Source: Escherichia coli (lineage in GTDB: Bacteria; Pseudomonadota; Gammaproteobacteria; Enterobacterales; Enterobacteriaceae). Taken from it: a stretch of DNA of 64,000 nt. Each line of letters starts with the position of its first letter. The stretch's first letter is position 1. Below, one piece after another: positions 1 through 64,000 of the stretch. The stretch lies in assembly GCF_003334335.1 (NCBI RefSeq), contig NZ_QOWQ01000017.1. One strand, given 5' to 3'. The notes beneath the pieces are model-generated. The model was not told where the DNA came from. It saw only the letters and a list, made by a program, of their open reading frames with translations, and searched no databases. Both the position numbers and the translations under genes were made by a program.

Positions 1-269
1 CCCACCGGCGCGGGCGTTTTTGTCCGGTAACTGCTGTAGGTGCGGGAGAGGATGAACGGCAGCGGGCCGGGCAGGGCAAGGTCGGTTTCACCGGGAAGGA
101 CCTTTGCACCGAGCAGCGGATTGACCGGATGGCCGGACGTCACCCCGCCGGGGCACACCGAACAGGCCACGCCGGTGGGGGCACCGATGCGTACCCCGGC
201 TGAACCCTGGACAATGCTACCGCCATACTGCGTCATGTCGCCCTGACGCGCCGCCGGTTTTCCGCTCAT
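1..269 (-). CDS. rhsC: Rhs-family protein, 5' end only (gene continues beyond window start)
   Basis: Reverse-strand translation from ATG at 267-269 gives MSGKPAARQGDMTQYGGSIVQGSAGVRIGAPTGVA..., the conserved Rhs N-terminus; runs off the window edge. Confidence 0.8.
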   Translation of the reverse strand, partial: MSGKPAARQGDMTQYGGSIVQGSAGVRIGAPTGVACSVCPGGVTSGHPVNPLLGAKVLPGETDLALPGPLPFILSRTYSSYRTKTPAPV

Positions 270-460
270 CTGCTCATCCTTGTTTTATCGGGTTATTTGT
301 CTGCTTCCAGGCAAAACCCTACAGATTTATAAGAAAGCCTTAAGTGAGATATCTGTCAGATAAGAACAATTAGGAAAATATTTATATATATTTCATGAAT
401 ATATGTTTCGATTGGTATAACGATGTCTAAATATTCCTCTGAACATCTTCCTGATACAAA

Positions 461-489
461 AAACCGCCAGCGTTTCCGCTGGCGGTTTT
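461..489. terminator. GC hairpin with flanking A and T runs, bidirectional intrinsic terminator between ybfA and rhsC
   Basis: aaaccgccagcg-tttc-cgctggcggtttt inverted repeat directly 3' of ybfA. Confidence 0.55.
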
Positions 490-511
490 CAATGTATTCA
501 AAACTCAGCAA

Positions 512-718
512 TCAATAAAAATCACCAGTTGCCTTTTCGGCCTGATCCATCCACACCGGTTTATCGCTGGTTTTCGACCAGACGCGATGCAGGTAGCTGT
601 AAAAGCGGGCGCGGTCTTTCCAGAAAAGCATGAAAGGCAGCGCCAGAACGCCCGCTGCAACCGCATAAGTACGGCGTAAAAAGATAAGCCATGCAGGATA
701 TTCTCTGTAGAGTTCCAT
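512..718 (-). CDS. ybfA: DUF2517 small protein YbfA
   Basis: 68-aa [26 protein letters not shown]...; ATG at 716-718 confirmed on reverse strand. Confidence 0.8.
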
Positions 719-927
719 ACTTTTCTCCCCCTTTTGTATCTACCCGGTGAATGGCACCGGAAAAATGAATTTGTTTATCTGATGAAAATAGTACCGCCTT
801 TTGTGTAATTTTACTACTCATCCGACCACTTATTTTTGCTTATTGATGGTTTATTTACATTCATCCTGTAATTAAGTTACACAAAAGTTAAATTAATACT
901 AAACATTAGTTAAATCATGGCTTTTGC

Positions 928-957
928 CATTTTTATACTTTTTTTACACCCCGCCCG
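928..957 (+). promoter_or_regulatory. KdpE operator-like T-rich element of the kdpFABC promoter
   Basis: catttttatactttttttacaccccgcccg lies about 75 bp upstream of kdpF; matches my recollection of the KdpE-binding region of the kdp promoter. Confidence 0.5.
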
Positions 958-1030
958 CAGATTTTTGCGAAATCTTTGCAGCCAGAATTCTACCCTTCCG
1001 GTATCACTTTTAGGCCACTGGAGGTGCACT

Positions 1031-1120
1031 GTGAGTGCAGGCGTGATAACCGGCGTATTGCTGGTGTTTTTATTACTGGGTTATCTGGTTTATGCCCTGA
1101 TCAATGCGGAGGCGTTCTGA
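1031..1120 (+). CDS. kdpF: K+-transporting ATPase subunit F (29 aa, GTG start)
   Basis: GTG at 1031 preceded by gagg; encodes [29 protein letters not shown]; stop overlaps the kdpA start codon. Confidence 0.8.
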
Positions 1121-2793
1121 TGGCTGCGCAAGGGTTCTTACTGATCGCCACGTTTTTACTGGTGTTAATGGTGCTGGCGCGTCCTTTAGGCAGCGGGCTG
1201 GCGCGGCTGATTAATGACATTCCTCTTCCCGGTACAACGGGCGTTGAGCGCGTACTTTTTCGCGCACTTGGCGTCTCTGACCGTGAGATGAACTGGAAGC
1301 AATATCTCTGTGCCATTCTCGGCCTGAACATGCTGGGGCTGGCGGTGCTGTTTTTTATGTTGCTCGGTCAGCACTATCTGCCGCTTAATCCACAGCAGTT
1401 GCCGGGGCTGTCGTGGGATCTGGCGCTGAATACCGCCGTCAGCTTTGTCACGAATACCAACTGGCAATCTTACAGCGGTGAAACCACGTTGAGCTATTTC
1501 AGCCAGATGGCTGGCTTAACGGTGCAAAACTTTCTTTCTGCCGCCAGCGGGATTGCGGTGATTTTTGCCCTCATCCGTGCGTTTACCCGCCAGAGCATGA
1601 GCACACTCGGGAATGCCTGGGTCGATCTGCTACGCATCACGTTATGGGTGCTAGTCCCTGTGGCGTTGTTGATCGCACTGTTTTTTATTCAACAAGGTGC
1701 GCTGCAAAACTTTCAGCCTTATCAGGCTGTGAATACCGTTGAAGGAGCGCAACAGCTGTTACCCATGGGGCCTGTAGCTTCTCAGGAAGCGATCAAGATG
1801 CTCGGTACTAACGGCGGTGGCTTCTTTAATGCCAACTCGTCGCATCCGTTTGAAAACCCAACCACACTGACCAACTTCGTGCAGATGCTGGCGATCTTCT
1901 TGATCCCAACGGCGCTGTGCTTTGCCTTTGGTGAAGTGACGGGCGATCGCCGCCAGGGGCGCATGTTGCTGTGGGCGATGTCAGTGATTTTTGTCATCTG
2001 CGTAGGCGTGGTGATGTGGGCAGAAGTTCAGGGTAATCCTCATCTGCTGGCGCTCGGCGCAGACAGCAGCATCAATATGGAAGGTAAAGAGAGCCGTTTC
2101 GGCGTGCTGGTCAGTAGCCTGTTTGCGGTCGTGACTACGGCGGCTTCCTGTGGCGCGGTGATTGCGATGCATGATTCGTTTACCGCTCTCGGTGGCATGG
2201 TGCCGATGTGGCTGATGCAAATTGGTGAAGTGGTGTTCGGCGGTGTCGGTTCTGGTCTTTACGGCATGATGCTGTTTGTCCTGCTGGCGGTGTTTATTGC
2301 CGGGCTGATGATTGGTCGTACACCGGAATATCTGGGTAAAAAAATCGACGTACGCGAGATGAAACTGACTGCACTGGCAATTCTGGTTACCCCGACGCTG
2401 GTGCTGATGGGCGCGGCGTTGGCGATGATGACCGACGCCGGACGTAGCGCCATGCTCAACCCTGGCCCGCATGGTTTTAGCGAAGTGCTGTACGCCGTGT
2501 CATCCGCCGCTAACAACAACGGCAGCGCCTTTGCCGGATTAAGCGCCAACTCTCCGTTCTGGAACTGTTTACTGGCGTTCTGCATGTTTGTCGGTCGCTT
2601 CGGGGTGATTATCCCGGTGATGGCAATTGCCGGTTCGCTGGTGAGTAAAAAGAGCCAAGCCGCCAGCTCCGGCACGCTGCCAACGCACGGCCCGCTGTTT
2701 GTTGGCCTGTTAATCGGCACCGTGTTGCTGGTTGGCGCACTGACCTTTATCCCTGCCCTGGCGCTTGGTCCGGTGGCGGAATATCTCTCCTGA
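1120..2793 (+). CDS. kdpA: K+-transporting ATPase subunit A
   Basis: Internal start [12 protein letters not shown]... of ORF 976-2793; 557 aa; ATG overlaps the kdpF stop (TGATG). Confidence 0.93.
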
Positions 2794-2815
2794 TGATATT
2801 GAGTGAGCACTGAAT

Positions 2816-4864
2816 ATGAGTCGTAAACAACTGGCGCTATTCGAACCAACACTTGTCGTTCAGGCGCTGAAAGAAGCGGTGAAAAAATTAAACCCGCAGG
2901 CGCAATGGCGCAATCCGGTGATGTTTATCGTCTGGATCGGCAGTCTGCTGACCACCTGTATTAGCATCGCGATGGCAAGCGGTGCGATGCCCGGCAATGC
3001 GCTGTTTAGCGCGGCCATTAGCGGTTGGCTGTGGATCACCGTACTGTTCGCTAATTTCGCCGAGGCGCTGGCAGAAGGCCGCAGTAAAGCGCAGGCCAAC
3101 AGTCTGAAAGGGGTGAAAAAAACTGCCTTTGCCCGCAAGCTGCGTGAGCCGAAATATGGCGCTGCGGCGGACAAAGTTCCTGCCGACCAACTTCGTAAAG
3201 GCGATATCGTACTGGTAGAAGCTGGCGATATTATCCCCTGCGATGGTGAAGTTATTGAAGGGGGTGCATCGGTCGATGAAAGCGCCATCACCGGGGAATC
3301 GGCACCGGTGATCCGTGAATCCGGCGGCGATTTTGCCTCCGTCACCGGCGGCACGCGTATTCTTTCTGACTGGCTGGTGATTGAGTGTAGCGTTAACCCC
3401 GGCGAGACATTTCTGGATCGGATGATCGCGATGGTGGAAGGCGCACAGCGACGCAAAACGCCGAACGAAATTGCCCTGACCATTCTGCTGATTGCCCTGA
3501 CTATCGTCTTTTTACTGGCAACCGCCACGCTGTGGCCGTTTTCCGCGTGGGGCGGTAATGCAGTCAGCGTAACGGTACTGGTGGCGCTGCTGGTCTGTCT
3601 GATCCCAACCACTATTGGCGGCCTGTTGTCAGCGATCGGCGTCGCCGGGATGAGCCGGATGCTAGGCGCGAATGTGATTGCCACCAGCGGACGTGCAGTT
3701 GAAGCGGCAGGTGACGTTGACGTTCTGCTACTGGATAAAACCGGCACCATCACACTCGGTAACCGTCAGGCGTCGGAGTTTATCCCCGCGCAGGGCGTGG
3801 ATGAAAAAACGCTGGCTGACGCCGCACAACTGGCTTCGCTGGCTGATGAAACGCCGGAAGGCCGCAGTATTGTGATCCTCGCCAAGCAGCGTTTTAACCT
3901 GCGCGAGCGCGATGTGCAGTCGCTCCATGCCACCTTTGTACCGTTTACTGCGCAAAGCCGGATGAGCGGGATCAACATCGACAACCGCATGATCCGTAAA
4001 GGTTCTGTCGATGCCATTCGTCGCCATGTTGAGGCTAACGGTGGTCACTTCCCTACCGATGTTGATCAAAAAGTCGATCAGGTTGCGCGTCAGGGAGCCA
4101 CGCCGCTGGTGGTGGTGGAAGGTTCTCGTGTGCTGGGCGTTATTGCGCTGAAAGATATCGTCAAAGGCGGTATTAAAGAGCGCTTCGCCCAGCTGCGCAA
4201 AATGGGCATTAAAACGGTGATGATTACCGGCGATAACCGTCTGACTGCCGCCGCGATTGCTGCGGAAGCGGGTGTCGATGATTTTCTCGCCGAAGCGACA
4301 CCGGAGGCCAAGCTGGCATTGATCCGTCAGTATCAGGCGGAAGGTCGTTTGGTAGCGATGACCGGCGACGGCACCAACGATGCTCCGGCGCTGGCGCAGG
4401 CAGATGTCGCGGTGGCGATGAACTCCGGCACCCAGGCGGCGAAAGAGGCGGGCAATATGGTCGATCTCGACTCTAACCCGACCAAGTTGATCGAGGTGGT
4501 GCACATTGGCAAACAGATGCTGATGACCCGTGGCTCGCTGACCACCTTCAGCATTGCCAACGATGTGGCGAAATACTTCGCCATTATTCCGGCGGCATTC
4601 GCGGCAACGTATCCGCAGTTAAATGCGCTGAACATCATGTGCCTGCATTCGCCCGACTCCGCAATCCTCAGTGCGGTGATTTTCAACGCCTTGATTATCG
4701 TCTTTTTGATTCCCCTGGCGTTAAAAGGCGTGAGTTATAAACCGCTTACCGCTTCTGCCATGTTGCGCCGTAACTTATGGATTTACGGTCTGGGTGGGCT
4801 GCTGGTGCCGTTTATCGGTATCAAAGTCATTGATTTACTGCTGACCGTTTGCGGTCTGGTGTGA
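2816..4864 (+). CDS. kdpB: K+-transporting P-type ATPase subunit B
   Basis: 682-aa ORF with P-type ATPase motifs (DKTGT, TGDN, GDGTND). Confidence 0.95.
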
Positions 4865-4872
4865 GGTTTACC

Positions 4873-5445
4873 ATGAGTGGATTACGTCCGGCATTATCAA
4901 CATTTATCTTTCTGTTATTGATTACTGGCGGCGTTTACCCGCTGCTGACCACCGTACTGGGGCAATGGTGGTTTCCCTGGCAGGCCAATGGTTCGTTGAT
5001 TCGTGAAGGTGATACGGTGCGCGGTTCGGCATTAATCGGGCAGAATTTTACCGGCAACGGCTATTTTCATGGTCGCCCGTCGGCAACGGCAGAAATGCCC
5101 TATAATCCACAGGCTTCTGGCGGGAGCAATCTGGCGGTCAGTAACCCTGAGCTGGATAAACTAATAGCCGCACGCGTTGCTGCATTACGGGCCGCTAACC
5201 CGGATGCCAGCGCGAGCGTTCCGGTTGAACTGGTGACGGCATCGGCAAGCGGGCTGGACAATAATATCACCCCGCAAGCGGCGGCCTGGCAAATCCCACG
5301 CGTGGCGAAAGCGCGTAATCTCAGCGTTGAACAGCTCACGCAACTGATCGCAAAATACAGCCAACAACCGCTGGTGAAATATATCGGCCAGCCGGTTGTC
5401 AACATTGTTGAACTCAATCTGGCGCTGGATAAACTTGATGAATAA
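4873..5445 (+). CDS. kdpC: K+-transporting ATPase subunit C
   Basis: Start [11 protein letters not shown]... at ATG 4873 after gagg; 190 aa. Confidence 0.9.
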
Positions 5446-8122
5446 CGAACCCTTACGTCCCGACCCCGATCGTCTGCTGGAACAAACTGCCGCGCCGCAT
5501 CGGGGGAAGCTGAAAGTTTTCTTCGGTGCCTGTGCAGGCGTCGGGAAGACCTGGGCGATGCTGGCAGAAGCCCAGCGACTGCGGGCGCAAGGGCTGGATA
5601 TTGTGGTTGGCGTGGTAGAAACCCACGGGCGAAAAGATACCGCCGCCATGCTGGAAGGGCTGGCTGTTCTGCCGTTAAAACGCCAGGCGTACCGTGGGCG
5701 GCATATCAGCGAGTTTGATCTCGATGCCGCCCTCGCCCGCCGCCCGGCGCTGATCTTAATGGACGAACTGGCGCACAGTAATGCGCCAAGTTCCCGTCAT
5801 CCCAAACGCTGGCAGGATATCGAAGAACTGCTGGAAGCTGGCATTGATGTTTTCACTACCGTCAACGTTCAGCATCTGGAAAGTCTGAATGATGTGGTCA
5901 GCGGCGTCACCGGAATTCAGGTACGGGAAACCGTGCCCGATCCTTTTTTCGATGCCGCCGACGACGTGGTGCTGGTGGACTTGCCCCCGGACGATCTGCG
6001 CCAGCGGCTGAAAGAAGGCAAAGTCTATATTGCCGGGCAGGCGGAGCGCGCCATTGAACATTTTTTCCGCAAAGGTAATCTGATCGCCCTGCGCGAACTG
6101 GCACTGCGCCGTACTGCCGATCGCGTTGATGAGCAAATGCGCGCCTGGCGGGGGCATCCTGGCGAAGAGAAAGTGTGGCACACGCGCGACGCGATCCTTT
6201 TATGCATCGGCCATAACACCGGCAGCGAAAAACTGGTCCGCGCAGCGGCGCGGCTGGCGTCACGGCTGGGTAGCGTCTGGCACGCGGTGTATGTTGAAAC
6301 CCCTGCCCTGCACCGCTTACCGGAAAAAAAACGTCGGGCAATTCTCAGCGCCTTACGTCTGGCGCAGGAACTGGGCGCGGAGACGGCAACACTTTCTGAT
6401 CCAGCGGAAGAGAAAGCGGTAGTGCGTTATGCCCGTGAACATAATCTCGGCAAGATTATTCTCGGTCGCCCGGCCTCGCGCCGCTGGTGGCGTCGGGAAA
6501 CGTTTGCTGACCGACTGGCGCGCATCGCCCCCGATCTCGATCAGGTGCTGGTCGCGCTTGATGAACCACCCGCCCGCACGATTAACAACGCGCCGGATAA
6601 CCGCTCTTTTAAAGACAAGTGGCGTGTACAAATTCAGGGATGCGTGGTTGCCGCCGCGTTATGCGCCGTTATCACCTTAATTGCCATGCAGTGGCTGATG
6701 GCGTTTGATGCCGCCAACCTGGTGATGCTGTATCTGCTTGGCGTGGTGGTGGTGGCGCTATTTTATGGACGCTGGCCTTCAGTGGTTGCCACCGTCATTA
6801 ATGTAGTGAGTTTCGATCTCTTTTTTATCGCCCCACGCGGCACGCTCGCCGTCTCTGATGTGCAATATCTGCTGACCTTCGCGGTGATGTTAACCGTCGG
6901 GCTGGTGATCGGGAACCTTACTGCTGGCGTGCGTTATCAGGCGCGGGTAGCCCGTTACCGCGAGCAACGCACACGGCACTTATATGAAATGTCGAAAGCT
7001 CTGGCGGTGGGCCGCAGTCCGCAGGATATCGCTGCCACCAGCGAACAATTTATTGCCTCCACGTTTCATGCCCGCAGTCAGGTGTTGTTGCCCGATGACA
7101 ACGGTAAATTGCAGCCGTTAACACATCCGCAAGGAATGACGCCGTGGGACGATGCCATCGCGCAGTGGAGTTTTGATAAAGGCCTGCCTGCGGGCGCGGG
7201 CACCGACACGTTACCCGGTGTACCGTACCAGATTTTGCCGCTAAAAAGCGGCGAGAAAACCTACGGGCTGGTGGTGGTGGAGCCGGGGAATCTGCGCCAG
7301 TTGATGATCCCGGAACAGCAGCGCCTGCTGGAGACGTTTACGCTGTTAGTCGCCAATGCCCTTGAGCGGCTGACGCTAACCGCCAGCGAAGAACAGGCGC
7401 GGATGGCAAGCGAACGTGAACAGATCCGCAACGCCCTGCTGGCGGCGCTTTCGCATGATTTACGCACGCCGCTTACGGTGCTGTTTGGTCAGGCAGAAAT
7501 CTTAACGCTCGATCTGGCAAGCGAAGGATCACCCCACGCCCGCCAGGCCAGCGAGATCCGTCAGCATGTGCTGAACACTACCCGACTGGTGAATAATCTA
7601 CTGGATATGGCGCGAATTCAGTCCGGCGGCTTTAATTTGAAGAAAGAGTGGTTAACGCTGGAAGAAGTAGTCGGCAGCGCGCTGCAAATGCTGGAACCGG
7701 GTTTATCGTCGCCCATCAATCTTTCTCTGCCAGAACCGCTGACCTTAATCCACGTTGACGGGCCACTCTTTGAACGGGTGCTGATTAATCTGCTGGAGAA
7801 CGCGGTGAAATATGCGGGTGCGCAGGCCGAAATTGGTATCGATGCCCACGTTGAGGGCGAAAATCTACAACTGGATGTCTGGGATAACGGCCCCGGTCTT
7901 CCGCCAGGCCAGGAGCAGACGATATTTGATAAGTTTGCTCGCGGGAATAAAGAGTCGGCAGTACCGGGGGTAGGGCTTGGACTGGCAATTTGTCGGGCGA
8001 TAGTGGATGTACACGGGGGCACTATTACCGCGTTCAACCGACCGGAAGGTGGTGCCTGTTTTCGTGTTACACTTCCCCAGCAAACTGCCCCTGAACTTGA
8101 AGAATTTCATGAGGATATGTGA
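5438..8122 (+). CDS. kdpD: Sensor histidine kinase KdpD
   Basis: Start [14 protein letters not shown]... at ATG 5438; 894 aa; overlaps the kdpC 3' end by 8 nt. Confidence 0.93.
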
Positions 8123-8796
8123 CAAACGTTCTGATTGTTGAAGATGAACAGGCTATTCGTCGCTTTCTGCGCACGGCGCTGGAGGGCGACGGGATGCGCG
8201 TCTTTGAGGCCGAAACGCTGCAACGCGGCTTGCTGGAAGCGGCAACCCGTAAGCCAGATTTGATTATTCTCGATCTCGGCCTGCCCGATGGTGATGGGAT
8301 TGAGTTTATCCGCGACCTGCGCCAGTGGAGCGCGGTGCCGGTGATTGTGCTTTCCGCACGCAGCGAAGAGAGCGACAAAATCGCCGCGCTGGATGCCGGA
8401 GCGGATGATTATCTGAGTAAGCCGTTTGGCATTGGCGAATTGCAGGCCCGTCTGCGCGTCGCATTACGCCGCCACTCTGCCACCACCGCGCCCGATCCGC
8501 TGGTAAAATTTTCCGATGTTACCGTCGATTTAGCCGCCCGCGTGATTCACCGGGGTGAGGAAGAGGTGCATCTCACACCAATTGAGTTCCGCCTGCTGGC
8601 GGTGCTGCTCAACAATGCCGGAAAAGTACTCACCCAGCGCCAGCTCCTTAACCAGGTGTGGGGGCCAAACGCGGTCGAACACAGTCACTATTTGCGTATT
8701 TATATGGGACATCTGCGACAAAAACTGGAACAGGATCCCGCCCGCCCACGCCATTTCATTACTGAAACCGGTATTGGCTATCGGTTTATGCTTTGA
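8119..8796 (+). CDS. kdpE: Response regulator KdpE (OmpR family)
   Basis: GTG start overlapping the kdpD stop (GTGA); [17 protein letters not shown]..., 225 aa. Confidence 0.93.
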   Translation: MTNVLIVEDEQAIRRFLRTALEGDGMRVFEAETLQRGLLEAATRKPDLIILDLGLPDGDGIEFIRDLRQWSAVPVIVLSARSEESDKIAALDAGADDYLSKPFGIGELQARLRVALRRHSATTAPDPLVKFSDVTVDLAARVIHRGEEEVHLTPIEFRLLAVLLNNAGKVLTQRQLLNQVWGPNAVEHSHYLRIYMGHLRQKLEQDPARPRHFITETGIGYRFML

Positions 8797-8832
8797 ATAT
8801 TAATTTTAATACAGCCTGCCTTTTATTAATTA

Positions 8833-8859
8833 AAGCCGTAATAATAAATACGGCTTTTT
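8833..8859 (+). terminator. Intrinsic terminator after kdpE
   Basis: agccgta-ataataaa-tacggct followed by a T run. Confidence 0.5.
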
Positions 8860-9029
8860 ATCTTAAACAACACACAAAAATAACAATTCAATATTTTATA
8901 TTACTGAGTAAAAAGCTCATCATTAAATAAATTAAGATTGATCATTTTTTATTGATCACCTTCACAGTTCAACCGTATTTCCTGGATAGAATATCTTCAC
9001 CTTCATTCACATCAGGAAAGGTAAATTAA

Positions 9030-9134
9030 ATGGAAAATAACAGCCGCACTATGCCCCATATAAGGCGGACAACTCATATTATGAAGTTTGCTCATCGCAA
9101 TAGCTTCGACTTTCACTTCTTCAATGCCCGTTAG
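9030..9134 (+). CDS. speFL: Leader arrest peptide SpeFL (34 aa) upstream of speF
   Basis: ATG at 9030 preceded by aggaaagg; translates MENNSRTMPHIRRTTHIMKFAHRNSFDFHFFNAR then TAG; not in ORF track because it is short. Confidence 0.8.
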   Translation: MENNSRTMPHIRRTTHIMKFAHRNSFDFHFFNAR

Positions 9135-9391
9135 TCTACCGACTAAGGGCACTTCAGCGTACAGGTCTTCCTGACTCTCTGTATTACAGGCATATGCCTG
9201 TATTCCGCAGTGCTCATTCTCTGTTAACCCTTGTATTATCAGCCACCTGACTGGTAAGGGTTTCTGCATTCTGAAAAAAGCAATCTACCTGATTTATTTA
9301 TCAGCGGGGTAACTTTGCTTTTTTCCGGCACGATCGATTTCTCATTCGAGAAATTGAGGACCTGCTATTACCTAAAATAAAGAGATGAAAA

Positions 9392-11590
9392 ATGTCAAAA
9401 TTAAAAATTGCGGTTAGTGATTCTTGCCCGGACTGTTTTACCACGCAGCGAGAATGTATCTACATTAATGAAAGTCGTAATATCGATGTGGCGGCAATAG
9501 TTTTATCGCTCAACGATGTTACATGCGGAAAACTCGATGAAATCGATGCCACGGGTTATGGCATCCCGGTATTTATTGCTACTGAAAATCAAGAACGTGT
9601 ACCCGCAGAGTATTTGCCCCGTATTTCGGGTGTCTTTGAGAATTGCGAATCGCGACGAGAATTTTATGGTCGCCAGTTAGAAACCGCTGCCAGCCATTAT
9701 GAAACTCAACTGCGCCCACCTTTCTTCCGCGCACTGGTCGATTATGTCAATCAAGGTAACAGCGCGTTTGATTGCCCTGGTCATCAGGGCGGCGAATTTT
9801 TCCGTCGCCATCCGGCGGGGAATCAGTTTGTGGAATACTTTGGTGAGGCGCTGTTCCGTGCCGACTTGTGCAACGCCGACGTAGCGATGGGCGATCTGCT
9901 GATTCACGAAGGCGCGCCATGCATTGCACAGCAACATGCGGCAAAAGTGTTTAATGCCGATAAAACCTACTTCGTTTTAAATGGCACTTCATCTTCTAAC
10001 AAAGTGGTTTTAAACGCCCTGCTAACACCGGGTGATCTGGTGCTGTTTGATCGCAATAACCACAAATCTAACCACCACGGAGCGTTGCTACAGGCTGGTG
10101 CAACACCGGTTTATCTGGAAACGGCACGTAACCCGTATGGCTTTATCGGTGGCATTGATGCGCACTGTTTTGAAGAAAGTTACCTGCGTGAGCTGATCGC
10201 GGAAGTCGCACCGCAGCGGGCAAAAGAGGCTCGTCCTTTCCGCCTCGCTGTGATTCAGTTAGGCACCTACGACGGTACGATTTATAACGCCCGCCAAGTG
10301 GTGGATAAAATTGGTCATCTGTGTGACTACATCCTGTTTGACTCAGCATGGGTCGGCTATGAACAGTTTATTCCGATGATGGCGGACTGTTCGCCGCTGT
10401 TGCTGGATCTTAATGAGAACGATCCGGGTATTCTGGTTACGCAATCTGTGCATAAACAACAGGCTGGTTTTTCTCAGACTTCACAAATTCATAAAAAAGA
10501 CAGCCACATCAAAGGGCAACAGCGTTATGTACCGCACAAACGCATGAACAACGCCTTTATGATGCACGCCTCCACCAGCCCGTTCTATCCGCTGTTTGCC
10601 GCACTGGATATCAACGCCAAAATGCATGAAGGTGTCAGCGGTCGTAATATGTGGATGGATTGTGTGGTAAATGGCATTAATGCCCGCAAACTGATCCTCG
10701 ATAACTGTCAGCATATTCGTCCGTTCGTACCTGAACTGGTGGATGGTAAACCCTGGCAGTCGTATGAAACAGCGCAAATTGCGGTTGATCTGCGCTTCTT
10801 CCAGTTTGTACCAGGGGAACACTGGCATTCTTTTGAAGGCTATGCAGAGAATCAATACTTTGTCGATCCATGCAAACTGTTGCTGACAACCCCAGGTATT
10901 GATGCACGTAACGGCGAATATGAAGCGTTCGGTGTACCCGCGACGATTCTTGCTAACTTCCTGCGCGAAAATGGCGTAGTGCCGGAAAAATGCGATCTTA
11001 ACTCCATCCTCTTCCTGCTGACTCCGGCAGAAGATATGGCCAAACTTCAGCAACTTGTTGCCCTGCTGGTACGCTTCGAAAAACTGCTTGAGTCCGACGC
11101 GCCATTAGCAGAAGTGCTACCTTCCATCTACAAACAGCATGAAGAGCGCTACGCCGGTTATACCCTGCGTCAGTTGTGTCAGGAAATGCATGATTTGTAT
11201 GCCCGCCACAACGTGAAACAACTGCAAAAAGAGATGTTCCGTAAGGAGCACTTCCCACGCGTCAGCATGAATCCGCAAGAAGCCAACTACGCCTATTTAC
11301 GCGGTGAAGTGGAACTGGTTCGTCTGCCGGATGCAGAAGGCCGTATCGCTGCCGAAGGTGCGCTTCCTTATCCTCCGGGTGTGCTGTGTGTTGTTCCGGG
11401 TGAAATCTGGGGTGGTGCTGTTCTGCGTTACTTCAGCGCTCTGGAAGAAGGGATCAACCTGCTGCCAGGTTTTGCACCGGAGCTGCAGGGTGTCTATATC
11501 GAAGAACATGATGGTCGTAAGCAAGTTTGGTGCTATGTCATCAAGCCTCGTGATGCGCAAAGCACCCTGTTGAAAGGGGAAAAATTATGA
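9392..11590 (+). CDS. speF: Inducible ornithine decarboxylase
   Basis: 732-aa ORF MSKLKIAVSDSCPDCF...; fold-III PLP decarboxylase. Confidence 0.95.
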   Translation: MSKLKIAVSDSCPDCFTTQRECIYINESRNIDVAAIVLSLNDVTCGKLDEIDATGYGIPVFIATENQERVPAEYLPRISGVFENCESRREFYGRQLETAASHYETQLRPPFFRALVDYVNQGNSAFDCPGHQGGEFFRRHPAGNQFVEYFGEALFRADLCNADVAMGDLLIHEGAPCIAQQHAAKVFNADKTYFVLNGTSSSNKVVLNALLTPGDLVLFDRNNHKSNHHGALLQAGATPVYLETARNPYGFIGGIDAHCFEESYLRELIAEVAPQRAKEARPFRLAVIQLGTYDGTIYNARQVVDKIGHLCDYILFDSAWVGYEQFIPMMADCSPLLLDLNENDPGILVTQSVHKQQAGFSQTSQIHKKDSHIKGQQRYVPHKRMNNAFMMHASTSPFYPLFAALDINAKMHEGVSGRNMWMDCVVNGINARKLILDNCQHIRPFVPELVDGKPWQSYETAQIAVDLRFFQFVPGEHWHSFEGYAENQYFVDPCKLLLTTPGIDARNGEYEAFGVPATILANFLRENGVVPEKCDLNSILFLLTPAEDMAKLQQLVALLVRFEKLLESDAPLAEVLPSIYKQHEERYAGYTLRQLCQEMHDLYARHNVKQLQKEMFRKEHFPRVSMNPQEANYAYLRGEVELVRLPDAEGRIAAEGALPYPPGVLCVVPGEIWGGAVLRYFSALEEGINLLPGFAPELQGVYIEEHDGRKQVWCYVIKPRDAQSTLLKGEKL

Positions 11591-21917: not shown

Positions 21918-22080
21918 GCCGGATGCGGCGTGAACGCCTTATCCGGCCTACAAAAGCACGCAAACTCAATATATTGCAGAGATCATGTAGGCCTGATAAG
22001 CGTAGCGCATCAGGCAATTTAGCGTTTGAAACTGTTTGTCTGTTCCTTGCCGGATGCGACGTAAACGCCCCATCCGGCAT
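21918..22080. repeat. BIME cluster of three REP units
   Basis: Three copies of the gccggatgcgRcg...ccttatccggcctac type motif in alternating orientation. Confidence 0.75.
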
Positions 22081-22094
22081 AGCGAAACTTAAAA

Positions 22095-23759
22095 TTACTC
22101 GCCTACTTTCGCCCAGGTATCACGCAGCCCAACGGTGCGGTTAAATACCGGTTTTTCCGCCGTAGAATGGCGGCTATCGAGGCAGAAGTAACCTTCACGC
22201 TCAAACTGGAATGCTTTACCCGCAACCGCATCTTTCAGCGACGGTTCAGCAAAGCCCTGTTTGATCACCAGCGATTCCGGGTTAATCACCGACAGGAAAT
22301 CATCCGCAGCACCTGGGTTAGGCACGCTGAACAGACGGTCATACAAACGGATTTCAACCGGCAGCGCATGTGCCGCGCTCACCCAGTGAATAACACCTTT
22401 GACTTTACGACCATCTGCCGGATCTTTGCTTAAGGTATCGGCGTCATAAGTACAGAAGATGGTGGTGATATTACCTTCGGCATCTTTCTCGACGCGTTCT
22501 GCCTTAATCACATAAGCATTACGCAGACGCACTTCTTTACCCAGCACCAGACGTTTGTACTGCTTGTTAGCTTCTTCGCGGAAATCGGCGCGATCAATCC
22601 AAATCTCACCGCTAAACGGCACCTGACGGCTGCCCATTTCCGGTTTGTTCGGATGGTTCGGCATGGTAACCATTTCGCCTTCGCCCTGATAGTTTTCGAT
22701 AACCAGTTTCACCGGATCGATAACCGCCATTGCGCGCGGCGCATTTTCGTTGAGATCTTCACGGATGCAGGATTCCAGCGACGCCATCTCAATGGTGTTG
22801 TCCTGCTTGGTCACGCCGATGCGTTTGCAGAACTCACGAATAGAAGCCGCAGTGTAACCACGACGACGCAGACCGGAAATGGTCGGCATACGCGGGTCAT
22901 CCCAGCCTTCAACGTGCTTGTCGGTCACCAGCAGGTTCAACTTACGCTTGGACATCACGGTGTATTCCAGATTCAGGCGCGAGAACTCATACTGGCGCGG
23001 GTGAACAGGAATCGTGATGTTGTCCAGTACCCAGTCGTACAGACGACGGTTGTCCTGGAACTCAAGCGTACACAGAGAGTGCGTAATACCTTCCAGGGCA
23101 TCGCTGATGCAGTGGGTGAAGTCGTACATCGGGTAGATGCACCACTTGTTGCCAGTCTGGTGGTGTTCAGCAAATTTAATACGGTACAGCACCGGATCGC
23201 GCATCACGATAAACGGTGAAGCCATGTCGATTTTCGCACGCAGGCAGGCTTTACCTTCTTCAAAACCACCGGCACGCATTTTTTCGAACAGCGCCAGGTT
23301 CTCTTCAACGCTGCGGTCGCGGTACGGGCTGTTTTTACCCGGTTGCGTCAGGGTGCCGCGGTATTCGCGGATCTGTTCCGGCGTCAGTTCATCAACGTAC
23401 GCCAGGCCTTTATTGATCAGTTCGATCGCATAGGCGTGGAGCTGATCAAAATAATCGGAGGAGTAACGGACGTTACCAGACCAGTGAAAACCTAACCACT
23501 CTACGTCGTTTTTGATCGACTCAACATACTCGATATCTTCTTTTACCGGGTTAGTGTCGTCGAAACGCAGGTTGCACTGGCCTTTATAGTCCTGGGCGAT
23601 CCCGAAGTTCAGGCAGATAGATTTCGCATGGCCAATATGCAGATAGCCATTCGGCTCCGGCGGGAAACGGGTGTGTACTGTGGTGTGCTTACCACTGGCC
23701 AGATCTTCATCGATGATCTGACGGATAAAGTTAGTCGGGCGGGCTTCTGCCTCACTCAT
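22095..23759 (-). CDS. glnS: Glutaminyl-tRNA synthetase
   Basis: 554 aa [20 protein letters not shown]... with HIGH and VMSKR motifs. Confidence 0.97.
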
Positions 23760-23961
23760 CGTGGATTCCTCAAAGCGTAAACAACGTATAACGGCGTATG
23801 ATCTTATAAGCGGGACAGGCTGACAACTGTTAGTTTTTTAAAATTGATAATCTAACAAGGATTATGGGGATGATTGATGAAAAAAAAAGCGGCAGAGAAG
23901 ATCTCCACCGCTTGTCATTGTTGGATGCGACGCTCAAGCGTCGCATCAGGCATAAAGCAGA

Positions 23962-25908
23962 TTACTTTTTGATTTCATACAGCGGTGTTTGACCCGCCAC
24001 AACATGGCCCTGAGCTTTAATGATCAAGCCACTGAAATCGTCGATATTGCTGCAAACCACCGGGCTAATCATCGAGCGGGCGTTAGCGTTCAGGTAATCC
24101 AGATCCATTTCCAGAATCGGTTGCCCTGCGCTTACCTGCGCACCCTCTTCCACCAGACGTTTAAAGCCTTTACCTTCCAGCGCTACGGTGTCGATACCCA
24201 TATGGACGACGATCTCCGCGCCTTTTTCGGTTTCCAGGCAGAACGCGTGGTTGGTGTTGAAGATTTTCACGATTGTCCCTGCGGCTGGTGATACGACGAT
24301 TTTATCTGTCGGTTTCACCGCCACACCGTCACCCACCGCTTTGCTGGCGAATGCTTCGTCAGGAACCTGATCCAGTGCCACGACATCACCGGTAATCGGC
24401 GATACCAGCTCCGCGATAGATACCGCGTTTGGTACAGCCTGCGGTTTTGCTACAGGCGCGGCAGTTGCCGGAGTTGCTTCAGCTGACGCAGCGGCTACCG
24501 GACCACGGGCAACGACTTTCTTCATCGCATCGCCGATGGATTCTGCTTTCGCGCCAACAATCACCTGAATAGTCTGTTTGTTCAGTTTCACTACCCCAGA
24601 AGCACCCAGACGTTTACACATCGTATCGTTAACGCGGGCAGAGTCAGCCACTGTAAGGCGCAGACGGGTGATACAGGCGTCAATCGCTTTCAGGTTGTCA
24701 GTGCCGCCAACCGCAGCAATATAGTTGGTTGCCAGTTGAGTCAGACCTTCTTCAGTGTTGCTGTTGGCTTCTTCAGTAACGATCTCGTCTTCTTTATCTT
24801 CACGACCCGGCGTTTTCAGGTTGAACATGCGGATAACCAAACTGAACACCACGAAGTAGATAGCGAAGAAGATAACGCCCATCACCAGCAGCATCCAGAC
24901 GTTCTGGCTGGCGGCCGGCAGGTTATACATCAACGCGTAGTCGATAGCCCCCGCAGAGAAAGAGAAGCCCGCGTGGATACCCAGCAGCGTTGCCACAAAC
25001 AGGCTGATACCGGTCAGCAGTGCGTGCAGGAGGTACAGCAGCGGAGCAAGGAACATGAACAGGAATTCCAGCGGCTCAGTCACACCGGTCAGGAACGCAG
25101 TAACAGCAACAGAAAGCAGCATACCGCCAACCATCGGACGACGCTCTTTCGGTGCTGCGAAGTACATCGCCAGCGCCGCACCCGGCAGACCGAACATCAT
25201 GATCGGGAAGAAGCCGGACATGAACATCCCCGCGGTGCCGTCACCGGCATAGAAGCGGTTAATGTCACCGTGGAAAACCGTACCCGCCGCGTTGGTGAAT
25301 TCACCAATCTGGAACCAGGCGATGGTGTTCAGTACCTGATGCAGACCGGTTGGGATCAGCAGACGGTTGATGAAACCAAAGATACCGGAACCCAGCGCGC
25401 CCGCAGAAACGATCCACTCGCCGCCTGCATGGATAGCGTGCTGTACCGGCGGCCAGACGTAACCAAAAATGGCCGCCAGCACCAGGCAGAAGAATCCGGT
25501 GGCAATCGGCACAAAGCGTTTGCCGCCGAAGAAGCTCAGGAAGTCCGGCAGTTTAATATCGGACCAACGGTTATAGGCTGCGCCACCAACCAGACCGGTA
25601 ATGATACCCGCCAGTACACCCATGTTAATTTCTGGGTTGATGGTCACCATCGCTTTGGTTAACACAAAGTAACCTACCGCACCCGCCAGCGCCGCCGCAC
25701 CAGCGCTGTCTTTCGACCAGCTGGATGCCACACCGATGGCGAAGATTAATGCGAGGTTATCAAAAATCGCACCGCCCGCCTGGGCAATAAACGCAACGTT
25801 AAGTAAATCTGGCTGACCGAATCGCAGCAACAGTGCCGCCACCGGCAGCACCGCGATAGGGAGCTGTAACGCCCTACCGAGTCGCTGGAAAAAACCTAAA
25901 ATATTCAT
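23962..25908 (-). CDS. nagE: PTS N-acetylglucosamine-specific EIICBA
   Basis: 648 aa MNILGFFQRLGRALQLPIAV... Confidence 0.95.
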   Translation of the reverse strand: MNILGFFQRLGRALQLPIAVLPVAALLLRFGQPDLLNVAFIAQAGGAIFDNLALIFAIGVASSWSKDSAGAAALAGAVGYFVLTKAMVTINPEINMGVLAGIITGLVGGAAYNRWSDIKLPDFLSFFGGKRFVPIATGFFCLVLAAIFGYVWPPVQHAIHAGGEWIVSAGALGSGIFGFINRLLIPTGLHQVLNTIAWFQIGEFTNAAGTVFHGDINRFYAGDGTAGMFMSGFFPIMMFGLPGAALAMYFAAPKERRPMVGGMLLSVAVTAFLTGVTEPLEFLFMFLAPLLYLLHALLTGISLFVATLLGIHAGFSFSAGAIDYALMYNLPAASQNVWMLLVMGVIFFAIYFVVFSLVIRMFNLKTPGREDKEDEIVTEEANSNTEEGLTQLATNYIAAVGGTDNLKAIDACITRLRLTVADSARVNDTMCKRLGASGVVKLNKQTIQVIVGAKAESIGDAMKKVVARGPVAAASAEATPATAAPVAKPQAVPNAVSIAELVSPITGDVVALDQVPDEAFASKAVGDGVAVKPTDKIVVSPAAGTIVKIFNTNHAFCLETEKGAEIVVHMGIDTVALEGKGFKRLVEEGAQVSAGQPILEMDLDYLNANARSMISPVVCSNIDDFSGLIIKAQGHVVAGQTPLYEIKK

Positions 25909-26032
25909 CTTATTCCCCCTACGAGAACCCTATTTGGCTCGTTTCAAGCCGTATTTTTATTTTGCTGCAAATTGTACTGCCGATGTTCTGTAATCAGATT
26001 GTTAGATCATCTGCTACAGAGTGTGTGAAAAT

Positions 26033-26053
26033 TTAATTCGTATCGCAAATTAA
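26033..26053. promoter_or_regulatory. NagC operator-like palindrome (nagE-proximal)
   Basis: ttaattcgtatcgcaaattaa. Confidence 0.55.
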
Positions 26054-26065
26054 ACGCGTGTCTTT

Positions 26066-26081
26066 TGTGAGTTTTGTCACC
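26066..26081. promoter_or_regulatory. CRP site in the nagE-nagB divergent region
   Basis: tgtgagttttgtcacc matches TGTGA-N6-TCACA. Confidence 0.6.
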
Positions 26082-26125
26082 AAATATCGTTATCATCACT
26101 CCCTTTTACTGGCTAAACCAGAAAA

Positions 26126-26150
26126 CTTATTTTATCATTCAAAAAATCAG
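26126..26150. promoter_or_regulatory. Second NagC operator-like element (nagB-proximal)
   Basis: cttattttatcattcaaaaaatcag, about 95 bp from the first box. Confidence 0.4.
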
Positions 26151-26240
26151 GTCGGATTGACGCCTGTCTGCGCAAATCCAGGTTACGCTTAAAGATGCCT
26201 AATCCGCCAACGGCTTACATTTTACTTATTGAGGTGAATA

Positions 26241-28249
<2,009 letters not shown>

Positions 28250-28257
28250 GAGAAAGT

Positions 28258-29478
28258 ATGACACCAGGCGGACAAGCTCAGATAGGTAATGTTGATCTCG
28301 TAAAACAGCTTAACAGCGCGGCGGTTTATCGCCTGATTGACCAGTACGGGCCAATCTCGCGGATTCAGATTGCCGAGCAAAGCCAGCTTGCCCCCGCCAG
28401 CGTAACCAAAATTACGCGTCAGCTTATCGAACGCGGGCTGATCAAAGAAGTTGATCAGCAGGCCTCCACCGGGGGCCGCCGCGCTATCTCCATCGTCACC
28501 GAAACCCGCAATTTCCACGCAATCGGCGTACGGCTTGGTCGTCATGACGCCACCATCACTCTGTTTGATCTCAGCAGCAAAGTGCTGGCAGAAGAACATT
28601 ACCCGCTGCCGGAACGTACCCAGCAAACGCTGGAACATGCCCTGTTGAATGCCATTGCTCAGTTTATTGATAGCTACCAGCGCAAACTGCGCGAGCTGAT
28701 CGCGATTTCGGTGATCCTGCCAGGGCTTGTTGACCCGGACAGCGGCAAAATTCATTACATGCCGCATATTCAGGTAGAAAACTGGGGGCTGGTAGAAGCT
28801 CTGGAAGAACGTTTTAAAGTGACCTGTTTCGTTGGTCACGATATCCGTAGTCTGGCGCTGGCGGAGCACTACTTCGGTGCAAGTCAGGATTGCGAAGACT
28901 CCATTCTGGTGCGTGTCCATCGCGGAACCGGGGCCGGGATTATCTCTAACGGGCGCATTTTTATTGGCCGCAACGGCAACGTCGGTGAAATTGGCCATAT
29001 TCAGGTCGAACCGCTGGGTGAACGCTGCCACTGCGGCAACTTTGGCTGCCTGGAAACTATCGCTGCCAACGCTGCCATTGAACAACGGGTGTTGAATCTG
29101 TTAAAGCAGGGCTACCAGAGCCGCGTGCCGCTGGACGACTGCACCATCAAAACTATCTGCAAAGCCGCGAACAAAGGCGATAGTCTGGCGTCGGAAGTAA
29201 TTGAGTATGTCGGTCGTCATCTGGGTAAAACCATCGCCATTGCTATCAACTTATTTAATCCGCAAAAAATTGTTATTGCCGGTGAAATCACCGAAGCCGA
29301 TAAAGTGCTGCTCCCTGCTATTGAAAGCTGCATTAATACCCAGGCGCTGAAGGCGTTTCGCACTAATCTGCCGGTGGTACGTTCTGAGCTGGATCACCGC
29401 TCGGCAATCGGCGCTTTTGCGCTGGTAAAACGCGCCATGCTCAACGGTATTTTGCTCCAGCATTTGCTGGAAAATTAA
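28258..29478 (+). CDS. nagC: ROK-family transcriptional repressor NagC
   Basis: 406 aa with N-terminal HTH and ROK domain. Confidence 0.95.
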   Translation: MTPGGQAQIGNVDLVKQLNSAAVYRLIDQYGPISRIQIAEQSQLAPASVTKITRQLIERGLIKEVDQQASTGGRRAISIVTETRNFHAIGVRLGRHDATITLFDLSSKVLAEEHYPLPERTQQTLEHALLNAIAQFIDSYQRKLRELIAISVILPGLVDPDSGKIHYMPHIQVENWGLVEALEERFKVTCFVGHDIRSLALAEHYFGASQDCEDSILVRVHRGTGAGIISNGRIFIGRNGNVGEIGHIQVEPLGERCHCGNFGCLETIAANAAIEQRVLNLLKQGYQSRVPLDDCTIKTICKAANKGDSLASEVIEYVGRHLGKTIAIAINLFNPQKIVIAGEITEADKVLLPAIESCINTQALKAFRTNLPVVRSELDHRSAIGAFALVKRAMLNGILLQHLLEN

Positions 29479-29525
29479 TGTGCTTTTATAGTGGCGCTTA
29501 TTGTTGTCAATATTCTGGGTAGTCC

Positions 29526-30278
29526 ATGACCATTAAAAATGTAATTTGCGATATCGACGGCGTGCTGATGCACGATAACGTCGCCGTACCGGGTGCAGCG
29601 GAATTTTTGCACGGGATTATGGATAAAGGCCTGCCGCTGGTGTTGCTGACCAACTATCCTTCGCAGACTGGGCAAGATCTGGCGAACCGCTTTGCCACCG
29701 CAGGTGTCGATGTACCTGACAGCGTGTTTTATACCTCTGCGATGGCGACTGCCGATTTCCTGCGTCGCCAGGAAGGCAAGAAAGCGTATGTGGTGGGCGA
29801 AGGCGCACTGATTCATGAACTGTACAAAGCCGGTTTCACTATTACCGATGTGAACCCTGATTTCGTGATTGTTGGCGAAACGCGTTCCTACAACTGGGAC
29901 ATGATGCATAAAGCAGCCTATTTCGTCGCTAACGGTGCACGTTTTATCGCCACCAATCCGGACACCCACGGGCGCGGTTTTTATCCCGCTTGTGGCGCGT
30001 TGTGTGCAGGGATTGAGAAAATCTCCGGGCGCAAACCGTTCTATGTTGGTAAGCCCAGCCCGTGGATCATCCGCGCAGCATTAAACAAAATGCAGGCGCA
30101 TTCGGAAGAAACGGTGATTGTCGGCGATAACCTGCGTACCGATATTCTGGCCGGCTTCCAGGCAGGTCTGGAGACGATTCTTGTGCTTTCTGGTGTTTCG
30201 TCGCTCGACGATATCGACAGTATGCCTTTCCGCCCCAGCTGGATTTACCCGTCAGTCGCTGAAATCGACGTTATCTGA
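29526..30278 (+). CDS. nagD: HAD-family UMP phosphatase NagD
   Basis: 250 aa; DIDGVL HAD motif I. Confidence 0.93.
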   Translation: MTIKNVICDIDGVLMHDNVAVPGAAEFLHGIMDKGLPLVLLTNYPSQTGQDLANRFATAGVDVPDSVFYTSAMATADFLRRQEGKKAYVVGEGALIHELYKAGFTITDVNPDFVIVGETRSYNWDMMHKAAYFVANGARFIATNPDTHGRGFYPACGALCAGIEKISGRKPFYVGKPSPWIIRAALNKMQAHSEETVIVGDNLRTDILAGFQAGLETILVLSGVSSLDDIDSMPFRPSWIYPSVAEIDVI

Positions 30279-30330
30279 ATAGCAACCACGTCTGCGGACG
30301 TGGTTGGCTCTGATGACAAACGCCAAACTG

Positions 30331-30428
30331 CCTGATGCGCTACGCTTATCAGGCCTACGCAGCTCCTGCAATATATTGAATTTTCATGCTTTTGTAGGCC
30401 GGATAAGGCGTTCACGCCGCATCCGGCA
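30331..30428. repeat. REP/BIME element
   Basis: gcctgatgcgctacgcttatcaggcctac ... gtaggccggataaggcgttcacgccgcatccggca. Confidence 0.75.
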
Positions 30429-30674
30429 TGAACAAATCGCACTTTGTCAGCAATTTGGCCCCCGTAAAATATAAACATTCAATAAAACCCGCTAAAAATT
30501 ATCGATTCATCAATAAATATATCCTCACACCAGACCTTTTTTCACCAATCGACAATCACCATTACGTTTTTTATTTTTTCACCGCCAAATCGCTTGCGCA
30601 CAGTGCTGCTTTGCGGCATTTTTTTAAACAAGCAAACACAACAAGCAACAAATACCAGGTTAACGGAGAAGGTT

Positions 30675-32339
30675 ATGTGTTCAATTTTTGGCGTATTCGA
30701 TATCAAAACAGACGCAGTTGAGCTGCGTAAGAAAGCCCTCGAGCTGTCACGCCTGATGCGTCATCGTGGCCCGGACTGGTCCGGTATTTATGCCAGCGAT
30801 AACGCCATTCTCGCCCACGAACGTCTGTCAATTGTTGACGTTAACGCGGGGGCGCAACCTCTCTACAACCAACAAAAAACCCACGTACTGGCGGTAAACG
30901 GTGAAATCTACAACCACCAGGCATTGCGCGCCGAATATGGCGATCGTTACCAGTTCCAGACCGGGTCTGACTGTGAAGTGATCCTCGCGCTGTATCAGGA
31001 AAAAGGGCCGGAATTTCTCGACGACTTGCAGGGCATGTTTGCCTTTGCACTGTACGACAGCGAAAAAGATGCCTACCTGATTGGTCGCGACCATCTGGGG
31101 ATCATCCCACTGTATATGGGGTATGACGAACACGGTCAGCTGTATGTGGCCTCAGAAATGAAAGCGCTGGTGCCAGTTTGCCGCACGATTAAAGAGTTCC
31201 CGGCGGGGAGCTATTTGTGGAGCCAGGACGGCGAAATCCGTTCTTACTATCATCGCGACTGGTTCGACTACGATGCGGTGAAAGATAACGTGACCGACAA
31301 AAACGAGCTGCGTCAGGCACTGGAAGATTCAGTTAAAAGCCATCTGATGTCTGATGTGCCTTACGGTGTGCTGCTTTCTGGTGGTCTGGATTCCTCAATT
31401 ATTTCCGCTATCACCAAGAAATACGCAGCCCGTCGCGTGGAAGATCAGGAACGCTCTGAAGCCTGGTGGCCGCAGTTACACTCCTTTGCTGTAGGTCTGC
31501 CGGGTTCACCGGATCTGAAAGCAGCCCAGGAAGTGGCAAACCATCTGGGCACGGTGCATCACGAAATTCACTTCACTGTACAGGAAGGTCTGGATGCCAT
31601 CCGCGACGTGATTTACCACATCGAAACTTATGATGTGACCACTATTCGCGCTTCAACACCGATGTATTTAATGTCGCGTAAGATCAAGGCGATGGGCATT
31701 AAAATGGTGCTGTCCGGTGAAGGTTCTGATGAAGTGTTCGGCGGTTATCTTTACTTCCACAAAGCACCGAATGCCAAAGAACTGCATGAAGAGACGGTGC
31801 GTAAACTGCTGGCCCTGCATATGTATGACTGCGCGCGTGCCAACAAAGCGATGTCAGCCTGGGGCGTGGAAGCACGCGTTCCGTTCCTCGACAAAAAATT
31901 CCTTGATGTGGCGATGCGTATTAACCCACAGGATAAAATGTGCGGTAACGGCAAAATGGAAAAACACATCCTGCGTGAATGTTTTGAAGCGTATCTGCCT
32001 GCAAGCGTGGCCTGGCGGCAGAAAGAGCAGTTCTCCGATGGCGTCGGTTACAGTTGGATCGACACCCTGAAAGAAGTGGCTGCGCAGCAGGTTTCTGATC
32101 AGCAACTGGAAACTGCCCGCTTCCGCTTCCCGTACAACACGCCAACCTCTAAAGAAGCGTACTTGTATCGGGAGATCTTTGAAGAACTATTCCCGCTTCC
32201 GAGCGCCGCTGAGTGCGTGCCGGGCGGTCCTTCCGTCGCTTGTTCTTCCGCTAAAGCGATCGAATGGGATGAAGCGTTCAAGAAAATGGACGATCCGTCT
32301 GGTCGCGCGGTTGGTGTTCACCAGTCGGCGTATAAGTAA
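30675..32339 (+). CDS. asnB: Asparagine synthetase B (glutamine-hydrolysing)
   Basis: 554 aa from MCSIFGVFDIK... (N-terminal Cys nucleophile after Met); ATG at 30675 after ggagaagg. Confidence 0.95.
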   Translation: MCSIFGVFDIKTDAVELRKKALELSRLMRHRGPDWSGIYASDNAILAHERLSIVDVNAGAQPLYNQQKTHVLAVNGEIYNHQALRAEYGDRYQFQTGSDCEVILALYQEKGPEFLDDLQGMFAFALYDSEKDAYLIGRDHLGIIPLYMGYDEHGQLYVASEMKALVPVCRTIKEFPAGSYLWSQDGEIRSYYHRDWFDYDAVKDNVTDKNELRQALEDSVKSHLMSDVPYGVLLSGGLDSSIISAITKKYAARRVEDQERSEAWWPQLHSFAVGLPGSPDLKAAQEVANHLGTVHHEIHFTVQEGLDAIRDVIYHIETYDVTTIRASTPMYLMSRKIKAMGIKMVLSGEGSDEVFGGYLYFHKAPNAKELHEETVRKLLALHMYDCARANKAMSAWGVEARVPFLDKKFLDVAMRINPQDKMCGNGKMEKHILRECFEAYLPASVAWRQKEQFSDGVGYSWIDTLKEVAAQQVSDQQLETARFRFPYNTPTSKEAYLYREIFEELFPLPSAAECVPGGPSVACSSAKAIEWDEAFKKMDDPSGRAVGVHQSAYK

Positions 32340-32347
32340 GAAATGCG

Positions 32348-32380
32348 AAACAGCCCCGGTGAAATCCGGGGCTGTTTCAG
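32348..32380 (+). terminator. Intrinsic terminator after asnB
   Basis: aaacagccccgg-tgaaat-ccggggctgttt. Confidence 0.65.
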
Positions 32381-32649
32381 TTATTGAGGTGCTTGTTGAT
32401 TCTGATATGCAGTAAGGAAATGTTCCGGGTTTGCCACATCACTGTTTGACAACTCATCACTGTAGGCCAGTATTTCATAGATTAATTTCCCACCACTATT
32501 GTTAAATTCCGAATTTCATCCTGTATGACAAAAGAATGGCTGTAGGGTGGGAAAAAACACAAAGTAAACAATAATTGACGAATATAGCGCCACGCTGTTC
32601 GCAACCTAACCAAACAGTCACTTTCGAGCAATTTTCCTTGAAAAAGAGG

Positions 32650-32678
32650 TTGACGCTGCAAGGCTCTATACGCATAAT
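32650..32678 (+). promoter_or_regulatory. Sigma70-type promoter for the tRNA operon
   Basis: TTGACG, 17-bp spacer, CATAAT, then a GC-rich discriminator gcgcccc; about 40 bp upstream of the first tRNA. Confidence 0.55.
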
Positions 32679-32718
32679 GCGCCCCGCAACGCCGATAAGG
32701 TATCGCGAAAAAAAAGAT

Positions 32719-32795
32719 GGCTACGTAGCTCAGTTGGTTAGAGCACATCACTCATAATGATGGGGTCACAGGTTCGAATCCCGTCGTAGCCACCA
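32719..32795 (+). tRNA. metT: tRNA-Met (elongator, CAU)
   Basis: 77-nt ggctacgtagctcagttggttagagcacatcactcataatgatggggtcacaggttcgaatcccgtcgtagccacca with encoded CCA. Confidence 0.95.
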
Positions 32796-32804
32796 TCTTT
32801 TTTT

Positions 32805-32889
32805 GCGGGAGTGGCGAAATTGGTAGACGCACCAGATTTAGGTTCTGGCGCCGCAAGGTGTGCGAGTTCAAGTCTCGCCTCCCGCACCA
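32805..32889 (+). tRNA. leuW: tRNA-Leu (UAG)
   Basis: 85-nt class II tRNA gcgggagtggcgaaattggtagacg...cgcctcccgcacca; anticodon loop tttaggt. Confidence 0.95.
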
Positions 32890-32912
32890 TTCACCAGAAA
32901 GCGTTGTACGGA

Positions 32913-32987
32913 TGGGGTATCGCCAAGCGGTAAGGCACCGGTTTTTGATACCGGCATTCCCTGGTTCGAATCCAGGTACCCCAGCCA
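32913..32987 (+). tRNA. glnU: tRNA-Gln (UUG)
   Basis: 75-nt tggggtatcgccaagcggtaagg...; anticodon loop ttttgat. Confidence 0.93.
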
Positions 32988-33002
32988 TCGAAGAAACAAT
33001 CT

Positions 33003-33079
33003 GGCTACGTAGCTCAGTTGGTTAGAGCACATCACTCATAATGATGGGGTCACAGGTTCGAATCCCGTCGTAGCCACCA
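33003..33079 (+). tRNA. metU: tRNA-Met (elongator, CAU), second copy
   Basis: Identical 77-nt sequence to the first Met tRNA. Confidence 0.95.
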
Positions 33080-33126
33080 AATTCTGAATGTGTCGAATAT
33101 GTTCGGCAAATTCAAAACCAATTTGT

Positions 33127-33201
33127 TGGGGTATCGCCAAGCGGTAAGGCACCGGATTCTGATTCCGGCATTCCGAGGTTCGAATCCTCGTACCCCAGCC
33201 A
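33127..33201 (+). tRNA. glnV: tRNA-Gln (CUG)
   Basis: 75-nt Gln tRNA; anticodon loop ttctgat. Confidence 0.93.
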
Positions 33202-33204
33202 CAT

Positions 33205-33238
33205 TAAAAAAGCTCGCTTCGGCGAGCTTTTTGCTTTT
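33205..33238 (+). terminator. Intrinsic terminator ending the tRNA operon
   Basis: aaaaaagctcgc-ttcg-gcgagcttttt. Confidence 0.7.
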
Positions 33239-33249
33239 CTGCGTTCATT

Positions 33250-33340
33250 CAATGTCGAATGCGATGTTGACACGTCTTATCCTTCAATGTCGGATGCGAC
33301 GCTGCCGCGTCTTATCCGACCTACGGTTGGCACGCATCCG
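33250..33340. repeat. Degenerate REP-like elements
   Basis: gtcggatgcgacgctgccgcgtcttatccgacctac and an upstream partial copy. Confidence 0.5.
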
Positions 33341-33354
33341 GCAATGTTGTAAGG

Positions 33355-45038: not shown

Positions 45039-46709
45039 ATGGATAATGCAGAACTCGCCATTGGTATCGATCTCGGTACTACCAATAGTTTAATTGCCGT
45101 CTGGAAAGACGGTGCCGCGCAATTAATTCCAAATAAGTTCGGTGAATATTTAACACCATCCATAATTAGCATGGATGAAAATAATCATATTTTAGTCGGA
45201 AAACCGGCTGTATCACGGCGTACTTCGCATCCGGATAAAACGGCAGCGTTATTTAAACGTGCAATGGGCAGTAATACCAACTGGCGGTTAGGCAGCGACA
45301 CATTTAACGCGCCAGAACTGTCCTCTTTGGTATTACGCTCATTAAAAGAAGATGCCGAAGAATTTCTGCAACGTCCGATTAAAGATGTGGTGATCTCCGT
45401 TCCGGCTTATTTCAGCGATGAACAACGCAAGCATACCCGTTTAGCAGCGGAGTTAGCCGGGTTAAATGCGGTACGCTTAATTAATGAACCCACAGCAGCT
45501 GCGATGGCGTATGGCCTGCATACCCAACAAAATACCCGTTCGCTGGTGTTTGATCTCGGTGGCGGCACGTTTGACGTTACGGTGCTTGAGTACGCCACGC
45601 CGGTGATTGAAGTTCACGCCTCCGCTGGCGACAACTTTCTTGGTGGCGAAGATTTTACCCATATGCTGGTCGATGAGGTTTTAAAACGCGCGGATGTCGC
45701 CAGGACCACGCTTAACGAGAGTGAACTGGCAGCCTTGTACGCCTGTGTGGAAGCGGCAAAATGTAGCAATCAATCGCCATTGCACATTCGCTGGCAGTAT
45801 CAGGAAGAAACGCGGGAATGCGAATTTTACGAGAACGAACTGGAAGATTTGTGGTTGCCGCTGCTCAATCGCTTGCGAGTGCCGATTGAACAGGCGTTGC
45901 GCGATGCGCGTCTGAAGCCGAGTCAAATCGACAGTCTGGTGCTGGTTGGCGGCGCGTCACAAATGCCGCTGGTGCAGCGAATCGCCGTGCGTCTGTTTGG
46001 CAAATTACCGTATCAAAGTTACGATCCGAGCACCATTGTCGCGCTGGGCGCAGCAATCCAGGCCGCCTGCCGCTTACGCAGTGAAGATATTGAAGAGGTA
46101 ATCCTCACTGATATTTGCCCTTACTCGTTGGGCGTTGAAGTTAACCGCCAGGGCGTTTCCGGCATTTTCTCGCCGATTATTGAACGAAACACCACTGTGC
46201 CCGTGTCGCGTGTAGAAACTTATTCAACCATGCACCCGGAACAGGATTCAATTACGGTTAACGTCTATCAGGGAGAAAACCACAAAGTTAAAAACAACAT
46301 TCTGGTGGAATCCTTCGATGTGCCGTTGAAGAAAACCGGGGCTTATCAGTCGATTGATATTCGCTTTAGTTATGATATCAACGGGTTGCTTGAAGTTGAC
46401 GTGCTTCTGGAAGACGGCAGCGTTAAGTCCAGAGTGATTAACCACAGCCCGGTAACATTGAGCGCGCAGCAGATTGAAGAGAGTCGGACGCGGTTATCCG
46501 CATTGAAAATTTATCCGCGCGATATGCTCATCAATCGCACCTTTAAAGCCAAACTGGAAGAGTTGTGGGCGCGGGCGCTGGGTGACGAGCGAGAAGAGAT
46601 CGGCCGGGTGATCACCGATTTTGATGCGGCGTTGCAGTCAAACGATATGGCCCGCGTGGATGAAGTTCGGCGGCGGGCGAGCGATTATTTAGCCATTGAG
46701 ATCCCATAA
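45039..46709 (+). CDS. hscC: Specialised Hsp70-family chaperone HscC
   Basis: 556 aa; Hsp70 signatures IGIDLGTTNS and DLGGGTFD. Confidence 0.95.
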   Translation: MDNAELAIGIDLGTTNSLIAVWKDGAAQLIPNKFGEYLTPSIISMDENNHILVGKPAVSRRTSHPDKTAALFKRAMGSNTNWRLGSDTFNAPELSSLVLRSLKEDAEEFLQRPIKDVVISVPAYFSDEQRKHTRLAAELAGLNAVRLINEPTAAAMAYGLHTQQNTRSLVFDLGGGTFDVTVLEYATPVIEVHASAGDNFLGGEDFTHMLVDEVLKRADVARTTLNESELAALYACVEAAKCSNQSPLHIRWQYQEETRECEFYENELEDLWLPLLNRLRVPIEQALRDARLKPSQIDSLVLVGGASQMPLVQRIAVRLFGKLPYQSYDPSTIVALGAAIQAACRLRSEDIEEVILTDICPYSLGVEVNRQGVSGIFSPIIERNTTVPVSRVETYSTMHPEQDSITVNVYQGENHKVKNNILVESFDVPLKKTGAYQSIDIRFSYDINGLLEVDVLLEDGSVKSRVINHSPVTLSAQQIEESRTRLSALKIYPRDMLINRTFKAKLEELWARALGDEREEIGRVITDFDAALQSNDMARVDEVRRRASDYLAIEIP

Positions 46710-46714
46710 ACACG

Positions 46715-46755
46715 GCTGCCGGATGCGGCGTAAACGCTGCATCCGGCATCGGCGC
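46715..46755. repeat. REP-like palindrome between convergent hscC and djlC
   Basis: gctgccggatgcggcgtaaacgctgcatccggcatcggc. Confidence 0.6.
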
Positions 46756-46768
46756 AAAAAACACATCG

Positions 46769-48220
46769 TCAGCTAAACAACATCGCGATTTTGCCGAGAG
46801 CATAACCTATCACCAGCACCGTTAAACTGATTTTGATAATGCTGGTAATGCTCTGTGGTTTTTCACCCTCATCATTTTTTTCTTCATGATTTTCAGGTGT
46901 TGGCTCATCGACATCTTCATCCTCCGGCTCGAGTTTCACTTTCGTCAAAAGCATCCGGGTGACAATGGCCTCTAATGGATGAGCATCTCCGCCTTCCAGC
47001 CTTGTATTAAGACGGGCCAGCATCTCTTGTTTCGGAAACGCTTCAAGTACTACCTGTTCCGCTACCCGATACAAATCCAGGAACGGTGAATCTTGCTCTG
47101 TCTCGCTACCGACTCTCGATTTCCACCACGCCCATGCTTTGCGCTTGAAGAATAACGACTCAATAAACGATTGACCTAACGGCGATAATTTTCCGCTATG
47201 TAAAATCTCCGCCCATAACAGCCGCGTCCGGGCGCTCTCACCAGGAACATATTTCAGCGGTTGACCTTGCGCATCTACCATGCTCCGCGCTTCGATAACC
47301 ATCACTAATAACGCGAAATAATCCGGGCAATGACGCTTGCTCCACTGCAACAACAAATTATCAGCTTGTATAGATGGGTAACTTTCCCAGTACGCGCAGA
47401 GATCGGCAAGCAGGCTTTCCCCCTCGCCGCAGTACAAACGTTGTGCACACAAGTAATACCGGGCATCTTCGCTTTCTGGTTCTTCCGTTTGCCACTGTTG
47501 AGCGACAGGAATGAGTTCCGCCATACCTGTTTGCACCGAGCTGTACCAGCGCAACAGTTTGCGATGTAACTTTGCATCATCAGGAATTAACCACGGACCT
47601 TCCATCGCCAAAAACGCAGTGACATAGTCAGGATGGTAACGGCAGCAACGTTCCAGCGCGAAGTAATACTCAACAGTCTGGTTCTGCAACGCAATGGGAT
47701 ATTCCAGAAGGCTAAGGAAATCGAAACAATCACCAGCCTGAATGGCCTCAAGAAAAGCCTCCCTTTCTTCCTCATCCATTCCTTCGCTGTCATTAAATGA
47801 ATGCCAGTTCAAACGCTCTGCCAGCAAAGAAGCACAATTTAATGAAAGATATCGCGCTTCTATGGCGATTGCACACAGCGGCCAGCGTAATTGATCGACA
47901 TCCTCCATGTTCCAGGTATTTAATTGCTGAATAAATTTCTGCCAGGCGGAAGGCTGAAAACGATCACTTTCTGAATCCAGTAATGTCCTGAATGCACGTA
48001 GTATTTCATGTTCAACGGCAGCATCTTTTTCTTCATCATCTGCTTCCTCGACAGGATTTACCGCCAGTCGCAGGGCCTCTTCATAGGCCTGGCGTAATGC
48101 TTTAAACCCTTGCGGATCGGTTTCGGGATGACACAACGGTAAGCGAGCAAGATAAGCCTGGCGGATAATGTCTATTTGCGTCGTGCTTTCAATTTCGAGG
48201 ATTTGCCAACATGTTTTCAT
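46769..48220 (-). CDS. djlC: J-domain co-chaperone DjlC with C-terminal hydrophobic tail
   Basis: 483 aa; N-terminal J-domain-like region with HPE at the HPD position; C-terminal [26 protein letters not shown]; 4-nt overlap with ybeU. Confidence 0.9.
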
Positions 48221-48924
48221 AGGTCGCTCACATCCTTAAGCGTTACCGGGCATTCAGACTGGACAGTTAATGGCTGCCAGGGAAGCGTGGCATAGAAACG
48301 ATCGCTTCCCGCTGCCAGCTCTTCGAACATACGACTCCCGGCGCTATCGTATTTGTACAGGGTTAGCGCCTCGCGTAGCGAAGTGTTGTCTTCGCACTGA
48401 GAAGATTGCCAGTAGAGACGTCCTAACGAATAGGCGGAAAAATAGTGCATCCAGCTGTGATAGTAATGGTGAGCTCGTACATAGACGCGCGATTGCAGCC
48501 ATAAACTCTCTTCTTCCGTCAGCCACTTGTTGAGCACACCGACCCGTGACAGAAACCCCATTCGAACATAATCCCAGGCTTTGATTCCCCCTTCCCCACA
48601 GCACATAGCGGTTTGGGCAACGAATTGGGTATAAATCAACCCTCTCTCCGAGCCACCAGCAATTAATGCTTTCCACTCTTCAGGGGAAGAGCGATGCCAT
48701 GTCAGATATAAGCCAGCTAAATCATTGGCATGACCATCATCAGTCATCTGATAAATAGTCTGAATTAAATCATCACGATTATTTATTCCCCAGGATGATG
48801 AGAGCTCGAATTCTTTTATCCCAGTATACATTTTTGGCGAGTCATGCGCGGGTTTGCAACCCTGATTAAGTATTTCCATGGGCGCAGAAAGCGCAAAAAG
48901 AAGATATTGTTCTTCCTTATTCAT
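48217..48924 (-). CDS. ybeU: DUF1266-family protein YbeU
   Basis: 235 aa; paralogue of ybeR in this window; translationally coupled to djlC. Confidence 0.85.
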
Positions 48925-49025
48925 TTGTTAATAATCCCTTAAGTGCATTAACTGACTACTTTTTTATTATTGATGAGTATAAACTTGACGCTTTCAAAAT
49001 AAAAAGAAAATCGAAGCATTCACAC

Positions 49026-49580
49026 ATGAATAAAAAATTAATGTATATATTCGCAATTTTTATAGTTGCAGCAATTACCTGTATTAGCCAACCCAAGAAA
49101 ACGACGTTGCGTGATAAAGCCATGGTGAATTATGCCTTTGATTATTTAAGCTCACCGGGCAGTCTTCCATTCACCACGGCAGCCACGGAGCTTTCCGCGA
49201 TTCATGGTCACTCAACGTCGCAATATCGCCTTGGAGAATTTTATCTTCATGGTAGCGACGGTAAACCACTGGATTATACACAGGCGAGATACTGGTATGA
49301 GCAATCAGCGGAACAGGAAAATCCACGCGCGCAAAGTAAACTGGGGTGGATCTACCTCAAAGGTCTGGGGGTCAAACCCGACACCCGTAAAGCAATTCTC
49401 TGGTATAAGGAAGCAGCTGAACAAGGGTATGCTCATGCTCAATATACTTTAGGTTTGATCTACAGAAATGGCTCAGGTATTAATGTTAACCATTATGAAT
49501 CTCAAAAATGGTTAAAACTGGCCGCCAAACAACATTACAAAAATGCGGAAAGATTACTTGCCGGGCTTCCCGCACATTAA
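49026..49580 (+). CDS. ybeT: Sel1-repeat protein YbeT with N-terminal hydrophobic segment
   Basis: 184 aa; repeats of the A-x-QG...AQ-x-x-LG-x-Y type; N-terminal [21 protein letters not shown]. Confidence 0.85.
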
Positions 49581-49589
49581 CGTCGACTG

Positions 49590-51017
49590 TCACCCGAACA
49601 GATGGAGTATTTTCCCTATCAAACCAGCAAAGATAAAAATATAGAAAATAATTTTAATGATGCCCAGACAGCCTGGCCCACCATCGTCAACGGGCATTGG
49701 CTGCGGTTGCGGCTCCGGTTCAACAGTTTGCTTCTCGGTAAAATTCGCCGCCTGAATTAATAATCGACGAATAATTAATGCTTCCAGTGGACAACGATTT
49801 TCTGCATCAAGGCGGCTCACAATCGGCATTAATGATTCTTCTGTAGGTTGGCAGGCCTGCACTAATTGTTTGGCAACTAGATATAATGGCCATAAGGTAT
49901 GTTCTGTATCACGCGTGAGTGAGATCCGCGGCTTACGTCCTTTGTGCAAAACCATCTCGACCAGTGAACGCCCCAGCGCAGAGAGTTTTTCATCGCTGAG
50001 TATTTCGTATAAATGAAAACGCGTACGGGCGCTGTCGCCGGGGACATAAAGTAGCGGTTTTCCCTGATCGTTAACCAGATCACGCGCTTCAATCATCATC
50101 ACCAGTAATGGGTAATAATCGACCCGATGCTGACGGCACCATTGCAACATTAAAGCATCCGCCTGGGTGGAGGGATACTCGCGCCAGTAGTCACAAAGTT
50201 CTGCCAACAGGCTTTCGCCTTCTCCACAATAGACGCGTTGCGCGTATTCATAATAAGGCGCATCTTCATTATCAGGTTCAGTTTCCCGCCATGACTGGGC
50301 GTAATCCAGAAGTTCGGGGATATCCAGGCGACCTGCGCTATACCAGCGGAGTAAATTTCTGTGCAGTTTTGCATCATCGGGGATAATCACTGCGCGATGT
50401 TGCGCTAAATACAATGTCAGCCATTGTGGATGCGATGACCAAATCCGAGCGAACATTTGGTAAAAATCGATGGTGTCATTTTGCACGGCAACGGGCAGAT
50501 GCAGAATGGTCTGGAAGTTAAAAACATTCCCCTTCGCAATGGCATATAAAAAGGATTCCAGTTCTTCTTCGTCTATTTCCCCGGTATTTTCCTCCTGTAA
50601 CCACCGCAATCTTTCTGCTAATAACACCACGCACTCGAAGGATAAATGGGCAGTGTTCATGGCGATTGTGCACAGCGACCAGCGTAATTCATCAATCTCC
50701 TCCATCGAGCAATAATTTAATTGCTGAATGAATCGCTGCCAGGCGGAGGGCAGAAAACGTTCACTATCAGAGGCAAGTAACGCACGAAAGGCGAGCAGAA
50801 TTTCATGTTCTGCTACCTCATATTCTTCTGGTTGCCAAACAGATTTAGCAGGCGACTGCGCAATCCGTAGCGCCTCCTCATACGCCTGACGAAGTTGTTT
50901 AAAACCCTGCGGATCGGTTTCTGGATGAAAGGACGGTAACAGCGCCAGATAAGCGCGGCGGATAATATCGACGTCAGTCGTTTCCTCTATATCGAGGATC
51001 TTCCAGCAATTTTTCAT
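49590..51017 (-). CDS. djlB: J-domain co-chaperone DjlB with C-terminal hydrophobic tail
   Basis: 475 aa; paralogue of djlC; HPE motif; C-terminal [26 protein letters not shown]; 4-nt overlap with ybeR. Confidence 0.9.
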
Positions 51018-51721
51018 AGGTCGCTCATATCCTTAAGCGTTTCCGGGCATGCAGAATAGTAAGCCAATGGTTGCCAGGACAAGGTAGGGTAATACGCATC
51101 ATCACTGGCAAATAATTGATAAAACATATCATTGCCGGAATCGTCGTATTCTTTACGCGCTAAGAATTCGCGTAATAAAGGCAGATGATCATCTTCGGGA
51201 GACTGCCAATATTGCCGACCAAAGGTATAACCGGCAAAGTATTGCCGCCAGTTACTATAATAACGTAGAGCCCGTAGATGAATGCGCGACTGGATCCATA
51301 GACTTTCTTCTTCGCTCAACCAGTTATTAAGTACGCCCATTCGGCTTAAAAAACCCATCCGGACATAATCCCAGGCTTTGATTCCCCCTTCGCCACAGCA
51401 TTCGGCGGTGCTGGCGACAAATTGCGCATAAGCCTGACCTTGCTCATTTAGTTCAGCAAGATAGTCACGCCATTCACATGGCGAATAACGAAACCAGCGG
51501 TGATAAAACCCTGCCAACCGAGCGGCATGACCGTTATCGATCATTCGGTGAATTGTGCGCAGCAGGTCATCACGGTCATCAATTCCCCATGAGGAAGAAA
51601 GGTCAAAAAAGCATGTACCTAAATACATTTTGGGTGATGAATGCGAAGGTAAACAGCATTCATTGCGTATTTCCATCGGAGTGGAAAGTGCAAACAATAT
51701 TTTTTGCGACTCCATGTCCAT
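51014..51721 (-). CDS. ybeR: DUF1266-family protein YbeR
   Basis: 235 aa; paralogue of ybeU (shared [20 protein letters not shown] block). Confidence 0.85.
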
Positions 51722-51878
51722 ATAATTTATCCTTAAATATTCATTAAATGAATATTAGCCGCATTGCGAGGCTCGTTTATTTATACTTTTCTGACGCGAC
51801 ATAATACGCATAAAATAAGGCTTACGCAAAAATGGAACACATAAAAATATAATATGTTTTATCTGCAACCATAAGGAA

Positions 51879-52862
51879 ATGATAATGATTTTCACGTCAA
51901 GTTGCTGCGATAATTTATCAATAGATGAGATTATCGAACGTGCTGAAAAAGGCGATTGCGAGGCTCAATATATTGTTGGGTTTTATTATAATCGCGATAG
52001 CGCAATTGATTCTCCGGACGACGAAAAAGCCTTTTACTGGCTGAAGCTGGCCGCTGAGCAAGGTCATTGTGAAGCACAGTATTCCTTAGGGCAAAAGTAT
52101 ACCGAGGATAAAAGCCGTCATAAAGATAATGAGCAAGCCATCTTCTGGCTGAAAAAAGCTGCCCTACAAGGCCATACTTTCGCTTCCAACGCCCTTGGCT
52201 GGACACTGGATCGTGGAGAAGCCCCCAATTATAAAGAAGCGGTTGTCTGGTATCAGATAGCCGCGGAGAGCGGAATGTCTTATGCGCAAAATAATCTTGG
52301 GTGGATGTACAGAAATGGCAACGGAGTCGCAAAAGACTATGCGCTGGCATTTTTCTGGTACAAACAAGCTGCATTACAAGGCCATAGTGACGCGCAAAAC
52401 AATCTGGCCGATCTTTATGAAGACGGAAAAGGCGTTGCTCAAAACAAGACACTCGCCGCATTCTGGTATTTGAAAAGCGCACAGCAGGGTAATCGGCACG
52501 CCCAGTTTCAAATTGCATGGGATTATAACGCTGGCGAAGGGGTGGACCAGGACTATAAGCAAGCGATGTACTGGTATCTGAAGGCTGCCGCTCAGGGGAG
52601 CGTCGGCGCTTACGTCAACATCGGTTATATGTATAAACACGGACAAGGCGTTGAGAAAGATTATCAGGCTGCCTTTGAATGGTTTACGAAAGCCGCTGAA
52701 TGCAATGACGCCACTGCCTGGTATAACCTGGCCATTATGTATCACTACGGAGAAGGAAGACCTGTCGATCTCCGACAGGCTCTCGACCTGTATCGTAAAG
52801 TTCAGTCATCCGGAACCAGAGATGTCAGTCAGGAAATTCGTGAGACTGAAGATTTACTGTAG
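51879..52862 (+). CDS. ybeQ: Sel1-repeat protein YbeQ
   Basis: 327 aa; about seven tandem Sel1-like repeats; no signal peptide. Confidence 0.85.
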   Translation: MIMIFTSSCCDNLSIDEIIERAEKGDCEAQYIVGFYYNRDSAIDSPDDEKAFYWLKLAAEQGHCEAQYSLGQKYTEDKSRHKDNEQAIFWLKKAALQGHTFASNALGWTLDRGEAPNYKEAVVWYQIAAESGMSYAQNNLGWMYRNGNGVAKDYALAFFWYKQAALQGHSDAQNNLADLYEDGKGVAQNKTLAAFWYLKSAQQGNRHAQFQIAWDYNAGEGVDQDYKQAMYWYLKAAAQGSVGAYVNIGYMYKHGQGVEKDYQAAFEWFTKAAECNDATAWYNLAIMYHYGEGRPVDLRQALDLYRKVQSSGTRDVSQEIRETEDLL

Positions 52863-52931
52863 AGATAAAAACAAGGGCCGGGGAATTTCATTCGGCCCAT
52901 ATTCTCTTTATTGCTGTGCGAAATCAGACTA

Positions 52932-53414
52932 TTACGGCTCAAACGGGCGTCTCTGGAACTGGTCATGACCACATTTCGGGCATAGCGTCAGCACTTCCGG
53001 TGTGTAGATCGGGAGATGGAAGTGACATTTCTCGCAGACCAGATTTCCCAGCCCGACCACTTCTCCGCTGTGATAAACCCCATGATGATTGAGGTCCTGG
53101 AAAACTTCGCGCCATTCAAGCTGCGTTTTATCGGTGATGTCTGCCAGCTCCTGCCACAAGCTTTCTTTAATCACCCGCATAAAGACGCTGTCAGATTCTT
53201 CTTTCAGGCTCTCTTCATAGCTCATGGCGAACTCTTCCAGGTCACGTCTGACAGCTCGCGTCAGCTCATCGACCTCGGTTCGCGTTAACTCCCCTGTTTT
53301 TATTACGCGCTCGCGCGCCTGTTCCACCAGTGCGTCGATATCACGTTCGCCATTGCGCAGGCGTTCGCTCAGTGACGCAACCAGTTCACGGTAATATTGA
53401 GCAACCTTGTTCAT
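52932..53414 (-). CDS. ybeL: DUF1451 protein YbeL with C-terminal zinc-ribbon
   Basis: 160 aa; C-terminal CEKC...CPKC motif. Confidence 0.85.
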   Translation of the reverse strand: MNKVAQYYRELVASLSERLRNGERDIDALVEQARERVIKTGELTRTEVDELTRAVRRDLEEFAMSYEESLKEESDSVFMRVIKESLWQELADITDKTQLEWREVFQDLNHHGVYHSGEVVGLGNLVCEKCHFHLPIYTPEVLTLCPKCGHDQFQRRPFEP

Positions 53415-53648
53415 CGTTTCATCTCCCGGGTCGTTAACTGACTATAATAATAGACGTTCTTTGTTCCTTGCTTTGCTAATACGCCCACAAACTCTGTAAA
53501 TTAATGTATGAATAATCCGGGCATCATTTCAACGTCGAGTGCGCGAAAGGCTGTTTTGACGCGGACGTTTGGGCTATGCTATGCGGATCTGAAAAACCAC
53601 CTCAACGCTACATTTGTAGCCGTATTGAAAACAGGACCACTGGCTGCC

Positions 53649-56231
53649 ATGCAAGAGCAATACCGCCCGGAAGAGATAGAATCCAAAGTACAGCTTCATT
53701 GGGATGAGAAGCGCACATTTGAAGTAACCGAAGACGAGAGCAAAGAGAAGTATTACTGCCTGTCTATGCTTCCCTATCCTTCTGGTCGACTACACATGGG
53801 CCACGTACGTAACTACACCATCGGTGACGTGATCGCCCGCTACCAGCGTATGCTGGGCAAAAACGTCCTGCAGCCGATCGGCTGGGACGCGTTTGGTCTG
53901 CCTGCGGAAGGCGCGGCGGTGAAAAACAACACCGCTCCGGCACCGTGGACGTACGACAACATCGCGTATATGAAAAACCAGCTCAAAATGCTGGGCTTTG
54001 GTTATGACTGGAGCCGCGAGCTGGCAACCTGTACGCCGGAATACTACCGTTGGGAACAGAAATTCTTCACCGAGCTGTATAAAAAAGGCCTGGTATATAA
54101 GAAGACTTCTGCGGTCAACTGGTGCCCGAACGACCAGACCGTACTGGCGAACGAACAAGTTATCGACGGCTGCTGCTGGCGCTGCGATACTAAAGTTGAA
54201 CGTAAAGAGATCCCGCAGTGGTTTATCAAAATCACTGCTTACGCTGACGAGCTGCTCAACGATCTGGATAAACTGGATCACTGGCCAGACACCGTTAAAA
54301 CCATGCAGCGTAACTGGATCGGTCGTTCCGAAGGCGTGGAGATCACCTTCAACGTTAACGACTATGACAACACGCTGACCGTTTACACTACCCGCCCGGA
54401 CACCTTTATGGGTTGTACCTACCTGGCGGTAGCTGCGGGTCATCCGCTGGCGCAGAAAGCGGCGGAAAATAATCCTGAACTGGCGGCCTTTATTGACGAA
54501 TGCCGTAACACCAAAGTTGCCGAAGCTGAAATGGCGACGATGGAGAAAAAAGGCGTCGATACTGGCTTTAAAGCGGTTCACCCATTAACGGGCGAAGAAA
54601 TTCCCGTTTGGGCAGCAAACTTCGTATTGATGGAGTACGGCACGGGCGCAGTTATGGCGGTACCGGGGCACGACCAGCGCGACTACGAGTTTGCCTCTAA
54701 ATACGGCCTGAACATCAAACCGGTTATCCTGGCAGCTGACGGCTCTGAGCCAGATCTTTCTCAGCAAGCCCTGACTGAAAAAGGCGTGCTGTTCAACTCT
54801 GGCGAGTTCAACGGTCTTGACCATGAAGCGGCCTTCAACGCCATCGCCGATAAACTGACTGCGATGGGCGTTGGCGAGCGTAAAGTGAACTACCGCCTGC
54901 GCGACTGGGGTGTTTCCCGTCAGCGTTACTGGGGCGCGCCGATTCCGATGGTGACGCTGGAAGACGGTACCGTAATGCCGACCCCGGACGACCAGCTGCC
55001 GGTGATCCTGCCGGAAGATGTGGTAATGGACGGCATTACCAGCCCGATTAAAGCAGATCCGGAGTGGGCGAAAACTACCGTTAACGGTATGCCAGCACTG
55101 CGTGAAACCGACACTTTCGACACCTTTATGGAGTCCTCCTGGTACTATGCGCGCTACACTTGCCCGCAGTACAAAGAAGGTATGCTGGATTCCGAAGCGG
55201 CTAACTACTGGCTGCCGGTGGATATCTACATTGGTGGTATTGAACACGCCATTATGCACCTGCTCTACTTCCGCTTCTTCCACAAACTGATGCGTGATGC
55301 AGGCATGGTGAACTCTGACGAACCAGCGAAACAGTTGCTGTGTCAGGGTATGGTGCTGGCAGATGCCTTCTACTATGTTGGCGAAAACGGCGAACGTAAC
55401 TGGGTTTCCCCGGTTGATGCTATCGTTGAACGTGACGAGAAAGGCCGTATCGTGAAAGCGAAAGATGCGGCAGGCCATGAACTGGTTTATACCGGCATGA
55501 GCAAAATGTCCAAGTCGAAGAACAACGGTATCGACCCGCAGGTGATGGTTGAACGTTACGGCGCGGACACCGTTCGTCTGTTTATGATGTTTGCTTCTCC
55601 GGCTGATATGACTCTCGAATGGCAGGAATCCGGTGTGGAAGGGGCTAACCGCTTCCTGAAACGTGTCTGGAAACTGGTTTACGAGCACACAGCAAAAGGT
55701 GATGTTGCGGCACTGAACGTTGATGCGCTGACTGAAAATCAGAAAGCGCTGCGTCGCGATGTGCATAAAACGATCGCTAAAGTGACCGATGATATCGGCC
55801 GTCGTCAGACCTTCAACACCGCAATTGCGGCGATTATGGAGCTGATGAACAAACTGGCGAAAGCACCAACCGATGGCGAGCAGGATCGCGCTCTGATGCA
55901 GGAAGCACTGCTGGCCGTTGTCCGTATGCTTAACCCGTTCACCCCGCACATCTGCTTCACGCTGTGGCAGGAACTGAAAGGCGAAGGCGATATCGACAAC
56001 GCGCCGTGGCCGGTTGCTGACGAAAAAGCGATGGTGGAAGACTCCACGCTGGTCGTGGTGCAGGTTAACGGTAAAGTCCGTGCCAAAATCACCGTTCCGG
56101 TGGACGCAACGGAAGAACAGGTTCGCGAACGTGCTGGCCAGGAACATCTGGTAGCAAAATATCTTGATGGCGTTACTGTACGTAAAGTGATTTACGTACC
56201 AGGTAAACTCCTCAATCTGGTCGTTGGCTAA
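53649..56231 (+). CDS. leuS: Leucyl-tRNA synthetase
   Basis: 860 aa from [21 protein letters not shown]...; HMGH and KMSKS motifs; the ORF track's upstream start was trimmed. Confidence 0.96.
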
Positions 56232-56245
56232 GCGCGGGAGGAAGC

Positions 56246-56827
56246 GTGCGATATCTGGCAACATTGTTGTTATCTCTGGCGGTGTTAATCACCGCCGGGT
56301 GTGGCTGGCATCTGCGTGATACCACGCAGGTTCCTTCCACTATGAAGGTCATGATCCTGGACTCAGGCGATCCGAACGGGCCATTAAGCCGTGCGGTGCG
56401 TAACCAGTTACGTCTGAATGGTGTCGAGTTGCTTGATAAAGAAACCACGCGTAAGGACGTTCCATCCTTGCGTTTGGGTAAAGTGAGCATCGCGAAAGAT
56501 ACCGCATCGGTATTCCGTAACGGTCAAACAGCAGAGTATCAGATGATCATGACGGTTAATGCGACCGTGTTGATCCCCGGCCGTGATATCTACCCGATTA
56601 GCGCCAAAGTCTTCCGTTCGTTCTTCGATAACCCGCAAATGGCGTTAGCGAAAGATAACGAACAAGACATGATCGTAAAAGAGATGTACGACCGTGCTGC
56701 CGAACAGCTGATTCGTAAGCTGCCAAGCATCCGTGCTGCGGATATTCGTTCCGACGAAGAACAGACGTCGACCACAACGGATACTCCGGCAACGCCTGCA
56801 CGCGTCTCCACCACGCTGGGTAACTGA
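56246..56827 (+). CDS. lptE: LPS assembly lipoprotein LptE
   Basis: 193 aa; GTG start; lipobox ITAGC. Confidence 0.93.

Positions 56828-64000: not shown

Follow-up and report, generated by a model that had tools for sequence, protein, structure and literature searches.

The 5' end of rhsC, a multicopy Escherichia coli Rhs polymorphic-toxin gene, at the edge of a 64-kb window

The stretch of Escherichia coli DNA analyzed here (64,000 nucleotides, hereafter the window) begins inside a minus-strand reading frame that continues across its left edge. An initial annotation regarded this frame as the 5' end of an Rhs gene encoding the conserved Rhs N-terminus, placed the body, the tip, and the immunity genes beyond the window, and saw potential novelty in the tip. 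This raises the questions of which rhs copy is cut at this edge, what its visible part encodes, and how the remainder of the gene is most probably built.

Identity and position of the reading frame at the window edge

Read on the minus strand, the first 269 nucleotides form an open frame of 89 codons plus 2 nt that runs without a stop across the left edge. Its translation (MSGKPAARQGDMTQYGGSIVQGSAGVRIGAPTGVACSVCPGGVTSGHPVNPLLGAKVLPGETDLALPGPLPFILSRTYSSYRTKTPAPV) starts with MSGKPAARQGDMTQYGG and ends with TKTPAPV at the edge. The features of the region are:

1..269, minus strand: rhsC coding sequence, codons 1-89 plus 2 nt, with the gene running past position 1 (translation, NF041261 match, identity to EC416 and K-12)
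3..128, minus strand: first 42 residues of the DUF6531 plug (Pfam DUF6531 on residues 46-83, model positions 1-37 of 74, E=8e-10)
129..269, minus strand: predicted released N-terminal fragment (NT), residues 1-47, ending at the inferred H47/P48 site between window positions 129 and 128
183..266, minus strand: single PAAR-like repeat, residues 2-29 (SGKPAARQGDMTQYGGSIVQGSAGVRIG), with the P-A-A-R signature (PDB, NCBIfam, and Pfam alignments)
267..287, minus strand: translation start region with TAA at 287-285, Shine-Dalgarno AAGGA at 281-277, and ATG at 269-267 (read from the sequence)
270..457, minus strand: AT-rich leader specific to the RhsC element (188 bp, about 35% GC; homology break and GC figures)
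455..492, minus strand: intrinsic terminator of ybfA, hairpin plus U-run, at the backbone/element boundary (RNA fold)
512..718, minus strand: ybfA (68 aa, DUF2517; in the ORF list and annotated in every matching record)
1031-1120: kdpF (ORF list and EC416 annotation)

The product matched the NCBIfam profile NF041261, 'RHS element core protein' (RHS_core), over profile positions 1-89 with E=5.5e-55; its score of 186.8 bits lies below the whole-protein cutoff of 2000 because only 89 of the 1261 model positions are present. A Pfam DUF6531 match (E=8e-10) falls within the same fragment. All 89 residues are identical to RhsC of strain EC416, whose colinear record has rhsC annotated at the same coordinates, and 88 of 89 are identical to K-12 RhsC, with I64L as the sole change. 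At the nucleotide level, 266 of 269 positions of the coding part agree with K-12, as do all but 3 of the 242 nt of the leader. The match to rhsC is far beyond chance, and, judged by its sequence, the fragment carries the clade-specific N-terminus of the E. coli rhsABCF subfamily, namely that of RhsC. The base composition shows the G+C-rich core beside A+T-rich flanks and tip that was described for rhsABCF elements (PMC2935791). The GC content is 67.7% in 1-269 versus 35.1% in the adjacent leader and 51.2% in the whole window, a contrast that is the known compositional signature of an Rhs core, and in EC416 the core has 61.6% GC and the tip together with ybfB 37%.

The list of open reading frames, which was made mechanically, also contains a plus-strand frame at 40-246 (68 aa, GTG start), which would be the true feature at 1-269 if rhsC were not real. 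We rejected this frame as an antisense shadow ORF in 68% GC DNA, as no matching record annotates a plus-strand gene there and the opposite minus-strand frame has the family match at E=5.5e-55, and we give this alternative practically no weight. Window 1-269 is the 5' end of rhsC, a multicopy E. coli Rhs ('rearrangement hotspot') polymorphic-toxin gene, so that the initial assignment to an Rhs 5' end was borne out, and the body, the tip, and the immunity genes indeed lie past position 1. We hold with high confidence that the best overall explanation is the 5' end of rhsC at its standard site, combined with the Rhs effector mechanism proposed below.

The assignment to rhsC, apart from rhsA, rhsB, and rhsD, follows from the neighbors ybfA and kdp. 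The window contains, in this order, the rhsC 5' end, ybfA, kdpFABCDE, and speF-potE, continuing to rlpA, and represents the K-12 region in reverse orientation, with rhsC, ybfA, and kdpFABCDE arranged as in K-12. The standard rhsC site lies between ybfA and ybgA. In 15 complete E. coli genomes, the annotated ybfA-rhsC junction matches the first 1 kb of the window at 100% identity, and 14 of these genomes have the gene annotated as rhsC. Counting matches of at least 80% coverage, this 1-kb segment occurs in 3687 of 5426 genomes. The homologues that were available for comparison are at least 79% identical. The gene has been known since the 1980s-90s and is found here at its standard site with a sequence that is nearly identical in thousands of genomes; the finding is already known, correct but ordinary, and has small weight as a discovery.

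Taken alone, the 269-bp rhs part is a multicopy repeat found at a median of 3 places per genome. As the window edge cuts this repeat, the toxin tip is not deducible from the window. Very many database proteins that share the N-terminus are 'partial' entries of 90-155 aa that are cut at contig ends, and, owing to the multicopy rhs core, short-read assemblies routinely break at this very point.

Upstream of the coding sequence, AAGGA lies 7 nt before the ATG, and the in-frame translation reads ITR(stop)NKDEQM, with the stop 5 codons before the ATG. The in-frame TAA at 287-285 therefore leaves no room for an earlier rhsC start or a longer N-terminus. Backbone homology with the rhsC-less strain ECO_2_R stops at window position 458, and hence 1-457, including the leader, is element-specific DNA. 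The ybfA terminator folds at -29.4 kcal/mol (z = -7.9; 0 of 200 shuffles were as stable), its hairpin is kept in ECO_2_R, and it is predicted to shield rhsC from ybfA read-through. A scan for consensus sigma-70 promoters in window 1-1100 gave 0 sites versus 1.8 expected. By eye, no convincing sigma-E promoter was seen in the leader, despite the in-vitro binding peak of RNAP-sigmaE that genomic SELEX lists for the K-12 ybfA>rhsC spacer (PMC5493296).

Between ybfA and ybgA lies a hot spot where other polymorphic-toxin material can take the place of rhsC. In ECO_2_R (L012:3800-5550), this site contains small hypothetical genes and a 'CDI system immunity protein', and its occupants include orphan immunity genes. 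In d1-58, which also lacks rhsC (L013:3800-7302), a DcrB-related (Eag-like) gene is followed by a different, frameshifted Rhs, so that an Eag-like-linked Rhs of another type occupies the rhsC site.

None of the complete E. coli genomes in the collection matches the window exactly. EC416 is the best match, with 3 SNPs in 25 kb, and is colinear over all 64 kb, the differences being 11 SNPs and a 221-bp deletion within a tRNA cluster. This cluster lies downstream of asnB (window 32719-33201) and comprises five tRNA genes (Met-CAT, Leu-TAG, Gln-TTG, Met-CAT, Gln-CTG) versus seven in EC416 and K-12, the deletion having taken one copy of each tandem tRNA-Gln pair. At least two complete genomes, ECCTRSRTH03 and CEA106S, have the five-tRNA form in one colinear piece, so that it probably arose by genuine recombination of the tandem duplicates with each other rather than through an error of assembly. 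Elsewhere in the window, Rfam detected the sRNA sroC in the gltI-gltJ spacer (41589-41751, plus strand, 174.8 bits) and, just above the gathering threshold, ES036/CssrF between nagD and asnB (30351-30393, minus strand, 41.1 bits). Between potE and pgm (12997-14440), the EC416 annotation gives a winged-helix fragment (pseudogene), an intact DUF2625 gene, and a lipoprotein gene.

The predicted N-terminal docking and cleavage module

All of the predicted module for VgrG docking and cleavage lies within the 89 residues that the window covers. The initial description as a conserved Rhs N-terminus was correct in this respect but incomplete, as the part in the window can be annotated more finely as a PAAR-like repeat, a predicted cleavage site, and the start of the plug. 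Residues 2-29 carry the P-A-A-R signature as P5-A6-A7-R8 and align with only the last of the three repeats of PAAR proteins (9RCE_c 71-98, 4JIV_D 67-93, 4JIW_D 67-92, and 8GRA_J 68-98). The profile matches point in the same direction: NCBIfam T6SS_PAAR_dom (NF033420) was matched at positions 68-94 of 94 with E=0.006 and 16.6 bits versus a cutoff of 124, and Pfam PAAR_motif (PF05488) with E=0.023. A complete three-repeat PAAR domain of about 90 aa was not found above threshold, only residues 2-29 being matched. Judged by these alignments, the RhsC N-terminus is a PAAR-like single repeat and not a PAAR domain. A longer or hidden PAAR domain was considered and rejected, as the in-frame stop lies 5 codons upstream of the ATG and the plug already begins at residue 46-48.

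The end of the NT is predicted from two relatives whose cleavage sites are known from experiment. Tse5 is cleaved between K47 and P48, and its NT, residues 1-47 (5 kDa), is PAAR-like and needed for secretion (PMC10684867). The RhsA protein of P. protegens is cleaved between H304 and P305 (PMC8765631). The solved Tse5 shell chain 8CP6_B begins with PVNPMLGSK, which aligns with P48-VNPLLGAK of RhsC. In the wider alignment, SGH/PVNPLLGAKVLPGE of RhsC corresponds to P48-VNPMLGSKLLPEE of Tse5 and to H/PVHAATGAKVL of RhsA, with STHPVH of RhsA opposite SGHPVN of RhsC. As far as the sequence tells, the window contains the conserved X/P-V-x cleavage motif at the start of the DUF6531 plug, and we infer from the Tse5 and RhsA sites that RhsC would cleave itself between H47 and P48. 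A comparison of residues 1-47 with the Tse5-NT gave no sequence similarity even at E<=10; the parallel between the two fragments is positional (47 residues, then PVNP) and not sequence-based. Docking of the RhsC NT onto VgrG is likewise suggested by analogy with the Tse5-NT.

In the Tse5 structure, the cocoon is plugged at its N-terminal end by DUF6531 (48-124) (PMC10684867; PMC9637101). The domain, of which the window contains the beginning, is complete in EC416 RhsC (residues 46-123, E=1.4e-17).

Body, tip, and immunity gene in the nearest genomes

As the window covers 89 of about 1397 codons, the body, the tip, the immunity gene, and the intactness of rhsC were read from proxies, namely EC416, PEC1009, ECCTRSRTH03, and CEA106S, which are the closest genomes over 14-25 kb of flank or share the rare five-tRNA arrangement. 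All four, as well as K-12, have an intact 4194-bp rhsC (1397 aa), followed downstream by ybfB, an N-terminally truncated orphan rhs fragment, ybfC, ISAs1/H-rpt remnants, ybgA, and phr. EC416 RhsC shows ten RHS_repeat matches with E<=0.001, representing the YD/RHS cocoon, and the best relatives of full-length proxy RhsC in the PDB are Rhs cocoons, with Tse5 (8CP6) at the top (E=9e-127). In EC416 and K-12, the core ends with DPIG...PISNIDPLGL at 1221-1247 (PISNIDPLGL at 1238), after which come a 150-aa tip with ETLKCIKPLHS as its first residues and then ybfB. The two proteins differ at 8 of 1397 residues, and their tips are identical.

That the fragment begins an rhs pseudogene which is truncated or disrupted and has no functional body or tip is very improbable. 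Such disruptions have some precedent: in TOK-001, the copy beside ybfA is annotated only as a 'DUF6531 domain-containing protein', strain 1008S19 has an IS1 in the rhsC/ybfB region, and many database entries are N-terminal partials, though most of these are cut at contig ends. However, no stop interrupts the 89 visible codons, which are the same as in intact genes, and rhsC is intact at 4194 bp in four of the four nearest proxies. The sequence comparison therefore favors a gene that is most probably intact in the source genome. A truncated fragment that lacks body and tip, which the initial annotation had named as the outcome that would speak against it, is not what the nearest genomes show, as all four combine the intact gene with a tip and immunity gene candidates.

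Another rival explanation leaves the source gene intact but has its core fused to the orphan (YbfO-type) tip, followed by ybfC, the K-12 tip and ybfB having been deleted by recombination between the cores of the main gene and the orphan. Exactly such fusions exist in two strains, as seen in the sequence of the rhsC locus:

A29, L007:8732-13497: natural core-orphan fusion
5735, L006:3041-7806: natural core-orphan fusion

Both encode a 1399-aa Rhs that shares its C-terminus with the EC416 orphan; ybfC comes directly after the gene, and both strains have lost ybfB. A29 is 100% identical to window 1-1100 and has a different tip, which again means that the tip is not deducible from the window. Moreover, about 3687 genomes have the junction versus 2536 with the K-12-type tip and ybfB. 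Against a fusion in the source genome, the four genomes nearest by flank (14-25 kb) or by the five-tRNA arrangement all have the unfused K-12 form, and the gene is annotated as rhsC in 14 of the 15 genomes that are identical over the first 1 kb. We therefore regard the fusion as quite improbable here, and the nearest neighbors favor the K-12-type tip form, which the source genome very likely carries. With this form, the gene most probably continues into the K-12-type tip with ybfB, followed by the orphan tip with ybfC, which can take the place of the resident tip through recombination between core and orphan. There is little hope of a novel tip: a K-12 RhsC tip, present with ybfB in 2536 genomes, or the known orphan YbfO tip is to be expected. 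That recombination between core and orphan yields an expressed fusion was shown experimentally in Salmonella (PMC3967940). Identical 5' ends with at least two different tips in the population mean that natural core-orphan tip switching occurs at the rhsC locus. The core/tip boundary of A29 and 5735 reads PVQYIDSMGL and not PxxxxDPxGL, so that the second DPxG of the aspartyl-protease motif is DSMG in these strains; the orphan-type tip then starts with ASKYGHLNNGG.

The K-12-type tip, RhsC-CT (EC416 residues 1248-1397; L001:11470-11919, minus strand), models as a permuted papain-like fold (YiiX/PLAAT/TseH/PPPDE-like). Two near-invariant sites of the tip, H30 (YHQY; H1277 of the full-length protein) and N117-C118 (KNCQDW; C118 being C1365), look like the H-box and the NC motif found in permuted papain-like hydrolases. 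This predicted assignment has moderate confidence and concerns the fold only. Searches of Pfam and NCBIfam with both alternative tips, YbfB, and YbfC gave no matches, and a literature search for the function of RhsC-CT or YbfB returned nothing relevant. The candidate immunity protein YbfB has 108 aa and three hydrophobic segments. Taking these points together, we tentatively propose, while leaning somewhat toward the contrary, that the K-12-type RhsC-CT may represent an unrecognized family of permuted papain-like Cys-His hydrolase toxins (LRAT/PLAAT/YiiX/TseH type). In this reading, YbfB would be a small membrane protein of three helices that neutralizes the toxin, and a minimal one-repeat PAAR-like peptide would attach the toxin to the spike. 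That the source genome carries a tip unseen in any proxy is less likely still than this papain-like reading.

In EC416, ybfB, the presumed immunity gene for the RhsC tip (L001:11140-11467), is annotated as frameshifted next to an intact rhsC. It is intact in PEC1009, ECCTRSRTH03, and CEA106S. The frameshift may reflect an error in sequencing or, alternatively, a toxin that is inactive against its own cell.

Proposed mechanism and comparison with known systems

If RhsC works like its structurally characterized relatives, residues 1-47 with their one PAAR-like repeat would, by analogy with the Tse5-NT, mount the protein on the VgrG spike of a T6SS. The chain would be autocleaved between H47 and P48 and would stay attached, as suggested by the K47/P48 site of Tse5 and the H304/P305 site of RhsA. 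From residue 48 to about residue 124, DUF6531 would plug one end of the YD-repeat cocoon that, according to the full-length proxies, encloses the C-terminal toxin. The aspartyl-protease motif (DPIG...DPLGL, 1221-1247) would then free the 150-aa tip, and the small downstream gene would provide immunity.

The EC416 annotation shows no T6SS or vgrG gene anywhere in the 64 kb that are colinear with the window, and the element thus shows no T6SS linkage within this distance. At the aspV (tRNA-Asp) locus of EC416 (L011:18234-25708), a T6SS remnant was found that consists of a C-terminal TssM/IcmF fragment, a VasL-domain gene, and Hcp genes. An N-terminally truncated RHS core protein abuts the TssM fragment there, and IS1414 and ISAs1 are nearby. 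As no T6SS or vgrG genes are close by and the closest proxy has only this remnant at aspV, RhsC in this lineage may be a structurally intact but poorly expressed or undeliverable effector, as in K-12.

The same observations bear on the alternative that the RhsC element is not a secreted weapon in this lineage but an intracellular toxin-antitoxin-like module, a recombination substrate, or a reservoir of immunity genes. The window is devoid of T6SS and vgrG genes, only a remnant of the T6SS is left at aspV in the best proxy, and the 269-bp 5' part is a repeat at a median of 3 places per genome. The frameshifted ybfB next to the intact rhsC of EC416 suggests little pressure from self-intoxication, and one paper (PMC7043789) reports Salmonella RHS elements as type II TA-like modules. 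On the other hand, the delivery architecture of PAAR-like repeat, cleavage site, and plug is fully conserved, and the ybfB frameshift may be a sequencing error. We consider this alternative unlikely.

Among the closest known systems is K-12 RhsC (b0700) with its element rhsC-ybfB-ybfO-ybfC-ybfQ/L/D, which occupies the same site by ybfA/kdpF and differs by I64L in the fragment; the proxies share its gene order.

Pseudomonas aeruginosa Tse5/RhsP1 (8CP6) is laid out like RhsC, with a 47-residue NT, cleavage just before PVNP, the DUF6531 plug, the YD cocoon, and an aspartyl protease of the DPxG...DPxG type that frees a tip of about 150 aa. The two differ at residue 47, which is K in Tse5 and H in RhsC, and in the P-A-A-R signature, which RhsC has and the Tse5-NT lacks (PMC9637101). 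Furthermore, Tse5 is a proven effector that adjoins its T6SS partners, whereas RhsC has no linked vgrG here, and the RhsC tip is unrelated to the pore-forming tip of Tse5.

Class I prePAAR proteins, a class reportedly defined by Ahmad and colleagues in 2020, carry a prePAAR motif ahead of transmembrane helices and of a full PAAR domain and are encoded beside a DUF1795/Eag chaperone gene; PMC8765631 restates part of this definition. P. protegens RhsA (7Q97) belongs to this class and shares the His/Pro cleavage site, the plug, and the cocoon with RhsC. It has about 300 residues before the cleavage site, comprising the prePAAR motif, transmembrane helices, and a full PAAR domain, and it needs an Eag chaperone. 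RhsC, in contrast, has 47 residues before the predicted site and no hydrophobic segment that could form a helix, and its upstream gene is not a chaperone gene but ybfA (DUF2517), which lies behind the terminator; RhsC is not a class I prePAAR protein by these features.

Canonical PAAR proteins such as V. cholerae VCA0105 (4JIV) have the P-A-A-R signature followed by the strand pattern GG..v.G...V.IG in common with RhsC. They possess three repeats (about 90 aa) that form a cone capping VgrG, whereas RhsC has one repeat that matches the last of these.

The rhs locus of Salmonella Typhimurium LT2 resembles the proxies in having a main rhs gene followed by an orphan tip with an immunity gene. LT2 rhs belongs to a different Rhs clade, has a different N-terminus, and is T6SS-linked in Salmonella. 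At the rhsC locus, A29 and 5735 are the natural E. coli equivalents of the Salmonella fusion between the main gene and the orphan.

Follow-up and report, generated by a model that had tools for sequence, protein, structure and literature searches.

The window analysed here, a stretch of 64,000 nucleotides from Escherichia coli (contig NZ_QOWQ01000017.1), contains in this order kdpE, a 34-codon ORF that we identify as speFL, a spacer of 257 nt, speF and potE. KdpE (8119-8796; NF007820, 488 bits) is encoded upstream of speFL, and so is KdpD. The regulated gene speF encodes the inducible ornithine decarboxylase (9392..11590, + strand; TIGR04301, 1435 bits against a cut-off of 1310), and potE, the second gene of the operon, encodes the putrescine-ornithine antiporter (11587..12906, + strand; NF007938, 857 bits; TIGR04299, 851 bits). 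The spacer between speFL and speF (9135..9391, + strand) is highly structured and contains a terminator-like stem with a U-run at 9303-9319; a length of 257 nt has been given for the E. coli spacer in the literature as well (bioRxiv 10.1101/604074). A direct repeat of 145 nt (8653-8797 and 12988-13132, 90% identity) brackets speFL-speF-potE. It consists of the duplicated 3' end of kdpE, and its second copy corresponds to the K-12 pseudogene ybfI; the duplication looks like the footprint of an insertion of the module beside kdpE.

The leader ORF lies at 9030..9134 on the + strand. According to its translation and the ORF list, it comprises 34 codons and a UAG stop (ATG GAA AAT AAC ... GCC CGT TAG), and its product is MENNSRTMPHIRRTTHIMKFAHRNSFDFHFFNAR. 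An earlier, sequence-only reading had described a 34-codon leader with a good ribosome-binding site about 260 bp upstream of speF, and both statements are confirmed: the distance to speF is 257 nt, and a purine-rich Shine-Dalgarno-like element, AGGAAAGG, can be read directly from the sequence at 9014..9021 (+ strand), 8 nt before the ATG. In the Salmonella leader orf34, AGGA is marked as the Shine-Dalgarno sequence (PMC6386406). It is also true that this leader is absent from the ORF track, but this is only an effect of the length threshold, as it appears (9030..9134, +, 34 aa, ATG start) when the minimum is set to 25 aa. speFL is a small functional gene of the kind that is lost from ORF tracks with a length threshold.

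Chance could by itself produce a 34-codon ORF, as 93 ORFs of at least 25 aa in the list overlap the 7 kb around speFL, and the case for speFL therefore rests on identity and conservation. The peptide is identical in 34 of 34 residues to the "SpeFL" chain of PDB 6TBV/6TC3 (E=7.6e-20), and its residues 8-33 match the Pfam family PF10940, "Leader peptide SpeFL" (formerly DUF2618; E=4.6e-5). In the RefSeq annotation of K-12 MG1655, the ORF is present as speFL (b4803) between kdpE and speF, and the label "speFL: leader peptide SpeFL" is found in many E. coli genomes in RefSeq. These matches identify the stretch as the kdp-speF-potE region of E. coli and the ORF as a known gene, and they bear out the earlier assignment of the peptide as the ornithine-sensing arrest peptide that controls speF-potE. 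Furthermore, speFL is among the EcoCyc leader peptides listed in PMC7815308, and of the 1709 complete E. coli genomes with the K-12-type leader, all but one (1708) show at least 95% identity over the 651 nt of the leader region. The NCBIfam scan of the 34-aa peptide gave no matching model. Similarly, no family covers the leader in an Rfam scan of 8000-13500 at a permissive E-value, which returned only a sub-threshold MicX after potE and a chance match inside speF.

No result contradicts the identification, and we regard it as practically certain that the ORF at 9030-9134 is the speFL leader of the E. coli speFL-speF-potE operon and acts by ornithine-dependent arrest. The gene is real, correctly identified and already known, and what it encodes is SpeFL itself, the type member of its family, rather than a mere relative. 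Indeed, speFL/orf34 was described in 2019-2020 by genetics, toeprinting and cryo-EM structures at 2.7 Å, and it is present in RefSeq, EcoCyc and Pfam. All the functionally required residues are found in the peptide encoded here (P9, H10, I11, R12, R13, H16, F26, F28, F30 and F31). The sensor motif reads P9-H10-I11-R12-R13-T14-T15-H16, in which HIRRTTH (codons 10-16; 9057..9077, + strand) represents the HIRRxxH ornithine-recognition loop of the sensor domain (10.1101/604074), and the aromatic effector core F20, F26, F28, F30 and F31 is present as well. R12 (AGG) and R13 (CGG) are encoded by consecutive rare arginine codons (9063..9068, + strand).

The conservation of the leader was analysed in 80 loci, one genome per species, that had been fetched by the SpeF protein query alone, so that the sample is blind to the leader; four of these loci were incomplete and were left out of the leader/potE counts. 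A SpeFL-like ORF is present 200-500 nt upstream of speF in 60 of the 61 loci with potE downstream. The only potE locus without it belongs to Pseudomonas, and its PotE-like gene is only 53% identical. Of the 15 loci without potE, which represent speC-type paralogues (among them second copies in Yersinia, Serratia and Edaphovirga), 13 lack the leader. Leader-bearing loci were found in more than 25 genera of Enterobacterales and in Shewanella and Sutterella. Thus, the possibility that the peptide is not conserved in other speF-bearing genomes, which the sequence-only reading had named as a reason to abandon the assignment, did not materialise. The loci from Sutterella and related Burkholderiaceae contain a leader-like ORF upstream of speF-potE (…RRIRHIMCFxCRSCFS…) that matches the Pfam SpeFL family (E=5.6e-5) without having H10 and I11. 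In two further loci (L034 and L075), an 81%-identical decarboxylase gene adjoins kdpE, with neither the leader nor potE.

The substitution pattern is that of a coding sequence. In the 48 loci with an ungapped 34-codon match, heterozygosity summed by sense codon position amounts to 5.7, 4.1 and 13.8, and in the sense frame, with the present sequence as reference, 540 codon changes are synonymous and 293 non-synonymous, with no stops. The excess at third positions and the synonymous surplus indicate that the peptide is under purifying selection. Among 30 distinct Enterobacterales peptides, M1, E2, N3, N4, H10, I11, R12, R13, H16, M18, R23, F26 and F28 are invariant and M8, T15, H22, F31 and N32 nearly so, in agreement with the published functional map (10.1101/604074). 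Of the aromatic residues, F26 and F28 are conserved in 100% of these peptides, F31 in 93%, F30 in 70% and F20 in 60%. The earlier expectation that the peptide, and especially its C-terminal FHFFNAR, is kept across Enterobacterales therefore holds for the peptide, but this C-terminal stretch is not its best conserved part: H29 (77%), F30 (70%), A33 (67%) and R34 (73%) all vary, and the counterpart of FHFFNAR is FAFFNFR in Serratia and FSYYHYR in Yersinia. At the codon level, position 12 is always a rare arginine codon in the 49 loci compared (AGG in 37, CGA in 7, AGA in 3, CGG in 2; CGT or CGC in none), and at codon 13, CGG and CGA together account for 39 of the 49. The leader ends with TAG in 29 cases and with TAA in 18.

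Two readings would deny that speFL is the gene at this position. That the ORF is a chance ORF without function could be argued from the abundance of short ORFs in the 7 kb mentioned above. It is contradicted by the identity to a solved arrest peptide, by the potE-linked conservation across more than 25 genera and by the third-position substitution bias; this reading is already refuted, and we assign it a vanishingly small probability. The other reading takes as the real gene the 85-aa ORF on the opposite strand (9012..9269, -), and the 34-codon sense ORF as incidental. This antisense ORF does appear in the ORF list across speFL, as had been noted; it is longer than speFL and begins with ATG, and K-12-like strains (e.g., L001) have it uninterrupted and 100% identical. 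Older annotations of K-12 presumably had a hypothetical gene, ybfK, in this interval. However, the antisense ORF is in exact codon register with speFL, and where the two overlap its frame shows in the same 48 loci 31 synonymous against 802 non-synonymous codon changes and 19 in-frame stops, which occur in other genera, and it is therefore without coding constraint. The sequence-only reading had stated that a stronger coding conservation of the antisense ORF would speak against the leader; what was found is the opposite (31/802 against 540/293 for speFL). In tblastn searches, the antisense ORF was recovered with 43-71% identity over only part of its length, SpeFL with 85-97%. Its product matches no NCBIfam family, and the current RefSeq annotation of K-12 MG1655 has no CDS on the strand opposite speFL. 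We conclude that the antisense ORF is not a gene and is open by chance in this lineage; the reading is effectively refuted, and there is hardly any probability left to it, if slightly more than to the chance ORF. The case illustrates that an overlapping longer antisense ORF can mislead.

Upstream of speFL, a putative -10 hexamer, TAGAAT, is located at 8987..8992 (+ strand), and GGATAGAATA is invariant across three aligned haplotypes. As the AUG of Salmonella orf34 is at +32 (PMC6386406), transcription would be expected to start near 8999. A scan of 8700-9500 for consensus sigma-70 promoters found no site because there is no good -35, and the promoter has therefore been placed by analogy and conservation only. 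Note also the direct repeat TGATC-N9-TGATC (8939..8957, + strand), which precedes the speFL ATG by about 91 nt. More than 20 Enterobacteriaceae loci have it at this spacing from the leader ATG, and it occupies a conserved island, whereas the intergenic region around it has 63% identity between haplotypes. We regard it as a candidate site for a regulator of the speFL-speF-potE promoter and only infer its membership in the system.

At the other end of the leader ORF, a hairpin of 11 bp with the loop UACC covers codons 32-34 and the stop codon (9125..9151, + strand). It has a predicted dG of -15.2 kcal/mol (z = -3.8), and none of 200 shuffled sequences folded as well. Among 20 Enterobacteriaceae sequences, 17-19 retain its pairs. 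The closing pair covaries (U-A in 7, C-G in 7, G-U in 3), its variable base on the speFL side being the synonymous third position of the Asn32 codon; in Enterobacter sp. ENT03, two changes in the inner stem compensate each other. As the alignment suffers from indels in the 3' arm, RNAalifold gave only a weak consensus energy (-4.3 kcal/mol), and the hairpin was judged by pair counts and the single-sequence fold instead. In the more distant genera Hafnia, Edwardsiella, Buttiauxella and Yersinia, inspection of the alignment by eye shows another hairpin, 15-20 nt past the leader stop. The hairpin at the speFL stop has been called a pause hairpin (10.1101/604074), and we predict the same role, i.e. 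pausing of RNA polymerase, for the one described here. The pause consensus G-11 G-10 ... Y-1 G+1 (GGN8YG; consensus cited in 10.1101/604074) is matched at 9148..9159 (+ strand) by GGCACTTCAGCG, which predicts a 3' end at 9158, 24 nt past the speFL stop. In Salmonella, 3' RACE revealed a Rho-terminated transcript of ~157 nt that ends ~21 nt after the orf34 stop (PMC6386406), so that the loading of Rho must take place further upstream.

Within the leader, the composition most like that of a rut site is found in the 3' half of speFL, where a C-rich, G-poor tract (9069..9129, + strand) contains 27.9% C and 11.5% G; the C>G profile reaches its maximum in the 40-nt segment 9090-9129, i.e. inside speFL, with 35% C, 12% G and 8 YC dimers. 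According to the published model, rut overlaps the speFL ORF and is hidden under the leading, stalled ribosome and those that queue up after it (10.1101/604074). From composition together with this literature, we infer that rut corresponds to the tract at ~9069-9129 within speFL. The proximal half of the spacer is mildly C-rich (27.8% C and 20.6% G) and may provide further Rho loading; the distal half has no C>G skew (18.3% and 17.6%). The sequence-only reading had placed the rut region masked by stalled ribosomes in the spacer (9135-9391). This placement is not supported, since published work puts rut across the ORF and Rho termination ~21-24 nt after the stop, and a ribosome stalled at the stop codon cannot cover 257 nt. 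Of these features, the spacer takes up the hairpin's 3' arm and the predicted termination point alone, both within its first ~25 nt. For a leader known this well, the useful corrections concern the rut and the termination point, inside and just after speFL, and the question of which SpeFL residues are conserved.

The published work accounts for most of the steps from ornithine to speF expression. Ornithine-dependent arrest was shown by toeprinting and cryo-EM for the identical SpeFL sequence (10.1101/604074, 6TBV/6TC3). While SpeFL is being made, its N-terminal sensor loop (HIRRxxH, with Pro9, Arg12 and Arg13) and the 23S rRNA build a pocket in the exit tunnel that takes up one L-ornithine, whereupon the C-terminal effector domain (F20, F26, F28, F30 and F31) compacts; F26 is strictly conserved, and F28, F30 and F31 stack on the 23S rRNA (10.1101/604074). 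In this state U2585 is displaced, RF1 cannot release SpeFL at the UAG, and the stalled ribosome holds codon 34 in the P site (10.1101/604074). Frameshifted speFL abolishes stalling (10.1101/604074), and the peptide, rather than the RNA, is therefore the sensor. In E. coli and Salmonella, genetics showed that without stalling or without leader translation Rho terminates shortly after the leader (10.1101/604074, PMC6386406), and bicyclomycin, which lifts this termination, leads to constitutive speF expression (10.1101/604074). With ornithine, stalled and queued ribosomes cover rut, and transcription enters speF-potE (10.1101/604074).

Projected onto the present sequence, this mechanism would have RNA polymerase pause at 9125-9151, where the hairpin lies, and at the pause motif with its predicted 3' end at 9158, and Rho load at the C-rich, G-poor tract at ~9069-9129. 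The footprint of a ribosome is generally ~30 nt. With codon 34 in the P site, a stalled ribosome would thus cover roughly 9117-9146; it would open up the hairpin together with part of the helix involving the speF ribosome-binding site (see below), which would help speF translation. When ornithine is low, the rare arginine codons 12 and 13 would slow the following ribosomes and leave rut exposed. A role of these codons in rut exposure has been described, and recoding of AGG-CGG to common synonymous arginine codons changes only the basal expression (10.1101/604074).

The leader RNA as a whole (8999-9420) folds to -114.5 kcal/mol (z = -4.3). In the predicted minimum free energy structure, 13 pairs with probabilities of 0.69-0.92 join an anti-RBS segment at codons 27-31 of speFL (9108..9121, + strand) to the ribosome-binding site and start codon of speF (9380..9396, + strand). 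A second long-range helix connects codons 4-7 of speFL (9040-9048) with codons 6-9 of speF (9409-9418). The Salmonella equivalent of the helix between codons 27-31 and the speF ribosome-binding site was validated by compensatory mutations, and leader translation is needed there both for avoiding Rho termination and for freeing the speF ribosome-binding site (PMC6386406). We compared the duplex between speFL codons 23-34 and the region -22..+8 of speF with shuffled controls in 35 loci. The mean z is -0.7, and z is below -2 in 6 of the 35 loci; values of -2.6 to -3.4 were obtained for Citrobacter and Kosakonia, the value of -1.5 obtained here is not significant alone, and distant genera gave no signal in this test. 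With a mean z of -0.7, the duplex test was rejected as independent support for sequestration outside the Escherichia/Citrobacter group. Sequestration of the speF ribosome-binding site, to which the test lends modest support, is likely in the Escherichia/Salmonella/Citrobacter group.

These structures bear on a different account of the leader, in which it is mainly a sensor of translation speed or arginine supply and ornithine arrest is secondary. Here, the pace of the ribosome at the arginine codons would set the fold of the 5' UTR, making it RNase G-sensitive or RNase G-resistant and the speF ribosome-binding site sequestered or free. Such control was shown in Salmonella, with the arginine codons coupling the leader to arginine supply through RNase G (PMC6386406). 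The validated Salmonella helix fits this account, and so do the features of the present leader, namely the same AGG-CGG pair, a rare arginine codon that is universal at position 12, and a strongly structured RNA whose minimum free energy fold contains the helix with the speF Shine-Dalgarno sequence and AUG. However, the anti-RBS duplex is here not better than 9% of the shuffled controls, and the complementarity is gone outside the Escherichia/Citrobacter/Kosakonia group, where the peptide stays conserved. Moreover, a frameshift in speFL abolishes stalling, and ornithine binding accounts for R12 and R13 being strictly conserved (10.1101/604074). We give somewhat less than even credence to speed sensing as the main function; it would form a layer complementary to ornithine-dependent arrest by SpeFL and is not its strict rival.

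The arrest-peptide locus occurs in E. coli in two forms. speF is present in 5045 of 5426 complete E. coli genomes; 1709 complete genomes (about one third) have the K-12-type leader described above, and 3347 (about two thirds) have an alternative leader, which is similar to that of E. albertii and has a spacer of 310 nt. Identities by segment were taken from two example loci (L084 and L085). They amount to 63% for the kdpE-speFL intergenic region, 85.7% for speFL, 82-84% with 57 gap columns for the speFL-speF spacer, and 84-87% for nt 1-500 of speF, and to 95-100% for the flanks (kdpD/kdpE, speF from nt 1001, and potE); the block of divergence is sharply bounded. Within speFL, 15 of 105 nt differ, with 11 synonymous and 2 non-synonymous codon changes, and 2 of the 34 residues are affected (S5N and T7L). 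One could imagine that E. coli keeps two ancient speF control haplotypes with different set-points for induction by ornithine, pH or arginine, rather than a neutral relic of recombination, but we consider this improbable. In NZ_AP022177, an IS1 element is inserted inside speFL between codons 10 and 11, and PGAP calls a 32-aa "hypothetical protein" at the interrupted gene; other strains have IS1 between kdpE and speFL.

Among the known systems, a trpL/hisL-type attenuator does not describe this locus, as neither an alternative terminator/antiterminator nor a run of regulatory codons was found. The only stem with a U-run in the leader is the one at 9303-9319, 170 nt downstream of speFL; with no intrinsic terminator directly after the leader ORF, speFL is not a classical terminator/antiterminator attenuator. 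In comparison with trpL and hisL, the two arginine codons are not a long run, and SpeFL and the ribosome respond to the free amino acid as ligand (10.1101/604074). A closer parallel is TnaC of tnaCAB, in which ligand-dependent arrest (with tryptophan) likewise takes place at the stop codon with the release factor blocked, and masks a rut site beside the leader, preventing Rho termination (10.1101/604074). However, TnaC is a presumably unrelated peptide with another ligand and another binding site in the tunnel and does not belong to the same family. MdtU, encoded by the uORF of mdtJI (Adams et al. 2021, PMC7815308), is polyamine-responsive and linked to premature Rho termination, and was proposed by these authors to work like speFL (PMC7815308); it differs in its peptide and its ligand, spermidine, and its mechanism is less well established.

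The leader orf34 of Salmonella Typhimurium (Ben-Zvi et al. 2019, PMC6386406) is an orthologous 34-codon leader upstream of speF-potE. It also has Rho termination just past the ORF, consecutive arginine codons, and a helix between the 3' end of the leader ORF and the speF ribosome-binding site (PMC6386406), and this long-range helix is reproduced in the minimum free energy fold of the present sequence. The Salmonella leader is longer, with the speF AUG at +516, compared with ~+394 here if transcription starts near 8999, and orf34 ends with UGA, speFL with UAG; evidence for control by RNase G and arginine comes from Salmonella only. SpeFL of E. coli K-12 (b4803; 6TBV/6TC3; PF10940; Herrero del Valle et al., bioRxiv 10.1101/604074) represents the same locus. 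The two share the 34-aa sequence, the UAG stop, the AGG-CGG codons 12-13, the 257-nt spacer and the kdpE and speF-potE neighbours, and there is no difference between them in the peptide or in the architecture of the leader.

The 3' end of kdpE is duplicated in the window as a 145-nt direct repeat (8653-8797 and 12988-13132, 90% identity), the two copies of which, 4335 nt apart from start to start, flank the entire speFL-speF-potE module. The downstream copy is the counterpart of the K-12 ybfI pseudogene. This bracketing repeat suggests that the module was inserted beside kdpE. Just 3' of potE, a sub-threshold match to the Rfam MicX sRNA (12909-13094, plus strand; E=7e-5, with 34 bits where the gathering score is 75) overlaps a stem-loop (~12925-12946) as well as the duplicated kdpE fragment and is probably not meaningful. 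Pseudocitrobacter faecalis (L034) and 'Escherichia sp. ESNIH1' (L075) possess immediately 3' of kdpE a gene for an ornithine decarboxylase that is 81% identical to SpeF, and neither a speFL leader nor potE is present beside it in these two loci. This arrangement is unlike that of every other close SpeF relative sampled.

The speF control region of E. coli exists as two deeply diverged haplotypes (window 8797-9891; example loci L084 and L085 from E. coli and L003 from E. albertii). speF was found in 5045 of the 5426 complete E. coli genomes; 1709/5426 carry the K-12 type seen in this window (257-nt spacer between speFL and speF), and 3347/5426 the E. albertii-like type (310-nt spacer). The block of divergence has sharp edges, with flanks that are 95-100% identical, and inside it the haplotypes share 63% identity in the intergenic region, 85.7% in speFL, 82-84% in the spacer and 84-87% in nucleotides 1-500 of speF. 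The SpeFL peptides differ solely by S5N and T7L. The spacer contains a terminator-like stem followed by a U-run (AGCGGGGTAACTTTGCT TTTTTCC; 9303-9319, plus strand), and the block holding it is conserved across both haplotypes.

Upstream of the leader, a direct repeat TGATC-N9-TGATC (8939-8957) is located ~91 nt from the speFL ATG, and a putative -10 element TAGAAT is found at 8987-8992. The repeat keeps a constant distance from the speFL ATG in more than 20 Enterobacteriaceae loci, whereas the intergenic DNA around it is poorly conserved. It is a candidate binding site for a regulator of the operon promoter.

In some E. coli strains, the leader region is interrupted by IS1. In NZ_AP022177.1 (L002, 1784-2612), the element lies within speFL and separates codons 10 and 11, the remnant being called by PGAP as a 32-aa hypothetical protein. 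In NZ_CP025842.1 (L001, 2275-2972), it is inserted between kdpE and speFL, and speF is also frameshifted. Under the published model (bioRxiv 10.1101/604074), disruption of speFL is expected to silence speF-potE.

The SpeFL survey in the same study described gamma-proteobacteria. We found a leader-like ORF (e.g., MHVNPYMQNAVTRRIRHIMCFACRSCFSWQRFSASTIL) ~165-400 nt upstream of speF in five betaproteobacterial loci as well (L056, L061, L068, L069 and L082, from Sutterella and Burkholderiaceae metagenome-assembled genomes). It matches the Pfam SpeFL family (E=5.6e-5), and potE is located downstream of speF in four of these five loci (none was found there in L069). However, His10-Ile11 of E. coli SpeFL, which is reportedly needed for ornithine-dependent arrest in E. 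coli (bioRxiv 10.1101/604074), is replaced by V/I-T/R in the betaproteobacterial leader.

Follow-up and report, generated by a model that had tools for sequence, protein, structure and literature searches.

REP and BIME-1 repeats at the 3' ends of genes in 64 kb of Escherichia coli DNA, with an extra decayed unit between glnS and chiP

The imperfect palindromes found at the 3' ends of several genes in the analysed stretch of E. coli DNA (64,000 nt, here called the window) belong, with very high confidence, to the E. coli REP/BIME repeat family, a reading that is taken jointly with the mechanism proposed below for their function and spread. Three loci carry a complete BIME-1, and the cluster between glnS and chiP possesses one further, decayed y-like unit. 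The position of such repeats in 3'UTRs, their IHF site, their association with RayT and their variability among strains have all been published, and the BIME-1, RIB and RIP elements were reportedly described by Gilson, Bachellier and Hofnung and by Boccard and Prentki in 1993. The finding is therefore ordinary, known biology, with the extra decayed y at glnS-chiP as the sole departure. Catalogues of the E. coli repeats go back to the 1980s, and the annotation of K-12 counts 355 REP elements; this statement is based on the literature, since the current MG1655 RefSeq record holds no REP or RIP repeat_region feature in the interval matching the window. The additions made here are modest: allele frequencies, the replacement of a terminator at nagD and a resolved joint between a REP and a kdpE fragment.

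The window is about 99.9% identical to K-12; its first 32,989 bases are 99.91% identical to one K-12-lineage (O16:H48) genome, and positions 20500-23500 are 100% identical to K-12-lineage (O16:H48) genomes. The annotation was transferred from that K-12-lineage genome and from MG1655. The gene order is kdpFABCDE, speFL-speF-potE, ybfI, ybfG, ybfP, pgm, seqA, ybfF, ybfE, fldA and fur, followed by chiQ, chiP, glnS, nagE, nagBACD, asnB, the tRNA operon, ubiF and miaB up to lnt, and in the last part by gltIJKL, rihA, hscC and djlC up to mrdAB. The rayT gene is located outside the window; in MG1655 it lies at 247.6 kb with y and z2 REPs on its flanks (the "REPtron"), and its presence in the source strain is assumed from the relationship to K-12.

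Family membership and class assignment

Profiles of the y and z2 classes were built solely from the REPs flanking rayT in MG1655, which makes them independent of the window, and were used for an nhmmer scan. The class definitions were taken from later open-access papers, including PMC8266576, PMC3479197 and PMC3333891. A REP consists of a GTAG and an ensuing imperfect palindrome broken by an AA/GC bulge, with a length in E. coli of 35 nt for y, 29 nt for z1 and 37 nt for z2 (PMC8266576); a figure legend in PMC3479197 calls the long REPtron units z1, at odds with three other sources. BIME-1 consists of one z1 and one y, in single copy, with a long, well-conserved linker L that often holds an IHF site, and in BIME-2 z2 and y are repeated in tandem, with short linkers between them (PMC3333891).

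The scan revealed three full-length y units (profile 1-35) at 14490-14524 and 21917-21951 on the minus strand and at 30394-30428 on the plus strand, each with E=3e-11. Units of 30 nt with the sequence GTAGGCCTGATAAGCGTAGCGCATCAGGCA, counted as the 29-nt z1 plus one flanking A, are present at 14560-14589, 21987-22016 and 30329-30358. A half y match was obtained at 12972-12989 (E=3e-3), and a decayed y-like match at 22048-22080 is described with the glnS-chiP cluster. The remaining units are as follows:

23920-23952, minus strand: REP-like, perfectly palindromic hairpin with a head of z2 type (GCCTGATGCGACGC; z2 profile, E=6e-5), 14 nt past the stop codon of nagE, whose terminator comes next
33254-33343, minus strand: degenerate cluster after the terminator of the tRNA operon (REP profiles), composed of the three units below
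33254-33282: decayed z2-like unit (E=0.02)
33289-33324: z2-like REP with GTAG (E=3e-6), in which paired changes on both stem arms preserve base-pairing
33330-33343: truncated y end
40335-40362, minus strand: decayed y-like REP that keeps the bulge geometry and has lost GTAG (y profile, E=3e-4), 46 nt past the lnt stop codon
46717-46748, no strand assigned: solitary y-like REP in the convergent gap of hscC and djlC (y profile, E=8e-6; strain comparison), without GTAG and with the bulge closed, which gives a near-perfect palindrome

The sequence-only reading of the window had listed REP palindromes at six sites, and REP sequence is found at all six, within 1-4 nt of the positions it gave. The elements align to the REP classes, the best three specifically to BIME-1 (y, L and z1). 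Its count of three units at 21918-22080 agrees with the y, z1 and decayed y identified there, and the site at 33250-33340 that it called degenerate contains the decayed z2-like unit, the changed z2-like unit and the truncated y end. The family was thus named correctly, but several of the listed units lack GTAG or the stem bulge and are better regarded as decayed relatives than as canonical REPs. The hairpins at 23920-23952 and 40335-40362 were absent from that list.

The two published features of a RayT substrate divide the units. The 5' GTAG stands at the hairpin foot of the three y units, the three z1 units and the z2-like unit at 33289-33324, and is absent from 22048-22080 (CTAT), 46717-46748 (CGAT), 40335-40362 (GTTA), 23920-23952 and the truncated 12972-12989. 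Every canonical y and z1 unit has the AA/GC bulge, as does 40335-40362; in 22048-22080 it reads GG/GC, in 46717-46748 it is closed, and 23920-23952 has none. With their GTAG, their bulge and the lengths of 35, 29 and 37 nt, the elements resemble the REPs that serve as RayT substrates, and the y units of the window differ by 2 nt from the crystallised REP (PMC3479197, PMC8266576). In contrast, 22048-22080, 46717-46748, 40335-40362, 23920-23952 and 12972-12989 are without GTAG, the bulge or both, and by the published requirements these five units should no longer be substrates of RayT. The resemblance of the window to BIME-2, known from REP325 and the REPtron flanks as tandem pairs of y and z2 with short S linkers and s/l/r flanks, is confined to 33289-33343, where 5 nt separate a z2-like unit from a truncated y. 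The window differs from BIME-2 in that it has no tandem arrays, z2-like units occurring only at 33254-33324 and 23920-23952, and in that the glnS-chiP cluster has z1 and a long L.

The tail motif CTTATCMGGCCTAC occurs seven times in the window at no more than one mismatch, against 0.01 occurrences expected from shuffles, and all eight REP loci are extragenic, although annotated genes take up 88% of the window and the remainder only 12%; this does not look like chance. All eight loci lie downstream of genes, so that the placement at gene 3' ends noted in the sequence-only reading holds throughout, and the distance from the stop codon is 8-16 nt at hscC, nagE and glnS. The gaps bearing REPs are tandem in six cases and convergent in two. 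None of the seven divergent gaps among the 36 gaps of the window carries a REP, a contrast with the other gaps that is not significant at this number (p=0.31). The distribution is in line with genome-wide figures in the literature of about 40% for tandem, 60% for convergent and 1% for divergent gaps (bioRxiv 10.64898/2026.03.23.713779). A marginal y-profile match at 17770-17797 (E=0.056) was rejected as probably due to chance, being located inside the ybfF coding sequence and without GTAG.

BIME-1 anatomy and the glnS-chiP cluster

The three BIME-1 elements lie at 14490-14589, 21917-22016 and 30329-30428, each with y and z1 inverted and a 35-nt L between them. Their parts, together with the surroundings of the glnS-chiP cluster, are the following:

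14490-14589, minus strand: BIME-1 between the pgm terminator and the start of ybfP (REP profiles, paralog homology)
14490-14524 (minus), 14525-14559 and 14560-14589 (plus): y, L and z1 of this element (profiles, sequence comparison)
21874-21898, minus strand: intrinsic terminator of glnS, a 10-bp stem followed by a T-run (terminator scan)
21917-21951, minus strand: canonical y REP of 35 nt, GTAGGCCGGATAAGGCGTTCACGCCGCATCCGGCA on the minus strand, the distal unit of the glnS BIME-1
21952-21986, minus strand: L linker of 35 nt with the core TCAATATATTGCA (sequence comparison)
21987-22016, plus strand: canonical z1 REP, reading as the 30-nt z1 unit on the plus strand (sequence comparison; published length class, PMC8266576)
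22017-22047, no strand assigned: spacer made up of the z1-side flank of BIME-1 and a further copy of its y-side flank (CTGTTCCTT...), recognised as a direct repeat
22048-22080, minus strand: decayed y-like REP with CTAT for GTAG and GG/GC for the AA/GC bulge (E=3e-6, profile 3-35)
22095-23759, minus strand: glnS coding sequence
30329-30428, plus strand: BIME-1 between nagD and asnB (REP profiles; Rfam ES036 match at 30351-30393)
30329-30358 (minus), 30359-30393 and 30394-30428 (plus): z1, L and y of this element (profiles, sequence comparison)

The y units are 100% identical across the three loci, and so are the z1 units. The L linkers share 23-25 of 35 positions in pairwise comparison, with the invariant core TGCAATATATTGA, and each of them contains, at the same position, a 12/13 match to the IHF consensus WATCAANNNNTTR, which is a consensus match only; in the glnS linker this predicted site is ACTCAATATATTG at 21964. 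Alignment with paralogs at fepA-entD and mog-satP, where BIME-1 also occurs, demonstrated that the repeated unit is about 150 nt long and thus larger than two REPs. The conserved flanks on both sides are themselves inverted repeats, which makes the whole a nested imperfect palindrome with the layout flank, z1 REP, 35-nt L, y REP, flank. With its flanks, the pgm-ybfP unit extends over about 14452-14605 (the paralog homology spans query positions 53-206), and the nagD-asnB unit over about 30311-30459, where it takes the place of the T-tract of the nagD terminator. In all three elements z1, L and y follow each other in the direction of transcription of the upstream gene.

These features, namely (i) inverted y and z1, (ii) an L of about 35 nt with an IHF consensus match, (iii) a single unit and (iv) conserved flanks, are those of BIME-1/RIB/RIP elements. 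A single unit is present at pgm-ybfP and nagD-asnB. The glnS-chiP locus differs, consisting of one full unit and an extra decayed y-like unit with its flank, 31 nt from the z1 side; it looks like 1.5 units of an element described as strictly single. The direct repeat recognised at this locus is 42 nt long (86%), at a spacing of 131.

Downstream of glnS the order is a 16-nt spacer between the stop codon and the stem foot of the decayed y-like unit, that unit, the spacer of BIME-1 flanks, z1, L, y and the intrinsic terminator. Because the terminator (21898-21874, minus strand) lies beyond the cluster, the whole cluster is part of the glnS 3'UTR, and its transcribed strand is predicted to fold to -95.1 kcal/mol compared with -64.9 for shuffles (z=-6.9). 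The BIME-1 at pgm is placed past an intrinsic terminator and may therefore be poorly transcribed from pgm.

Hairpins rich in GC directly 3' of genes could also be nothing more than the Rho-independent terminators of glnS, pgm, nagD and others, outside any repeat family, and it is true that some REPs coincide with intrinsic terminators (the REPt elements of the literature). None of the REP units, however, is followed by a T-tract, and the terminator scan, which recovers the true glnS terminator, finds none at the REP units. Separate terminators with T-runs adjoin them instead, at glnS, pgm (14609-14640), potE (12920-12948), nagE and the tRNA operon, and at nagD the BIME-1 has even removed the T-tract of the terminator. 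Identical sequences of 35 nt and 30 nt recur, moreover, at unlinked loci, and each genome has tens of copies (median at least about 39-40 matching places per genome). As a sufficient explanation the terminator-only reading is refuted by the lack of T-tracts, the neighbouring true terminators and the recurrence, and its probability is judged to be minimal.

It may also be asked whether the BIME-1 linkers are genes for small RNAs (ES036/CssrF of Rfam), with the REPs as parts of these RNAs and REP pairs resembling naRNA4/CssrE. The Rfam model RF02751 (ES036) does match 30351-30393 on the minus strand with a score of 41.1 against a gathering threshold of 37.6; a second ES036 match at 21952-21994 (28.9) remains below that threshold, as does naRNA4 at 21871-21948 (42.5 against 59.5). 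The ES036 model, however, spans exactly the L linker and the REP tails of the repeated element, so that a match reflects membership in the repeat and not a dedicated gene. No promoter for a separate RNA was found at the glnS cluster, where a single weak promoter-like site is at chance level, and stable fragments would be expected anyway as decay intermediates of 3'UTRs. Genes for small RNAs are hence considered very unlikely, and membership in the REP/BIME family is the preferred reading of the linkers as well. For annotation it follows that neither ORFs nor sRNA genes should be called across REP/BIME repeats, one Rfam sRNA family falling on the L linker. Some RefSeq genomes carry a "hypothetical protein" across the glnS BIME-1.

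Strain variation, proposed function and spread

The three BIME-1 alleles were surveyed in 5426 complete E. coli genomes, and each is present in only 37-45% of them. For pgm-ybfP and nagD-asnB longer flanks were used in the queries, as short flanks ranked the paralogs at fepA-entD and mog-satP above the syntenic site. The three-unit allele of glnS-chiP was identified in 2457 of the 5426 genomes; the sampled strains without it have a single y-like REP, corresponding to the unit at 22048-22080, in a locus 131 bp shorter, a difference equal to the distance between the two y units in direct repeat. The nagD-asnB allele with BIME-1 occurs in 2280 genomes, the alternative being 140 bp shorter, and the pgm-ybfP allele in about 2000. 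The units at these loci therefore vary in number or presence by strain, as the sequence-only reading had proposed to check. Of the 4378 genomes with the hscC-djlC locus, in contrast, 4371 are colinear for its decayed solitary REP.

Canonical units bearing GTAG are thus polymorphic, and fixation is seen at hscC-djlC, the only decayed unit compared among strains, in agreement with the published requirement for GTAG and the bulge, though this is no proof of current mobility. The elements also resemble the REPINs of Pseudomonas and other bacteria (PMC3116915, PMC3337134), which are inverted REP pairs within a larger palindrome, show presence/absence polymorphism and are associated with a RAYT gene that is present in one copy at another genomic site (here rayT, assumed from the relationship to K-12); the whole-unit indels of 131 and 140 bp between strains of a palindromic doublet are a trait of this kind. 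They differ from REPINs in that the arms are of different REP classes (y and z1), where REPINs have nearly identical copies, and the linker has a predicted site for a host factor (IHF).

The strain differences might instead reflect only the deletion and decay of ancient immobile repeats, by slippage or recombination between direct repeats, without ongoing insertion by RayT. According to PMC3333891, BIME-1 occurs in single copy and is well conserved, and the short glnS allele can equally be the product of recombination between the two direct-repeat y units 131 bp apart. Between potE and pgm, a segment of 1692 bp lies between perfect 15-nt direct repeats, and in strains lacking it the homology stops exactly there. 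The nagD-asnB locus speaks against deletion. The empty allele has an intact intrinsic terminator, a hairpin followed by the T-tract TCTTATTTTTAC, whereas the T-tract at the hairpin foot is replaced in the window by BIME-1 and flanks, about 152 nt in all; with the T-tract kept in the empty allele and no direct repeats at the boundaries, this looks like an insertion with replacement. The complete identity of y and z1 at three loci, compared with only about 70% identity of the linkers, further points to strong constraint or to recent copying or conversion. Deletion and decay as the only source of variation are for these reasons regarded as possible but rather doubtful.

With membership in the REP/BIME family as the basis, the function and spread of the elements may be pictured as follows, by analogy with literature that concerns other material than these copies. 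Placed just 3' of coding regions, BIMEs would be transcribed into 3'UTRs, as the terminator position indicates at glnS. Their GC-rich RNA hairpins would impede 3'-to-5' exonucleases and could promote partial, Rho-assisted termination, and both effects may tune the balance between the upstream and the downstream gene. On the DNA, the L linker would offer a site for IHF. Transcripts containing REPs are stabilised against decay by the degradosome and exonucleases (PMC10100675), and REPs are described in the literature as partial Rho-dependent terminators and mRNA stabilisers, depending on context. For their spread the repeats, being non-autonomous, would rely on the REP-associated tyrosine transposase RayT (TnpA-REP), which acts on GTAG-bearing REPs in single-stranded DNA and for whose binding and cleavage GTAG and the bulge are essential (PMC3479197, PMC8266576); the canonical y and z1 units retain both features and may be open to this route, which the decayed units have probably lost. 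The filled and empty alleles of glnS-chiP and nagD-asnB provide natural, isogenic-like contrasts for the effect of BIME-1 on the formation of 3' ends.

The truncated REP between potE and pgm

The partial REP downstream of potE represents one end of a further BIME-1, and it is joined to a copy of the kdpE 3' end:

12949-12989, plus strand: truncated outer end of a BIME-1, consisting of the y-side flank (12949-12975) and the first 14 nt of y (profile, comparison)
12988-13132, plus strand: ybfI, a duplicate of the 3' end of kdpE (gapless match to kdpE 8653-8797)

The flank of about 28 nt has a single other good match in the window, at 14463 (23 of 28 positions), where the outer flank of the BIME-1 at pgm-ybfP lies. 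The ybfI copy, a pseudogene in the MG1655 annotation, is 92% identical to kdpE over 131 nt (blastn), and the kdpE match starts within the truncated REP, taking in its final two bases, which leaves no spacer between the two. The sequence-only reading had placed the partial REP between the potE terminator and a "kdpE remnant". The fragment is real; "remnant" is a misnomer, since kdpE itself is intact at 8119-8796, 4 kb upstream, and a duplicate 3' fragment of kdpE (ybfI) is the better description. The same reading suspected a recombination junction beside the partial REP, and this is supported: a truncated y abuts a truncated copy of kdpE, and the architectures of other strains explain the joint. 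The truncated potE REP is a clean, sequence-resolved rearrangement joint within a REP.

Besides the arrangement of the window, four further architectures of the kdpE-pgm region have been identified in other strains. In the majority, potE and pgm are 56 bp apart with one terminator in common, and the homology to the window ends at 12930 and restarts at about 14608-14610, at copies of the perfect 15-nt repeat. The second is kdpE-BIME-1-pgm. The third is kdpE-[y-z2]-ybfP-BIME-1-pgm; in strain WP8-S17, kdpE is immediately followed by a y and a z2 with 10 nt between them, a pairing like that of BIME-2.

From these forms it may tentatively be proposed, as the simplest account though one held with low confidence, that the K-12-type potE-pgm interval is the fossil of a one-ended (homology-facilitated) illegitimate recombination with a non-homologous joint inside a y REP. 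The recipient would have had the order potE-T1-flank-BIME-1-T2-pgm, and the donor segment kdpE'-ybfG-ybfP-BIME-1-pgm would have been acquired with its homology anchor on the pgm/BIME-1 side, the other end being joined illegitimately after nt 14 of the recipient y REP with a microhomology of 2 nt. The geometry of the joint is observed here, and the order of events as well as any causal role of the REP are inferred. Were the proposal true, and were REP hairpins or cleavage by RayT or gyrase preferred points of breakage, BIMEs would promote the capture of accessory genes and not just small indels.

The fourth architecture, potE-T1-flank-complete BIME-1-T2-pgm, was predicted from the joint and then found with a chimeric query in two of the 5426 genomes; strain R32_14_1F carries the complete version of the potE BIME-1 that is truncated in the window. 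The existence of this predicted intermediate allele in two genomes supports the idea of a recombination junction.

The interval between potE and pgm

Two terminators, one on the potE side and one on the pgm side, share in their 5' halves a perfect 15-nt direct repeat, GTAAAAAAGGGCGAT, whose copies lie at the following positions of the window.

12916-12930: GTAAAAAAGGGCGAT, 5' half of the potE terminator
14608-14622: GTAAAAAAGGGCGAT, 5' half of the pgm terminator

The two copies enclose a segment of 1692 bp, which contains a half BIME-1, ybfI, ybfG, ybfP and one BIME-1. This segment is missing from the majority of E. coli genomes; in these, potE and pgm are spaced 56 bp apart with a single terminator common to both genes, and the homology to the window stops exactly at both repeat copies.

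The truncated REP joint in the window predicted a further allele, in which potE, its terminator and flank are followed by a complete BIME-1, the second terminator and pgm; it was then detected by a chimeric query. This arrangement is rare, being present in two of the 5426 complete genomes (R32_14_1F, locus L023 100-370; strain N96, match H220), and looks like the recipient state preceding the arrival of ybfI-ybfG-ybfP. In some strains speFL-speF-potE is wholly missing (loci L021 3390-3510 and L012 3985-4130), and a y REP is located 9 nt after kdpE, paired with z2 in WP8-S17-ESBL-12 and forming part of a BIME-1 in ESDR8. The kdpE-pgm interval thus takes at least five architectures, with REPs at the boundaries in all of them.

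Insertion sequences were also observed in individual strains within the intervals used as queries: IS1A in the potE-ybfG query of strain VL7S7 (match H151), IS1414 in the ybfG-pgm query of strain LR-29-1 (H127), and ISApl1 in the chiP-glnS query of strain E423 (H1).

REP elements, terminators and annotation

Strains that lack the BIME-1 between nagD and asnB have TCTTATTTTTAC after the nagD hairpin, giving a full intrinsic terminator, whereas in the window the BIME-1 stands in place of the T-tract (30284-30328, compared with loci L014 and L015). Since the T-tract is replaced, Rho-independent termination of nagD may have been lost in this sequence, and asnB read-through from nagD could differ from strain to strain.

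Two REP-like units absent from the list of the sequence-only reading have been identified behind genes.

23920-23952: REP-like perfect palindrome with a z2-type head, lacking GTAG and the bulge, 14 nt past the nagE stop codon
40335-40362: decayed y-like REP, 46 nt past the lnt stop codon

The first directly precedes the nagE intrinsic terminator, in the same stop codon-REP-terminator layout as at glnS, while the second has kept the GC/TT bulge geometry and lost the GTAG tail. A y-profile match at 17770-17797 (CCGGATGCGGTATTACGCGCTATCCGTC) is marginal, with an E-value of 0.056; it falls within ybfF, at the 3' end of the coding sequence, has no GTAG, and is probably due to chance.

Rfam family RF02751 (the ES036/CssrF "sRNA") matches the L linker and REP tails (30351-30393, 21952-21994), and RF02564 (naRNA4/CssrE) gives sub-threshold matches on stretches containing a y REP; both sRNA families overlap repeat elements, and multi-copy matches are to be expected. 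In EC6, the RefSeq annotation places a "hypothetical protein" of 53 aa over the BIME-1 region upstream of glnS (locus L008 1279-1437), its end falling inside the first y REP. Similar short calls cover the pgm-ybfP and nagD BIME-1 regions in other RefSeq genomes (matches H84, H57), and these reading frames are probably spurious.

Relation to K-12 and the tRNA operon

The IS5 copy sitting between lnt and gltI in K-12 is missing from the window (about 40578-40585), where the two flanking alignment blocks, 34780-40585 and 40578-62580, have an 8-nt overlap. The missing IS5 and 29 substitutions across 33 kb identify the window as a close relative of K-12, yet not K-12 itself. Two RNA loci of the window are listed here.

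41589-41751: sroC sRNA between gltI and gltJ (Rfam RF00369, 174.8 bits)
32719-33201: tRNA operon of five genes (Met, Leu, Gln-UUG, Met, Gln-CUG)

The placement of sroC is the same as in K-12. In contrast to the five tRNA genes of the window, MG1655 possesses seven (metT-leuW-glnU-glnW-metU-glnV-glnX) and a K-12-lineage comparison strain six; the difference is tandem tRNA copy-number variation. The five-gene arrangement was matched in only 121 of 5426 genomes (at least 80% of the query covered).

What the first reader, a model, noticed from the sequence alone, without database searches (positions are those of the whole stretch)
25909..26240. nagE-nagB divergent control region with two NagC-type operators and a CRP site
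Two AT-rich operator-like elements (26033-26053 and 26126-26150) lie about 95 bp apart centre to centre, with a near-consensus CRP site (26066-26081) close to the first. This geometry fits repression by DNA looping between the divergent promoters. It is ordinary but cleanly readable.
Basis: partly seen in the sequence, partly recalled or inferred. Interest (0 to 1): 0.25.

Follow-up and report, generated by a model that had tools for sequence, protein, structure and literature searches.

The report
Known E. coli nagE-nagB control region
This is the textbook E. coli switch between the N-acetylglucosamine uptake gene nagE and the nagBACD breakdown genes: two NagC repressor sites 94 bp apart with one CRP activator site between them. 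It is real and cleanly readable, and it is already fully described.

Summary

- **Identity:** Window 25909-26240 is exactly the 332-bp nagE(-)/nagB(+) intergenic region. It is 100% identical to many E. coli chromosomes.
- **Operators:** Both AT-rich elements are the published 23-bp NagC operators. The nagE operator lies at 26032-26054 (centre 26043). The nagB operator lies at 26126-26148 (centre 26137), not 26126-26150. The centres are therefore 94 bp apart, not 95.
- **Matrix scan:** A matrix built from eight other published NagC sites ranks the two operators 2nd and 3rd of 63,978 positions.
- **CRP site:** The core TGTGAgttttgTCACc sits at 26066-26081, as stated. Published transcription starts (nagE 26012, nagB 26146) place its centre at -61.5 and -72.5. 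Both are class I activation positions.
- **Promoter overlap:** The nagE operator covers the nagE -35 hexamer. The nagB operator covers the nagB -10 hexamer.
- **Conservation:** In 57 of 59 gammaproteobacterial species with a divergent nagE, the operator spacing is 94 or 93 bp. The nagE operator-to-CRP distance is 30.5 bp in 55 of those 57.

Literature held here states that the weak nagE operator depends on cooperative DNA looping with the strong nagB operator. The feature is already known, so interest is low.

The parts
23962..25908 (-). nagE coding sequence (PTS N-acetylglucosamine transporter IIABC, 648 aa)
   Evidence: ORF. Annotation of an identical E. coli region. NCBIfam NF007608 scores 1448.6 bits against a cut-off of 1010.
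25909..26240 (.). nagE-nagB divergent intergenic control region (332 bp, 38.6% G+C)
   Evidence: It is 100% identical to many E. coli chromosomes and present in 5425 of 5426 complete E. coli genomes.
26012..26012 (-). nagE transcription start, giving a 104-nt leader
   Evidence: Cappable-seq TSS at U00096.2 703063 (+). The mapping K-12 coordinate = 729075 - window position is verified by the FITBAR site coordinates and by the TSS-flanking sequence.
26020..26025 (-). Inferred nagE -10 hexamer CACACT (-13 to -8)
   Evidence: Inferred from the TSS and the sequence. It is a poor match to consensus, as expected for a CRP-dependent promoter. Yersinia has TACACT one base away.
26043..26048 (-). Inferred nagE -35 hexamer TTGCGA (-36 to -31), inside BoxE
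   Evidence: Sequence plus TSS. These columns (CGCAA) are near-invariant across 48 loci.
26032..26054 (-). NagC operator of nagE (BoxE), centre 26043, at -31 relative to the nagE start. This is the weak NagC/Mlc hybrid site, with A/T base pairs at ±11.
   Evidence: Exact match to the published site TTTAATTTGCGATACGAATTAAA. Scores 19.4 bits, rank 2. TT/AA at ±5,6. Its weak, loop-dependent character is described.
26063..26084 (.). CRP (CAP) site. Core TGTGAgttttgTCACc at 26066-26081, centre 26073.5, which is -61.5 for nagE and -72.5 for nagB.
   Evidence: Core match. TSSs. Cross-species consensus ttttGTGAt...t.TCACcaaa with a free N6 spacer. nagB and nagE are listed as SELEX-confirmed CRP targets.
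26110..26115 (+). Inferred nagB -35 hexamer TGGCTA (-36 to -31)
   Evidence: It lies 17 bp upstream of TATCAT. The conserved block cTgGC.a appears across 48 loci.
26133..26138 (+). Inferred nagB -10 hexamer TATCAT (-13 to -8), inside BoxB
   Evidence: Sequence. TSS at 26146. The conserved pattern TAt.aT appears across 48 loci.
26126..26148 (+). NagC operator of nagB (BoxB), centre 26137, covering -20 to +3 of nagB. This is the strong site, with C at -11 and +11.
   Evidence: Exact match to the published site CTTATTTTATCATTCAAAAAATC. Scores 14.4 bits, rank 3. The ±11 and ±5,6 positions were checked.
26146..26146 (+). nagB main transcription start, giving a 95-nt leader
   Evidence: Kim et al. 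2012 TSS table: NC_000913 702929 (-), with flanking sequence ...TTATCATTCAAAAAA that ends at window 26146.
26241..27041 (+). nagB coding sequence (glucosamine-6-phosphate deaminase), first gene of nagBACD
   Evidence: NCBIfam NF001685 scores 625.7 bits against a cut-off of 513.
28258..29478 (+). nagC, the ROK-family repressor that binds both operators. It is encoded in the operon it controls.
   Evidence: NCBIfam NF047937 (NagC equivalog) scores 719.2 bits against a cut-off of 650.

Best explanation
This is the E. coli nagE-nagBACD divergent control region.

**Repression.** Without GlcNAc-6-phosphate, NagC (encoded downstream at 28258-29478) binds the strong nagB operator at 26126-26148, which covers the nagB -10 hexamer and transcription start. 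Through cooperative protein-protein contact it also binds the weak nagE operator at 26032-26054, which covers the nagE -35 hexamer. The 94 bp between the centres (about nine helical turns) loops out, and both promoters are shut.

**Activation.** A single cAMP-CRP dimer binds inside the loop at 26066-26081. Its centre is at -61.5 from the nagE start (26012) and -72.5 from the nagB start (26146). It therefore activates both weak promoters from class I positions once NagC is released by the inducer.

**What is shown and what is inferred.**
- Shown here: the identity of the sites, their scores, their positions relative to mapped transcription starts, and the conservation of the geometry.
- Taken from the literature: NagC and CRP binding, loop dependence, and the inducer.
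- Inferred: the promoter hexamers, and the idea that the phased A/T tracts in the loop help bending.
For: - **Identity of the region.** It is 100% identical to E. coli chromosomes and flanked by annotated nagE and nagBACD.
- **Identity of the operators.** Both are letter-for-letter the curated NagC sites.
- **Independent matrix.** A matrix built without these two sites ranks them 2nd and 3rd in 64 kb. None of 5000 intergenic shuffles reproduce both scores.
- **Defining positions.** TT/AA at ±5,6 is present in both boxes. BoxB has C/C at ±11 and BoxE has A/T base pairs there, as published.
- **Transcription starts.** Experimental TSSs place CRP at -61.5 and -72.5 and put the operators over the nagE -35 and the nagB -10.
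- **Comparative data.** Of 59 species with a divergent nagE, 57 keep 94 bp (48) or 93 bp (9) between the boxes. The BoxE-to-CRP distance is 30.5 bp in 55 of those 57. TT/AA is invariant at both boxes in all 57. BoxE has A/T at ±11 in 57 of 57, and BoxB has C at -11 in 55 of 57. Meanwhile the intergenic length ranges from 253 to 500 bp.
- **Loop interior.** AA/TT dinucleotides show a 10-10.5-bp periodicity. Power is 1.54 against 0.19 in shuffles, reached by 0.05% of shuffles.
Against: Nothing contradicts this explanation. There are four limits.
- Looping itself cannot be tested computationally. The primary footprinting and looping papers (Plumbridge & Kolb 1991, 1993, 1995, 1998; Plumbridge 2001) are not held, so their details rest on secondary statements and on my recollection.
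- The fixed 94-bp spacing is over-determined. Each operator is locked to a promoter, and each promoter is locked to the shared CRP site. Conserved spacing therefore does not by itself prove looping.
- The BoxB score alone is not significant window-wide, because 52 of 100 shuffled windows have an equal hit.
- The simple sigma-70 scan found neither true promoter.
Confidence: 0.95

Rival explanations
1. The two NagC sites act independently, each by simple promoter occlusion, with no loop. On this view the invariant 94-bp spacing only reflects that both promoters must sit at class I distances (-61.5 and -72.5) from one shared CRP site.
For: Each operator overlaps a core promoter element, and CRP sits at canonical class I positions for both promoters. 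That geometry alone would fix the operator spacing, and conservation analysis cannot separate the two constraints.
Against: - Held literature states that the single wild-type nagE operator is not regulated by NagC without the nagB operator, and that looping is required.
- BoxE keeps the weak A/T ±11 configuration in 57 of 57 species. That fits a site meant to depend on a partner.
- Class I geometry would tolerate jumps of 10-11 bp, yet none are seen. The one exception, Moritella, has 32 bp (about 3 turns) inserted between BoxE and CRP, so the operators are still close to in phase (126 bp apart).
- The loop interior has phased A/T tracts.
Confidence: 0.04
2. The nagE box (26032-26054) is mainly an Mlc operator rather than a NagC operator, so nagE belongs to the glucose (Mlc) regulon.
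For: The box has A/T base pairs at ±11, the hallmark of Mlc sites. [quoted passage not shown]
Against: [quoted passage not shown] It also states that there is no cross-regulation at physiological protein levels. The box is locked at 94 bp from a C/C-type NagC operator in 57 of 59 species.
Confidence: 0.01

Closest known systems
E. coli K-12 nagE-nagBACD regulatory region (Plumbridge & Kolb 1991, 1993, 1995, 1998; Plumbridge 2001)
   Same: It is the same locus. The operator 23-mers are identical, the K-12 coordinates match, and the CRP site and flanking genes are the same.
   Different: Nothing differs. The window sequence is 100% identical to many sequenced E. coli strains.
lac operon O1-O3 loop with its CAP site (general knowledge)
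   Same: A short loop of about 92-94 bp forms between a strong primary operator over the promoter or start and a weak auxiliary operator. A CRP site lies inside the loop.
   Different: - lac uses a LacI tetramer, whereas nag uses the ROK-family NagC.
- lac controls one promoter, whereas the nag loop closes two divergent promoters.
- In nag each operator is a primary occluder for its own promoter.
Other two-site NagC targets: glmUS, chbBCARFG, fimB, chiP
   Same: They share the 23-bp operator type with TT/AA at ±5,6, and they need two sites and cooperative binding. The chiP proximal site is in this same window at 21627-21649.
   Different: Their spacings are longer or different, and some are activating (glmU, fimB). 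Only nagE-B has the compact 94-bp BoxE-CRP-BoxB module.
Mlc operators (ptsG, manX, malT, mlc)
   Same: The sequence logo is nearly indistinguishable. BoxE shares the Mlc-type A/T at ±11.
   Different: Specificity is set by the linker or wing reading ±11. BoxB has the NagC-type C/G there, and the locus is controlled by NagC in vivo.

Membership tests
NagC (ROK-family) operator | 23-bp quasi-palindrome with invariant TT at -6,-5 and AA at +5,+6 | tested here: met
   Both boxes have TT/AA at these positions. It is invariant in 57 of 57 orthologous loci at both boxes. The feature is defined.
NagC (ROK-family) operator | C or G at ±11 (high-affinity NagC sites; A/T marks Mlc sites) | tested here: met
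   BoxB has C at -11 and C at +11, so the feature is met. BoxE has T and A, so it is not met. This is exactly what is published for the wild-type nagE operator, which is weak and loop-dependent.
NagC (ROK-family) operator | Identity to an experimentally defined operator | tested here: met
   Exact 23 of 23 matches to the nagB and nagE entries of the curated list in FITBAR Table 1. The K-12 coordinates are also concordant.
NagC (ROK-family) operator | Scores with a matrix built from independent NagC sites | tested here: met
   BoxE scores 19.4 bits and BoxB 14.4 bits, ranks 2 and 3 of 63,978. Per-position frequencies in shuffles are 1.6e-7 and 1.1e-5. BoxB alone is not significant window-wide.
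NagC (ROK-family) operator | Physical binding by NagC, released by GlcNAc-6-P | not testable with these tools
   Literature only. The nagE-nagB region is used as a positive control for NagC EMSA and footprinting. The primary papers are not held.
NagC (ROK-family) operator | Cognate regulator encoded in the genome | tested here: met
   nagC at 28258-29478 matches NCBIfam NF047937 at 719 bits, above the 650 cut-off.
CRP class I activator site | TGTGA-N6-TCACA core with G4 and C13 | tested here: met
   TGTGAGTTTTGTCACC matches at 9 of 10 positions, with G4 and C13 present. The core is conserved and the N6 spacer is free in 48 loci.
CRP class I activator site | Centre near -61.5, -72.5, -82.5 or -92.5 from the transcription start | tested here: met
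   The centre at 26073.5 is -61.5 from the nagE TSS at 26012. It is -72.5 from the nagB TSS at 26146.
CRP class I activator site | CRP binding and cAMP-dependent expression | not testable with these tools
   nagB and nagE are listed as known CRP targets recovered by genomic SELEX. The expression data are in papers that are not held.
Repression by DNA looping between two operators | Two operators separated by an integral number of helical turns | tested here: met
   94 bp equals 9.0 turns at 10.4-10.5 bp per turn. The spacing is 94 or 93 bp in 57 of 59 species, and the one clear variant is 126 bp, i.e. 94 + 32.
Repression by DNA looping between two operators | Loss of one operator, or a half-turn insertion, derepresses both promoters | not testable with these tools
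   Stated in secondary sources and in the title of Plumbridge & Kolb 1993. It cannot be computed.

The most novel reading that the evidence does not exclude
The 117-bp BoxE-CRP-BoxB cassette may be a rigid unit held under selection as a whole across Enterobacterales, Aeromonadales and Vibrionales. That selection would include keeping the nagE operator weak (A/T at ±11 in 57 of 57 species), so that nagE repression stays loop-dependent. The cassette also survives replacement of the adjacent nagE IIC domain by a form only about 38% identical, where similarity to the K-12 form is lost just outside BoxE. Parts of this may already be recorded in regulon databases that I could not consult.
Probability: 0.4. 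Interest if true: 0.25.

Novelty: already known. Interest (0 to 1): 0.08.

Why it matters
It matters little as a discovery. This is one of the classic bacterial DNA-looping systems, and the window sequence is identical to sequenced E. coli.

Its value is as a calibration case. A reader working from raw sequence placed the gene boundaries and the CRP core exactly and the operators to within 2 bp. The check also shows that a position-weight matrix ranks the biologically weak operator above the strong one, because affinity depends on the \u00b111 positions. 'No significant matrix score' would therefore have been an unsafe refutation criterion.

The comparative data add a modest point. The geometry (94 bp and 30.5 bp) is essentially invariant over a very wide phylogenetic range.

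Tried and rejected
- **Simple sigma-70 scan.** It found one promoter-like site, CTTACA-17-AATAAT at 26214-26242, which is no more than chance (1.1 expected). It found neither real promoter. It was rejected as uninformative for weak, activator-dependent promoters.
- **Third NagC-like matrix hit.** The hit at 26221-26243 (12.2 bits) lies 95 bp from BoxB and overlaps the nagB ribosome-binding site. It is not conserved: the median score at that place in 57 species is 2.6 bits, and only 2 loci reach 10. It is also reached by 6% of intergenic shuffles. It was rejected as chance.
- **Second CRP site.** A source says multiple CRP sites exist here. The only other match of at least 7 of 10 is 26032-26047, inside BoxE, which is not convincing.
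- **Alternative nagB promoter.** A published prediction table assigns TTTACT-17-TATTTT. This puts the -10 hexamer 13 nt from the mapped start, and its -35 hexamer is not conserved. I prefer TGGCTA-17-TATCAT. The same table's nagE assignment, GTGACA-19-TTTAAT, is incompatible with the TSS at 26012.
- **Rfam scan of 25700-26450.** It returned only a sub-threshold snoRNA match (E = 0.53), which is chance.
- **Primary papers.** Seven look-ups failed. The supplement of PMC4288165 is not held.
- **First nagE-synteny filter.** It wrongly discarded most loci because their nagE N-terminus is only about 38% identical to the K-12 form. The analysis was redone.

Full report
**1. What is at the coordinates**

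The window carries a 648-aa ORF on the - strand ending its 5' side at 25908. A 266-aa ORF on the + strand starts at 26241. ORFs of 382, 406 and 250 aa follow it.

The 332-bp stretch 25909-26240 is 100% identical to many E. coli chromosomes and is present in 5425 of 5426 complete E. coli genomes. In an identical strain the neighbours are annotated chiQ, chiP, glnS and nagE on one side. On the other side they are nagB, nagA, nagC, nagD and asnB. NCBIfam equivalog models for NagE, NagB and NagC are matched above their curated cut-offs.

**2. The two operator-like elements**

A curated list of ten NagC operators compiled from El Qaidi & Plumbridge 2008 and from J. Plumbridge is printed in FITBAR Table 1 (PMC3098098).
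- Its nagB entry, CTTATTTTATCATTCAAAAAATC, is window 26126-26148 on the + strand.
- Its nagE entry, TTTAATTTGCGATACGAATTAAA, is window 26032-26054 on the - strand.

The K-12 positions printed in that paper (702949 and 703043) agree with the mapping K-12 = 729075 - window position.

The centres are 26043 and 26137, which is 94 bp apart. The 95-bp register scores 1.9 bits, against 14.4 bits for the published register.

**3. Is it more than chance?**

I built a symmetric matrix from the eight published sites other than nagB and nagE.
- In the 64-kb window the top three hits are the chiP (ybfM) proximal operator (a training site, 24.2 bits), BoxE (the nagE operator, 19.4 bits) and BoxB (the nagB operator, 14.4 bits). 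The next hit scores 12.5 bits.
- In 100 dinucleotide shuffles of the window, the per-position frequencies are 1 in 6.4 million for the BoxE score and 73 in 6.4 million for the BoxB score.
- 52 of 100 shuffled windows contain some hit as good as BoxB. BoxB is therefore not significant window-wide on score alone.
- In 5000 shuffles of the AT-rich intergenic region, 2% reach 14.4 bits, 0.06% reach 19.4 bits, and none have both.

The criterion was also fragile. The matrix ranks the biologically weak nagE box above the strong nagB box, and FITBAR's own genome scan lists the nagB box only 21st. According to Bréchemier-Baey et al. 2015 (PMC4288165), the only invariant positions are TT at -6,-5 and AA at +5,+6. 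High-affinity NagC sites have C/G at ±11, whereas Mlc sites have A/T there. Both boxes have the TT/AA. BoxB has C and C at ±11, and BoxE has T and A. [quoted passage not shown] It adds that a single wild-type nagE operator is not regulated by NagC.

**4. The CRP site and the promoters**

TGTGAGTTTTGTCACC occupies exactly 26066-26081 and matches the consensus at 9 of 10 positions. Window-wide, such cores are no more frequent than chance, with 2 found against 2.04 expected. The evidence therefore comes from position and conservation.

Published 5'-end maps give the following starts:
- a nagE start at U00096.2 703063 (+), which is window 26012 (Cappable-seq supplement);
- nagB starts at NC_000913 702929 (-), which is window 26146, and 702878 (-), which is window 26197. 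These come with flanking sequence that verifies the mapping (Kim et al. 2012 supplement).

The CRP centre at 26073.5 is thus at -61.5 for nagE and -72.5 for nagB. Both are canonical class I positions (general knowledge of CRP activation). The two main starts are 134 bp apart.

BoxE spans -42 to -20 of nagE and covers an inferred -35 hexamer, TTGCGA. BoxB spans -20 to +3 of nagB and covers an inferred -10 hexamer, TATCAT. nagB and nagE are listed among the known CRP targets recovered by genomic SELEX.

**5. Comparative test**

A search of one genome per species with NagB returned 80 loci from Enterobacterales, Aeromonadales, Vibrionales and a Pasteurellaceae member. Fifty-nine have a divergent PTS IIC gene within 700 bp.

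Scanning each intergenic region with the same independent matrix gave these results:
- The two best non-overlapping sites are 94 bp apart in 48 loci and 93 bp apart in 9.
- The best CRP core is 30.5 bp from the BoxE centre in 55 of these 57 loci.
- TT/AA at ±5,6 is invariant at both boxes in all 57.
- BoxE has A or T at both ±11 positions in 57 of 57.
- BoxB has C at -11 in 55 of 57.
- Meanwhile the intergenic length ranges from 253 to 500 bp, and the BoxB-to-ATG distance from 64 to 270 bp.

Stacking 48 loci on the BoxE centre shows four conserved blocks separated by free sequence. They are BoxE, ttttGTGAt...t.TCACcaaa, cTgGC.a (the inferred nagB -35) and aAAaCTTATTTTAt.aTtcaAAAaAtca.

The one clear exception, Moritella, has 126 bp between the boxes. 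The extra 32 bp (about three turns) lie between BoxE and CRP.

Within the loop, AA/TT dinucleotides recur every 10-10.5 bp. Power is 1.54 against 0.19 for shuffles, and 0.05% of shuffles reach it. The phase is similar across species. This fits my recollection that the region is intrinsically bent around the CAP site (Plumbridge & Kolb 1998, not held). However, the species are related and the conserved blocks contribute, so it is supportive only.

**6. Mechanism**

The best-supported reading is the published one.
- NagC bound at BoxB and BoxE interacts across a loop of nine helical turns and occludes the nagB -10 and start and the nagE -35.
- GlcNAc-6-P releases NagC (for the inducer statement).
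- cAMP-CRP, bound inside the loop, then activates both weak promoters.

The secondary literature held here states directly that two sites and looping are required.

The main caveat is that the invariant spacing is over-determined. Each operator is tied to a promoter, and each promoter is tied to the shared CRP site. Conservation cannot by itself discriminate looping from independent occlusion. The conserved weakness of BoxE and the published single-operator result argue for looping.

**7. Comparison with what is known, novelty and verdict**

This is not merely similar to the K-12 nagE-B control region. It is that region. The closest analogue elsewhere is the lac O1-O3 loop with its internal CAP site.

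Novelty is 'already known', and interest is low. Two corrections apply: the spacing is 94 bp, not 95, and the two operators are unequal in strength.

Noticed in passing
L003:169-2184 (-), compared with window 23962-25908; also loci L004-L078: The gene divergent from nagB comes in two forms.
- The K-12 type is found in, for example, E. albertii, Citrobacter, Enterobacter cloacae, Kluyvera, Rahnella bruchi and Budvicia.
- A second type is only about 38% identical over the first 120 aa. It is found in, for example, Enterobacter asburiae, Pantoea, Yersinia, Serratia and Aeromonas.

Sister species differ in type. In L003, which is labelled E. coli, the protein is a mosaic. Its C-terminal IIA end reads almost the same as K-12 NagE, overall identity is 58.6%, and the intergenic DNA diverges from the window just left of BoxE. 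Both types pass the GlcNAc-specific IIBC model TIGR01998. This looks like xenologous replacement of the IIC domain at a fixed locus.
   Followed up: partly
window 26183-26192 (GTTACGCTTA) and the 5' end at 26197: A second nagB 5' end is mapped at 26197. It lies 7-8 nt after a -10-like TACGCT at 26184-26189. With up to 1 mismatch, the decamer GTTACGCTTA is present in 25 of 57 species. It sits at a nearly fixed 43-51 bp from BoxB, whatever the distance to the ATG, which ranges from 59 to 221 bp. This may be a second nagB promoter downstream of the operator, or a processing signal.
   Followed up: partly
window 21627-21649 (-); also 21802-21824 and 21832-21854: The published chiP (ybfM) proximal NagC operator GATAATTCGCGTCGCGAAAAATA lies upstream of chiP in this same window. 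Two weaker matrix hits (10.1 and 11.7 bits) lie 175 and 205 bp further upstream and are candidates for a distal partner site.
   Followed up: no
window 25935-25951 (+), then TATTTTTATT: A terminator-like hairpin lies inside the nagE leader region. On the nagE mRNA strand it is a stem-loop, CGGCTTGAAACGAGCCA, about 60 nt after the start at 26012. The region is not conserved in the type-2 nagE loci.
   Followed up: no
window 25991 (-): The Cappable-seq table lists a weaker second nagE-strand start at U00096.2 703084, 21 nt downstream of the main one.
   Followed up: no
L041, L042, L045, L048, L053, L072 and other Vibrio loci, about 51 bp upstream of nagB: Where nagB has no divergent nagE (many Vibrio species), it keeps a single strong NagC-type box, CTTATTTTATAATGCGAATTAAT, centred about 51 bp before the ATG. 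There is no CRP core, and the second-best site lies at variable distances of 134-167 bp.
   Followed up: no
window about 23870-23992 (+): RefSeq annotates a 40-aa hypothetical protein (WP_001297734.1) between glnS and nagE. It overlaps the 3' end of nagE on the opposite strand.
   Followed up: no

Follow-up and report, generated by a model that had tools for sequence, protein, structure and literature searches.

Tandem tRNA-Gln gene copies missing from the metT operon of an Escherichia coli genome were probably lost during assembly

The metT operon of Escherichia coli K-12 comprises seven tRNA genes with tandem glnU-glnW and glnV-glnX pairs. This arrangement is absent from the DNA described here, which has only five genes. 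The locus therefore raises the question of whether two tRNA-Gln genes have disappeared from a bacterial chromosome or only from its assembled sequence. The DNA is a 64-kb stretch (hereafter the window) that is 100% identical to NZ_CP041110.1, the chromosome of E. coli ECCTRSRTH03 (ST34). An earlier note, made from the sequence alone, had described the five genes, contrasted them with a seven-gene operon in K-12, and attributed the difference to recombinational collapse between near-identical tandem genes.

Within the window, ARAGORN reports five tRNA genes, all on the plus strand, and each is also matched by the Rfam tRNA model (RF00005), which confirms the five-gene array at the coordinates reported in the earlier note. 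The first gene, metT, encodes an elongator tRNA-Met(CAU) (32719-32795; anticodon CAT) and is followed by leuW for tRNA-Leu(UAG) (32805-32889; TAG), both of which are annotated as well by PGAP on the identical record. A single tRNA-Gln(UUG) gene (32913-32987; TTG) stands in place of the glnU and glnW genes of K-12 and the 34-nt spacer between them. The elongator tRNA-Met(CAU) gene metU (33003-33079) has the same sequence as metT, and the array ends with a single tRNA-Gln(CUG) gene (33127-33201; CTG) at the position of glnV, a 37-nt spacer, and glnX in K-12. The order Met, Leu(UAG), Gln(UUG), Met, Gln(CUG) is that of the metT operon, and the annotations of both CP041110.1 and K-12 place the array between asnB and ubiF, reading away from asnB. 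PGAP lists the same five tRNAs between these two genes in CP041110.1.

The signals for expression of this operon are all present and intact, as the earlier note had proposed, and they are identical to those of K-12. A consensus scan identifies a promoter-like site on the plus strand (32650-32678) composed of TTGACG, a 17-nt spacer, and CATAAT, which matches the −35 and −10 consensus at 10 of 12 positions, and pairwise alignment reveals the same promoter sequence in K-12. Directly 3ˊ of the −10 element is the GC-rich discriminator GCGCCCCGC (32679-32687, plus strand), a feature typical of stringently controlled stable-RNA promoters. Downstream of the last Gln gene, a terminator scan detects a Rho-independent terminator (33207-33240, plus strand) of the form AAAAAGCTCGC-TTCG-GCGAGCTTTTT, with 11 base pairs in its hairpin (33207-33232) followed by a T-rich tail. 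The region between this terminator and the 3ˊ end of ubiF (33241-33345) carries palindromic units that are probably REP-like by comparison with the REP consensus. A similar REP terminates the Logan contig L030 at its far end, which implies that such elements fragment k=31 assemblies.

Two other features of the surrounding region were recorded. On the minus strand of the nagD-asnB intergenic region, positions 30351-30393 match the Rfam family for the ES036 (CssrF) sRNA with 41.1 bits, compared to a gathering score of 37.6. The gene glnS for glutamine-tRNA ligase is also on the minus strand, at about 22095-23759 (5110-6774 of L036), approximately 9 kb upstream of the operon. The gene for this enzyme and all genes for its tRNA-Gln substrates are thereby linked within approximately 11 kb.

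The locus is the ordinary, essential metT tRNA operon of E. coli, with one sigma-70 promoter and one polycistronic transcript. This transcription unit holds all elongator tRNA-Met, tRNA-Leu(UAG), and tRNA-Gln genes of the species (PMC11480407). In K-12, the terminator is removed from the transcript mainly by RNase E before RNase P can process it efficiently, and RNase P cleavages then separate the individual tRNAs (PMC2241853). Because each Gln gene is duplicated, a suppressor allele such as supE44 (= glnX44) can exist in a cell that keeps a wild-type gene (PMC4444293). Nothing suggests that the operon in the window works other than as usual, save for gene dosage if the five-gene state is real.

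Pairwise alignment reveals that the window sequence equals that of K-12 minus a segment of 109 bp, minus a segment of 112 bp, and plus one SNP. The SNP is a G at position 33092 (plus strand) where K-12 has an A, is located in the spacer between metU and the Gln(CUG) gene, and is the sole substitution across the operon. The 109-bp segment consists of one Gln(UUG) gene plus its 34-nt spacer, which reads TCTTCTTCGAGTAAGCGGTTCACCGCCCGGTTAT between glnU and glnW, and the 112-bp segment consists of one Gln(CUG) gene plus its 37-nt spacer, which reads ATTTATTCAAGACGCTTACCTTGTAAGTGCACCCAGT between glnV and glnX. In each Gln pair of K-12, 77 nt are repeated perfectly, at a period of 109 bp (glnU/W) or 112 bp (glnV/X), and the exact repeat shared by metT and metU is 78 nt. 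The statement of the earlier note that K-12 has seven genes with two copies for each Gln isoacceptor, compared to one each in the window, is accordingly right. The alignment also establishes that both losses are exact repeat units whose ends fall inside the 77-nt perfect repeats, at 32913-32989 for Gln(UUG) and 33125-33201 for Gln(CUG), both on the plus strand. Because the repeats are perfect over 77 nt, the junctions can be placed no more finely than within the remaining gene. In all other respects the operon resembles that of K-12: it has the same neighbours, asnB and ubiF, the same succession of tRNA species, and a promoter, leader, spacers, and terminator that are identical except for the one SNP. 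It has one copy of each Gln gene rather than two, however, and is 221 bp shorter.

To place this variant in a wider context, 5,426 complete E. coli genomes were searched. To count contracted states, E-value cut-offs were set so strictly that a match had to be contiguous and full-length to pass, and spacers were counted with short queries holding the spacer only. Counting by query coverage was abandoned: it returned 5,414 genomes at a coverage of at least 80%, and another count of 43 was likewise inflated, the search having joined overlapping pieces. Of the spacers within the tandem Gln pairs, that of glnU-glnW was found in 5,338 genomes and that of glnV-glnX in 5,268 (approximately 97-98% each). 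A single Gln(UUG) gene, recognized as a contiguous leuW-Gln(UUG)-metU match, occurs in 71 genomes, and a single Gln(CUG) gene, which is the commonest contracted state, occurs in 138. Both pairs are collapsed in 20 genomes compared to about two expected from the single frequencies (an excess of approximately 10-fold), and three Swiss sample series (GF, AVS, and STK) account for 13 of these 20, across very different backgrounds.

The closest relatives of the window are equally informative. Among 60 listed genomes with approximately 100.0% identity to window positions 21000-45000, CP041110.1 is the only one that is colinear with the window in one piece. The other 59 are at least 221 bp longer and match in at least three pieces. 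For 57 of them the span is exactly 24,222 bp, which corresponds to 24,001 + 109 + 112, and the remaining two are longer with an extra insertion. One of the 59, CFS3292, is annotated with seven tRNAs, and the five-gene variant was not seen in any of these 59 listed near-identical genomes over 24 kb. The same flanking haplotype thus has seven genes elsewhere, which answers the concern raised in the earlier note that the lineage might normally carry five. More broadly, the idea that five genes are normal for this lineage or for many E. coli, with seven being a peculiarity of K-12, has virtually no chance of being correct: no support for it was found, and it is refuted both by the spacer counts and by the seven genes found with the nearest listed flanks. 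Seven genes are the E. coli norm, and the five-gene form is rare.

The rare form does not mark one clone, since 4 to approximately 340 SNPs over 13 kb separate the window from the flanking sequences of five-gene genomes, and a single-clone origin of all such genomes is thereby ruled out. The Gln arrays also vary in the other direction, with up to three glnU-glnW and up to four glnV-glnX spacer copies in some genomes. In other genomes, some contracted states probably reflect real natural variation. For example, a single Gln(CUG) gene is present in two independent O127:H6/E2348/69 records, and this state looks lineage-coherent in an ETEC series, O111:H8, and O127:H6.

Other arrangements of the operon were encountered in the same searches. 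The opposite variant is found in TUM2805 (7279-8329 of L005), where 11 tRNA genes are arranged as Met, three successive 284-bp units of Leu-Gln(UUG)-Met, and Gln(CUG). The same three-place variant type occurs in GF130, GF8, GF161, GF153, GF54, and STK78-E, mostly from the same sequencing series as the collapses. This 11-gene form is either an amplification via the 78-nt metT/metU repeat or a mis-unrolled loop in an assembly graph. In WB61 (NZ_CP020025.1), the glnV-glnX spacer is matched by its 3ˊ part only, under the label 'tRNA-Gln | tRNA-Leu', a sequence pattern indicating that this genome may carry a different rearrangement of the operon.

Short tandem arrays in the CP041110.1 assembly are not confined to the Gln genes. 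CP041110.1 was produced by Unicycler 0.4.7 as a hybrid assembly of Illumina reads and approximately 20x Nanopore R9.4 data, with iterative Pilon polishing (PMC10464208). Seven of the nine tandem tRNA arrays examined in this chromosome are short (glnUW, glnVX, glyVXY, leuQPV, alaWX, metZWV, and argQZYV). Compared to K-12, there are two rather than three copies in glyVXY (13974-14160 of L018) and in leuQPV (12650-12851 of L019), and one rather than two in alaWX (1029-1104 of L024). The fMet array metZWV has one copy (20006-20082 of L027), compared to three in K-12, and argQZYV has three (8526-9248 of L026), compared to four. The valUXY-lysV array, with periods of 120 and 122 bp and exact repeats of 76 and 84 nt, is intact in both CP041110.1 and K-12, as is the lysT operon with its seven genes. 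All told, CP041110.1 falls short of K-12 by roughly nine tRNA genes. In both of the intact arrays, PGAP annotates an 'RtT sRNA (processed from tyrT transcript)' directly 3ˊ of the last Lys tRNA (21855-21980 of L015 and 23376-23501 of L023), which implies that RtT-like repeats exist outside tyrT.

Each of these contracted states is uncommon by itself. Among the 5,426 genomes, the short form is present in 81 for the gly array, 13 for leu, 109 for metZWV, and 130 for alaWX. Together with the two Gln arrays, the six measured states each occur in 0.24-2.5% of genomes, and their joint probability would be approximately 6e-12 if they were independent. They also recur in the same assemblies even though the loci are unlinked and hundreds of kb apart. 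At least 12 assemblies are common to the lists for single Gln(UUG) and two-copy gly, compared to approximately 1.1 expected, and at least 12 are common to the lists for single Gln(UUG) and single metZWV, compared to approximately 1.4 expected; these overlaps are lower bounds from comparing 60 entries of each list. The recurrent assemblies cluster in the sequencing series GF, AVS, STK, and TUM across very different phylogenetic backgrounds. Contracted arrays are also present in re-assembled reference or laboratory strains, among them derivatives of K-12 used in the laboratory (MG1655p, J53, and OV2), Origami2-DE3, an EDL933 record, and the old Xuzhou21 assembly. A cause that acts by assembly or project irrespective of phylogeny is technical rather than biological.

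The lengths of the exact repeats do not predict which arrays are affected. No single k-mer threshold divides the collapsed arrays from the intact ones, since the Gln repeats are 77 nt and those of the intact Val/Lys arrays reach 84-88 nt, and a de Bruijn k-mer threshold consequently fails as an explanation for the choice of arrays. The collapsed set is better described by a short period (139 bp or less), with valUXY (120 and 122 bp) as the exception.

Short-read contigs from the lineage provide a more direct view of one of these arrays. The tRNA-Ala genes adjoin a rare PdeA allele that is found in only six contigs in the whole collection searched. Two of the six derive from short reads, namely Logan contig SRR5943182_175 (k=31) and one contig of the draft assembly GCA_023108395.1, and both of these alaWX-adjacent contigs match CP041110.1 at 100% identity over 5.4 kb. 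Based on the rarity of the allele and the dating of the accessions, SRR5943182 appears to be the sequencing run of ECCTRSRTH03 itself. In K-12, alaW is followed by AATTT and then a T leading into a 39-nt spacer, whereas alaX is followed by AATTT and then a C leading toward pdeA. The Logan contig starts exactly with the last shared 30-mer, GGTTCGATCCCGCTTAGCTCCACCAAATTT, which is the k−1 overlap expected at a branch, and the contig of GCA_023108395.1 starts exactly 77 nt before the point where the alaW and alaX contexts diverge, which corresponds to a k=77 vertex. Because both contigs break where these contexts diverge, the short reads of the lineage contain two continuations after tRNA-Ala(GGC). 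The reads therefore include a tandem alaW-alaX pair, in contrast to the one gene in CP041110.1.

Around the metT operon, every protein allele encoded within 16 kb is common, and the look-up of contigs by protein therefore speaks for alaWX and not for the Gln pairs. REP elements beside the terminator would also break k=31 contigs.

The local sequence at the Gln genes cannot separate a deletion from an assembly collapse, because both would give a clean loss of one unit, and the alternatives must be weighed on the wider evidence. Real deletions in the chromosome could have arisen by RecA-dependent unequal crossing-over, or by RecA-independent slippage or sister-strand misalignment between the 77-nt repeats. 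Deletion between repeats depends on the proximity of the copies, and a short period favours slippage in vivo; the affected arrays are all of short period, as this dependence predicts. Each missing segment is one repeat period ending inside perfect homology, the Gln arrays both contract and expand across genomes, and single-copy states are found both on many unrelated backgrounds and in the assemblies of independent projects. The operon would also be expected to stay functional, as judged from its sequence, with at least one copy of every tRNA species. Known in vivo deletions and amplifications of tandem repeats share the exact unit loss within perfect homology and the variation of copy number in both directions. 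Classical cases at the tandem tyrT-tyrV genes and the duplicate tRNA-Gln2 genes are reportedly those of Russell et al. (1970) and Inokuchi et al. (1979; cited in PMC4444293). If deletion did occur, the gene dosage of both tRNA-Gln isoacceptors would be halved, because all E. coli Gln tRNA genes are located in this operon. Yet this explanation requires at least eight independent unit losses across seven arrays to be fixed in one isolate, when six of the seven array states have the low frequencies given above and the same flanking haplotype elsewhere has seven genes. Moreover, the recurrence at unlinked loci in particular sequencing series lacks a biological rationale, and alaWX is still tandem in short-read contigs from the lineage. 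The genome-wide pattern and the alaWX reads thus point away from a biological event in ECCTRSRTH03, and we regard real deletion as possible but unlikely. With regard to the recombinational collapse proposed in the earlier note, the exact loss of repeat units in perfect repeats stands, but an in vivo cause is disfavoured by the five further short arrays, the recurrence at unlinked loci, and the tandem alaWX in lineage contigs.

Two related possibilities deserve mention. The chance is small, somewhat below that of deletion at the Gln genes, that the isolate truly has a streamlined tRNA set with single Gln genes and contracted gly, leu, ala, fMet, and arg arrays. If so, natural E. coli can fix a genome-wide cut in tandem tRNA dosage, for instance where selection for fast growth is relaxed or where a defect raises tandem-repeat deletion. 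Considerably less probable is a mixed case in which most short arrays are artefacts and, by coincidence, true polymorphism underlies the contraction of one or both Gln pairs. Single Gln(CUG) is the most frequent of the contracted states, and its apparent lineage coherence in some groups suggests that real variants of this kind exist. However, there is nothing specific for ECCTRSRTH03, the genomes of the same haplotype have seven genes, and the excess of double collapses (20 compared to approximately 2) fits a common technical cause.

We conclude that the Gln copies are probably missing because short tandem repeats collapsed in silico when CP041110.1 was assembled. In such a process, the 77-nt perfect repeats with periods of 109 and 112 bp would have been merged while the genome was built, in the setting of a short-read-first hybrid assembly (Unicycler 0.4.7) with iterative Pilon polishing. 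We infer that the loss of one copy from each Gln pair had the same cause as the shortening of the other arrays. The software step that dropped the units might have been graph simplification, bridging, or Pilon, and in the real chromosome of ECCTRSRTH03 all seven canonical genes are most likely present.

Published cases of sequence loss during assembly involve the same assembler family and, as appears to be the case for the alaWX array, sequence that is present in reads but missing from the finished assembly; they also share with the present observations many repeat loci per assembly and clustering by sequencing project (PMC10868617). The published cases differ in that they concern large inter-plasmid repeats and whole contigs, whereas those in CP041110.1 are chromosomal tandem tRNA repeats of 109-139 bp. 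Studies of tRNA copy-number evolution in Pseudomonas fluorescens SBW25 and comparative work in E. coli resemble this locus in describing repeat-mediated changes in tRNA gene dosage (PMC7661048; PMC10954465). However, those studies report experimentally verified duplications of tens to hundreds of kb under selection, whereas the contraction in the window is small and probably not real.

As biology, the finding is ordinary: the locus is a known operon, and even a real deletion would belong to a familiar class of events, the loss of tandem tRNA copies. Its consequences concern the genome records from which tRNA gene sets are read. Among 'complete' RefSeq E. coli genomes, each contracted array appears in approximately 0.2-2.5%, with clustering by project, and at least one contracted array (alaWX) is contradicted by short-read contigs. 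Contracted tandem tRNA arrays are therefore likely to be a systematic issue of annotation and assembly quality. Checking the canonical tandem tRNA arrays provides a simple flag for affected assemblies. The studies at risk include those that score 'gene loss' from hybrid assemblies and those that depend on tRNA copy number in E. coli, such as tAI-type indices, the prediction of growth rate, and the evolution of tRNA gene sets.

What the first reader, a model, noticed from the sequence alone, without database searches (positions are those of the whole stretch)
45039..52862. Tandemly duplicated DUF1266 / tail-anchored J-protein / Sel1-repeat module next to Hsp70 hscC
Two paralogous units sit side by side: ybeU-djlC with divergent ybeT, and ybeR-djlB with divergent ybeQ. 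In each, the DUF1266 gene's TGA overlaps the J-protein ATG (ATGA), so the pair is probably translationally coupled, and a Sel1-repeat gene is transcribed divergently. DjlB and DjlC share an N-terminal J-like region and a C-terminal hydrophobic tail; YbeU and YbeR share long identical blocks. The Hsp70 gene hscC converges on the first unit. The components are named, but the function of the ensemble, and any role for the DUF1266 and Sel1 proteins as clients or adaptors, is to my knowledge unresolved; a membrane-tethered Hsp70 recruitment system is my inference only.
Basis: partly seen in the sequence, partly recalled or inferred. Interest (0 to 1): 0.7.

Follow-up and report, generated by a model that had tools for sequence, protein, structure and literature searches.

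The report
Three-part membrane Hsp70 chaperone module
This E. coli island holds the known HscC chaperone and its two membrane-anchored J-protein helpers. The uncharacterised DUF1266 gene in front of each helper is almost always found with such a helper and an HscC gene in other bacteria, while the Sel1 genes are local additions.

Summary
The window is the E. coli rihA–ybeL island: hscC, djlC-ybeU, ybeT, djlB-ybeR, ybeQ. Both ATGA overlaps are real. DjlC/DjlB are 49% identical and YbeU/YbeR 59%.

The HscC–DjlC/DjlB partnership, the tail anchor and the HPE motif are already published. What I found is that DUF1266 travels with them.
- In 78 species-representative loci, DUF1266 is followed by a Djl-type J-protein gene in 76. 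All 76 overlap it: 72 by the same 4 bases, three by 1 base and one by 13.
- A convergent HscC-type Hsp70 gene follows in 74.
- Distant relatives keep the trio in another gene order (Hsp70→J→DUF1266) in a genome I believe is Clostridium and on a Bacillus mycoides plasmid.
- One protein fuses an HPE J-domain, TPR repeats and DUF1266.

Sel1 genes occur only in Escherichia, plus a ybeQ homologue in Salmonella. YbeT and YbeQ appear to sit in different compartments, so they are not core parts.

DUF1266 gives a confident all-helical model with no solved structural relative.

In E. coli the island is dispensable (hscC is absent from 19% of complete genomes), H-NS-silenced and under purifying selection.

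Best reading: a three-component, membrane-tethered Hsp70 machine in which DUF1266 is the J-protein's partner subunit. Its biochemical role and its clients remain unknown.

The parts
45039..46709 (+). hscC: HscC-type Hsp70, the ATPase motor of the module
   Evidence: 556-aa ORF. RefSeq calls it 'molecular chaperone HscC'. It matches the DnaK and HscA NCBIfam models at E about 1e-113 but scores well below both equivalog cut-offs. A convergent homologue (54-98% identity; 45% in the decayed L051) follows the DUF1266-Djl pair in 74 of 78 loci.
46769..48220 (-). djlC: tail-anchored J-protein with an HPE motif. Layout: J-domain 1-55, linker, TPR-like helical domain about 70-430, acidic linker, TM helix 456-481
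48217..48924 (-). ybeU: DUF1266 protein. Its stop codon overlaps the djlC start (ATGA)
49026..49580 (+). ybeT: short Sel1-repeat protein with an N-terminal signal or anchor segment. Lineage-specific insertion between the two pairs
   Evidence: 3 Sel1 repeats. Hydrophobic segment at residues 2-23. Absent from the Salmonella island and from all non-Escherichia loci. Induced 4.1-fold by SlyA and listed in the H-NS regulon (PMC5797941).
49590..51017 (-). djlB: paralogue of djlC, also a tail-anchored HPE J-protein
   Evidence: 48.9% identical to DjlC over the full length. TM segment at 446-475. Salmonella has an orthologue next to its ybeQ homologue.
51014..51721 (-). ybeR: DUF1266 paralogue of ybeU. 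Its stop codon overlaps the djlB start (ATGA)
   Evidence: 59.1% identical to YbeU. Overlap seen directly. Groups with the YbeR-type clade in the NJ tree.
51879..52862 (+). ybeQ: cytoplasmic Sel1-repeat protein, divergent from ybeR. Conserved in Escherichia and Salmonella only
   Evidence: 7-8 Sel1 repeats. No hydrophobic segment. The Salmonella homologue is 49% identical. Absent elsewhere.

Best explanation
The region is a dedicated, membrane-tethered Hsp70 machine with three conserved components, not two.

- HscC is the ATPase.
- DjlC and DjlB are J-proteins held at the cytoplasmic face of the inner membrane by a C-terminal anchor. Each has an HPE-type J-domain that switches on HscC and a TPR-like helical domain.
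- YbeU and YbeR (DUF1266) are soluble all-helical proteins. Each is made from the same mRNA as its J-protein, with the two reading frames overlapping by 4 bases.

I infer that DUF1266 binds the J-protein's helical domain roughly one-to-one. On this view it supplies the client-recognising or targeting surface, so that Djl plus DUF1266 together make a 'split' class-C J-protein. Proteins selected at the membrane would then be handed to HscC.

In an ancestor of Escherichia, Salmonella and Citrobacter, the ancestral long, multi-pass Djl was shortened to a tail-anchored form and the DUF1266-Djl pair was duplicated. This gave two adaptor pairs that share one HscC. The Sel1 genes ybeQ and ybeT were added later in this lineage and are not core parts.

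In E. coli the island is H-NS-silenced, inducible by SlyA and dispensable.

What is shown: the gene linkage, the overlap, the fusion protein, the folds and the selection pattern. What comes from the literature: stimulation of the HscC ATPase by DjlC, membrane insertion of DjlC, and the Cd2+ and UV phenotypes. What is inferred: DUF1266-Djl binding, the adaptor role and the identity of the clients.
For: 1. Linkage. In 78 species-representative loci found through DUF1266, 76 have a Djl-type J-protein gene directly downstream on the same strand. 74 also have a convergent HscC-type Hsp70 gene. Three of the four loci without an Hsp70 hit are cut by the end of the sequence held.
2. Junction. 72 of 76 junctions are the 4-bp ATGA overlap, three overlap by 1 base and one by 13.
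3. Independent contexts. The cassette sits at a fixed place within Gilliamella and within the P. fluorescens group, but its neighbours differ between genera.
4. Distant relatives keep the partnership. P0174 has the trio. A genome I believe is Clostridium (L094) and a Bacillus mycoides plasmid have Hsp70→J(HPE)→DUF1266 on one strand. In P0180 and P0226 the DUF1266 gene is followed by an overlapping HPE J-protein gene.
5. Fusion. P0253 is one polypeptide with a Djl-type HPE J-domain (E 4e-24), TPR repeats and DUF1266.
6. The pair is the unit of duplication. It is duplicated in Enterobacteriaceae and independently in L092.
7. HPE is invariant in 62 Djl proteins.
8. Structure. DjlC is a J-domain plus a TPR-like solenoid plus a TM helix. 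YbeU is a confident all-alpha fold. Its superfamily conserves a set of polar and aromatic residues: W45, H65, W117, D118, R121, E139, W158, W172.
9. All the genes are under purifying selection. dN/dS is 0.06-0.15 for the Djl, DUF1266 and Sel1 genes against 0.02-0.03 for hscC.
10. The island comes and goes as a block in E. coli: 4,403 to 4,416 of 5,426 genomes match each part.
11. ybeU-djlC is treated as one operon ('ybeU-hscD') and is SlyA-induced and in the H-NS regulon.
12. Published biochemistry and genetics for HscC and DjlC.
Against: - There is no direct evidence that DUF1266 binds Djl or HscC. I could not run a complex prediction or any interaction assay.
- Some HscC-like Hsp70 genes are paired with a membrane J-protein but have no DUF1266 within 5 kb. 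This is so on a Ralstonia megaplasmid and a P. oryzihabitans plasmid, where the J motif is RPD rather than HPE. DUF1266 is therefore not needed by every HscC-type system.
- Leminorella keeps DUF1266-Djl but has no Hsp70 gene within 10 kb.
- Many remote DUF1266 domains are fused to domains typical of surface proteins (Cu_amine_oxidN1, SLH, LRR_5). Hsp70 cannot act outside the cytoplasm, so the domain has some activity of its own that I cannot name.
- The conserved His/Asp/Arg/Glu/Trp set could be an enzyme or ligand site rather than a client-binding surface.
- In the published in-vitro work DjlC stimulated HscC, and the review that reports this does not mention YbeU.
Confidence: 0.55

Rival explanations
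1. DUF1266 is the dedicated client or a regulated cargo of the HscC-Djl chaperone, not an adaptor. It could be an enzyme or ligand-binding protein whose folding, membrane delivery or activity is controlled by the J-protein it is made with.
For: The superfamily conserves a constellation of His, Asp, Arg, Glu and Trp residues that looks like an active or ligand site. The domain also occurs without any J-protein, fused to surface-protein domains in remote relatives, so it has a function of its own. Dedicated Hsp70 systems with one main client are known, for example HscA-HscB with IscU (established knowledge; review).
Confidence: 0.22
2. DUF1266 is the missing nucleotide-exchange factor or another ATPase-cycle regulator of HscC. 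It would complete the usual Hsp70, J-protein and exchange-factor trio in a system that has lost GrpE binding.
For: Hsp70 operons typically encode three partners. HscC lacks the GrpE-interaction signature (review). DUF1266 is all-helical, as are the eukaryotic exchange factors BAG, HspBP1 and Sil1 (my own knowledge). The trio is conserved.
Confidence: 0.1
3. The island is a conflict or defence system, against phage or competing bacteria, that uses an Hsp70 motor. The fast-evolving DUF1266, Djl and Sel1 parts would be the sensors.
For: - The island is accessory in E. coli: hscC is absent from 19% of complete genomes, the rihA-ybeL junction can hold other cargo, and some strains carry decayed copies.
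- It has low G+C (0.43-0.48 against 0.51 for the window) and is H-NS-silenced.
- The Djl, DUF1266 and Sel1 genes evolve about five times faster than hscC.
- The cassette is plasmid-borne in Erwinia persicina and Bacillus mycoides.
- Toxin-antitoxin and KAP NTPase genes lie nearby in Pectobacterium.
- ybeT was a hit in a TraDIS screen with phage Arnold.
Against: - No PADLOC family matches hscC, the Djl or the DUF1266 genes. The only hits are marginal ones for YbeT and YbeQ to the PtuA model (E 2e-3 and 1e-4, no stretch passing on its own).
- No effector domain such as a nuclease or a pore-former is present.
- The cassette sits at a fixed chromosomal place across many Gilliamella and Pseudomonas species. 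That pattern suggests vertical inheritance rather than a mobile defence island.
- It is absent from phage collections.
- dN/dS is well below 1.
- The ybeT knockout behaved like wild type with phage Arnold.
Confidence: 0.08
4. The Sel1 proteins YbeQ and YbeT are real functional partners of the DjlB/YbeR and DjlC/YbeU pairs in Escherichia, for example as clients or adaptors.
For: They are divergently transcribed from the neighbouring pairs. ybeT and ybeU-djlC respond together to SlyA and H-NS. ybeQ keeps its position in Salmonella. dN/dS is 0.08-0.125, so they are maintained by selection.
Against: They are absent next to the cassette in every non-Escherichia genome among the 78 loci, and ybeT is absent even from Salmonella. 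YbeT carries a signal or anchor segment and YbeQ does not, so they probably work in different compartments. The two are related only at the repeat level. Shared H-NS silencing is expected for any AT-rich island.
Confidence: 0.15

Closest known systems
E. coli HscC-DjlC/DjlB chaperone system (Kluck et al. 2002; reviewed in PMC8215388)
   Same: These are the same genes. The window is 100% identical to E. coli chromosomes. It contains an Hsp70 with dedicated, tail-anchored J-proteins that carry HPE instead of HPD.
   Different: The published system has two components. The papers I could search do not treat YbeU or YbeR as part of it. 'DUF1266' occurs in one paper of the library, and only as a gene label. 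Here DUF1266 emerges as a conserved third partner of HPE-type Djl proteins.
HscA-HscB-IscU, the specialised Hsp70 system for iron-sulfur cluster assembly
   Same: A specialised bacterial Hsp70 with its own J-protein, no GrpE requirement, a narrow task and operon linkage to the proteins it serves.
   Different: HscC scores below the HscA equivalog cut-offs. The J-protein here is membrane-anchored with a TPR-like domain. The linked third protein is DUF1266, not an Fe-S scaffold, and its role is unknown.
Class-C J-proteins with TPR client-binding or scaffold domains, such as eukaryotic DNAJC3 and DNAJC7
   Different: DjlC itself has no Pfam TPR match. It carries HPE instead of HPD, has a membrane anchor, and the putative client module is a separate polypeptide whose gene overlaps it.
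Mitochondrial Tim14(Pam18)-Tim16(Pam16)-mtHsp70 import motor

Membership tests
Hsp70, HscC subfamily (hscC) | Hsp70 nucleotide-binding and substrate-binding domains, distinct from DnaK and HscA | tested here: met
   NCBIfam DnaK and HscA models match at E about 1e-113, but scores of 377-385 bits fall below the equivalog cut-offs of 620-822 bits. RefSeq names the protein HscC.
Hsp70, HscC subfamily (hscC) | [quoted passage not shown] | not testable with these tools
   Reported in the literature (Kluck 2002, via PMC8215388).
J-domain proteins (DjlC, DjlB) | J-domain fold | tested here: met
J-domain proteins (DjlC, DjlB) | Canonical HPD tripeptide | tested here: not met
   The motif is HPE, invariant in all 62 aligned Djl proteins and present in distant homologues. 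The literature describes HPE as a tolerated variant specific to the HscC partners.
Tail-anchored membrane proteins (DjlC, DjlB) | A single TM segment at the extreme C-terminus and no N-terminal signal | tested here: met
   The only hydrophobic segments are DjlC 457-483 and DjlB 446-475. The model shows a helix at 456-481 after a disordered linker. Membrane insertion of DjlC is reported in the literature.
DUF1266 (Pfam PF06889) (YbeU, YbeR) | Significant match to the family profile | tested here: met
   YbeU residues 41-216 match at E 4.7e-45. YbeR is 59% identical to YbeU.
Sel1 repeat proteins (Pfam PF08238) (YbeQ, YbeT) | Tandem Sel1 repeats | tested here: met
   YbeQ has 7 repeats at E<=1e-3 plus one weaker repeat. 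YbeT has 3 repeats.
TPR proteins (central domain of DjlC) | TPR sequence repeats and a TPR superhelix | tested here: inconclusive
Known anti-phage defence systems (PADLOC-DB) | Match to a defence-system protein model | tested here: not met
   No family matches HscC, DjlB, DjlC, YbeU or YbeR. YbeT and YbeQ give only marginal hits to the PtuA model (E 2e-3 and 1e-4, no stretch passing on its own).
Hsp70 nucleotide-exchange factors (GrpE, BAG, HspBP1/Sil1) as a candidate identity for DUF1266 | Fold similarity to a known exchange factor | tested here: not met
Translationally coupled gene pair (ybeU-djlC, ybeR-djlB) | The stop codon of the upstream gene overlaps the start codon of the downstream gene; translation of the second depends on the first | tested here: inconclusive
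   The overlap is present and conserved in 76 of 76 junctions. Dependence of Djl translation on DUF1266 translation needs an experiment.

The most novel reading that the evidence does not exclude
DUF1266 is an obligate, previously unrecognised third subunit of an ancient membrane-anchored Hsp70 machine (HscC, an HPE J-protein and DUF1266) shared by Firmicutes and Proteobacteria. In this machine the J-protein is 'split': DUF1266 is its detachable client-recognition or regulatory module. Finding what DUF1266 binds would then reveal the function of HscC, which has been unknown for a long time.
Probability: 0.4. Interest if true: 0.7.

Novelty: new variant of a known kind. Interest (0 to 1): 0.55.

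Why it matters
HscC is the third Hsp70 of E. coli, and its cellular job has been unclear since 2002. Only Cd2+ and UV sensitivity and an effect on sigma-70 are reported. The literature treats it as a two-part system of HscC with DjlB or DjlC. If a conserved third protein always accompanies the HPE-type J-proteins, the field gains a concrete handle. YbeU and YbeR can be used as baits to find clients, and they should be added to in-vitro reconstitutions. Double ybeU ybeR deletions should be scored alongside hscC. The result also gives DUF1266 (about 2,000 sequence clusters) its first functional context. It removes the Sel1 genes from the core model, which saves experiments.

Tried and rejected
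- Sequence searches of the PDB with YbeU, with DjlC and with the 78-sequence DUF1266 profile found nothing meaningful.
- PADLOC and PHROGs had no hits for the core genes. NCBIfam has no model for the Djl or DUF1266 proteins.
- A scan of viral contigs with the DUF1266 profile found no relative.
- Rfam found no RNA family in 44000-54000.
- The promoter and terminator scan found no more sites than in shuffled sequence, so I draw no regulatory conclusion from it.
- I looked for a conserved EEVD-like C-terminal tail in HscC that a TPR domain might clamp. The 73 readable C-termini share only a loose acidic-leucine pattern, so I dropped the idea.
- I considered a Cys-His-Asp catalytic triad in DUF1266. 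The cysteine is invariant in the Djl-linked subfamily but is not among the residues conserved across the superfamily, so I rejected it.
- The TraDIS link between ybeT and phage Arnold was not confirmed by the authors' own knockout.
Three plasmid examples stand in for it.

Full report
**What is in the window**

The region is the E. coli chromosomal segment gltIJKL-rihA-hscC-djlC-ybeU-ybeT-djlB-ybeR-ybeQ-ybeL-leuS. It is 100% identical to many E. coli genomes. Both DUF1266/J-protein junctions read ATGA, with the stop inside the start.

DjlC and DjlB are 48.9% identical end to end, and YbeU and YbeR 59.1%. YbeU and YbeR share a 20-residue identical block. DjlB and DjlC each have one hydrophobic segment at the extreme C-terminus. 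YbeU is a clear DUF1266 member. YbeQ and YbeT are Sel1-repeat proteins.

One correction is needed. YbeT and YbeQ resemble each other only at the repeat level, and they differ in length (184 against 327 aa). YbeT has an N-terminal signal or anchor segment and YbeQ has none. What was duplicated is the DUF1266-Djl pair, not a three-gene unit.

**What is already known**

The literature establishes four things (PMC8215388, PMC13254874):
- DjlC, and by inference DjlB, is the specific J-protein of HscC.
- Both are tail-anchored inner-membrane proteins.
- They carry HPE instead of HPD.
- ΔhscC and ΔdjlB ΔdjlC strains are Cd2+-sensitive.

The function is still called unknown. 'DUF1266' occurs in one paper of the searchable library, and only as a label in an expression table. 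I found no paper that treats YbeU or YbeR as part of the chaperone system.

**The main result: DUF1266 travels with the J-protein and the Hsp70**

A scan of one genome per species with a DUF1266 alignment returned 78 loci. They come from Escherichia, Klebsiella spallanzanii, Leminorella, Rahnella, Pragia, Erwinia, Limnobaculum, Pectobacterium, Gilliamella, Bowmanella and about 45 Pseudomonas species.
- In 76 of the 78 loci a Djl-type J-protein gene follows DUF1266 directly on the same strand. The other two are cut by the end of the sequence held.
- In 74 a convergent HscC-type Hsp70 gene comes next.
- All 76 junctions overlap: 72 by the 4-bp ATGA, three by 1 base and one by 13.
- The neighbouring genes are conserved within Gilliamella and within the P. 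fluorescens group, but they differ between genera.

More distant DUF1266 proteins came from a profile search of 1.8 billion representative proteins. That search gave 2,052 hits at E<=1e-3. These relatives keep the partnership:
- P0174 has the same trio.
- L092 has two DUF1266-Djl pairs in tandem plus a third Djl gene, which is an independent duplication.
- A genome I believe to be Clostridium carboxidivorans, and a Bacillus mycoides plasmid, have Hsp70→J(HPE)→DUF1266 on one strand. The trio is kept with a different gene order. The identification of assembly GCA_000175595.1 rests on my memory of the accession, supported by a 222-aa AFDB match from that species.
- In P0180 and P0226 the DUF1266 gene is followed by an overlapping HPE J-protein gene.
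- P0253 is a single 497-aa protein with a Djl-type HPE J-domain, TPR repeats and a C-terminal DUF1266 domain.

Conserved adjacency in different contexts, a changed gene order, repeated duplication as a pair and a natural fusion together make a strong case. DUF1266 and the HPE J-protein very probably act together physically.

**Limits of the linkage**
- HscC-like genes on a Ralstonia megaplasmid and a P. oryzihabitans plasmid are followed by a membrane J-protein whose motif is RPD. No DUF1266 lies within 5 kb in six-frame searches. DUF1266 therefore goes with HPE-type Djl proteins, not with every HscC-like Hsp70.
- Leminorella keeps the pair but has no Hsp70 within 10 kb.
- In the related Pragia and Limnobaculum genomes, other genes lie between Djl and HscC. 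In Pragia these are two metabolic genes.

**The Sel1 genes are not core**

Among the 78 loci, Sel1 genes flank the cassette only in the three Escherichia loci. Salmonella keeps a ybeQ homologue (49% identity) but has no ybeT, and its two DUF1266-Djl pairs are directly adjacent. K. spallanzanii has a single pair next to ybeL and no Sel1 gene.

**Evolution in enterobacteria**

Outside Escherichia, Salmonella and Klebsiella, nearly all Djl proteins are long, about 880-910 aa, with 2-3 C-terminal TM segments and weak DUF805 similarity. The enterobacterial forms are truncated to about 475-487 aa with one tail anchor.

An NJ tree places YbeR with the Salmonella copy next to ybeQ, and YbeU with the Salmonella copy next to hscC. 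The duplication is therefore older than the Escherichia/Salmonella split.

Against cryptic Escherichia clades, dN/dS is 0.02-0.03 for hscC and 0 to 0.04 for the flanking genes. It is 0.10-0.15 for djlB and djlC, 0.06-0.12 for ybeU and ybeR, and 0.08-0.125 for the Sel1 genes. All are maintained by selection, and the partner genes evolve about five times faster than the motor.

**The island in the E. coli population**

| Feature | Genomes out of 5,426 |
|---|---|
| hscC, any match | 4,410 |
| djlC-ybeU, at least 80% covered | 4,269 |
| djlB-ybeR, at least 80% covered | 3,713 |
| whole island, at least 80% covered | 3,657 |

- About 19% of genomes lack hscC. In the examples I examined (clone D i14, NRG 857C) rihA lies next to ybeL.
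- E. coli B has a decayed one-pair version.
- Strain GF3-3 carries different genes at the same site.
- The island is AT-rich. A DUF1266 gene is listed at 308-fold in an expression table of the H-NS study on strain 042. ybeT and 'ybeU-hscD' are SlyA-induced members of the H-NS regulon.

**Structures**
- Across the superfamily the conserved residues are W45, H65, W117, D118, R121, E139, W158, G168 and W172. That pattern suggests a binding or catalytic site.
- DjlC has five parts: a J-domain, a disordered linker, a TPR-like solenoid, an acidic linker and a TM helix.

**Interpretation**

The best-supported model is a three-component, membrane-tethered Hsp70 machine. DUF1266 would be the partner subunit of the J-protein, most simply its client-selecting module.

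Rivals are that DUF1266 is the dedicated client or cargo, that it is a nucleotide-exchange factor, or that the island is a defence system. The defence reading is weakened by three findings: no convincing PADLOC match, no effector domain, and a stable chromosomal position in Pseudomonas and Gilliamella. None of the biochemical roles can be decided with these tools.

**Verdict**

The locus and the HscC-Djl partnership are known. The conserved DUF1266 partnership appears not to have been described, and it makes the function of HscC more testable.

Noticed in passing
L007 1619-2569 (E. coli GF3-3), equivalent to window 44956-52931: In this strain the rihA-ybeL junction holds a DUF6985 gene and two hypothetical genes instead of the hscC island. 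The junction is therefore a site where different cargo can sit.
   Followed up: partly
L012 3966-5000 and 5018-5983 (Escherichia sp. MOD1-EC7003): Between ybeL and ybeQ there is an extra Djl-like ORF of 344 aa. It has no J-domain but does have a C-terminal hydrophobic tail. A 321-aa protein with a signal peptide follows it.
   Followed up: no
L003 16082-17320 (Salmonella enterica): A 412-aa protein with no Pfam hit lies between hscC and rihA. It is absent from E. coli.
   Followed up: no
Pseudomonas loci L023-L087, e.g. L023 6772-9654: A gene for a PAS-GGDEF-EAL protein of about 960 aa adjoins the cassette in 22 Pseudomonas loci. It is upstream of DUF1266 in the P. mendocina group and downstream of hscC in the P. 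fluorescens group.
   Followed up: no
L102 4995-8613 (Ralstonia solanacearum megaplasmid); L103 5010-8359 (P. oryzihabitans plasmid): An HscC-like Hsp70 gene is followed by a membrane J-protein gene with RPD in place of HPD or HPE, and there is no DUF1266. The neighbours are an Nramp metal transporter in Ralstonia, and copper-resistance genes with a heavy-metal two-component system in P. oryzihabitans. This recalls the Cd2+ phenotype of E. coli hscC mutants.
   Followed up: partly
L092 8001-16711: An unidentified genome carries DUF1266-Djl, DUF1266-Djl and a third Djl gene in tandem. This duplication of the pair is independent of the enterobacterial one.
   Followed up: partly
L019 10946-13608 (Pragia fontium); L002 (Leminorella richardii): An isocitrate/tartrate-dehydrogenase-like gene and an aldehyde dehydrogenase gene are inserted between Djl and HscC in Pragia. 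In Leminorella the same two genes follow Djl, and no Hsp70 gene lies within 10 kb.
   Followed up: partly
E. coli hits H64-H69 (window 45039-46709 and 49590-51721): Several E. coli strains carry IS1, IS903B or IS4-family insertions inside hscC, djlB or ybeR. E. coli B has a frameshifted djlC and an internal stop in ybeQ (L005).
   Followed up: partly
L016 10001-10387: The end of a contig labelled Paenibacillus sp. USDA918EY is 100% identical at protein level to E. coli ybeU. This is most likely contamination of that assembly.
   Followed up: no
window 48217-48924: Database names for YbeU relatives include 'putative tRNA ligase' and a 627-aa 'Hsc56 co-chaperone of HscC' that looks like a read-through of ybeU into djlC. 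Both look like annotation errors.
   Followed up: no
window 49581-49589: ybeT and djlB converge with only 9 bp between their stop codons, and the scan found no terminator-like hairpin there.
   Followed up: no

What the first reader, a model, noticed from the sequence alone, without database searches (positions are those of the whole stretch)
46769..51017. Both J-proteins carry HPE instead of the canonical HPD, plus a C-terminal membrane anchor
Aligning the DjlC and DjlB N-termini to a canonical J domain (YYEILGV...AYKRLAMKYHPDRN...) puts HPE at the invariant HPD position: [13 protein letters not shown] in DjlC and [13 protein letters not shown] in DjlB. The Asp of HPD is normally required to stimulate Hsp70 ATPase activity, so conservation of Glu in both paralogues suggests a tuned or altered interaction, perhaps specific to HscC. 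Each protein also ends in a roughly 25-residue hydrophobic segment, predicting a tail-anchored topology.
Basis: seen in the sequence. Interest (0 to 1): 0.5.

Follow-up and report, generated by a model that had tools for sequence, protein, structure and literature searches.

The report
HPE J-domains of tail-anchored DjlB/DjlC
The two E. coli co-chaperones DjlC and DjlB do carry His-Pro-Glu where almost all J-domains have His-Pro-Asp, and each ends in a single membrane-anchoring helix, but both facts are already published for these proteins, so the finding is correct and ordinary.

Summary
The window is E. coli K-12-type DNA carrying hscC-djlC-ybeU-ybeT-djlB-ybeR-ybeQ. DjlC (46769-48220, minus) and DjlB (49590-51017, minus) have H31-P32-E33. 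A profile-to-PDB alignment, a MAFFT alignment with E. coli DnaJ, CbpA, DjlA and HscB, and AlphaFold models all put this tripeptide in the loop between J-domain helices II and III, column for column with HPD. Glu is invariant in 112 of 112 N-terminally complete close homologues. In more distant relatives the motif is HPE, NPE or SPE, and never HPD. HscC keeps the DnaK residues that receive the Asp (R167, Q378) but lacks the D211 loop and D477. Each protein has one hydrophobic helix at the extreme C-terminus, and 87 of 92 full-length homologues do too. None of this is new. HPE in DjlB and DjlC is stated in a 2023 PNAS survey and a 2026 review. DjlC-specific stimulation of HscC was reported in 2002, and DjlC was shown to be a tail-anchored protein in 2018. 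Less documented side observations are the NPE and SPE variants and a translationally coupled DUF1266 partner gene.

The parts
46769..48220 (-). djlC (ybeV): 483-aa class C J-domain protein, tail-anchored co-chaperone of HscC
   Evidence: ORF. 100% identical to annotated djlC 'co-chaperone DjlC'.
48056..48220 (-). DjlC J-domain, residues 1-55: helix I 4-8, helix II 16-29, HPE loop 30-35, helix III 36-54. No helix IV is predicted.
   Evidence: AlphaFold models with pLDDT above 90 over this stretch, Foldseek hits to J-domains, profile hits to solved J-domains, Pfam DnaJ residues 4-47.
48122..48130 (-). DjlC HPE tripeptide (H31 P32 E33), codons CAT CCC GAA
   Evidence: Aligned to HPD of DnaJ, CbpA, DjlA and HscB.
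46940..48007 (-). DjlC all-alpha middle domain, residues about 72-427 (Pfam PF27158 DjlB_C_2nd), presumed client or partner-binding module
   Evidence: Precomputed PF27158 on homologues. About 20 helices in the model. Foldseek against PDB gives only weak TPR or solenoid-like hits, E at least 0.05.
46772..46852 (-). DjlC C-terminal hydrophobic segment, residues 457-483 ([27 protein letters not shown]): the tail anchor. It follows a disordered acidic linker at 434-456.
   Evidence: Kyte-Doolittle 1.99 at 464-482. Model helix 458-482. Experimental status from the literature.
49590..51017 (-). djlB (ybeS): 475-aa paralogue of DjlC, 49% identical
50853..51017 (-). DjlB J-domain, residues 1-55
   Evidence: Pfam DnaJ residues 4-47, i-E 0.0017. 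Alignments A1 and A2. MAFFT with E. coli J-domains.
50919..50927 (-). DjlB HPE tripeptide, codons CAT CCA GAA
49593..49673 (-). DjlB C-terminal hydrophobic segment, residues 449-475 ([27 protein letters not shown]): predicted tail anchor
   Evidence: Kyte-Doolittle 2.39 at 449-467. No direct experiment on DjlB was found in the papers read.
45039..46709 (+). hscC: the specialised Hsp70 that is the cognate partner, convergent with djlC
   Evidence: It keeps R146, Q341, L356 and P388 (DnaK R167, Q378, L391, P419). It lacks the D211 loop and has S444 and N448 for D477 and D481.
48217..48924 (-). ybeU (DUF1266), whose stop overlaps the djlC start by 4 nt (ATGA)
   Evidence: The same DUF1266/J-protein overlap occurs in L006, L009 and L014.
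51014..51721 (-). ybeR (DUF1266, 59% identical to YbeU), whose stop overlaps the djlB start by 4 nt
49026..49580 (+). ybeT, Sel1/TPR-repeat protein lying between the two modules
51879..52862 (+). ybeQ, Sel1-family repeat protein flanking the djlB-ybeR module. RefSeq starts it 6 bases further in than the ORF listed here.

Best explanation
DjlC and DjlB are paralogous class C J-domain co-chaperones. A single C-terminal helix holds each in the inner membrane, and the J-domain and a large helical domain face the cytoplasm. The three-helix J-domain docks on ATP-bound HscC at the NBD/linker/SBD-beta interface. Its HPE loop triggers ATP hydrolysis, so HscC is recruited to, and clamps onto, clients at the membrane. 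Glu33 most likely does the job of DnaJ Asp35 by bonding the conserved Arg146 and Gln341 of HscC. The extra methylene is accommodated by a remodelled interface. In the J-domain, helix II has lost the basic residues K26 and R27 (now L24 and A25/L), and the II-III loop is at least 7 residues shorter. In HscC, the D211 loop is gone and D477 is S or T. Together these changes make the pair orthogonal to DnaK/DnaJ. Shown here: the motif position, its strict conservation, the fold, the C-terminal helix, the genomic coupling to HscC-type Hsp70s, and which DnaK contact residues HscC keeps or loses. Taken from the literature: ATPase stimulation, DjlC membrane insertion, and the Cd2+ phenotype. Inferred: the Glu33-Arg146 contact, and client binding by the helical domain.
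For: HPE occupies the HPD column and the loop between helices II and III. E33 is invariant in 112/112 close homologues. No Asp occurs in the distant relatives listed, which have HPE, NPE or SPE, and both Glu codons are used, which argues for selection for Glu. HscC and nine further HscC-type Hsp70s keep R167, Q378 and P419, delete the D211 loop, and have S or T at D477. The DnaJ-DnaK contacts are as listed in PMC8215388. 9 of 9 distant loci (GC 29-62%) place the J-protein next to or within 4 kb of an HscC-type Hsp70 that is 43-60% identical to HscC and 33-36% identical to DnaK. There is a single C-terminal hydrophobic helix. [quoted passage not shown]
Against: No complex model or mutagenesis supports the Glu33-Arg146 contact. 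The receptor residues are unchanged from DnaK, so nothing in HscC obviously demands Glu. D481N, a tempting co-variation, fails in one of ten HscC-type proteins (L014 has Asp). NPE and SPE variants show that the His can be lost in this class, which a simple DnaJ-like trigger would not predict. DjlB activity on HscC and DjlB membrane insertion are assumed by homology only. The primary paper (Kluck 2002) could not be read here.
Confidence: 0.8

Rival explanations
1. HPE is a functionally neutral, conservative Asp-to-Glu change fixed once in the ancestor of the DjlB/DjlC class. Specificity for HscC would then come entirely from other surface residues.
For: HscC keeps the same Arg and Gln that receive Asp35 in DnaK. 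The review wording is only that HPE is 'tolerated'. Helix II and the II-III loop differ strongly and could carry all the specificity.
Against: Asp is one third-position change away from GAA or GAG, and both Glu codons are in use. Yet no Asp was seen in 112 close homologues or in the distant relatives examined, whose hosts span 29-62% GC. A neutral site would have drifted.
Confidence: 0.15
2. The N-terminal domain is a degenerate J-like domain, comparable to Pam16/Tim16 or type IV J-proteins. It would bind HscC without stimulating its ATPase.
For: Single-sequence Pfam matches are weak. Helix IV is absent from the models. NPE and SPE variants lack the His.
Against: DjlC is reported to stimulate the HscC ATPase (Kluck 2002, via PMC8215388, and PMC13254874). 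The loop and helices II and III are under strict conservation.
Confidence: 0.04
3. The HPE/HPD correspondence is an alignment artefact, and the true catalytic motif lies elsewhere, for example at the HPD tripeptide at DjlC residues 196-198.
For: DjlC does contain HPD at 196-198.
Against: DjlB has HPQ at that position, and the site is not conserved in A1. It lies inside the helical middle domain. Three independent methods place residues 31-33 at the HPD position.
Confidence: 0.01

Closest known systems
E. coli K-12 DjlC (YbeV) and DjlB (YbeS), co-chaperones of HscC
   Same: They are the same genes. The region is 100% identical to annotated djlC and djlB. The HPE motif, HscC partnership and tail anchor are as described in the literature.
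   Different: Nothing differs. The window carries the reference alleles.
Canonical class A/B J-domains (E. coli DnaJ, CbpA; Pfam PF00226)
   Same: They share the helix II - loop - helix III hairpin with H-P-acidic in the loop. R22, Y25, K48 and K51 have equivalents in DjlC (R20, Y23, K40, R43).
   Different: DjlB and DjlC have Glu for Asp, L24 and A25/L for K26 and R27, a II-III loop shorter by at least 7 residues, and no predicted helix IV. They have no G/F or client-binding beta domains, and they partner HscC rather than DnaK.
DjlA, the other membrane-anchored E. coli J-protein
   Same: It is also a class C J-protein held at the inner membrane with a cytoplasmic J-domain.
   Different: DjlA's hydrophobic stretch is at the N-terminus (visible at the start of the sequence printed). 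That this stretch is its membrane anchor is from my own knowledge. Its J-domain is C-terminal, carries HPD, and works with DnaK. DjlB and DjlC have the reverse layout.
HscB-HscA, the other dedicated Hsp70/J pair of E. coli
   Same: It is a specialised, mutually exclusive Hsp70/J-protein pair encoded side by side. HscA also lacks the D211 loop.
   Different: HscB keeps HPD, is soluble, and delivers IscU. HscA keeps D481.
Other HPE J-domains catalogued by Malinverni et al. 2023 (about 2,900, roughly 1% of J-domains)
   Same: They show the same Asp-to-Glu replacement. DjlB and DjlC are named as examples.
   Different: Many of the others are eukaryotic and fused to Na/Ca exchanger domains. The bacterial DjlB/C class carries the DjlB_C_2nd helical domain and sits beside HscC.

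Membership tests
J-domain (Pfam PF00226 DnaJ) | Significant profile similarity to J-domains | tested here: met
   The full-length single sequences are weak (i-E 0.036 and 0.0017). All 20 family N-termini score at or below 1e-3, best 4.7e-8. The family profile hits 37 PDB chains, J-domains by their names, with best E 3.7e-6.
J-domain (Pfam PF00226 DnaJ) | Antiparallel helix II / helix III hairpin with the motif in the connecting loop | tested here: met
   The models show H16-29, loop 30-35 and H36-54 at pLDDT around 90. Foldseek top hits are nearly all J-domains, with 5nro_B at TM 0.67 and rmsd 2.0 A.
J-domain (Pfam PF00226 DnaJ) | Invariant His-Pro-Asp tripeptide | tested here: not met
   The tripeptide is His-Pro-Glu in both proteins and in all 112 close homologues. 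The literature regards this as the one tolerated variant.
J-domain (Pfam PF00226 DnaJ) | Helix IV completing the four-helix domain | tested here: not met
   The Pfam match stops at model position 51 of 63. The models show a disordered stretch after helix III, with residues 58-69 below pLDDT 50.
J-domain (Pfam PF00226 DnaJ) | Stimulates the ATPase of a cognate Hsp70 | not testable with these tools
   Reported for DjlC with HscC (Kluck 2002, as cited in PMC8215388). Assumed for DjlB. The primary paper is not held.
Tail-anchored inner-membrane protein | Single transmembrane segment within about 30 residues of the C-terminus | tested here: met
   DjlC 464-482 scores KD 1.99 and DjlB 449-467 scores KD 2.39. 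The model has a helix at 458-482. 87/92 homologues show the same.
Tail-anchored inner-membrane protein | No N-terminal signal sequence or other hydrophobic segment | tested here: met
   The next-best 19-aa windows score 1.36 (DjlC) and 1.53 (DjlB), both starting at residue 115 inside the folded helical domain. The N-terminus is the J-domain.
Tail-anchored inner-membrane protein | Membrane localisation that depends on the C-terminal segment, inserted post-translationally | not testable with these tools
   Published for DjlC: the TMD is required and sufficient, with SRP, FtsY, YidC and DnaK involved (PMC6794478 citing Peschke 2018). No experiment on DjlB was found.
DjlB/DjlC family (Pfam PF27158 DjlB_C_2nd) partnered with HscC | DjlB_C_2nd helical domain after the J-domain | tested here: met
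   PF27158 is precomputed on nearly all homologues and is named. The window proteins are the annotated djlC and djlB.
DjlB/DjlC family (Pfam PF27158 DjlB_C_2nd) partnered with HscC | Encoded beside an HscC-type Hsp70 | tested here: met
   In the window, hscC is convergent with djlC, 59 bp apart. The same holds in 9/9 distant loci.

The most novel reading that the evidence does not exclude
In the whole class of J-domains that serve HscC-type Hsp70s, Glu may be the indispensable trigger residue rather than His. Clades with NPE or SPE exist, but none with an Asp. This would imply an ATPase-trigger geometry on HscC that differs from the DnaJ-DnaK paradigm. In the membrane-anchored branch, a translationally coupled DUF1266 protein (YbeU/YbeR) may be an unrecognised third component of the machine.
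Probability: 0.25. Interest if true: 0.45.

Novelty: already known. Interest (0 to 1): 0.15.

Why it matters
[quoted passage not shown] A natural and strictly conserved HPE class is a useful handle on how J-domains trigger ATP hydrolysis and how orthogonal Hsp70/J pairs avoid cross-talk. That point has already been made in the literature for DjlB, DjlC and HscC, so the finding adds no new knowledge. Its value here is as a correct annotation. The physiological clients of the HscC system, beyond its link to Cd2+ and UV sensitivity, remain unknown. The conserved DUF1266 and Sel1-repeat neighbours may be the best lead to them.

Tried and rejected
1. Single-sequence phmmer of the DjlC N-terminus against PDB found only designed helical repeats and no J-domain. 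A family profile was needed.
2. Foldseek of the full-length model against PDB gave no significant hit. All hits had E of at least 0.05 and TM around 0.2, and were generic TPR or solenoid proteins such as NlpI, LbcA and APC/C subunits. The middle domain therefore has no solved relative.
3. NCBIfam has no model matching DjlB or DjlC. PADLOC gave nothing for HscC, DjlB, DjlC, YbeU or YbeR, and only repeat noise for YbeT and YbeQ, so an anti-phage defence reading has no support.
4. The internal HPD at DjlC 196-198 was considered as an alternative motif and rejected. DjlB has HPQ there, the site is not conserved, and it lies in the helical domain.
5. I looked for a compensating change in HscC. R167 and Q378 are unchanged. 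D481N looked like a co-variation, but one HscC-type protein paired with an HPE J-protein keeps Asp (L014), so I do not claim it.
6. A wide search with HscC returned only Escherichia and Salmonella sequences and added no diversity.
7. Kluck et al. 2002 could not be read. Its results are cited second-hand from reviews.
Full report
**What is there.** ORF listing of window 44000-54000 gives a 556-aa Hsp70 at 45039-46709(+). It also gives a 483-aa ORF at 46769-48220(-) and a 475-aa ORF at 49590-51017(-). Each of these two is preceded by a 235-aa ORF whose stop overlaps its start. Sel1/TPR-repeat ORFs lie on the other strand. Megablast of 44900-53500 against complete E. coli genomes gives 100% identity to strain WG5. 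The RefSeq annotation there is hscC, djlC, ybeU (DUF1266), ybeT, djlB, ybeR (DUF1266), ybeQ, ybeL and leuS. The finding therefore concerns the reference alleles of two named E. coli genes.

**The motif.** H-P-E is at residues 31-33. The codons are CAT CCC GAA at window 48122-48130 and CAT CCA GAA at 50919-50927.

**Is this the HPD position?**
- Single-sequence evidence is weak. Pfam DnaJ matches residues 4-47 at i-E 0.036 (DjlC) and 0.0017 (DjlB). phmmer of the N-terminus against PDB finds no J-domain.
- A 29-sequence family alignment (A1) used as a profile against PDB returns J-domains as 18 of its top 20 hits. In every printed alignment, including E. coli DnaJ 1bqz, HPE is matched column for column to HPD.
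- A J-only profile (A2) gives 37 PDB hits with best E 3.7e-6. All 20 members match Pfam DnaJ at or below 1e-3.
- I fetched the real E. coli dnaK, dnaJ, djlA, hscA, hscB and cbpA genes. MAFFT again places HPE under the HPD of DnaJ, CbpA, DjlA and HscB. The loop between the motif and helix III is shorter by at least 7 residues.
- AlphaFold models of full-length DjlC (pLDDT 84) and of residues 1-62 (pLDDT 85) show helix 4-8, helix 16-29, loop 30-35 (CHPETD) and helix 36-54. No helix IV is predicted.
- Foldseek of the 62-residue model against PDB returns almost only J-domains. These include the DnaJ J-domain bound to DnaK (5nro_B) at TM 0.67 and rmsd 2.0 A over 56 columns.

**Conservation.**
- All 112 N-terminally complete homologues from the first search carry HPE. 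They come from Escherichia, Salmonella, Citrobacter and Enterobacter and reach down to 41% identity. The eight sequences without it are N-terminally truncated fragments.
- In A1, the residues H31, P32, E33, D35, P36, Q37, G38 and F39 are invariant.
- A profile search of 1.84 billion representatives finds 6,706 relatives at E up to 1e-3. Among the 146 new sequences in the best 150, 109 have HPE in the first 80 residues.
- The rest are N-terminally truncated fragments or carry NPE (8 sequences), SPE (2) or PPE (1, P0183) in a PE-DP-GF context.
- The single HPD found is an internal fragment that corresponds to DjlC residue 196.
- Eleven genes for which I hold DNA use both GAA and GAG for the Glu. 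Asp is one third-position change away, so its complete absence indicates purifying selection.
- The second refutation condition, orthologues with HPD, is not met.

**Link to HscC.**
- I looked up nine distant family members. They are 485-1278 aa long and their contigs have GC of 29-62%.
- Every one lies next to, or within 4 kb of, a 560-567-aa Hsp70. These Hsp70s are 43-60% identical to HscC and only 33-36% identical to DnaK.
- The DnaJ-DnaK contacts come from PMC8215388. D35 bonds R167 and Q378. H33 bonds the L391 backbone and P34 contacts P419. The basic residues R22, K26, R27, K48 and K51 contact E206, D211, E217 and D477.
- HscC keeps R146, Q341, L356, P388, E184 and E191. It lacks the D211 loop and has S444 for D477 and N448 for D481.
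- Across ten HscC-type proteins, R167, Q378 and P419 are invariant. D477 is always S or T. D481 is N in nine and D in one.
- On the J side, R20, Y23, K40 and R43 are conserved, while K26 and R27 become L24 and A25/L.
- The acidic trigger residue therefore meets the same Arg/Gln receptor as in DnaK. The docking surface around it has changed on both partners. This fits an orthogonal pair, but it does not by itself explain why Glu is required.

**Tail anchor.**
- The best Kyte-Doolittle windows are DjlC 464-482 (1.99) and DjlB 449-467 (2.39).
- Nothing else exceeds 1.6.
- 87 of 92 full-length homologues have their best window within 12 residues of the C-terminus.
- The model shows a helix at 458-482 after a disordered acidic linker at 434-456.
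- Many of the roughly 900-aa relatives have one to three hydrophobic helices near the C-terminus. The TPR-rich 950-1280-aa relatives have none. Membrane anchoring is therefore a feature of one branch, whereas HPE is family-wide.

**What is already published.**
- Malinverni et al. 2023 counted 2,921 HPE J-domains, about 1% of the total, and named DjlB and DjlC (PMC10410713).
- Mayer 2021 summarises that only DjlC stimulates the HscC ATPase, and that both proteins are tail-anchored, with insertion shown for DjlC. It also summarises that hscC and djlB djlC mutants are Cd2+-sensitive (PMC8215388).
- DjlC is described as a bona fide tail-anchored protein whose TMD is required and sufficient for targeting (PMC6794478).
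- A 2026 preprint treats DjlC-type J-domains as the cognate class of HscC.
- Pfam already has a DjlB_C_2nd family.
- The primary 2002 paper is not held.

**Verdict.** Interest is scored at 0.15. The following are recorded as side leads and are not claimed as discoveries:
- the NPE and SPE variants;
- the conserved 4-nt-overlapping DUF1266 gene;
- the duplicated module;
- the patchy presence of the locus in E. coli.

Noticed in passing
window 48217-48924(-) ybeU and 51014-51721(-) ybeR; also L006 2202-2909, L009 7306-8004, L014 1172-1885: A DUF1266 gene sits immediately upstream of the J-protein gene, and its stop overlaps the J-protein start by 4 nt (ATGA). This holds in both E. coli modules and in three distant loci that encode roughly 900-aa membrane-anchored relatives. 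It suggests a translationally coupled partner protein. A full-text search found only one unrelated paper that mentions DUF1266.
   Followed up: partly
P0214, P0222, P0239, P0240, P0242, P0243, P0258, P0265 (NPE); P0252, P0253 (SPE); loci L011 2303-5788 and L013 2887-5400: Some distant members of the DjlB/C-type J-domain class have Asn or Ser in place of the His of HPE but keep the Pro-Glu. They still sit beside an intact HscC-type Hsp70. In this class the Glu is therefore more conserved than the His, which is the opposite of what the HPD paradigm would predict.
   Followed up: partly
window 46769-48924 and 49590-51721: The ybeU-djlC and ybeR-djlB pairs are an old duplication. DjlC and DjlB are 49% identical, YbeU and YbeR are 59% identical, and the DNA is about 66% identical over roughly 1.4 kb. 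Each pair is followed on the other strand by a Sel1-repeat gene, ybeT or ybeQ.
   Followed up: yes
window 44900-53500: The locus is not universal in E. coli. Only 3,657 of 5,426 complete genomes carry at least 80% of it. Some lack djlB-ybeR-ybeQ (for example hit H8), and some lack everything between rihA and ybeL (hit H9).
   Followed up: no
window 46940-48007(-), DjlC residues about 72-427: The large all-helical middle domain (Pfam DjlB_C_2nd) is modelled confidently. It has no significant structural match in PDB, only weak TPR or solenoid-like hits such as NlpI and LbcA. Its ligand is unknown.
   Followed up: partly
window 46853-46921(-), DjlC residues 434-456: The linker just before the DjlC tail anchor is strongly acidic. 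The 30 residues 429-458 have net charge -10, and residues 434-456 are modelled as disordered. This is the opposite of the usual positive-inside flank of a membrane helix. The equivalent DjlB linker has net charge -4 and is Pro-rich.
   Followed up: no
L015 1-4099: In one metagenomic locus, the HscC-type Hsp70 and its 1278-aa TPR-rich J-protein lie directly downstream of a TIR/WD40 protein and a DEAD_2 helicase. This is a single case. PADLOC gave no defence-system match for the E. coli proteins.
   Followed up: no
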